From contig NC_057719.1 in the NCBI RefSeq assembly GCF_004010195.1, forward strand, positions 36,943,417-36,989,729: a stretch of 46,313 nucleotides of DNA, in the 5' to 3' direction. Of this stretch, positions 1 to 46,313 are shown piece by piece. Position 1 is the first letter of the stretch. Each line of letters begins with the position of its first letter. The notes under the pieces are model-generated. The model saw only the letters and a program-made list of their open reading frames with translations, was not told the DNA's origin and ran no database searches. The DNA comes from Chiloscyllium plagiosum. Lineage: Eukaryota. Made by a program: the position numbers and the translations under genes.

Positions 1-424
1 GGGTGAGGTGGGGAAGGGGAAATGAGGAAACTGTTGAAATCCACATTGATGCCCTGGGGTTGAAGTGTTCTGAGGCGGAAGATGAGGCGTTCTTCCTCCA
101 GGCGTCTGGTGGTGAGGGAGCGGCGGTGAAGGAGGCCCAGGACCTCCATGTCCTCGGCAGAGTGGGAGGAGGAGTTGAAATGTTGGGCCACAGGGCGGTG
201 TGGTTGATTGGTGCGGGTGTCCCGGAGATGTTCCCTAAAGCACTCTGTGAGAAGGCGTCCAGTCTCCCCAATGTAGAGGAGACCGCATCAGGAACAACGG
301 ATACAATAACTGATATTGGTGGATGTGCAGGTAAAACGTTGATGGATGTGGAAGGCTCCTTTAGGACCTTGGATGGAGGTGAGGGAGGAGGTGTGGGTGC
401 AGGTTTTGCAATTCCTGTGGTAGC
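1..424 (-). mobile_element. Penelope-like retroelement, 3' part (Cys-rich linker + GIY-YIG endonuclease), with an in-frame stop
   Basis: The minus strand reads [11 protein letters not shown]...RFTCTSTNISYCIRCS*CGLLYIGETGR...REHLRD...VAQHFNSSSH...LEEERLIFRLRTLQPQGINVDF, the typical PLE GIY-YIG domain. The + ORF 3..500 is its antisense shadow. Confidence 0.9.
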
Positions 425-1635
425 AATTTGCCTATCAGACCAACAGATCCACGTCGGATGCCATATCACTTGCCCTTCACTCCTCCCTAGAACATCTTGA
501 CACCAAGAACAGCTGCGTAAGAATCCTACTCATTGACTACAGTTCAGCCTTCAACACTATTGTCCCCTCGAGACTGATTACTAAACTTAGTGATCTCTGA
601 CTAAGCTCCACTCTCTGCAACTGGATCCTCAGTTTCCTGACCCACAGGCCACAATCAGTGAAGATTGGGGACAATATTTCATCCTCATTAACACTCAACA
701 CTGGAGCCCCCAGGGGTGCATACTCTGCACCCTACTGTGCTCACTGTATACCCATGACTGCATCACCAAATACCAGACTAATGTCAATTACAAGTTCGCT
801 GATGACACCACCATCAAATCTTAGATATCAATGAAACTGACTACAGGCGGGAGGTGGAAGACCTGGAAAAATGGTGCAGTGAGAACAACCTAGCTCTCAA
901 TGCCGGCAAAACCAAGAAACTCATTATTAACTTTCGGAGGGATGTTACTCATGCCCCCTACATATTAACAGCACAGAGGTGGAACGAGTGGTGAGTGTCA
1001 AGCTCCTGGGAGTGGTCATCCACATTAAGCTTTCTTGGACTCTTCATGTGGATGCACTGGTTACAAAGGTCCAACAACGTCTCTTCTTCCTCAGGTAGCT
1101 GAGGAAATTTGGCATTACGGCGAATAACCTTACCAACTTTTATAGGTGTGGCTTCGAGAGTATTCTGTCTGGATGTGTCACTACCTGGTATGGCAACTGT
1201 ACCATTCAAAATTGGAGACGGTTATACTGAGTGAACTCAGCCCGGACAATCACAAAGGCCAGCCTCCCATCTATAGAAACCATCTACCAGGCCCGCTGTC
1301 AAGGAAAGGCCTCCAGTATTCTCAAAGATCCATCCCACCCTGGCAATGCTTTACTACAACCTCCACCATCGAGGAGAAGGTACAGAAGTCTGAACACATG
1401 CACCAGCCGGTTTCATAATAGTTTCTACCCTACTGTTGTTAGAATACTGAATGTGCTCACAAACTCTTAACATCCGCCTATACCTGTGTTTTTGTTTTTG
1501 CCACTGTTTTTCTATTATTTACTATCTATGCTTCTTAACTCTGTGACCTACCTGTATTGCTCGCAAGACAAAGCTTTTCACTGTGTCTCAGTACACGTGA
1601 CAATAAATTCAATTCAATTAAATTCATTCAATTCA
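424..1635 (+). mobile_element. Rex1/Babar-type non-LTR retrotransposon, 5'-truncated, decayed RT and 3' end
   Basis: [26 protein letters not shown]...[15 protein letters not shown]...GAPQG...KFADDTT, then C-terminal ...ASSILKDPSHPGNALL...RFHNSFYPTVVRILN. Ends in AATAAA plus an (ATTCA)n tail at ~1602-1635. Confidence 0.85.
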
Positions 1636-3629
1636 TATTTCAAGGCTTGTCAGATGCTGTTAAACAGATGTTGGCAGAAGGCTGCAGTTGAATTATTGGT
1701 CCCTGCCAGGGGTAAGGTCAGAGACTGAAAATGAGCTCTGGAAACCTCTGTGCCATTTCCTTCAATCTGTCCTGCTTTTCAAATTGTTTCTTGAGAGGCT
1801 AGGATCAGACACCAGCCAGGCTATCCACTTACCAGGGCACATAGTGCTAAGGCTTGTTAAGAGTCTAATTAAGATCTGTTAAAGGAGAGGGATTTTCCAG
1901 TCAGCATCTAGATTCCACTCAAGAAACGGGAGTCAGTGTTGATTCTTGAAAGTGAGCACACAGTAACTGGAGAGCAGAGACTGAACACTGTCATGTAAAG
2001 GATTGATAGCGAATTACTAGAGCACATGATCACTGATGTCAAATGAGGTCACATACATGTAGCAGGAACCTGAGAGAGATTTTGATGAAGTCCTGAGTCA
2101 GTTCGCTTTGGAAATAGACAACAAGTGTTTGTAAGTTTATAATAGTCTGGTTTCCAACTCTTTTCTATTCCAAACATGTAGGCCTCCATCACGGTAATAA
2201 CATCAGCTCGCCAGGCAGGCCTAGAGATCTTCCCTTCTTACTTGGCTGCAGTTACAGCTGTAAACCGATGTTTAGAGCAGTTCCCACATCCCCACTCCTC
2301 TTCCCTAGACCCCACAATTAAACCCCATAGTGGTGGTCAGGCTGCTGCATAATTTGAGATTAGATTGGGAGAGGAGGTGATTTCATGCTGAAACATTCAC
2401 CCTCTCATTTAGAGTCTATTTTCAAGATGGAAGACTTTGGATTGTCACTCTAGCTTTGAACCTTTCTAAAGTCCTTAATCACTTGGTGAACGTTTCCTCT
2501 GTCATTCATTGACTGACTCAGGGTCATCCCATTGAGTGACTGTTACTCTCCACCAGTGAGTTCAGGATTTGGAAACTCTTCACAAACTCTTCCCACCCAA
2601 GGAGGATATTCCAGCCCTCAGATCTGGAGGCCTCAATACGTGTTAATAAAACAATAAAATTAGGAACCATCCTGGCTCTTTATTAGATTATTTTCAAACT
2701 TTTCTCCCATTTAACACCTATTTAACCTGGTGTTCTTCTGTCCTTTCTAACAGCCAGCTTTAAAACAATATTCCAGTTGGTAGCAGTTTTAATCTGTTCA
2801 AATGTCCAGTTGGAACCAGATTAGCGTTATTACAAATCATTCCATGTTAAGATAAAGAAGGAATCATCATTTCAGCTCATTATAAGGAGTAGCATGCCAT
2901 TATAACTACTAGTGCAGATTAAGTTCAGAATTGACCAGACCAACATCCAGCCTCCTACAGTGTCCAACAATAGTATTTTTTGCAGATTTTATAATTGACA
3001 ATCACTTGCTTAAGATATACAAAAATCATCCAACTGAGTTTATCTGCTGAGCATAGGGACATGTACACATTCAATGGTTTTATGTGGAAGTAAACTGCAA
3101 AGTAGAAAAAGATGAATGCTTAGATTGGATATCATTTCAATTTTGCACATCTGTCTTCAACATTTTCCAACCGTTTTTGGCCCATGTTGAATTGTTGCTA
3201 TTTGAATATTTAATGCCAATTCTGGATCAAATACAGAAAAGCTTCTACAATATGTTCCTCCTACTCATGGAAAAAACTAGCAGGGAGCTGGTAGACAGTT
3301 AATTAGCATTTAATTGATAGAGCTTTGAATACATTTGCATTTTGCAGCTTTTTTTAAAATAAAAGAGTCATGCAAGCATTGGTACTATTGAGATTGAGGC
3401 TATCCATTGGTGCTAATGACTCCTTCATATGACTCCATATAGGCTGTAAGTCAAAGATGCATTCTGTCTCTTGGAAAAGCAATTAACTTTTACTCAGGCC
3501 ACAATCACAAATTACACCTTGTCTCATAACAAAAATGGCCATATATACAAATTAATGCAGCAACATTCTGTATCTCTGCCAGTTAAACATGACTACACAA
3601 TTAATAACTTGGCTTTAATATCAGGATAA

Positions 3630-3905
3630 GGAGCAGCATATTTAAGACCAAGATGAAGAGGAATTTCTTCTCTCAGAGGGAAGTGGATCTGGGAAATTCT
3701 TTACTGCACAAGGCTGTTGAGGCTGGGCTATTAGATATATTTAAGGCTAAGATATATTTTTAATTGGTAAGGGAATCAGGGGTTGCAGGGAAAAGGCAGG
3801 AAAGCAGAGCTGAGGATTATAGATCAGGCATGACCTCACTGAAGGGTGAAGTAGACTCGATGGGCTGAATAGCTTACTTCTGCTCTTCCGTCTTATGTCT
3901 TATGG
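3630..3905 (+). mobile_element. CR1 (HER1-like) LINE 3' fragment
   Basis: Resembles the CR1 ORF2 end (RNFFSQR) and 3' UTR tail (gactcgatgggctgaatagcttacttctgctc...tcttatg). Confidence 0.75.
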
Positions 3906-4534
3906 TGTGATGGTGATGTTGCTGTTAGTTTGTTAAAGTTTTTTTATTTTGCACTCATTAGTCCAATTCAAAAGAATACCAAAGCAAAGGAAAAATGACA
4001 TTTACACTATATAAGAAGAGACAGTGCTGAATGGTTAGCAAGTGAATTTTGATTGGTATAGCTTTGCCATGGAGAATGCACCATTTAAATAATGTCAGAC
4101 AGTTAACAGCCAAATTTTGTTTAAATTTTAAACCAAGCAGGTTGGTTCTGAGAAACAAACCAGAAAGTGGTTGAATTTAACAGAATAGGTAACAGCTATT
4201 CGTTGGCTCATTCCATGACAGCTCACAAACTATAGTAGAATGTATTGCAGAATTTGAGAATTTGTTGCTGGCTGTTTACTTCATGTACTATTTCTAATCA
4301 CCACTGAAGAATCCAACGTTTGGACTGAAAGATGCTGAGTAAAAGGTTATATCAGTATATAAATGCTGGCTCAGTCAGCAATGCCCATGAGCTACGAGTG
4401 AATTAAAATAGTAATGCTCATAAAATCTATTTGACAGACATGTTCCTAATTTTCTTTTTAACCGCCAGTAGACTAGGCACTGCTTTTGTCAACTTTGCAG
4501 CAACACAAAGTACTTGCATGCCAAATTGTGGAGG

Positions 4535-4968
4535 AAGATTTACAAGGATGTTGTCAGGGCTGGAGGATTTGAGGTACAGGGAGAGACTGAATAGGCTGGG
4601 GCTGTTTTCCCTGGAGTGTTGGAGGCTGAGGGGTGAACTTATAGAGGTTTATAAAATCATGAGGGGCATGGATAGGATAAATAGACAAAGTCTTTTCTCT
4701 GGGGTGGGGTAGTCCAGAACTAGAGGGCATAGGTTTAAGGTGAGGGGGGGGGAAATTTAAAAGGGTCCTAAGGAGCAACCTTTCCATGCAGAGGGAGTGG
4801 TAGAGGCTGGTAAAATTACAAGATTCAAAAGGCATCTGGGTAGGTATATGAATAGGAAGGGCGTGCTGGCAAATGGGACTAGATTTGGTTAGGATATTTG
4901 GATGGCATGGACGAGTTGGACCAAAGGGTCTCTTTCCATGCTGTACATCTCTATGAATCTATGACTCT
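4535..4968 (+). mobile_element. CR1 (HER1-like) LINE 3' fragment
   Basis: RFTRMLSGLEDLRYRERLNRLGLFSLECWRLRGELIEVYKIMRGMDR, with tail ccatgctgtacatctctatg...atgactcta. Confidence 0.9.
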
Positions 4969-5229
4969 AAGTAGAGAGGGCTAAACAATTGATCAGATCT
5001 AAGCTCTGCAGTCCGGTCATATTTGGTTGGGAATGGTGATAGACGATTAAAAACGTGCAGAAGGAGGAGGCTCCACAAAATGTCCTCAGTTTTAATGATG
5101 GGGATGACCAGCACCTTAGTGCAAAAGGGAAGGCTGAAGCATTTGCAAGTACCTTCTGCTAGAAGACTCCAACATCACAGATACCCGTCTCCAACCCGTC
5201 TCCAACAAATTCAATTCTTTCCAACTGAT

Positions 5230-5570
5230 TTTTTAAAAATTCACTCATTGGGTGGATGAGGGCATTGTTGGCTAGACTATCATTTATTGTTCAGGGGAAG
5301 CAAAGAATTAATCATGTTACTGTAGGTCTGTAGTCACCCTTGGCCAAACCAGATAAGGATGTCATTTTTCTCTTCCTTAAAGGATATTTAAGGAAGAGTC
5401 AATTATGGTTACATAATCACTATTAGGTTAGCTTTTATTCCAGATTTCTATTGACTTCAAGTTTCACTAACTGCTGTGGCAAGATTTGAACCCTTGTACA
5501 CAGAATATTTGCCCGCTAGCTTTGGGTTGCCAGTCGAGTGATAATACCACTACACAAACACTTCCCCTCG
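5230..5570 (-). mobile_element. tRNA-headed SINE sharing its 3' tail with the L2/CR1-group LINE
   Basis: Minus-strand head with B-box-like gggttcaaatc at the 5570 end. Homologous to 13280-13410, 22505-22830 and 34270-34475. Confidence 0.6.
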
Positions 5571-5987
5571 AACCATCAAGAAATTGCTGAAGACTGGCAA
5601 AGGCACTGTATATCACAAAGGTTAAGTCCTGTCATGACATCTTGAAGACTGGTGCTCCAGAGCTAACTGCATACTTGTCAAGCCGTGCCAGTAGACCTCA
5701 AACACTGGCATCTCTCTGACAATCTAGAAAATTTCCCAGATATGTCCTGTCCACAAAGTAGGCCAAATCCAATCGGGCCAATTACTGCGCCATCAGCAAT
5801 CTTGCAATCGTTGGTAAAGTCTTGCTGACATTGCTATCAAATGGCACTTACACAGCAATAACATGAACACTGATGCCTAGTTTAGGTTCCACCAGGAATG
5901 CACAGCATCTGCTGCATGGCAGTTTTGCTCAAGAAGAATTGAAAGACAAAATGCGAGACACTGACCTCAAGGCAGCATTTGACCAAG

Positions 5988-6301
5988 ATTAGATTAGATT
6001 AGATTACAGTGTGGAAACAGGCCCTTCGGCCCAACAAGTCCACACCAACCCACCGAAGCGAAAACCACCCATTCCCCTACATTTACCCCTTACCTAACAC
6101 TACGGGCAATTTAGCATGGCCAATTCACCTGACCTGCACATCTTTGGACTGTGGGAGGAAACCGGAGCACCCGGAGGAAACCCACGTAGACACGGGGAGA
6201 ACGTGCAAACTCCACACAGTCAGTCGCCTGAGGCGGGAATTGAACCCGGGTCTCTAGCGCTGTGAGGCAGCAGTGCTAACCACTGTGCCACCGTGCCGCC
6301 C
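5988..6301 (-). mobile_element. HE1-type tRNA-derived SINE (young)
   Basis: The reverse complement begins gggcggcacggtggcacagtggttagc (A box), contains gggttcaattccc (B box) and a CR1-derived tail, and ends in (TCTAA)n. Confidence 0.9.
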
Positions 6302-6744
6302 GCTTTAGGGAGCCTTAGCAAAATTGAAGTTAATGGAAATGGGAGAATCTCTCCACTAGCTGGAGACATATCTAGCACAAAGAAAGATGCTTATGTTTGA
6401 TGTAAGCAATCATCTCAGTATCAGGACATCAGTGCAGGAATTCATTAGGATGGTCTTCAATGTGCAACCATCATCAGTTAGTTTACCAAGGGCCTTCCCT
6501 CTATCAGAAAGCCTGATATTGGGAATGATGATTGCATAATACTCAGAAAAATTCCAGATTCCTCAGATACTGAAGCAGCCTGTGTTCATATGCAGCCAAG
6601 CCTGGATGATATTTAGATACAGACTGACCAGTGGCAAATAACATTTTCACTACACAAGTGCCAAGCAATGACCATCTTCAACCCAGAAAATATAATTGTC
6701 TCATCTTGACATTCAATAGAATGCTTAATTGCTAATTTTTAAAA

Positions 6745-7345
6745 AGTATTCTTTAATAGGACGTGCACATTACCTCCAAGGCCAGTATTTATTGCCCATC
6801 CCTAACTGGGTGGCATGGTGGCACATTGGTTAGCACTACTGCCTCACAGCGCCAGAGACCCGGGTTCAATTCCCGACTCAGGCGACTGACTGTGTGGAGT
6901 TTGCACATTCTCCCCGTGTCTGCGTGGGTTTCCTCTGGGTGCTCCGGTTTCCTCCCACAGTCCAAACAAAAAAATTTGCAGGTCAGGTGAATTGGCCATG
7001 CTAAATTGCCCGTAGTGTTAGGTAAAGGGGTGAATGGGGGGGTTGCGCTTCGGTGGGTCGGTGTGGACTTGTTGGGCCGAAGGGCCTGTTTCCACACTGT
7101 AAGTAATCTAATCTAAAAAAAAACTGCTATTGAGAAGATGGTAGGGAGCAGCCTTTTGCTGTCCATGTGGTGCAGGTACACCTATAGTACTGTTATGAAG
7201 CGAGTTTCAGGATTTTGACTCAGTGACAATGAAGGAGCAATGAACAGTTCCAAATCAGAAGAGCATTGATTTTGTGGGGAACTGCATGATGGTGGTGTTC
7301 CCATATTCGGCTGCCCTTGTCCTTATAGTTCTTAGAATTTGCAGT
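6745..7345 (-). mobile_element. 3' tail fragment of the L2/CR1-group LINE, itself interrupted by an HE1 SINE
   Basis: Reverse complement of the family tail (gccagtatttattgcccatcccta...gcagcc...ccatgtggtgcaggtacacc), continuing after 7120. Confidence 0.65.
6808..7122 (+). mobile_element. HE1-type tRNA-derived SINE (young)
   Basis: A box tggcacattgg, B box ggttcaattcc (~6863-6873), tail gggccgaagggcctgtttccacactgtaagtaatctaatct plus an A-run. Confidence 0.9.
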
Positions 7346-8340
7346 TTTGAAAGGTTTGGAATTTCCCACTAACAACACCCTGGAGGTTATGATTGACCTG
7401 AAACTGAACTGCACTAACCATATAAACACTATGGCTACAAGAGCAGGTCAGAGACTGGGAATTTTACAGTGGGTAATTCACTTGACACCACAAAGTTTGT
7501 CTGCCATTTCCCCTGAACCTTCTCCATTTGCATGAATGAATGTGCTCCAACAAAGATCAAGAAGGTTGACACTATCCAGGACAATCTGCTTGATCCACAC
7601 CTCATTGACTAAATTAAACATTTGCTTTCTCCACCAAAAACTCAGTGTCAACCTTGAGTACTATGTACAAGATGCACTGTAACAAGTCACCAAAGCTGCT
7701 TCTACAGCAACTTCCAAACTTGCAATCACTACTACCTGGAAGTGGTAGTGATTGCAAGGGCAGTGGACATATGGGGACAAGTTCCCTTCCAAGCCACAAA
7801 GGCATCACCTTGACTTGGAACTATATCACCATTCCCTTACTGTTACTAGATATTAGTCTTGTAGATCCCACCCTAATAGAACTGTGGGAGTACCTGCCCC
7901 AGATAGATTACTGAAAGTCAAGAAGGCAGCTCATCACTACCTTCTCAAGGTCAATAAATGCTGACCATATCAGCAATGCCCACAATCCATGAAAGCATAA
8001 AAAATGATTGTGTGCTGAAAGGCAAGGACCTATTTAAAAAATCAACAAAGTGTTGAATGGCCATTGATTTTACCTGACACCAGGGAAGGTTTCCCTTTCT
8101 CATTAAGTCTACTTAAGAAATATGCCCTTTTATAATTAACAGTTTTATAAATTTGTTACACAGAGAGAAATTTTACTTCTAAATTGAGACATGGATCAAT
8201 AAATAATTTAGATTATTTATCTGTTTGAAATGGTTCCAAACAAATTCCAACAATATAGACCATCTACTGACTTTGACTGTCATTATGTTTATAGTGTGAG
8301 CTTTGCAAACCTCATCAATGGTCCTGTTTCATTCCTTTAG

Positions 8341-8484
8341 GTGAAGCAGATTGCTCCTGAGTACTATGACAACCTGCCCCAGCACTCTTCGTGGGTGCGT
8401 GTGCTCTGGGACTTTGTTTTTGATGACAGCATTGGTCCTTACTCCAGGATTAAGAGGGAGTGCAAGCTGGTAAAAGATGACTGA
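8341..8484 (+). CDS. DEGS2: Sphingolipid delta(4)-desaturase/C4-hydroxylase DES2, last coding exon
   Basis: Acceptor gtttcattcctttag|, phase 0, reading [62 protein letters not shown] and GPY match DEGS2 better than DEGS1, and it is convergent with EVL as in human. Confidence 0.92.
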
Positions 8485-8567
8485 GAAATAAAAGAAATCC
8501 TGTGAATCCTGGAAATCATTAACAAAACTCTGAAAATCTGCAAACAAACTGTGCCAGGTTTGTTAAC

Positions 8568-8804
8568 CATGTTTTGGAGATACCGGTGTTGGACTGGGGA
8601 GTACAAAGTTGAATATCACACAACATCAGGTTATAGTCCAACAGGTTTAATTGGAAGCTATAGCTTTTGGAGCACTGCTCCTTCATCAGGTGATTATGGG
8701 GAGTGGTTCTCCGCAACCACCTGATGAAGGAGCAGCGCTCCGAAAGCTAGTGCTTCCAAATAAATCTGTTGCACTATAACCTGGTGTTGTGTGACCTCTA
8801 ACTT
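8568..8804. mobile_element. Fold-back Penelope-derived element (inverted pseudo-LTR arms), 12-bp TSD, minimal hammerhead motif
   Basis: Arms ~8608-8700 and ~8710-8804 are reverse complements. TSD aggtttgttaac at 8556-8567 and 8805-8816. Confidence 0.85.
8718..8752 (+). ncRNA. Minimal type-I hammerhead ribozyme motif (Penelope type), core intact
   Basis: cac-CTGATGA-a-ggagc-agc-gctcc-GAAA-gcta-gtg: conserved core boxes, 5-bp stem II, palindromic AGCT in place of stem III, 3-bp stem I (cac/gtg). Confidence 0.7.
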
Positions 8805-10449
8805 AGGTTTGTTAACAACTGTAAAGAGAAAAGAAAAAAGAATCAACAAGTAGATTCAAATTGCTTACCAGCAGATTTCCTGCTTTTCTGACAACTGATC
8901 TGTGCAGTCAATCCATAAAAATTATGTCAATATTAAATAAGATCAATAACCAAATTAATTATGTAACTTTTAGCGCTGTTTCAAATTACATCTGATTACT
9001 TTTTGATGTATTTTTACCCATAAAGATTAGATTTAGATTTTAACATGATGTTCGTTATATTTTGGAATAATATTAAACGTGTCTAAATTGAGTGTCGATG
9101 TGAATGGACACTGAAATGAATCAGAATGAGACTCTCTCTTCTTGAGAGCTCACTATGGTTAAGATTAGCCCCAACTCCACAGTCAGGCAGCATTTAAACA
9201 GCAACATTGATTTGAAGTGAAACTACTTGATAGCATCAATCCAGTTGTCATATGAACCTACTACTAGATTGTGTGTAGCTTGAGGAAGATAACAATTGTT
9301 ACTAGGCAGCCAGTTTCACAAATTTTCCATCCATGCTCAAAAACAGATTGTTGTTGCTGGAATAAAGCTGTCAATGTCAAGAAATGTATTATTGCTGTGA
9401 CATTTAAAGGATGTTTCCACCTCACTTGAAACGCTTAAATCTTATAAAACACACAATATGCTCAGATCAATTTGTCACACACACAAAAAAAAATGCATGA
9501 AGGTGCATAAAATCCATTTGGTCTCAGGACTCCAACATCTCGAAGAGTAAACTCAACTCCAGCATTGTAAGAGTTAATCTCAGGGTTCAGTGTCAATTAG
9601 CTGCACTTTCCCATACCAATAGTTCTGGGTCCCCTGCTGGAAAATCTATTTAATTGTCGTTAAAATCACTTGTGCGGGCAATGTATTGGGAACATATGGC
9701 TGTAACATTATGGGTAGTTACCTCATCAGATAAAATGCACTTCCAATGACATCGCTGTTGCCTGACTAATTTATCATACTTCCTCTGCTGTACATTGTTT
9801 TTGAATTAAGTTAAACCTTCCTCATTAATGAGGATCCCAACTTTACAACTGTGACCAATAGAACAAATTCTAAATGTCATTAGTTTCCAATTGTTGCACA
9901 CATCAGCACCCACTGACTGGAATTCACTTATCCAGTAACCACTCCCATGCAAAACAGATGTCATGCCTCTGCTCCATTGCAGAGTTCCTAATGAGCTAGT
10001 GTGCGAATGTGGAGACTGTGATGCAGCTGTTTTTCACAGGTCGCATAGAACCTAGTACCTGACAGATAGCTGAAACAGCAACATAGCACAAAGTACGTGA
10101 TCAGAATCAGCTAAATCCCTTGGTCTTGTGCTTTTATGAGCCAAATCAAAACTGTCCCAACCCTACTGTGTTTGCACAGACTGATGAAATCAGTTTTCAA
10201 TGGAGCGATTACACTATCATTTATTTCATTACTAATGGAAATATGGATGTAAATTATATAATGATATTTGCTTTGTAGAATGTTTGGATATGTCTACGTA
10301 CACATATATATGAAGCTTCAGATTTGTAAAAAAAGCAGACCAATTTGTGTACTTAGTATTATCTCATATTTCATTTGCTGTTTAGACATTTAGTTTAGCA
10401 ATTGAAGCATTGATAGATATAATCCAAGTGACACTGCTTCAACCAGCAG

Positions 10450-10595
10450 CTTGTTTCGGGCACATTTTTGTTTCTTTCTGTTTCTGACTACATTAAAACA
10501 GTGATTACTCTTCAATGTACTTTGTAGCCTGTGAAGCACTTTGAGATGTTCTGATGTTGTGAAATGTACTATATAAATATAATGACTTCTTTTCT
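10450..10595 (+). mobile_element. Deu-domain SINE (SacSINE1-like) 3' tail relic
   Basis: tgtgaagcactttgagatgttctgatgttgtgaaatgtactatataaat resembles the DeuSINE tail. Reverse-orientation copies at ~14070, ~15930 and ~35660. Confidence 0.5.
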
Positions 10596-11469
10596 TGATC
10601 GCTCTACTTTGATGTCTTAATTCATAGTCTGCGAATGTTACCTATTGCCTTAAATAAAGAGGAAATAATATAATTTGTGGCATGATTCTTTATACTGTCA
10701 CATATACTGTCAAATCATCCTTGATAAGAGGTTGAGTGAATGTGGAAAAAAAAATCTCTTAAATAATGAGATTGTAAAACATAAATACTCAAATAATTCT
10801 TCACAGATTACTGCTGAAGGGCCAAATGAAAAGAATCTTGGTGAATTTTTTCAAAATTATCCTGTTGTCATTTTATATAACTATTAGACTGAGGACTGAA
10901 TAGGCAATTCTGGCTATAGCAGGTTGGTTTTGGGTTTAAATCTCAGGTTTGACTCCTATTTTAGCCAGGATTCGGGTATTCTGTGCAGCTAGGCACAAAT
11001 ATATGTGTACACATAACACTTCTCACAAAGGAAGGAAACGTTCTCTATGGGATGCCTCCCCATCAGTTGATGTGGAGAAACATCATTGGCAGCCATGAAA
11101 TCTGTGACCTAAATTACTCTGAACAGATGGGAATGAACGTAAAGAGCTTCTCCTTCTGCAATAAGAATTGTGTGTTATCTTTTAGAATATATACATTAAT
11201 TCCTTCTCTATTATTATATTTTAATGCAGCCATTTATATGCAAGCTATTTAAATCAAAAAGTTTAACCTCTTTTTAAATAAAAAAAGGGACTAATACAAT
11301 GCAATAACCAAAAATATCAGTGAATAATAAGTGTAAAGAGGAAATTAAACTCCCAGGGATAAATTATGACTAATTATGAAATAGAGAGTAGCACCCCTTA
11401 GATATGAAAGTATTTGAATATTGCTTGAGTCAAGTATTTCAAATTCCTTAGAGACATTCAATTATAACA

Positions 11470-12150
11470 ATATTGTGGTTGACAAATCTGTCAGAGGTTT
11501 TTGAAATTGTAGCTAGCTGGGTAGATAAGGAGGAATCAATGGGTACAGTGCATTGAATTTTCGAAAGAAAACTTAGTATGGCTTTGCACAAAAGTTATCA
11601 CATGAAATTAGAGTTTATGGCATGAACATGCCGTAAGGTTTGGCTAATGGACAAAAAGGAAGTTGGAATAAATAAGTCATTTTTCAGTGACAGGCTGTAA
11701 GTAGTGGAATACCAGATGAACCAATGCTAGGACCTCAAATATTTACAATCAATATGATAACTTAGACGAAGGAACTAAATGTAGTGTTTGCTGATGGTTC
11801 AAAGTAAGGTGTGAAGTACGTTGTGAAAGGGAGCAAAGATGTTGAAAAAGATTTAAGCAGATGAAATGAACGGTAAGAGACTGGAAATGCTGGTATTCAG
11901 GCAGGGCTGGGAATTACAATCAACACAGCAAGAAGATAAGAAAGCAAATATACTTTTATCTCAATAGAGTATACTGAAAGTATAAAGGAGTCTTTCAATT
12001 ATATAGGCTTTCCAAATGGCATACAGTTTTGGTTTGTTTATTGAAGGAACAATATGAAGAGAGGGTACATAAATGTTCACTAGATTAATTCCTGAAGTGA
12101 GGGGAATGTCGATTGAGGAGAGATTGAACAAAATGGGCACATGTTCCTTA
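11470..12150 (+). mobile_element. Highly decayed CR1 RT fragment
   Basis: Remnants of LTNL.EFFE..DK.E...NF.K, SG.P.G..LGP..F.I and FAD motifs. Confidence 0.6.
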
Positions 12151-13739
12151 AAAAAGCCCGAATTTTAGTCAAATAGCAAATCGAGAGGAGTTTTGGGTTA
12201 GATGTGATCATCACTGGTTGTTAATAATAAAAAACACATTGTTAAATCAATTTATTTGTTATAATGATTACATTTCAAAGCTTAAATTGGAAGATTGTAA
12301 TACAATCTGTTTGAAGTCAAATATTTCATTTTTAAACTCTTCTAGCGGGAATGAAAATGTTATTTTTTAACATAACATCATTGTCTGAATGAATCTGCGT
12401 AAAATTGAGGCTATTTCTTGATTTGGTTTTATTGACTTGTGCGAACCTCAGTTTGATCATTAGATGTAGCATTCCAAATTAGTGAAACCAAAACTTCACC
12501 AAGATGGCCAGCGGTAAGGTTGTGGAAGAAGTGTTCTGCCCTTCTAGTGAAAGCAGATTATAATGAACTTTAATTTTTGAGTGAATCTTTTGAAAATTTT
12601 TGTTAATGAAATAAATATTTGCAAAATCTTGCAAGGACCACAATTAAGAACAGTTCTGTTTAGCATAAATAGTTTTAAGAGTTAATGTAATGTCATGATA
12701 TCTTTCTAATGTTTCTTATGGAAATAATATCATTTAGTGCTTGCTGTGTTTCTGTGATTTTTTTTGAAAATAATAAATGAAAATTAAATTTGAAATAAAA
12801 TTGGTTGAGCACAAATTGTGAAATTATTTGATTGTTTATTAAGTATGGAGTATACTCAAATGTGGGAAAAACTCTTGGGTATCAACTCTATTATCATTGC
12901 TCACAAACAACCAGGAACCTACTTCCATAATTTTAAAAGGAAGAGTCTAGTTTTTCCTCTGTTCTTACATAACCAAGCCTCTCTCTCTAAGTGAACACAC
13001 TCCTTTTTTGTCCTTTAGCATGTGTTGTTCTTTGTTTCAATGTTCAAATGGTGGTTGTTGTTTTACTTCCTTGATTTTGGTCTAAACCGGAAGTATTTCT
13101 TGAAACAAAGCTTTACCCTGCTGCCAGGTAGCATCGTTCTGGTTCCCAGTAGTTCACCATCATGTCAAAACAGGAATAAGCTAATTTTGTTTTAACAATT
13201 CAAGAAAACCTAAATGTTTACAACACCTTTGGATCATCTCAGACATATATCACTCCATTTGTTGGAAATTCAGCATCATGAAGTCACAAGTGTCCACAGC
13301 AGATCGGATGGTCAACTTCCTTCCCTAAAGAAATGGTGGGATTTGAATTTGTGACACTGGGCATTAGCCTGGGACTCTGGATTACTAGTCCAGTGACAAT
13401 ACCACTACTTTGATCCCAAAGCATCAACTCTTCCATAATTATAGGTTGACCCAAGTTGTTCTAGATTTTTGTTGATCTAAGGTCATTGGATCTTATGATT
13501 TTCCACACACCTTGCTTCACCTGATGCTCCCCTCTATTTATTCTGCTTGAGCTATTTGCGTCTGAGAAGCCAAAAGATTAAATTGATTTAAACAGTTAAA
13601 AAAGAGCATGTACATAACTAATTACATGCAGATTTAATTCCTAGCCTCACATTCCTTGATTCTCTATAAACTCTGCACATATCTCCTATGTATGTGCTCA
13701 AGCAGTTGGTAATTGTGGCTTTCGGTTCATGAAATTACT

Positions 13740-13975
13740 ACTTTTTTTAGCAATCAAACTGAGGAAGGCCACGGAATGACTGGTACAAAGAATTGAAGAA
13801 ATCCTCATGCTTGTATGTAAAGTCTCTACTGTTTCTATAATAAGATCATGAGGCATACTATCTTCAGTGACTAAAACGTCACCATTCTGGTACAGGCTTA
13901 TTTTCAGATGTCTGCTCATCATATTACAAGAAGGACATAATTACACTAGAGAGTGTACAGAGGAGATTTACAAAA
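13740..13975 (+). mobile_element. Decayed CR1 fragment
   Basis: Ends attacaagaaggacataattacactagagagtgtacagaggagatttacaa (YKKDIITLESVQRRFT). Confidence 0.55.
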
Positions 13976-14069
13976 GTCCAACAAACGTTTTGGTCAGTGC
14001 ATCTGAATGAAAATAAATTCCTTAGTTCACTGAGTTTACCAAAGTCCTTATCATTAAAGAAAATTAAAA

Positions 14070-14702
14070 TACATGATGTTTACAAACTCAGGATATTCCA
14101 AAATGTTTTGCAGCCAATGAAGTGCTTTTGTAATGTCATCAGTATTTAATAGAGAAAGAAGGGACCTGATGCATATATGGTAGTTTCCCTATTTCTGGAT
14201 TCAAGTCCCACCTGCACTCTAGTTACGTCTGAACATGTTGATTCACCTTTTCATTTAATAGGAGAATGTGGCAGCCAAACTGCACACAAACAGTAGTGAT
14301 AAATGACCATAATCTGTCTTCCTGGTATTAGTTAAGGCAGAAATATTTCTTAGGGCACTTGTAGAACTCCTTCCTCCTTCAGGCAGTGTTAAGGTCGGCC
14401 ATGGTTGTATCTCTAACTCTAAGCTAGCAGACCTGGGTTCAATCCACCTGCCACAGCTAAACATCTCTAAACAAGCTGATCAGGGAAAGAAAAAGAGTAT
14501 CTTAAGGATCTTTACATCCACCTGAGAGGATGATCAGGCATTGGCTTAACATGACATCTGTAAGATGGCATCTCTGACAGTACAGTCATCTGTCAGAATA
14601 TGGCATTCAGATGTCAGTCTAGATCATATGCTCAAGGCCCCAGAGTGAGCTTTTAGCCCACAACTTTCTAATTCAGTGACAAGAATATTAGTACTGAGCC
14701 AT
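14070..14702 (-). mobile_element. Deu-domain SINE (SacSINE1-like), decayed, with internal insertions
   Basis: ggatctttacatccacctgagagg...tgtcagtctagat...tgctcaag...cccacaac...ctgagcca is the reverse of a tRNA head plus Deu core. Homologous to 35655-36080. Confidence 0.6.
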
Positions 14703-14889
14703 GTAGTTTATGCTGTCACTTTAATTATAATCCAGACTGAGTGTCAGTACGCCATTTTATTTTGGTGCAAAGGAGCCAGGGAAATGGGATCTGGTGGTAG
14801 GTGGGTAAGTTGTTGAAGGATATGTGCTCAGTGCTTTCTATACAATCATCATGGCACATTTACAAAGTCACAGCTATGGCTGATCAGTT

Positions 14890-14985
14890 GTTGTTCAGAT
14901 CTGCCAGACCTGTTGAGTTTCTTCAGCACTTCCTGTAATTGGTTTGCTTCAAATTTCCATTATCGACAGTTCTTTGTTTTATCTT
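14890..14985 (+). mobile_element. Penelope-like LTR tail relic
   Basis: ctgccagacctgttgagtttcttcagcacttc; similar relic at ~34590-34680. Confidence 0.5.
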
Positions 14986-17829
14986 AGTATTTGAATTTAC
15001 AGCATTGACTAACTTTCCACTCTTTATGGCCCTGAATGGTCTGAATAGCCCTATCACTGTTCTGAGATTAGCTTGTAATATAGGCTAGGATGGCAATTGG
15101 AGCCTGTGGTTGATTTCACTCAACTCCATGCTGTTAAGAGATTTGGAAATCTGTACATTACTTCAAACAAATACATTTATTTACAAATAGTGCTCATCGT
15201 ACAATGTCATAAGTAACAATGACTCAATCCTTTTTATGCTGTCAATATTCAGGGAACACAGGTTTCATGCAAATAAATTCTTTTATTTATAGCTAAGTAG
15301 TTCCTATTTGCCTCCAATAAACCTGCGAGGTATTCATGTCGACAACAGAAAAACAAAGTGCAAAACAAAACAAAGCCAAGTGCTTGTTGCCTAGAGATGA
15401 GATTTAGTTACATGACCCCCAAAATAATAGGCTGGACACTTCTACACTATGTTACTGCACACAATGGGAGACACCAAACTTTAATGATGGCTATAAATAT
15501 CAAAACTATAAGGTTCCCGACAAATTGTAGAGATAAGAACAAAATAAACACCTTTAATTGTACTGTATCAAAGTTCATTAAAATCTTCTTTACATCACTA
15601 TACAATATGACACAGATGAATATCCGAAAACAAATAGTGTGTGCCAGGTGTCACTTGCTTCATATGTCAGCTGATCCCCTGTTACCTAGAGAAGGAATAG
15701 AACCGCAGAGAAGCATCTGAGTCATAATCAACATCAATGTTAGCAACATCTAAAGATCGTTACTTTATTCAAAATGTAGCCACCATTAGAAGTCCTTTTG
15801 TCTAGAACTGGTAACTGAATTTTGTATGTTCCTGGGCTTATTTGGCTGAGGTTTTCTGGAATAATCTGTTGTCTTCAGTCACTGCAAATGCAAAATGTGT
15901 ATATGGATTATTAATACAGTGCAAAAAAAGGAGGATTTGCATTTATAAAGTGCTCTTTGGACCTCAGTGCACCCCAAAATTGTTTACAATCAAGGAAGTA
16001 CAACCAAAGTATAACCAATGTTGTATTGTGGAAAATGTGACAATTAATTTGCTCATAGGAAGCTCCTACAAAGAAGAATAGTAATAAGAAATACAAATAA
16101 TAACCCAGTAATGTTTCTGTGATGTTTGGGTTAGTACTCTGAGATCTTCTGTGTCAAAAAAGCCTCTTCAGTGTGAAATTATGCTATCCTGTTGTTCAGA
16201 GACCCCATTGTAAATAATTGTACAAATATGTGCACATATATTATTTACTGATATGCCTGCTCTTAATTTAGAAACTTGTTAACTTAAAAATGACTCTGCA
16301 ATAAGTTCATAAAATGTTAAGGTCATATCACAGGACACTGAAACACTTAAAAATATTTTTAATCAACCTATTCATACACCCCTTGAGTGGATGAAACTTG
16401 CTCAAAGGTAGGGGCACTACTATTGTGCCACAAATCTTGCCATTTAACAGCTCAGGAGTTGCATGTTATATAAGTTAAAATCTGAATGATATGAAAGAGT
16501 TGCCTTACTATTTGTTGCTAACGCACGCTGAAGTCAGATTTCCATTTTTACATCTGTGCAGCAAGTGATGTGGAAGTTACAGTAAGAAAATAACTTCAGT
16601 AAAGCACTGAAACAGACATCATTAGTAATTAAATGAGATACCATTGATGAAACATTTCTTCAAAACATCAACTTCCTATATGTAACTTATTTAAAAATTG
16701 ACTAATGGTTCAAAATATGTGTTTACTCCATGTGTACAGTTTTCTTTGACAACCACTGTTACCATTATCGACATAAGTGACCATTCCCATGTGTGCAGCT
16801 CAAGGTAATGAACCAGAATTGAAGGCAGCAGCTGTTGTTTTTGTGGTTCTAGCTTCTGAAGCTTGTGTCTATTACCCTAGAAACAAAAAATGAAGCTGTT
16901 CTTATTATCAATAAATAGTCTTCTACTAGCCTGCATCAATTACTGTCAAGGTATATGAGAAGGTAGGAGATACAGGCTTAATATGAGCACTCTTGGGAAA
17001 ATGAGGCTTTAGTTTGAAAGTCTGAGTTTGGAATATTTCAGAATTGATTGGAATTGATTGAAAGTAAGTTTTCGGTGTTATCTGCAATTGCTGAATGCCA
17101 GATCTTCATACATTAATGTACATGCTGCAATAGACCTTCCAGCACAATGAAACTGATTCAAAATGCATAGATCATGGAACTGTACAGAAGATTCTAGTAT
17201 TCATGTCATATTTAAATCCCAGCTGTACACCAATTCAAATACAACAAGCCTGAAATTGCCCTTCACAGTGTGACACTGCACAATTCCAAAGGAGATGGTG
17301 CACAGAGGCAAATTGGCAGCCTGCTTTGCTGACAGGCACCTGGAGGTAATAGTGGATGCAATGTTGGAGAGGAGGGTCATCTTCTTTTCCTAAGTCCACC
17401 AGAGGAGACCATGACACCAGAACTTGCCTCATAATATCTGATATCAGAGGAAAGTACAACAATGCTGCAAAGTCAACAACCTTCTGTGTAAGGGTAAGTG
17501 TCACGATCTCTTCTGTGCTTGCTCATAATCGAACTCTACCTGCACACCCACCTCCCCCCAAGGCACATGGTCAACACTCACTATTGTATGCAGCCTCTTC
17601 CCTCAACTGCTTTCACATCCCATCCTCCCAAACTACCAACCGTTCCTACCCTCTGTACTCCTTATTGATTCACTTGGGATAGCTCAGCACCTTTCTTGCT
17701 CCTCTATCAACACCAAGAGCTCGTCCAACCATGTTCATGTCACTGAATTCCCCCTAAGGCAGTGGAAAATGGAATACTCCAAAAAAGAGGGCCATGGAAA
17801 TTCTCTATGTGGGATTTAGAGGGATTATT

Positions 17830-18181
17830 AGAACTATTAGAATCCCTACAGTGTGGAAACAGGCTCTTCGGTCCAACAAATCCACACCAACTCTCTGAAG
17901 AGTATCCCACCCAGACCCATTTCCCTACCCTATTACTCTACATTTCCCCTGCTTAATACACCTAACCTTCACATCCCTGAACACTATGGGCAATTTAGCT
18001 TGGCCAATTCACCTAATCTGCACATCTTTGGATTGTGGGAGGAAACCAGAACACCTGGAGTAAACCACACAGACACGGGGAGAATGTGCAAATTCCACGT
18101 AGACAGTTGCCTGAGGCAGGAATCAAACCCAGGTCCCTGGTGCTGTGAGGCTGTAGGGCTAACCACTGAGCCACCGCGCCA
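17830..18181 (-). mobile_element. HE1-type SINE (older subfamily)
   Basis: Clear homology to 5988-6301 (ggcaatttagc..ggccaattcaccta...gtgctgtgagg...aaccactgagccaccg). Confidence 0.85.
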
Positions 18182-18457
18182 CCAATATTCCGATGAATGC
18201 AATACAAGCCAGGTCACACGAATACAGTGGGAGATTGTAAGTGCTTTATGACTACTGATAGCTTCTCATCCCGGCCCAAATCATTCAAGAAAGGTACCAT
18301 TAAATGTAAGAACATGTACACAAATACTTATAATTTAAGGTGAGAGGAAATCAGTTCCATGCCTTTGTGTAGCCTATGAAGCCTCAGATTATTTTTGTGA
18401 ACTGTGACACATTTAAAGTCTGCTTCTGCTTCTCAGAGATGACTATTGTCAATCTGT

Positions 18458-18611
18458 TAGGAGAAAGTGAGGACTGCAGACACTGGAGGTCAGAGTCAAA
18501 AAGTGTGGTGCTTGAAAAGCACAGCCTGATGAAGAGCTAATGTAGGAAACGTTGATTCTCCTCTCCTGAGATGCTGCCTGACCGGCCGTGCTTTACCAGC
18601 ACCACAATTTT
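18458..18611. mobile_element. Short fold-back Penelope-derived element, 18-bp TSD, degenerate hammerhead
   Basis: TSD tgactattgtcaatctgt (18440-18457) / tgactatggtcaatctgt (18612-18629). Inverted gtcaaaaagtgtggtgct / agcaccacaatttttgac. cctgatgaagagctaatgtaggaaacgtt has a broken stem II. Confidence 0.75.
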
Positions 18612-20689
18612 TGACTATGGTCAATCTGTAATGACCAATGACATGGTCAAGATTATTACTGACCAGGTTTTGTATCCCACACAGTTGGACACTCATGCAG
18701 GTGGCTATGATCATAGATGTCTTCAACCTGCACTATGAAAAGTACCTGATTAATGCAATTACTCCTTGAGGTATCTCTTATTGTTCACAAGTAAAGCCCA
18801 AAAGCTCAGATGGAAAAAAACAGTGACCTTTCCCACCCAGGCGTGGTCACAGCCATTTTCCTTTTGCAGTATGTATTTACGAGTCACATGGAAGGCAATG
18901 CAGGTTACACTTGGCCGAGTAAGTCTTAGGCTCAGCTTGGTAGTCTAGGGCCCTCCCTGAACCTTTATGTTCATTCCTTCCTGCACCCCCTATTGAGTCC
19001 TGGGGTCCCAAATGTTCTTACACAACTTTTATGACTTTGACTTACAACTTCATCTCCCAACATCATTCCCTGATTCCCAGCCCTACAGTTTAGTCACACC
19101 AACCACCATAGGCGCTGTCCTCCTGTTGAGGCCAAGGTGGTGATTATCATCAAAGAGCCTCCCCCATCCTGCAGTAACTCATGTCATTTAACACACTGTT
19201 GTCTCCACTACTGCTTACATGTTGAAAGCTCTCCTTCACAATTATTGCATCCCAGCACTGAGTGTCCAATTCCCAGAATTGAGTTCCCTACTTCCCTGCC
19301 AAAGCCCGTGGATTCTGATAACCAACACTCCCTCGACTTTCAATGAGCAGACCCCCAGGACTGACTTTGTCACACCCTCTTGACTGATTTGGAAATACAC
19401 AGCTGACTGATGATGGACCAGACCCTTGATTGAATTTTGTGCAGTTTCCTCACTGACTTACCACTACTCTCAGACTGAATGCATTATGGCTACAGAAATA
19501 ACTGTGGCCCTGCACTGTAGTAAATCAGACCCCTTGCCCCTGACCATTCCAAGTGGCCAACTGACCGTGCCCAAGCCCCTGGATATTGTGAACTACCATT
19601 GTCTGGCTGTGCTGGGACACCCTGACTGAAAGTTGTCTTCCTTATATGTCACTGAAGACAAATCCCCTTAGACATGGCCATTTACTTGAAGCACAGGCCA
19701 TATGTTTGCCTCATATACTATTATTACATAGTGGAAGTAGGAGATTGATGTAGTAAGATGCCACTCAGCAGCTGTTAATGACCATGACAAAATGCCTGGC
19801 TCTGTGCATCTTCAAAAAGACAAACCAAAACAGAAGTGCTTTGAGTGTTTAAGCTCTGTTTGAGGGGCCAAAGTGAAATAAAGCCAGGCAGAGGTGCCAC
19901 GAGCATTCAAACGAGTGCAAAGTCAGTGACTGCTCAGGGGGCAAGCAGGGAGCCTGAGATGCAAACTGGTGGGATCCATGAGATGGATGTCAGTCCCTAC
20001 ATGCAAGGTGTCCTGGCAGCAGCATTCCAATTGATAGTGTCATGCTCCAAAAATGCAGCATTGAGGTGTAGAATCTTCTTGTCAATAGATTGGAGCTGCA
20101 CCATGAGAGTGTGAAGAGACTGGTATATGTCTGACACCAATGTTTGTGGACAGGATGAGTGTGGTCACAGCCCATGGAACATGCTCTGACATGTTGGTGA
20201 CAGAAGACTGGAGGAGCAAGCAGTGAGTTGGAGTCACCAGGTGTCAGCTCTGACTTCCATGTTGCTGCCCATTTTCTATCCAATGAATGGTAATACAGAA
20301 AATACATAAAAATGAGATGATATTAGCTAAAATTGAGATGCTAATGCATGCAAATAGATGCAAATGAGGGTGTCAATGCTCACAATTGAAATTCTTATCT
20401 TGCCATTCAATACCTGGTTTTAGAATGAGACTTCTTGATGTTGAGAATTTCCTTACTGCCTAACTCTCACAGTTTTCTCAACTTTCTTACCAATACCTAT
20501 GTTGGTCAAGGCCGTTGGTCAAGGCCTGGGAAAATTCTGTTCATGGGAAGAACTCAACAATAACTTGGATTTATATAATGCTTTAACATAGTAAACATCT
20601 TAAAGTATTTCACAAAAGTGTTACCAGACAAAATTTGAAGCTGAGGCACAAAAGGAGATAACATCTTAAAGTACTTCACAAAAGGTAGG

Positions 20690-22020
20690 TAGCTGGAGTG
20701 GATGAATTCTATCTAAAGTTGTTAAAAGAAGCCTGGGAGGAATTAATGGATGCTCTGAGAATCATTTTCCAATCTGCACTAGATGCAGGTGAGCTATTGG
20801 AAGTCTGCAAATATTATATCATTATTCTAACATCATGAGAGAGGTAGGCCAAATAATTATTGGCCAGTTAGTCTAACCTTGGTGGTTGCCAAATTACTAG
20901 AATTGGTACTGAGGCACAGCATGAACTGTTATTTGGTGGCATGGATTAATCAGCATGGTCTTGTTAAAGGAAATATGTGTCTTACTGACATAATCATTTG
21001 AGGAAGTAACAAAGAGAATTGATGATGGTGGTAAAATGGATGTTGTCCACGTGGATGGTAGTAAAGTATGACAATGGTCCATATGGTAGACTGGCCAGAA
21101 GCAACAAAGCCTGTAGTATTCAAACAAACATGGTGAGCTGGATCAAACATTAGTTCAGTAACACCAAACAAAGTGTAATGGTTAATGGATATCTTTGCAA
21201 ACAGAAATTTGTTTCCAATGATGATCCACAGGGCTTGCTGTTTATGGAAAATATTAACAACCTAAATGTGGGAGACATAATTGGGAAATTTGTAGTTGGC
21301 ACAAAAATTGGCTGTCTGGTTGATGGTGAAGAGAATGGTTATTGACTGGAAGATGGTATCAGTGGTTGGGATGAGTGAATGGAAAAGTGGTAAATGGAAT
21401 TTAATCCAGAGGCATGTGCGATTATGTATTTAGGAAGGGAAACAAAGCAAAGAGTATACATAATATTCAGGAAGGGATAAGAAAGTGAGACACACTGGGT
21501 TGCATGGCCTCAGATCCCAGCAGGCACGTTGCTAAGGTGCGAGACTTTATAAGACTCTGGTTAGGCTACAGCTGGTTAGTGTGTACAAAATCTGGTCACC
21601 ACATTACAGGAAAGAGAAATTGCTTCAGAACGTAAACAGAAGAGATTTACAATTGGGTTGATTGAGCTTCAAAATTGCAAATACATCAAACAATTTGGAT
21701 GGGATAGGGTCATTTTCCTTTGAACAGAAGAGGCTGAGGACTGGATTAATTGAGAGGCTTGGACAGAGTGGTCAGAGAAGAACTGGTTGCCCCAGCGTAG
21801 AGGCCAATTGTCAGGGGACACATGTTTAAGGTGTCTGGTAGGATTAGAGAGGACATGATGAAAATATTTTCACCCAGAGGATGGTAGGTGTTTTGAATTC
21901 ACTGTCCAGTTTTGATGATTGAAGTAGGAATCCTAAAATGATTTAAGAGGAACCTGGATCTACACTTGAAACACTGAAACCTGAGGCTACTGCAGACACA
22001 GAGGACTAAATGGCTCTTGC
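20690..22020 (+). mobile_element. Decayed CR1 LINE (RT to 3' end)
   Basis: Remnants of G.DEFY.KLLKE, NY.PVSLT.VV.KLLE, QHG.VKG..CLT and NIFTQR, plus tail gttctatgattct. Confidence 0.75.
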
Positions 22021-22504
22021 TGAATGTTCTATGATTCTAACACGTACATTAGATGGATTTTCACTAAAACTTTGCATGGACCAAGGACACAATGACAAAG
22101 TTAGCCTTTTTTGTTCAGCCCCACTTGCATGCCCCAGTCTGTGTTGCCGACATCAGTTAGTGTGCATGAATCACCTGGCAGGGTTGTAGACTTGGTTAGG
22201 CTTCACCCCTTACACTGTAAACATTTGTGGTTATGAAGGAAGCAAGTAACTGAGGACCTTCATACTCACCAGAGCTTGGAGGAAGAAATCCTATCTGCTG
22301 TACGCACCTCATTTATATAGTCAGGGCTGTGAACACACGGTCCCTGAATTTGCCAAACAAGACAATAATTGCGACCTCCAGGAAAGGGAAAAATCATATC
22401 CAGCTCATTTCACAACACAGTACAATAATTTAATTGCACACAGCAAAGTCACTCTTGTGACTATTCCTGATTTTAATTCATTCACCTTCTGGCAGTCATA
22501 ATTC

Positions 22505-22830
22505 TTTTATTCATTCACAGGACGTGGGTGTTGTTGCCTGGGCCAGCATTTAGTGCCCAGCCCTAATTGTTCAAAGGACAGTTAAGTGTCAATCCATTAC
22601 TGTGGTCTGAAGTCACATGTAAGCCAGACCAGGTAATGACAAGAGTTTCCTTCCCTAATGGATATTAGTGAGCCAGATGAGGGTTTTTTCCCCAACAATC
22701 AGCATCAGTTTCATGATCATCATTAGACTCTTTTTCCAGATTTTTATTGAATTCAAATTCCACCATTGCAGGATTCGAACCCAGGTCCCCAGAGCATTAC
22801 CTGTTTTTCAGGATTAATAGTCTACTGATA
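22505..22830 (-). mobile_element. tRNA-headed SINE with L2/CR1-group tail
   Basis: ggattcgaacccagg (reverse B box) and gccagcatttagtgccc (reverse tail). Confidence 0.7.
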
Positions 22831-23139
22831 TGCTTCTAATGGCCTTAAACTCTGGAATTCTCTTGCTATGCTTCCAATTTTTCAACATCTCTCTCCTCCT
22901 TTATGCATTTATTAACAGATACATCTTTGATCTAGTTCATTTAATATCTCCTTCTGCACCTTCATATTTGGTAATGTTCATATCTACTATTTTGGGATGT
23001 TTTACTATATGTGTCCTGGAAATGCAAGAAGTTTTTATTGCTCTTGAACTCTCAGTTCCTCATATTCATAACGTTTGATTATAAAAATAATTCTGTATTA
23101 TAATTTATTGGAATATGTTATTTTTGAGAACAACATGAC

Positions 23140-23742
23140 ATATAATCTTGAACTGGACTAGCCATATAAATGATGGCCTCAAGAATGGGGTCAGAGGCTG
23201 GGAATCCTGCAGCAAGTAACTCACTTCCTGGCTCTTCAAAGCCTCTCTATCATCTATAAGCACAAGCTGGGAGTGTGATGGAATACTCCTCACTTGTCTA
23301 GATGAGTTCATGTCAAACAATATTCAAGAAGCTTCACACTACCCAAGAATAAGCAGCTTGATGGATTGGCACCCCACCCACAAAAGTTCACTCTCTTCAT
23401 TACCAATGGTCTGTAGTATCAGGGTGTTCTATTTACAAAAGGCACTACAGAAATTCACCAAGGCTCCTTACATAGCACCTTTCAAATACACAATCACTAC
23501 CTCTAGAAGGACCAGGTTAGTGTGTACTAGTCACCACCCTGACTTGGAAATATATCGCTGTTCCTTCAGTGTTCTTGGGTCAAGATCCAGAAACTCCCTA
23601 ATGCATTGTGAGTGTACTTACATCAAAAGGAATGCACGAGTTCCAGAACACAACCCATCACCACCTTCCCAAGAGCAACTAGGGATCGGCAATAAATGCT
23701 GGCATAGGCAGTGCCACCCACGTCTCATAAATGAATAAGAAA
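23140..23742 (+). mobile_element. L2/CR1-group LINE 3' fragment
   Basis: Homologous to 7390-8005. Ends ggcaataaatgctggc...aatgaataagaaa. Confidence 0.7.
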
Positions 23743-23759
23743 ATGACAGTCAACAGTTA

Positions 23760-24240
23760 TAGTCATCAAGTCATAGAGATGTACACCTTCGGTCCAACTC
23801 ATTCATGCTGACCAGATATCCCAACCCATCTAGTCCCATCTGCCAGCACCCGACCCATATCCCTCCAAATCCTTCATATTCATATACCCATCCAGACGCC
23901 TTTTAAATGTTGGAATTGTACCAGCCTCCTCTGGCAGCTCATTCCATACATGCACCACCCTCTGTGTGAAAAAGTTGCCTCTTAGGTATCTTTTATATCT
24001 TTCCCCACTCACCCTAAAACTATGCCCTCTAGTTCTGGACTCCCTCCCCTGCCCCCAGGGGAAAGACTTTGTCTATTTACCCTATCCATGCCCCTCATGA
24101 TTTTATAAACCTCAATAAGGTCACCCCTCAGCCTCCAACGCTCCGGGGAAAACAGCCCCAGCCTATTCAACCTCTCTGTGTAGCTCAAATCCTCCAACCC
24201 TGGCAACACCCTTGTAAATCTTTTCTGAACCCTTTCAAGT
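23760..24240 (-). mobile_element. CR1 (HER1-like) 3' fragment
   Basis: MLPGLEDLSYTERLNRLGLFSPERWRLRGDLIEVYKIMRG and LRGNFFTQRVVHVWNELPEE. Confidence 0.9.
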
Positions 24241-24603
24241 TAGTAATAGAATCAGAATTAAATGATACATTTTCATATTTCATGCTATTAGATTTGATTA
24301 AGATATGGTATTGATGTACTTTGAGACTGTGATTCTCAAACAGGGGTCTGAAAGACTTTCCGGGGGGTCTGTGAATTAATGTAAAAATAACAAGGAAGCA
24401 GTTTTGCTACAAGCTGGAGATAGGAGCCAGCTACAGCAATCATCTTTACCAAGTATAAAGAGACTTGCAGTGAGAACTCTCTCTGACATCTATATGTTAG
24501 TAAAGATACCTGGTTTCTCATGAACATTACCAAAACATCTTTTACATATGGCATCTTCACATTAGGAACATTATAATTTAGATGGAAGGTATGTGATTAC
24601 CAA

Positions 24604-26818
24604 TTTATTTCAAAACAGAAAAGGAAAATCTAATTAATTGTTAATCTTTAAAATCCAGGCTCCAACGTATAAACTAGACATCAAACATGTTAATATGTGG
24701 GGAGTTCTCTGGCTGAATTGCCAGCTAATCATATTACAGCTCCCGGCATTTAATTTTTTTTTAAGTTTTGTGCGAGTTTCTTTACATGGTAAATTGCCCC
24801 AAACTATTGCCAAAAGCACAGTGGATAACTTCATCTTAGGGAGATGTGCAGCTCTCAATTACCACAGTGCACAGTGGAACTGAGCAGAGCAATGTTGTTC
24901 TGAAGATCAGGGCAGCTGCACTCTCACTCTCTCCCGTTCAGGTCCCAGTATTTACAAAATGGGATTAATCATCCTAAAAACATTTTTTCCCTCAGATGTT
25001 ATTCGACTAAATAAGTCATTGAGTTGTGTGCCATTGGATAGGGCATTGAATACCCTTTAATTTGCTGAATAAAAAAGACTAAAGCAGAACCAGAAATCTT
25101 TTTAAAACCTGGTCCAGAACTCCAGGATTTCAGCAAATCCAATTGAACACAATAATAAAGAAGGCTTTCATGAAATGGGTCTCCTATTTTTCATTTTATT
25201 TTCATTTCATCTTCATTTTCATTCTGCCTGTTCTCCATTTCATCATTGTTCTGGCTGGTTCAATTGCTCTTCGTCTCCTACCAGCTTTCTATTGGCTCCC
25301 GTGTTTCCCAGTTCACCAACCAACCCAGTACATTGCTGTCATTACTATGAGATTACAATAGCTACAGCTGCTCGTGCTGCTCTTTCTAAATCTTAACATA
25401 AGTCAAGAGACCATATCATAATAAACTAGCTTTCCATGCATTGTTGAATTTGAGAGACTACTAACAGGATCCACCACGACGTTATAGCTTGTTTTGAATG
25501 TTTAATTTATAATAGTGAGGGATTATTAAAACACAGTAATCTAGAAAAATGACATTAAACAGGTTCAATTATGAGCTGAAATGTGATTAATTTTAAAGAT
25601 GGCATTTTGGATTTCGAACATGTTTTGCAGATAAAACAAATTTGTTTGAAATCCAGTTGATCTTGATCTTGTATGAAATGCATTACAGTGTGCCACCTGG
25701 TGTGTACCTTTTAAAGTACAACTGAACCTTCCCACTTCAGTAACTTAATTTATCTTATTTGAAACAACATGGATGTCTATTTTATAAACTTTGGGTTTTA
25801 ACACAGAATCTTCCTATCCATATGAAGATGCTCTGCATTTGCTCAATGCTGACCCAGTCCCCTCTATAACATAATTGTTGGCAATCAATTCAAAGATATC
25901 CAATTAAATTCAGTACATGCATACATACACTGTTGCACTTAAATATTTTTTATGGCATAGGACCAAGTTGACAGCTAACTCTGCAGTAAAGGAGACATTT
26001 AACAGTTCTAGCTCCACTGAGGATTTGGTTAATCTAATTCTAGTGCTATAATAGTTTGTGAGATGCTATTTACCTGGAAATACTTCTGGGCATTCCGCAA
26101 TCAACGCGCCATCTCTATAGATCATGGTGATTGGTACATGGAACATTTCTACTAACTATAATTAATTTGAAATTCTGTATCACCTGCATTCTAACATGAA
26201 CATAAACAATTTTGCATTGATGTACCTTGTTTTAATAAGGTTTGAAAGATTTGTTGAGAAATCAGTTACCATTGTCATATCACAACTTTTACAAGTTTCT
26301 GCCTTTTCAATAATGCTACAAGGATCTCGTTGTTGGCAACAATTTTCAAAACAGAGTCAAAAATACTGTGGTAACATCTTAAGATAGAAATAACAACTTA
26401 TTTGTCTACTAAAAGCAAAATGTGTTTTGTGTTTGTGTCTGTACTGAAGCTCTTCTCTAAAAACATAATCTAGAAATAATGTAAACCTTTAAATAAACTA
26501 ATAAAAAATTACAAAGGCTAACATAAAACAGATGTGCAATTTTTTTTGAAAAACCTAGAAAATAAGATCCACAAGTATTAAAATTATTGAAAGTTTTTTG
26601 TTGTTTTGGATAATTATTAAGACTTTTCATGTGAAGCAGATCCAAGGCAGTAAGCAGCAGAGCATATTGAGTCCACTAATCAATGAAGGGTTTAAAAGCG
26701 ACCGTGACATTCAGTGCATAGCTTCTCTCCGAGTCATCTTCCACACAATACTCCACACAGCTGTCTCATCTTCCCCAATTCCTTTCAGAACTTCCCACGT
26801 TTCAGAGTGCAAAATTCA
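24604..26818 (-). other. EVL: Probable EVL 3' UTR (candidate signals ATTAAA ~26231-26236 and AATAAA 24604-24609)
   Basis: AT-rich stretch following the stop codon with no transposon I recognise. The true end cannot be determined from sequence. Confidence 0.45.
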
Positions 26819-26856
26819 TTACGTTGTACTGATTCTGCTCAATTCTTCTCTAATGG
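26819..26856 (-). CDS. EVL: EVL last coding exon (end of EVH2 tetramerisation coil)
   Basis: cattgtattttag|CC ATT AGA GAA GAA TTG AGC AGA ATC AGT ACA ACG TAA = (A)IREELSRISTT*; human AIRQELSGISTT*. Confidence 0.95.
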
Positions 26857-27232
26857 CTAAAATACAATGAGAGGTGATGTCAGTAGGAATAGGAATCTAA
26901 CATTTTACTATTCAAATATTATAGACAATGAATTAATAGCTGGAATTAATATTCAGTATAGTTTAGCAGCTGAATGGTTACAGAGAAGCACCCATACATT
27001 CTGTAGGAAATCTATTCCACAAGACCAAGGCTGAATTTTGAGAAAAGTTAAAAGAAAGTTTACAGGGCAAACTACAAAAATCTAAACATAGTTAAGATCC
27101 CTGTCATTTGAATTAACCAAAATAAATACTGTAAAAGCAAATTTGGTTCAATTCTCCGCTGTTCCACTGAGCGGCAGTGGTGACCTACCAGAGTTCGGTT
27201 TTTATAAAACTATGGAGCTGGCAATTTAGTTA

Positions 27233-27441
27233 CAGGAGGTCCCTGATTTCTGAACACCTGACGTACAAATGCTCGTACTGATGAACGCGATCCCATACAG
27301 GCAACTTAAAACACTCGACATATGAACATTTCCTTATGAACAGCTGTTTTCCGTTGTCCTGCATTGAGTTCCCTCCTGGGGACAAATCGACTTGTGAACG
27401 GCCTCCAGAACAGAAATCGTTCGCAATCCGGAGACTGCCCA
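27233..27441. mobile_element. Tigger/Tc1-mariner-type MITE
   Basis: Degenerate TIRs caggaggtccctgatttctgaac / gttcgcaatccggagactgccca, flanked by TA (27231-27232, 27442-27443). Confidence 0.6.
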
Positions 27442-27717
27442 TACTAAGATATAGTTACAGTGCAAAGTTTTCATTTAAACTATGTATTTTAGATCCCTAT
27501 TGAGGAACAGCCAATCATTTAATATCCAGTAATAGAATTTTAGATAAATTTTATAAATGATGGCAATTTAGATTAAGTTAAATCGAGTTTGGAGAGCTAA
27601 CTAATTACAAGGGACCATCAAAACATCTTAAAGAAATAGAGCACATTGGAGAATCCAGTCCCTCAAACATGTTGGTATTTCACTGTTTATCACAGTCAGC
27701 AAGAAAATAGTGCCTAC

Positions 27718-27775
27718 CATCAATAATTTCTTCCTTCACCTTGTGCAGCTCCTTGACGACTTCCTCCAGTATTTC
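27718..27775 (-). CDS. EVL: EVL penultimate coding exon
   Basis: aacag|EILEEVVKELHKVKEEIID+G|gtaggc; 58 nt, phase 0 to 1; near-identical to human EVL. Confidence 0.96.
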
Positions 27776-27953
27776 CTGTTGAGTTTAAATTATAAAAAAA
27801 TGCAAGCTGGTTTGTACAAGGTCTGGAAGGGTAACTCTGTACATTTTAACTGAGCAGTTCAAAGTAAGATTTGTTATTACTTTGAAGATTAAAAATGCAA
27901 ACTACTTTATGGGAAACATTTAATATTTGATAGCCTCTCCAGTTCAGACATAC

Positions 27954-28023
27954 CGACTTCAATCGATCAAAATCTAAGGCATCTGTGACCACGTCATTAC
28001 TGGTGCCGCTTCCCGGCTTCAGC
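27954..28023 (-). CDS. EVL: EVL coding exon
   Basis: ccctatag|(R)LKPGSGTSNDVVTDALDFDRLKS|gtatgt; 70 nt, phase 2 to 0; human RMKPAGSVNDMALDAFDLDRMKQ. Confidence 0.93.
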
Positions 28024-29669
28024 CTATAGGGCAGGGAATAAAAAAAATAAATTAAGCTTGGGTTCTAGTAATAGTCACATCTGAAGTACTGACAGTCTAT
28101 GCAGCAGCAATAGGCATCAGATTAGCATTCTTAAAAGGAAGGCAAGACAAGGCAGTTTTATTATCTAGTTCTTCTTGAAACTAATATTTACATTTCACTG
28201 GCCTGATGTCCTGTGGCATTGTGTACATTGTAGACTAATCTGGGACTGCAGGGGTCCTCTTTACAGACAATCTTTCCATGTGTCCTGTAAAAAGAGTGAC
28301 TGGAAATCTGTTTCCCCAATGCCACCCAACTTTAAAAGCCAGAAATATAAATGCTATAATTTAATGCTCCATCTGTTCCACGTGTACATTTTGGTTTGAA
28401 AACGTTTCCCATCAGCAAAGGGGAGTTATAGAAATAGGGCAAGAAGGCTCTAAGGAGAAAAAATATCTGAAAATGGTAAATGTATCAAAGATGTTGAAAG
28501 TATTTTGTATCAGCACAACACTGTTATTTGTTTGAATCCCACAATTAGTCCTGGCGATATTTTTACTTAAAGTAGGCACTAGCTTCCTGACTGCAGTCAG
28601 ATAATTGCCATTCTGTTCATTTAGTATCCTGGGTTTCAGAGTACTCAATAATTGATAGATCATATTTCCATTTTAAATTCTCATGGTCATGGTTATAGTG
28701 AAATCTGTCTATGTGCACTTGACATACTATAATAATGTTCTGAAGGAGCAATAGTGGTGGGAAGGAGGCCACAATTACATTGTCACAAGTTTACCATTGG
28801 CAGTTTCCATCATAGATTTGGAAGTGAAATTGATTTCAGAAATATGAAATTAAAAATCAGAATGTTGCAGTTTATCATAGGTACTGAATTATGTCAAGGC
28901 AGCCCAATCCAGTTAATTCCACCATCTAACTTGGATTACAATTACTCTTCTTCCATCTGTAATGCCATGGGCAATCAATGAGTATAAGATTATATGAGGA
29001 GTTTTGCTGTACATTGGATTACATCTGAAAACAGCCCTTCTCACTTTAAACAATTAAATTGTTAAACTTGCTCCTAATTCAATCAGTTTGGAAGCACTAG
29101 GAAGCAGTGTGGCTCAACTCTTCTTGCAATATTATCTATTTGTGGATAAATGCCTCACTGCTGCTTGGTAACTTCCCAGGTGAGTGATTTAAATTGGAAT
29201 TGTGTTTCTGGTAATAAGAAAGGCTATCCTCTTAGTGGCAAATATTACTGGGTCATTTCAGCATCGACAATGTGCAACAAACTAAACATAATGGCGTTTA
29301 GTTCTGCTGGTCACAGTGACAGCAAATAATGCACAGCTTCACATTGCCACGTTGTATAGCAGATGTACATTACTGACAAGAAAGTTAAACAATCTTTAGT
29401 AGGAGCATCATAAAAGGTGGAATGGAAAGCTCAAAAATAACTGGGGAAGCTAATTAATTCATAACAAAGGAGATATTTCTGTTGTACAGATATACTGATG
29501 CTTTTGGAAATTAATCAAATACTATTTGGAACTAGGGTCTTAGAGAAGTGATGACAGGGATAACTTGGGTCCTAAAGCTCCTCAGAAGTGTTAAAAGTTC
29601 AGGAAAAATCAATTGGACAATGATAGCGAAACATCTGGAGTTATTGCTTAACATGCTGATCAATGAGAT

Positions 29670-30028
29670 CTTAGAATCATAGAATTTTTACAGTGCAGTA
29701 AGAAGCCATTCAGCCCAATAAGTCTGCACTGGCCCTCTGAAGAGCATCCCACTTAGACGCACCCTATCCCTGTAACCTTGCATTTACCACCTAATCCACC
29801 TAGGCTGCACACCGCTGGACACTTTGGAGAAAGTAGCATGGCCAATCCACCCACGCTGCTCATCTTTTGACTATGGAAGGAACCAGAGCATCCACCGGAA
29901 ACTCTCACAGAAACAGGGACAACACATAAATTCCACGCAGACAGTTGCCTGAGGCTGGAATTGAACCAGTCGCTGGCTATGTGAGGCAGCAGTGCTAATC
30001 ATTTAGCTACCGTGCCATCCATAAAAAA
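29670..30028 (-). mobile_element. HE1-type SINE (old)
   Basis: Homologous to the other HE1 copies (gcatggccaatccacc...tgaggcagcagtgctaa...ccgtgcc). Confidence 0.8.
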
Positions 30029-30583
30029 AACTTCTGATTGCCAAACTTATTCAAAGGAAATGGAATTGTTTTATTGTGATGCAGATGTTTAATTGTTGCA
30101 CAGATTCTTTTGAACGTGCAATTGTGTAGCCTCCATTTGGAACCGGACAGGTGAAATATGAACTAGCAAAATTCAAAAGATTTGTTCACTATCTGATCAC
30201 ATCACTATAGATAAGCTGAATAGAGATTGAGAGACCAAGAGGGGTCCTACAGCTGCACATGTGCTCCTGCTATTTTCAATGGGACCTGGTATTTTAAATG
30301 CATATTAATTATTTAAGTTTGTAAACTTTTAAGCTAAACTTCAATACTGAACAGGTTTCTCAATCTATATGACCAGGTCATAACCTTCAGGTTGGACACA
30401 CACATGAAATAGCACATTGACGAACATTGCGTTGTCATGGAAGAACAAGGTGAAGCAAGCTGTTTAACAATGCAGTAGGTGCCAGTTTATAGTTCTGGAT
30501 ATCCAGTCTGCAGTTGACAAGGAGATGCGCATCCACGAATGGATAAGCTAAAAAGGATTAAAAACTGTTTCTTTCATTTGTAC

Positions 30584-30649
30584 CTAGAAGATGAAAGATG
30601 AGACTGCACAACATTCTTAGCTTCAGGACTCTTCGTCATAAATGCATTT
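30584..30649 (-). CDS. EVL: EVL-I-type alternative exon (symmetric phase 2, 66 nt)
   Basis: gttttag|(R)NAFMTKSPEAKNVVQSHLSSS(R)|gtacaa; KSPEAK matches mammalian [21 protein letters not shown]. Confidence 0.9.
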
Positions 30650-31454
30650 CTAAAACAATAGAATGGAATTAGAAAAAATGAATTCAATATTCTTCAAAAG
30701 TTAAAATGCAAAAAAAATTATGTTCTTGAATTTAAAACACCTTTGTGTACAAATGAACTTCAAGGTAAGTGACCAAAAGAAGCAAAATATGAAGTCACTA
30801 CCTGATGGCATGCCTTAGCTTTTCAGGCAATGTGGGCACCCTAATTGCTCAATCACTGAAATTCATCAGTACAGGAAATCACTCCAGTTAGCACAAACAC
30901 ATCAATTGTATTGCTGAAATATTAAGGCCAGAAAAAAACAGAAACAACACCTTAAAATATTTTGTTGTAACTAATAAGTAAAAATATAATAAAGTTTTGT
31001 CAGTACTCACTGTAAATTGGCTTTGGTAAAATTTGAATGCTCAAAATATTTGTTAATGCTCAAAATATTTGTTAACCCTTTCACAAGTACAAACCTTCAG
31101 TGGCTTGTTAACTTAATTGCAAGTTTAATCCATAAGTATTTATCTTACTAAATCCTCAGCTGCATTGCTTTGTTGTAATATGCTTCTAATAGCAGGACAT
31201 TTATTGTTAGTATGACACTGAATACTTGTCGATAAACCCACACCTTTGTGCATATTCCACTGTAAACTATCCAATAGAGTAATTATATTTATGAATCCCC
31301 TCAGTTTACAGGAAGATATCACTTGTTGTACAGTTGGAATCAAACAAACAAACATTTATATTTGCTGCAACAGTCTGCTCGTACTCAACATGACTCGATT
31401 ATTAGTTGAGGATGTACAAGTAAGGATAGCTATTATGTCTTCCTAAAAGCCAGC

Positions 31455-34250
31455 TCATCTTTTTTCTGCATTCATGGGAGGCGAGAATCATTGACTTGGT
31501 CAGTATTGATTGCACATTCTCAAATATCCAGGCAAAGGTGGTGGCGAACAGCCTTCTTGAACCACCACAATCCATGTAGTGTACATACACCCACAGCATT
31601 AACAAGCAGGATGTTGATTAAGCCGGATGCTTTCTCCTGACTGGTGTCAAAGTTCTTGAGTGTTGTTGGAGTTGCATTCATTCAGGCAAGTAGGCCGTTT
31701 TACATCAGACTCTTCACATGTACCTTGTATATGGTGCAGAAGTCAGGATGTAAGTTACTCACTACCGAATTCCTAGCCTCTGACCTGCTCTTGGAGTTAC
31801 AGTATTTATGTGATTGGTTCATCTTAGCTTCTGATCAATGGTAACCACCCCCCACCACCCCCCTCCCCAATGCCTTATGTTTATAGTGGTGGATTCAGTG
31901 GTCGTAATGGCCAATGGTTAGATTGTCTCTTGTTGGAGATGGTCATTGCTTGGGATTTGTGTAGTGTGAATGTTACTTGCCACTTATCAGCCCAAATCTG
32001 GATTTAGTCCATTTCTTGTTGTACATGGGCACAGACTGCTTCAGTATCTGTGGAGTCACAAATAGTGCTGAACATTGTGCAATCATTGGTGACCATCTCC
32101 ACTTCTGACCTTACAGAGGAAGGAAGGTTATCGAAGAAGCTGCTGAAAATGATTGAGTCTTGGACACTACCCTTGGATAATCTTTAGAAGATTGAGGGGA
32201 GATCTAATAGAAATTTACATGATAATTCATAGCTTAGAATGGGTGGATGCTGAGAAATTGTTTCCGTCAGGTGGGGAGACTAGGACCCGTGGGCATAGTC
32301 TTTGAATTAGAACGGGTCAATTTAGAACAGAATGAGGAGACATTTCTATAGCCAGAGAGTGGTGGGCCTGTGGAATTCATTGCCACGAAACACAGTGGAG
32401 ACCAGGACATTAAATGTCTTCAAGGCAGAGATTGATAAATTCTTAATCTCGCAAGGAATTAAGGGCTACGGGAGAGTGCGGGTAAGTGGCATTGAAATGC
32501 CCATCAGCCATGATTAAATGGCGGAGTGGACTCGATGGGCCAAATGGGCTTACCTCCACTCCTATTTCTTATGGTCTTACCCTGAGGAACTCCTGTAGTG
32601 ATGTCCTGAAGCTGAGATGACTGACCTCCAATAACTGCAACAATCTTCCTTTGTGCCAGCCGAACAGTGGAAAGATTGTCCCCCTTTCCTTCTGAGTCCT
32701 GTTTTGTTCAGGCTCCTGGTTGCTACTTCTGGTCAAATGTTGCCTTTGTATCAAATGCAGTCACTCTTGATAACCTTTCTCAGTTCCTATATTTGGACCA
32801 AAGCTGTAATGAGATCAGGAGCTGAGTAGCCATTGTAGAACCCAAACTGAGCATTACTCAACAGGTTATTGGTAAGCAAGTACTGCTTGATAGCATAATT
32901 AACAACCCTCTTCATCACCTTGCTTGATGATTAAAAGTAGGCAGATGGAGTGGTAATTGACTGGGTTGGATTTGTCTTGCTTCTTGTGCATTAGACATGT
33001 TTGGGCAATTTTCCACATTGCTGGGTAGATGCCAGTGTTGTAGCTGTGCTTAAACAGGTTGGCTCGAAGTGCAGCTAGGTCTGGAGCAGAAATCTGAAGT
33101 ACTATTCCGGGAATGTTGTCAGTGCCCAGCACCTGATGTCACATGGAGTGAACTGAATTGGTTTAAGGCTGGCATCCATGTTGGACAGGACCTCTGAAGA
33201 AAGTTGAGATGAATCACCCACTTGGCACTTTTGGCTAAAGATTGTTGCAAATACTTCAGCCTTGTCCTTTGCACTGATGTGTTGGACTGCTTCATCATTG
33301 AAGATGGTTTATTTGTGGAGACTCCTTCTCCTGTAATTAGGTTAATTATCTCCCATCATTTATGACTGGATGTGGCAGAGCTTAGGTCTGATCAGTTTGT
33401 TGTGGAATTGCTCAGCTCTGTCTCATTTTGATTATGCTGTTTGGCACACATAATCCTGTATTGTACCTTCTCCAGAACAACATCTCATTTTTATGTATGC
33501 TTGGTGCTGTTCCTGGAATGCCCTCTTGCACTCTCCATTGAACCAGGTAGAACCTCTAGCTTGATGGTAATGGTAATGTGGGGGTTATACTCAGTCATGA
33601 GATTATGGATTGTGTTTGAATACAGCTCTGCTGATGCTGATTGCCACAGTGCCTCAGGGATACCTAGTCTTGAGTCGCTGCATCCAAAAAAATCTATCCC
33701 ATTTTCGACATAGTAATAGTGCCACACAACACAACAGAAGGAACCCTCAATGTGAAAGTGGGACTTCACCTCCAGAAGGACTGTGCAATGGTCACTCTCA
33801 CAAATACTGTTACAGACAGGCAGGCAAATTGGTGAGGAAGACATCAAGTAAATTATTCCCTCTTGTTGGTTTCCTCACCACAAGCTGCAGACCCAGTCAA
33901 GCAGCTATGTCCTTTCAGAATTAACCATTTCAATCAGTGGTGCTATTATCAAGTCACTCCTGGTGATGAATGTTGAGAGGTGCTGAGGGGAGGCAGTAGG
34001 TGATAATCAGTAGGATATTTCCTTTGTCCATATTTGATATGATGCCATAAGACTTCACAGGGTCTGGAGTCTATGTTGAAGATTCCCCGGGCAATTTCTT
34101 TCTGACTGTATATCACTGCACTGCCACCCCTGGTGGAGGAATGATGATGATGATGGTGATTGGGACATTGTCTTTCTGGTATAAGAATGACAACATCAAG
34201 GATGACTTGAATAGTCTGTGAGACAGTTCTTCCATATTTTGCATAAGGCT
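31455..34250 (-). mobile_element. L2/CR1-group LINE, ~2.4 kb decayed (endonuclease end to 3' tail), with nested CR1
   Basis: GTDNIPGIVLQISAPDLAALRANLFKHSYNTGIYPAMWKIAQTCLMHKKQDKSNPVNYHSICLL, and SDHCTVL. Tail at the 31455 end. Confidence 0.85.
32180..32577 (+). mobile_element. CR1 3' fragment nested in the LINE above
   Basis: MRRHFYSQRVVGLWNSLPRNTVETRTLNVFKAEIDKFL. Short direct repeat taccct at both sides. Confidence 0.88.
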
Positions 34251-35654
34251 TCAAAGAGAAATCAACACTTCTGTAGATTTGGAGTTAAAATTGGCCAGAC
34301 CAGGGGAGGTTTGCAGATTTTCTAGAATTTTCTTTGCTACAATTGACACTGGTTTTGCAGTCATCATTAGACTAGCGTTTGATTCCAGATTTATTAATTG
34401 AATTTGAACCCATATTCCTAGAGCATTAGCCTGGGTCTTTTATTACTAGTCCAATAACAATATCATTACACCAATGCTCACACCAGTCACCCTCCTGTCC
34501 AATTAAATGTCCCCCTTCTCCAAAAATGATACTGGAGAGGGTAGTATATTTTGCTTCGAGCTAATGTGCGAGATCCCTTTCAATTTCCAGAAAGGCAATT
34601 GATCTATTAACTTGGTCCATTTCTCTACACACAGATGCTGTTTGACCTGCTAAGTAATTCCAGCACTTCTTGAATTTATTACATTGATGCATGGATCTGA
34701 CACATTAAAGTAAGATTAACATTAATGTGGGGTACAGTTACCTCAGTTGCCTAAATGGCTAGCATGTGGTTCAGATTAACACCAATAGTGTGGGTTCAAT
34801 TTCCATTTCAACTGAAGTAGGCTTGGGACCTGTCTCCTCTCCCTACCCCTGAGGGTGGAAGGCATTGCTCAGTACACAGCATGGCATTAAAACCAAAAAT
34901 ACACTCTAGCTACGACGTCACCACACAGGCACTAACTGCAGACCCCACTTTGTCTGTGGCTCACCTGTAAATGATGCAACACTGTTGCCTCTGGTGACTC
35001 TCAGGTCCACTTATACAGTTAGCAATACAGTAGACTCCAAATATAAAACATAGATTAAAAAAAACTCTGAAAAAGCAAACTTGACACTGAAGTCTGACAA
35101 GATGCTTTATCATTCAGTGTCATCCTCAAACCTTCTGCAGATGTTAGAGAATATCTAGCAGTCAAAAAAAGAATTGGGAATAGCTGAGATAGACTCCACA
35201 CTATCCAGAACCCCAGGCTTCAAGAAGCAGTTCCAAAATATAAAGAAGACATGAGACATAAGAATAGTTACCAGTGACCATCCAGTTGTTGATGAGTTAA
35301 CTGATGGTGCAGAAAGTGGAACAACAGCAATTGTTCTATTTTAATGGAAAGTATTTCTTGCTCTTAATTGTAAGTGATAACATTCAGAACTCTCCTCAAA
35401 TGTGGTTTTACACATTATGGTGAAGGATACCAACGATGACAAAAGAGAATGAATATGAATGTTTTACACAATACTGTATTATCAGGCATTTGCAGGAAAG
35501 ATGCACAGATAGTGTACAGACAGTTCCTGATGTGCAATATCACAATTATATCCAATGAGCTGAACCCCAAAACCACAGAAAATGTACAGAAATAAGATCA
35601 ATCATGAATGCTGTTACCTTTGGCATGATGCTTGTTTGAAACACTTAATAAGTA

Positions 35655-36080
35655 AAGAAGAATGTGTGTTTATACATCACCTTTCATGATGTTAGGATGT
35701 CTCATAGTGTTTTACAATCAATTAAGCACTGTTGAAGTATAATCATCGTACGTTGTGGGGAAACACAGTCATCAAATTTCACACAGCAAAATGCTAGAAA
35801 AATTAATTTTGTAATAACTAGATAATCATTTCTCGTGACATTGGTTGAAAGATAAATACTGGCCATGACATAAGGAGAGCCATTCTACTGATCTTTAACT
35901 AGCGAGATGGTAATTATAATGTTCAACTGAGAGGGCAGATGCATCATGTTAAAGGCAGCATAGCCCATGGTGCAGTGCTACATTGAAGTGTCAATCTAGA
36001 TTATCTGCTGAAGCCTCGGCAGTGGGACTGGAACCTCAAACTTCTGACTCGGGGTGAGTGCTAGCCAAGACTGACACTAA
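35655..36080 (-). mobile_element. Deu-domain SINE (SacSINE1-like), decayed
   Basis: Reverse tail (tttatacatcacctttcatgat...), core, and tRNA head (gtgggactggaacc...cttctgactc). Confidence 0.6.
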
Positions 36081-36569
36081 GTCTAATTACTAGGATCACT
36101 AAGCTGACCTCATTCTCAAATGTCAGATTGTGAGCACTTAACACACCCACTTAAAACTACAAAGCAGATCTACAATGCCAGACATGAGTGAACCTCATGT
36201 ATCAATCCATGGGTCAGCTGTAAAACAGAATTTAATCTGCATTATTTTTAGCCCACCCAAGCTCAGGGGGGAATACTATTTCACATCAGTATGCTGTCCG
36301 CCTTTATATTCTGGAAGGTCAAAGGGCAATGTTTTTACCCACTGTGTCAACACATCCCAAAATAACTTGTGAGTGAATTCAGACAGCTTGCCAGGTGCAA
36401 TTAACATAATTTCATAAATGTTAGGTAGTCCCTTCTGGATATTTTTCCAAAAAACTGACACACAGACTATAGCTTGGTTGTCACCATTTAGCAAAATCTG
36501 ATAAATAAGCATTTTATTAAAAACCTGCTTTCAAAGTGTCAAATTTATATTCATCCTTTAACTGCTCAC

Positions 36570-36630
36570 CTTGAGAGAGTTCCTGTCTTTTCGGTGGAGT
36601 TGGCCCTTTCCCATGGCTTTTTACCAGTAT
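36570..36630 (-). CDS. EVL: EVL coding exon
   Basis: ctcaacag|(D)TGKKPWERANSTEKTGTLS(R)|gtgagc; 61 nt, phase 1 to 2; human [23 protein letters not shown]. Confidence 0.93.
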
Positions 36631-37699
36631 CTGTTGAGAAATATTTAACAACATAAATTCCTTATTTCAAGAATGTTAATTTGTTGTAAATTTCTCAATA
36701 AAAAGACAAATTACTGGACATTTGTGTATTTTGCTGGAAGGGACTGGACCTGACATTATGCAGAACTGCTACACCAAATGTTCTTTGTTTGTGTTAGGGA
36801 GCTGCTTTCCTGCTGATAATTTCCAATACTGCCAGATTTGTACCATTTGGTAACAGTAGGACAGCTGCCTTTCAGGCTACTGTGCACATAAGTGCTGATC
36901 TAGCTCAAGTGTGGAATTGGTATTGTGGCAGATACAAAAGAAATGATCTCGACCGGAAAACAATCTACTAGAGCTCCAATTTCAGTTTCATATACAGGGT
37001 ATACCCAGAACTTTTACTGAGTCAATCAGTGTTCAACCCTATTTATGGAGAACTGTCCCATTGTATTCATGGAATTGTGACCCCAAACCTGGCTTCAGTC
37101 TAAAAGAAATGTGGACATGTGAACAAGACTTTTACAATCCTCTGTACAAATGTGTCAAGCTGCACTTTTTGTTAGGTATAATTTTAACATCTATTTCTTT
37201 GTACCTTTAATATTATTTCAGTATCAAGTAACAAACATTCACCACTTAAAAGTACATTATAGCTTTGAGCAATTGCATCCACATCCCATGAAAGAATAAA
37301 AAAAAGGGCATCACAGTTAACCCAATTTGGTCTTAAGCATACCCAACCGTATGCTTATTTTAGCAATGATCACTGGACAATGATCAGGAGTGGAAAATTC
37401 CAGTGATTTATTATCTGCTCTAATGCAGGGAAACTGAAGTGATATAGCACCATTCTAATTGTTGCCATTGTTGAGATGGGCTTATTCAGCGCAGGTGAGA
37501 ATCAAATTGAACGTTTTGCTACAATCAACCATTGCATTTAGTCATTGGCCACTACAGGTACTTTCTTTCTTTATTAAACAACTCCTGAAACTTGCCTTTA
37601 CGACAGATGTTACTAGATTATGATTAAGATCATGTCATGGATTGTACGATTTCGAGAGCCCACAATAACACCAAAGTACAAATAATTCCACAAGAAAGT

Positions 37700-38360
37700 G
37701 GAGTTGTAGGTAGATGGGGACAGTGAAGGAGGCATCTGGTATGCTTGCCTTTATTGGTTAGTGCACTGAGTACAGGAGTTGGGAGATCTTGTTGTGGCTG
37801 TACAGAACACTGGTTAGGCCACTTTTGGAATATTGTGTGCAATTCTGTCTCCATGCTATTAGAAAGAATGTTGGGAAACTTGAAAGAGTTCAAAAAAGAT
37901 TTACAAGGATGTGCCAGAGTTTGAGGGTTTTTGCTATAGGAAGAGGCTAAATAGGCTGGGGTTGTTTTCCCTGGACCTTTGTGGCTGAGGGATGACGTTA
38001 TACAGGTTTATAAAACCATGAGGGGCATGGATAGAGTGAGTAGACAAGGTCTTTTCCCCAGGGTGGGAGAGTCCAAAACTAGAGGGCATAGTTTCAAGGT
38101 GAGAGGGGAAAGATTTAAAGGGACCTGAGGGGCAACTTTTTCATGCAGAGGGTTGTGCATGTATGGAATGAGATGCCAGAGGAAGTGGTGGAGGCTGGTA
38201 CAATTTCAACATTTAAAAGGCATCTGGATGGGTTTATGAATAGGAAAGGGTTAGAGGGGTATGAGCCAAATGCTGGCAAATAGGACTAGATTTATTTAGG
38301 ATATCTGGTCAGCATGGACAGGTTGGACTGAAGGGTCTGATTCCATGCTGTACATTTCTG
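37700..38360 (+). mobile_element. CR1 (HER1-like) 3' fragment
   Basis: LYRTLVRPLLEYCVQF...KLERVQKRFTRM..., with tail ccatgctgtacatttct. Confidence 0.9.
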
Positions 38361-38917
38361 TAATATCATCAGTTTAATTGTTTCAAAGTTTGTTTTTATA
38401 AAACTGGCCTTCCTTCCAGTAAATCTTGGCTATGCCAAGATAACATATTAATTATTTTGTTGTAATTCAAGGGCAATGCAAAACGCATTCATTCAGAATC
38501 AAATGAACAACTAAAATATCTAAACGCTCCCACACACATTTAACCTCACTTAACAGCAAGGTGTGCAGACACTAAAGAATTTGATGCCAATAGAAATACA
38601 TTTGAAAGGATTACAGATCTCACTGGGAAATGTACATAATGTTTGAAATATAAATAGCTGCCCATGGAGATTGTGACTCAAGAAAGATTTGTGATCTCAT
38701 ACATAGAAAACATGCAGAGTTTTGGCATGCCTTGAAGTTAAAGTAGTGCACATCTCAATGAAATGCTTGAAAAGATACTGAAGGGGACAGCAAAAGGCAC
38801 AGTGGCTTTCTCCCACAAAGGGAAATAGTATTATATTATAAAAATCACATAGATGAAAATTATTTTCAAACTGAAATTTAGAGAATGACTCAAAATAATG
38901 TTTCATGATAAACTTAC

Positions 38918-38992
38918 AATGTTTCGGAAAATTGGTCAAGGTGTAGTGGGGAGGAGGAGGAGCAGGTGGGGAAGAGGGCACAGGAGTCCACA
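38918..38992 (-). CDS. Candidate proline-rich cassette exon of EVL
   Basis: gttgtttag|TG TGG ACT...AAA CAT T|GTAAGT; 75 nt, symmetric phase 1 matching the next exon; open frame xWTPVPSSPPAPPPPHYTLTNFPKH(Y). Confidence 0.55.
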
Positions 38993-39124
38993 CTAAACAA
39001 CACACTAAACTGAATATGTAAAAGTGAATATGGTGTGAAAATAATTAATGTGTCCTCATAAATATTTTCAGAACACAAAGGACTGGTGCAGGAGAGTCTT
39101 GCTGTGAGTATATCAAGCAGCAAT

Positions 39125-40608
39125 TTGCAAGGATCTGTATCCCTTTGCTCCTTGACCATTCATGTATCTGTCTGGATACATCTTAAATGATGCTATTGTG
39201 CCCGCCTCTACTACCTCTGCTGGCAATGCATTCCAGGTACCCACCACTTTCTGCATAAGAACTTTCCACGCATATATCCTTTAAACTTTTCCCCTCTCAC
39301 ATTGAACTCATGACCCCTAATAACTGAGTCCCCCACTTTGGGAAAAAGTTTCTTGCTATCCACCCTGTCTACACTGCTCATGATTTTGTAGACCTCAATT
39401 ACCCTCCAACCTCTGTCTTTCTAATGAAAATAATCCTAATCTATTCAACCTCTCTTCATAGCTAGCGACCTCCATACCATCAACATCCTGGTGAATCTCC
39501 TCTGTACCCTCTCCAAAGCATCCACACCCTTTTGTTAATGTGATGACCAGAACTGTACACAGTATTCCAAATGTGGGTGAACCAAAGTTCTATACAACTG
39601 TAACATGACCTGCCAATTCTTGTACTCAGTACCCCGTCTAATGAAGGAAAGCAAGCCGTATGTTTTCTTGACTACTCTATCGACCTGCATTTCCACCTTC
39701 AGGGTATAAAGGACCTAAACACCCAGATCTCTCTGTATATCAATTTTCTCCAGTGCTTTTCTATTTACTATATATTTAGCTCTAGAATTGGATCTTCCAA
39801 AATGCATCACCGCACATTTGCGCGGATTGAACACCATCTGCCATTTCTCCTCCCAACTCTCTAATCTATCTATATTTTGCTCCATTCTCTGACAGTCCCC
39901 TTCACTACCTGCTACTCCACTAATCTTGCTGTCATCTGCATGCGGCCTTCTAGGTCATTGTGTGTTGCCTTTTGAATGAATCCAAATTTTGCAACATGCA
40001 CAAAAAATGCTTTCTTGCTTTTCAACCACTTATTGCTGCGAATCTACATTCTCCTACTTAACCAAAATCAAGAGCCCTTAAGGTCACAAATGACGGATAC
40101 CCAGCTAGAGGATCAGCTAAAACTGCAAACCTCCATGCTGCAACCAAATATTCAAGTGCTTTCCGACAAAAAGAAGTCATAACAAAGTAATTAAAAGGTT
40201 AGTTAACTTTAGAATTAACATTTGTTTTCTTTTTTTTAGTTAGTTAGTACATAGTAGTTAGATTTTTACAAAATAATGTGAATTTTGAAGAATGTATAAC
40301 TGAAGTTTCTTGGATGCGGCCTTATTAGATTACAACTAACATAATGCGGCCTTCCAACACAATAAGGTTCCCCATCTCTGACCTATACCGTCCTCTAGAT
40401 CATTTATGTATATCACAAACAACGGTGTTCCCAGCACGGATCCCTGTTGAACACCACTGGCCACAGTTTTCCATTTTGGAAATTCCCTTCCATTACTACT
40501 GTCCCCTGCTGCCCAGCCAGCTCTCTACACATCTAGCTAGTACACCCTGGACCCCATGTGACTTCACCTTCTCCATCAGCCTACCATGCGGAACCTTATC
40601 AAACACCT
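39125..40608 (-). mobile_element. CR1 LINE (RT to near 3' end), interrupted by a hAT relic
   Basis: VFDKVPHGRLMEKVKSHGVQG, WQMVFNPRKCAVMHFGRSN and downstream ORF2 remnants. Confidence 0.88.
39941..40380 (+). mobile_element. Internally deleted hAT (Buster/Charlie/SPIN-like) DNA transposon; second copy at 42066-42495
   Basis: FSTTYCCESTFSYLTKIKTPL.SQMTDTQLEDQLKLQTSTLQPNIQVL (hAT dimerisation domain, read in copy 2). Right TIR aggttccccatctctg. Repeated subterminal atgcggcct motifs. Confidence 0.8.
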
Positions 40609-41158
40609 NNNNNNNNNNNNNNNNNNNNNNNNNNNNNNNNNNNNNNNNNNNNNNNNNNNNNNNNNNNNNNNNNNNNNNNNNNNNNNNNNNNNNNNNNNNN
40701 NNNNNNNNNNNNNNNNNNNNNNNNNNNNNNNNNNNNNNNNNNNNNNNNNNNNNNNNNNNNNNNNNNNNNNNNNNNNNNNNNNNNNNNNNNNNNNNNNNNN
40801 NNNNNNNNNNNNNNNNNNNNNNNNNNNNNNNNNNNNNNNNNNNNNNNNNNNNNNNNNNNNNNNNNNNNNNNNNNNNNNNNNNNNNNNNNNNNNNNNNNNN
40901 NNNNNNNNNNNNNNNNNNNNNNNNNNNNNNNNNNNNNNNNNNNNNNNNNNNNNNNNNNNNNNNNNNNNNNNNNNNNNNNNNNNNNNNNNNNNNNNNNNNN
41001 NNNNNNNNNNNNNNNNNNNNNNNNNNNNNNNNNNNNNNNNNNNNNNNNNNNNNNNNNNNNNNNNNNNNNNNNNNNNNNNNNNNNNNNNNNNNNNNNNNNN
41101 NNNNNNNNNNNNNNNNNNNNNNNNNNNNNNNNNNNNNNNNNNNNNNNNNNNNNNNNNN
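40609..41158. other. Assembly gap (550 N)
   Basis: Run of N. Confidence 1.
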
Positions 41159-41660
41159 ACAAGGGTACCACATTTGCTATCCTCCAGTCTTCTGGGACTA
41201 CTCCTGTAGACAAAGAGGACATAAAAATCAAGGCCAATGGCTCTGCAATCTCCTCCCTTGCCTCCCAGAGGATCCTAGGGTAAATGCCATCAGGCCCAGG
41301 GGACTTATCTATTTTCACCTTTTCCAGGATTTCCAACACCTCTTCTCTACATACCTCAAAGCCATCCATTCTACTTATTTGTGCCTCAGTATTCTCATCG
41401 ACAACAATGCCCTGTTCCTGAGTGAATACTGAAGAAAAGTATTCATTCAGTGTCTCCCCAATCTCTTCCGCCTCCACACGCAACTTCCCCCTACTATCCT
41501 TGACTGGACCTATTCCTACCCTAGTCATTCTTTTATTCCTAACATACCTATAGAAAGCCTTAGGGTTTTCCCTAATCCTATCTACTAAGGACCTTTCATG
41601 TCCCCTCCTTGCTGCTTTTAGCTCTCTCTTCAGGTCCTTCCTGGCTACCCTATAACTCTC
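41159..41660 (-). mobile_element. Young CR1 ORF2 segment (open frame), different subfamily from its neighbours
   Basis: IRENPKAFYRYVRNKRMTRVGIGPVKD...KSPGPDGIYPRILWEAREEIAEPLALIF...VPEDWRIANVVPL. Confidence 0.92.
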
Positions 41661-43110
41661 AATGTGATGACCAGAACTGTACACAGTATTCCAAATGTGG
41701 GTGAACCAAAGTTCTATACAACTGTAACATGACCTGCCAATTCTTGTACTCAGTACCCCGTCTAGTGAAGGAAAGCAAGCCGTATATCTTCTTGACTACT
41801 CTATCGACCTGCATTGCCACCTTCAGGGTATAAAGGACCTAAACATCCAGATCTCTCTGTCTATCAATTTTCTCCAGTGCTTTTCTATTTACTATATATT
41901 TAGCTCTAGAATTGGATCTTCCAAAATGCATCACCGCACATTTGCGCGGATTGAACACCATCTGCCATTTCTCCTCCCAACTCTCTAATCTATCTATATT
42001 TTGCTCCATTCTCTGACAGTCCCCTTCACTACCTGCTACTCCACTAAATCTTGCTGTCATCTGCATGCGGCCTTCTAGGTCATTGTGTGTTGCCTTTTGA
42101 ATGAATCTAAATGTTGCAACATGCACAAAAAATGCTTTCTTGCTTTTCAACCACTTATTGCTGCGAATCTACATTCTCCTACTTAACCAAAATCAAGACA
42201 CCCTTAGGGTCACAAATGACGGATACCCAGCTAGAGGATCAGCTAAAACTGCAGACCTCCACGCTGCAACCAAATATTCAAGTGCTTTCCTACAAAAAGA
42301 AGTCATAACAAAGTAATTAAAAGGTTAGTTAACTTTAGAATTAGCATTTTTTTCTTTTTTTTAGTTAGTTAGTACATAATAGTTAGATTTTTACAAAATA
42401 ATGTGAATGTATAACTGAAGTTTCTTGGATGCGACCTTATTAGATTACAACTAACATAATGCGGCCTTCCAACACAATAAGGTTCCCCATCTCTGACCTA
42501 TACCGTCCTCTAGATCATTTATGTATATCACAAACAATGGTGTTCCCAGCACGGATCCCTGTTGAACACCACTGGCCACAGTTTTCCATTTTGGAAATTC
42601 CCTTCCATTACTACTGTCCCCTGCTGCCCAGCCAGCTCTCTACACATCTAGCTAGTACACCCTGGACCCCATGTGACTTCACCTTCTCCATCAGCCAACC
42701 ATGGGGAACCTTATCAAACACCTCACTGAAGTCCATGTAAATGACATCTACAGCCCTTCCCTCATCAATCAACTTTGTCACTTCCTCAAAGAATTCTATT
42801 AAGTTGGTAAGACCTTCCCTGCACAAAACCATGCTGCCTATCACTGATAAGCCCATTTTCTTCCGAATGTAAATAGACCTTATCCCTCACTACCTTCTCC
42901 AGCAGCTTCCCTAACACTTACGTCAGGCTCACTGGTCTCTAATTATCTGGATTATCCCTGTTGCCCTTCTTAAACAAGGGGACAACATCAGCGATTCTCC
43001 AGTCCTCCGGGACCTCACCCATGTTCAAGGATGCTGCAAAGATATCTATTAAGGCCCCAGCTATTGCCTCTCTCACTTCCGCCAGTAAGGTGGGATAGAT
43101 CCCATTCAGG
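41661..43110 (-). mobile_element. CR1 LINE copy B (5'-truncated at ~43110) with the hAT insertion
   Basis: GIYPTLLAEVREAIAGAL...VPEDWRIADVVPLFKKGNRDNPDN; LTNLIEFFEEVTKLIDEGRAVDVIYMDFS. Confidence 0.9.
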
Positions 43111-43445
43111 ATGGGATGGAATGTACATAGGATGTTGCCTCTGGCTGTGGAAGGGGGAGGCATCTAGGACCGGGGCACACTGTTGAGGATAAGGAGCAAG
43201 CCAATTAGGACCGAGATCAAGAGGAATTTTGCAGTCAGGTGTTAGTGAATCCTGACCAGATAGCTGTGCCAGCCCAGTCATTGAGTGTGTTTTTAATTGA
43301 GATCCATAGGTGTCTACACCTTGTTAACAACAAAGTATTTGGGGATAGTGTGGAATATCAGCTTTGAGGTAGACAGTCAGTCAGTCATCTAGAACAGCAG
43401 AGCAGGTGTGAGAGGCTGAATGGCCTATTCCTGTTCTGATGTTTG
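43110..43445 (+). mobile_element. Decayed CR1 3' fragment
   Basis: tctaggaccggggcacac...gaggaatttt..., with tail ggctgaatggcctattcctgttc. Confidence 0.7.
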
Positions 43446-43689
43446 TGTACTCATAAGACTTGAGCAACTGATAACCTGAGCAACATCAATGAGATTGACA
43501 TAAATGAAATAGAAGAGTTAAATGGGAAAGAAAAAACAGAATCAGAGTTGTAAAGTTCCGTTTTACACAAATAACAATCATTTATGGAACAGATTTTCAG
43601 CAGAATACTATTAAGAAATTGAGTGGAATATTTTAGAAAATAATTGCATGTCGTAATGAGGGGATTTTTAGGATTTCTCTGGATGGGCA

Positions 43690-44020
43690 TGATTTGGAGG
43701 TGCTGGTGTCAGACTGGGGTGTACAAAGTTAAAAATCACACAGCTCCAGGTTATAGTCCACAGGTTTATTTGGAAGCACTAGCTTTCGGAGCACTGCTCC
43801 TTCATCAGGTGGTTGCAGTGTGATGTAAAAGATGAGAGACCTAAACAACAGGTCTTTTCCAATATATAATTTCAGTTACATTACACTGTAAATTTTTGCT
43901 ATAAATTCTGTGTATTATGATCTTATACTCCACAACCACCTGATGAAGAAACAACGCTCCGAAAGCTATTGCTTCTAAATAAACCTGTTGGACTATAACC
44001 TGGTGTTGTGTGATTTTTAA
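43690..44020. mobile_element. Fold-back Penelope-derived element (same family as 8568-8804), 13-bp TSD
   Basis: TSD ctctggatgggca at 43677-43689 and 44021-44033. Inverted arms around a ~110-nt spacer. Intact hammerhead core on the minus strand at ~43777-43811. Confidence 0.85.
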
Positions 44021-44048
44021 CTCTGGATGGGCAGCTTACGGTGGGCTA

Positions 44049-44278
44049 AGGTAAAAACAATGACTGCAGATGCTGGAAACCAGACTCTGGATCAGTGGTG
44101 CTGGAAGAGCACAGGAGTTCAGGCAGCATCCAACGAGCAGTGAAATCGACATTTCAGGCAAAAGCCCTTCATCAGGAATAAAAGCTTTATTCCTAATGAA
44201 GGGCTTTTGCCCGAAACATCGATTTCGCTGCTCGTTGGATGCTGCCTGAACTGCTGTGCTCTTCTAGCACTACTAATC
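44049..44278. mobile_element. Fold-back Penelope-derived element (second family), 17-bp TSD
   Basis: TSD cagcttacggtgggcta (44032-44048) / cagcttatggtgggcta (44279-44295). Near-perfect palindrome centred at ~44183. ctgatgaagggcttttgcctgaaa on the minus strand. Confidence 0.85.
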
Positions 44279-44849
44279 CAGCTTATGGTGGGCTACATGA
44301 TCTTCCTCATTCATGAGTCTATTTTGATCCCCAACCACAGACCTCAGATGGTCTAAAAAAAAGCACAACCCTGCCCTCCATTACATAAATGGCTATAAAT
44401 TCAGTTGTGTATCATTCATGTTTTCAGAGCTGCAGGTGATGTTTCAGTTTCAAAACTGCATCCATGCTGTGTTCTTTCACTTCTCATGCTGGTAGTACAG
44501 GGTGCCCTTTCAGGCAATTTGTCAATGTGGGGCTGATAGCAGGAAAATGCACAGTAGATATTGTGACTTTAACAAACACTGATTTGACTTTAACAGTGCC
44601 ATTTTCAACCTTAATGCTCCAGTTAACTCTTATTCTCACAGAGCACAGCATCCAGTCAGCAGCAGGAGACATCACCACAATGAGAGGACCATCAAGCATT
44701 TTCAGGTTAGTTGTTGATCAGTTTCTGCTGCTTTGTGTGTGTGTGCTGTTTACACTGCAAACAGAAGTTAGTAAAGTTTACAAAAATGAGGAAGGAATTG
44801 ATTCTCATTTCAAAGACTTCATTCATGTCAGAAAAGCGCTTTTAAAAGG

Positions 44850-46313
44850 GTGAGGAACAGACAAAAGCAACACATAGTGAGGTCAGTGCAGGAGAGAGAG
44901 AGAAAGAGAGAGGGAAAGGAAGAGACCCACACTACTAACTGACACAGCAGTGAACCTGCGCAGTTACTGCCTTTGCTGTTTGAATTCATGTATCACTGGA
45001 CATCGAAGTGCATCCAGGAAAATGAACAAACAGTGAAATTCATAACTAATCTTGGAGGAGATTTGGGCGAGGTCACAGCACAGAAACAGATAAGTGAATA
45101 TTTTTAAGTGTGCCCTTACAGTAAGTCTGCAGTAGTGAGTATAGTGGATTCTTTCTTGATTATATGTTATATTGAGATATGTCTCTTGATTAAACTTAAA
45201 AATATAAGCCATTAGTATTAAGTTAGCCTGGAGCAGTGTTTTGTCGAGGAATAAGACAGTGCTATTTTCCGGGTCTGTAGATTGAAAGGAGCAAAAGTGG
45301 CCCTTAGTAGAGTGAGATGCTCTTCTTGTCAGATGTGGGAGTTTAGGGAGAGTTTACAGGTTACTGAGAATTTTATCTGCAATAAATGCCGTTGATTGCG
45401 GATCCTATCAGATCGAATGGATCGGTTAGAGAGACAGTTAGAGGCAATGAGGAATTTACAAGAGCTAGGGGATGTGATGGATGGCAGTTATAGGGAGGGA
45501 GAAAACTCACAGATGGGTTACGTTGATGGGTTAACTCCAAGAAAGGTAGGAGAGGGATGCAGGTGGTGCAGGAGTCTTCTGTGGCTATCCCCATTTCAAA
45601 CAGGTATGCTGTTTTGGAAAATGTAGGGGGTGATAGATTCTCAGGGGAGTGTAGCACGAACAGCCAAGTTTCTGGTATTCAGACTGGCTCTAATGTAATG
45701 AGAGGTATGTCGGGTTCCAAGTTATCGATTGTGTTAGGGGGACTCTCTAGTCTGAGGCACAGACAGACTTTTGTGTGGCCAGCAGCGAAAAATCAGAATG
45801 GTGTGTTGTCTCCCTGGTGCCAGAATCAAGGATGTCTCAGAGAGGGTGCAGAATGTTCTCAAGAGGGAGAGGGACCAGCAGGAAGTTTGGACACATTGGA
45901 ACAAATGACATAGGAAGGGAAGAGGATGAGATTCTGAAGGGAGAATATAGAGTTAGGCAGGAATTTAAAAAGGAGATCCTCAAGAGTAGTAATATCTGGA
46001 TTACTCCCAGTGCTGCGAGCTAGTGAGGGCAGGAATAGGAAATAGAGCAGATTAATGCATGGCTGAGGAGCTGCTGAATGGGAGAAGGATTCACATTTTG
46101 GATCATTGGAATCTCTTCTGGGGTAAAAGCGACCTTAACAATAAGGACAGATTGCACCTAAATTGGAAGGGGACTAATATACTGGCAGGGAGATTTGCTA
46201 GAACTGCTCGGGAGGATTTAAACTAGTAAAGTGGGGGGTGGGACCCAGGGAGATAGTGAGGAAAGAGATCAATCTGAGACTGGTACAGTTGAGAAAAGAA
46301 GTGAGTCAAACAG
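44850..46313 (+). mobile_element. CR1 LINE 5' region: 5' UTR plus disrupted ORF1 (zinc finger, coiled coil, SGNH esterase); runs off the window
   Basis: From 45297: VRCSSCQMWE...FICNKC..LRILSDRMDRLERQLEAM. Then IVLG/DSLV, VCCLPGARIKDV, HIGTNDIG and DRLHLNWKG, with stops and frameshifts, ending ~46226. Confidence 0.88.

Follow-up and report, generated by a model that had tools for sequence, protein, structure and literature searches.

Here, we found that the 237-bp insertion just downstream of the DEGS2 stop codon in the shark Chiloscyllium plagiosum is, with good confidence, a masked and neutral remnant of a Penelope-like retrotransposon (PLE), carried in a DEGS2 3' UTR of likely 4.3 kb. Judged from its sequence, the insert is most likely a folded-back, truncated end fragment of a PLE pLTR. 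A first-pass annotation of the window, i.e. the whole stretch of 46,313 nt analysed here, had drawn attention to an intact hammerhead ribozyme core in this insert and had proposed competing fates of the UTR: a masking hairpin, self-cleavage that removes the poly(A) tail, or polyadenylation donated by the transposon, unless the element were simply a neutral recent insertion.

The insert occupies positions 8568-8804, its first base lies 84 nt after the DEGS2 stop, and the two copies of its target-site duplication (TSD) are identical at 12 of 12 positions (Table 1). The TSD-flanked insert and all coordinates of the first-pass annotation were confirmed, with the detail that its span (8568..8816) takes in the right TSD and omits the left one. 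Its description of the element as palindromic holds for the two 97-nt arms, which are 84% complementary and 5 nt apart, but not for positions 8568-8605, which form a 38-nt unpaired tail. Six of the 16 mismatches in the arm duplex are G-U pairs on the + strand RNA, and the longest paired run is 22. None of 200 shuffled sequences was as stable as the fold of the insert region (-152.8 kcal/mol, z = -15.2); here and below, folding energies and pair probabilities are predictions. Two other types of element were considered and rejected. A DNA-transposon MITE does not fit repeats that are not terminal, given the 38-nt tail on one arm, and an arm junction that differs between two copies, and a retrozyme does not fit arms that are inverted, not tandem, and a single + strand core in 8341-12802.

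Table 1. Features of the DEGS2 insert, its hammerhead motif, the DEGS2 transcript signals and a second insertion of the same family (positions in the window)
Feature	Position	Strand	Basis or remark
Left TSD, 12 bp	8556..8567	+	repeat comparison
Unpaired 38-nt tail, element 3' end (PLE tail signature)	8568..8605	-	folding, copy comparison
Left arm, likely antisense pLTR fragment; hammerhead core from 8689 downwards broken	8606..8702	-	
Right arm, likely inverted 5'-truncated pLTR fragment ending at the tail boundary	8708..8804	+	
Right TSD, 12 bp	8805..8816	+	
Minimal type I hammerhead	8715..8755	+	descriptor, folding, alignment
Stem I	8718-8720/8750-8752, plus 2 bp beyond C-C mismatch	+	
Core CUGAUGA	8721-8727	+	
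Extra A between core position 9 and stem II	8728	+	
Stem II, 5 bp with 3-nt loop	8729-8733/8737-8741	+	
GAAA	8742-8745	+	
Palindromic AGCU (15.2-16.2)	8745-8748	+	
Cleavage triplet CUA	8747-8749	+	predicted cut after 8749
Element AATAAA, family-wide	8759..8764	+	unpaired probability 0.18 in context
GU-rich tract, family-wide	8783..8793	+	predicted fully paired in context
DEGS2 last coding exon and stop	8341..8484	+	translation, homology, spliced contig starts
DEGS2 stop TGA	8482-8484	+	
Proximal AATAAA, 2 nt 3' of the DEGS2 stop	8487..8492	+	passed by contigs in 3/3 contig sets
Distal tandem AATAAA (12772, 12794), likely DEGS2 UTR 3' end	12772..12799	+	contig ends
Second same-family insertion: 13-bp TSD, tail, head-to-head arms	43690..44020	.	

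The core on the + strand arm is complete, with CTGATGA, stem II, GAAA and the CUA triplet found where they had been annotated. The motif contains the G10.1-C11.1 pair (G8729-C8741) and lacks a monomeric helix III. A minimal-hammerhead descriptor written for the present analysis matched the window twice, at 8721 (+) and 43808 (-), against a mean of 0.03 matches in 100 dinucleotide shuffles, so that the motif is not a chance occurrence. On the left (-) arm, the hammerhead is broken at G12, as the first-pass annotation had noted for this core, and also at the stem I pairs adjoining the cut site. Rfam gave no match at the gathering threshold in the window, and no hammerhead family was among the six matches to 8300-9100 at E<=10; matches to miRNA models were rejected as responses to a generic hairpin, far below their thresholds (MIR841 59 bits vs 200). 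Covariation was not significant: one pair was changed on both sides among five distinct sequences, a level reached by 86 of 500 shuffles.

According to Cervera & de la Pena (2014, PMC4209133), PLE minimal hammerheads have a base between positions 9 and 10.1, a G10.1-C11.1 pair, a palindromic 15.2-16.2 and a short helix I; they form pairs on opposite strands 100-700 bp apart, with dispersed truncated copies, and number thousands of copies in coelacanth and Xenopus. A single minimal motif did not cleave, and dimers cleaved little. The DEGS2 motif resembles them in the extra base between 9 and 10.1, the G10.1-C11.1 pair, the palindromic 15.2-16.2, the lack of a real helix III, a short helix I, the dispersed truncated copies and the pairing of cores on opposite strands. 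It differs in the C-C mismatch of its stem I (3 bp, the mismatch and 2 bp; a helix I of 4-5 bp is given there), in its stem II, in which 5 bp enclose a 3-nt loop, and in the spacing of the two cores, with only ~30 nt between them. The vertebrates named in the accessible part of that paper do not include sharks.

The anatomy of the insertion can be compared in the same way. PLEs leave an inverted 5'-truncated copy, one end of which bears a tail of 30-40 bp (Craig et al. 2021, PMC8557442), and head-to-head junctions with the tail on one inverted pLTR and TSDs of 8-10 bp (Arkhipova et al. 2013, PMC3846280); inverted truncated pLTRs, a one-end tail and short TSDs are also listed in a curation guide (PMC8969392). 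The tail is the sequence between two RT start sites, both strands are cut and extended during insertion with unprocessed RNA as the substrate, and an anole PLE hammerhead cleaved only with the help of the PLE protein, its site being free of RNA-seq read ends (PMC11167929). Like these endonuclease-bearing PLE insertions, the present family shows head-to-head arms of which just one has a tail (30-40 nt), and a short TSD (PMC8557442, PMC3846280, PMC11167929). However, its TSDs of 12-13 bp exceed the 8-10 bp given for rotifer PLEs, and the DEGS2 copy, unlike endonuclease-bearing PLEs, retains no ORF.

We infer that a PLE endonuclease would have made a staggered cut, giving the 12-bp TSD, and that two short cDNAs from uncleaved pLTR RNA would then have been placed head-to-head. 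If one cDNA started at the tail end and the other at the tail start, one arm would carry the 38-nt tail and the other would not. The mechanism of Frangieh et al. would explain why one arm has a tail and the other has none, and why both would have received the whole core.

Can the shark ribozyme be linked to elements with an RT? A pattern scan of metagenomes returned two loci of a marine PLE-like element (L001:967-1001 and L002:1331-1365) with a ribozyme identical to that of the shark at 33 of 35 letters, 25 of which were fixed beforehand by the search pattern. Both changes lie in loop 2, stem I consists of 5 contiguous bp in either locus, and outside the ribozyme there is no similarity to the shark sequence. 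Pattern scans of viral contigs and of genome contigs gave no match. In L001 there is also an RT fragment, whose match to RVT_1 (E 1.4e-5) stays under the gathering score, and in L002 a 177-residue frame with two homologues that carry RVT_1, one of them also with a weak GIY-YIG match. The identity of the ribozymes may reflect either a strong constraint on PLE ribozymes or shared ancestry. The shark family is probably tied to elements with RT and GIY-YIG, through ribozyme identity and anatomy and not through a joined parent ORF. The earlier assignment to PLE-type minimal hammerheads is supported by the ribozyme features, by the insertion anatomy and by RT- and GIY-YIG-like fragments beside a matching ribozyme. 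In a literature search that covered mostly titles and abstract openings, repeat libraries such as Repbase aside, neither the shark family nor the DEGS2 locus was mentioned. Separately, a broken GIY-YIG-like remnant of the PLE type lies at 39-425 (-) of the window, unlinked to the DEGS2 insert; its linker is rich in cysteine, it contains one internal stop, and it matches L002 with E 1.8e-13.

The insert is a copy of a very abundant repeat, dispersed and multi-copy. Of 24 candidate sequencing runs, none of them on record as RNA, four were aligned. Three of these, the transcriptome-like contig sets X12, X1 and X3, which also provide the transcript evidence below, were placed on 8100-11100, with 860 of 362,064, 791 of 654,104 and 3,975 of 2,290,627 contigs, respectively. 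The summed depth in two bins inside the insert reached 14,000-194,000, compared with 5-138 in the unique flanks. In X12 and in X1, one contig matches the ribozyme as far as 8751 and from there on carries an unrelated sequence, the same in both sets; these contigs are another copy of the family, whose junction falls 2 nt beyond the predicted cut.

Within the window, a second insertion of the family (43690-44020) has a 34-nt tail, and its + arm stops at the same tail boundary as the DEGS2 insert. Its core is intact on the - arm, and stem II is broken on the + arm, the reverse of the DEGS2 insert, so that the two copies together have intact cores in two of four arms, one per strand. The AATAAA at 8759-8764 and the GU-rich tract downstream of it, to which the first-pass annotation had pointed, are indeed present, but they recur in both arms of the second copy. 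That the arms of the two copies are joined at different points suggests a separate inversion event for each of them and not a single master hairpin. Other families of this kind are present as well. A fold-back of a second hammerhead-bearing family (44049-44278) lies only ~15 nt from the end of the TSD of the second copy; it is self-complementary at 87% along 211 nt, has a tail of 30 nt and a ~17-bp TSD with 1 mismatch, and both of its cores are damaged. An insertion related to this 44049 family (18460-18611) has a tail-like start, a largely deleted left arm, a degenerate + strand core at 18526 and imperfect flanking TSDs. Overall, the 45,763 called bases of the window contain four hammerhead-bearing fold-back or partial fold-back insertions from three families.

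Does the insert lie in the DEGS2 mRNA, as the first-pass annotation had it? By translation, the exon 8341-8484 encodes the 47-residue C-terminus of DEGS2, and the product of 8341-8481 is 98% identical to shark DES2 (E 1.8e-23, the best of 37 protein matches). The contigs carry neither strand nor true expression level, and 24 of the 5,740 placed contig pieces were inspected individually. The intron upstream of 8341 has zero depth in X12, X1 and X3, and contigs in all three sets begin at 8340 with unaligned upstream letters (868 of them in an X12 contig, which matches the expectation for upstream exons); these contigs therefore represent spliced RNA. Contig 9 of X12 covers 8340-8632 with 0 differences, crosses the proximal AATAAA and enters the insert, while contig 16 of the same set starts at 8779, inside the right arm, and with its length of 4,024 ends, if colinear, at 12802, just 3' of the AATAAA at 12772 and 12794. 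X3 shows a similar pattern, with a contig of 8340-8611 followed by contig 24 from 8780 to ~12721 (if colinear). Among the 24 of 5,740 pieces inspected, no contig runs across the whole insert, and we infer the continuity of its upstream and downstream parts. Since spliced contigs enter the insert, resume past it and reach the distal tandem AATAAA, the insert very likely lies inside a ~4.3-kb DEGS2 3' UTR and is largely read through. An end of the DEGS2 transcripts at the proximal AATAAA (8487-8492), which had been named as the outcome that would speak against a role of the insert, is contradicted by contigs that pass this signal in all three sets.

Depth before and after the insert was 50 and 69 in X12, 9.0 and 5.8-8.6 in X1, and 138 and 69 in X3. 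The drop in X3, in one of the three sets, may reflect partial early termination at or before the insert. In poly(A)-selected data, cleavage followed by decay of the 5' piece would stay hidden. A raw single-cell run (X17) gave no placed reads among 8,328,510 examined (~6% of the run) and has no bearing either way. One X1 contig ends at 10645 beside an AATAAA at 10653, where depth falls from 8.6 to 2.7, which hints at an alternative poly(A) site. A convergent gene of the Ena/VASP family, likely EVL, has its final two coding exons at 27716-27781 and ~26810-26855 on the - strand (VASP_tetra, E 3e-10). An origin of the downstream contig from the 3' UTR of this neighbour was rejected, as the stop of the neighbour lies near 26.8 kb, 14 kb past the contig end, and the contig ends at + strand AATAAAs.

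Folding predictions indicate what the hairpin would mean for the ribozyme. In an isolated 51-mer, stem II forms with p ~0.89 and stem I with p ~0.13, and with the left arm present both pair probabilities are 0.0. Forcing the ribozyme fold in context costs +42.8 to +46.6 kcal/mol relative to the hairpin. The penalty holds even in nascent RNA (+34.7 to +46.6 kcal/mol, the 34.7 with an RNA that reaches 3 nt beyond the cut), since transcription yields the antisense arm before the ribozyme. A duplex of two AGCU palindromes would contribute -2.5 kcal/mol, and it is absent from the predicted dimer; moreover, 8341-12802 contains no second + strand core, so that a dimer partner is missing from the last exon. 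The AATAAA of the element is unpaired with a probability of 0.18 in context vs 0.95 without the left arm, the GU tract with a probability of 0.0 in context, and the proximal AATAAA at 8487 with 0.98. On these predictions, the ribozyme is likely masked by its own hairpin and inactive in the DEGS2 mRNA. We envisage that the antisense arm is transcribed first, that the core, the AGCU palindrome, the AATAAA and the GU tract would pair as each of them emerges, and that the polymerase would then read on to the distal poly(A) sites. From the competing fates proposed earlier, the masking hairpin thus emerges as the predicted dominant one, but a real competition does not, with the ribozyme fold 35-47 kcal/mol above the hairpin. 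Self-cleavage meets this penalty even co-transcriptionally and has no tandem partner in the last exon, and against donated polyadenylation stand an AATAAA predicted inside the duplex and contigs that continue ~4 kb further to the tandem AATAAA.

Does the intact core nevertheless betray a use by the host? Both junctions of the insertion are present in the species of X3, whose contigs break inside the repeat and whose UTR differs from the window at 63 of ~2,320 aligned positions (2.7%); the insertion therefore predates the split from this species. In X1 (organism A), coverage by unique contigs ends at 8549, 7 nt short of the left TSD, and starts again at 8823, 7 nt past the right TSD. The arms differ from the four-arm majority at 5, 8, 5 and 3 of 92 positions (3-9%). 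At 5-8% divergence, the probability of chance survival is 0.34-0.49 for the 13 core bases and 0.08-0.18 if all 31 ribozyme positions have to remain unchanged. With a chance survival of p ~0.3-0.5 for the core bases, its intactness needs no selection. Judging by this comparison, the intact core (two of four window arms) appears as the look of a young family, not as a sign of host use. Of the neutral recent insertion considered at first, neutrality is the better reading, but the insertion is not very recent, being common to species 2.7% diverged; the proposed search in other species yielded both junctions in the X3 species. The most likely residual effect would be that of any ~97-bp UTR duplex, with putative A-to-I editing or dsRNA-protein binding.

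Such a duplex could also act on DEGS2 in its own right and not as a ribozyme, through ADAR editing or the binding of dsRNA proteins, in which case mRNA stability, export or translation would change, as with inverted Alu pairs. Editing of inverted repeats in mRNAs is established, and the 97-bp arms, with 84% complementarity and a very likely position in the UTR, fit this scheme. However, there is no sign of selection on the pairing, and editing alone would be a by-product compatible with a neutral remnant, so that we regard an effect of this kind on DEGS2 as unlikely.

We consider it quite improbable that a sizeable share of the DEGS2 transcripts is a short isoform made at an alternative poly(A) site of the insert (AATAAA 8759 with the GU tract). 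The hexamer is canonical, the GU tract follows 19-29 nt downstream, and the depth of X3 halves over the insert (138 to 69). Yet the hexamer and the GU tract are predicted to be paired (unpaired 0.18 and 0.0), depth rises over the insert in X12 and stays about level in X1, and the drop in X3 could reflect the open proximal AATAAA at 8487 or the setting of a 302-nt contig mean against a 3,947-nt one.

Very doubtful is a co-option of the hammerhead as a conditional switch, in which opening of the hairpin would lead to cleavage of the DEGS2 mRNA and loss of its poly(A) tail, through trans pairing with transcribed family copies or with help from a PLE protein. The intact sense arm beside a broken antisense arm, the retention of the insertion in at least two species, the abundance of transcribed family copies and the precedent of the Clec2 3' UTR hammerheads would agree with it, but the second window copy has its intact core on the opposite arm, the penalty amounts to 35-47 kcal/mol, stem I is weak (p ~0.13) even in the isolated 51-mer, the AGCU duplex of only -2.5 kcal/mol is absent from the predicted dimer, and PLE minimal motifs are weak even as dimers (PMC4209133). 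The slimmest of chances is likewise what we give to a DEGS2 off-switch in which heavy A-to-I editing, a helicase or the PLE protein would open the hairpin and the core would cleave as a trans-dimer with transcripts of the abundant family, removing ~4 kb of UTR and the poly(A) tail. If it were true, transposon activity would be linked transcriptome-wide to host mRNA decay in sharks, because such fold-backs occur about once per 11 kb in the window.

Taken as a masked neutral remnant, the insert as it stands has little consequence: it is one more truncated PLE insertion with the usual ribozyme. Nevertheless, hammerhead-bearing fold-backs are dense in this window of the shark genome and can occupy an mRNA, and they could plausibly provide sharks with a large amount of endogenous double-stranded RNA, as inverted Alus do in primates. 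For scans of genomes, our results carry the warning that a shark UTR in which an AATAAA accompanies an intact core shows the default of the family. If cleavage of the mRNA were true, the insert would offer a rare example of a vertebrate host gene under the control of a PLE ribozyme.

In summary, on the features tested the insert belongs with the minimal-hammerhead pLTR insertions of PLEs. The 3' UTRs of primates also contain retrotransposon-derived long duplexes, in the form of inverted Alu pairs, whereas here both arms come from a single insertion event and lie 5 nt apart. Non-LTR retrozymes, as described in a preprint (bioRxiv 10.64898/2026.07.22.740005), are non-autonomous, PLE-derived elements with a type I hammerhead, are present in the one chondrichthyan sampled there, and have rare exonic copies in Xenopus that tend toward 3' UTRs. 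Their head-to-tail tandems allow dimer cleavage, in contrast to the single head-to-head fold-back of the DEGS2 insert. The discontinuous hammerhead in the Clec2 3' UTR is, according to two reviews (PMC6155905, PMC6765202), of type III, cleaves in vitro, lowers expression and is common to mammals. Both this hammerhead and the DEGS2 motif follow the stop codon of a host mRNA and precede its poly(A) signal. Unlike the Clec2 ribozyme, the DEGS2 motif is a minimal type I hammerhead that would need a dimer; its own antisense arm is predicted to mask it, and it has very many near-identical copies elsewhere.
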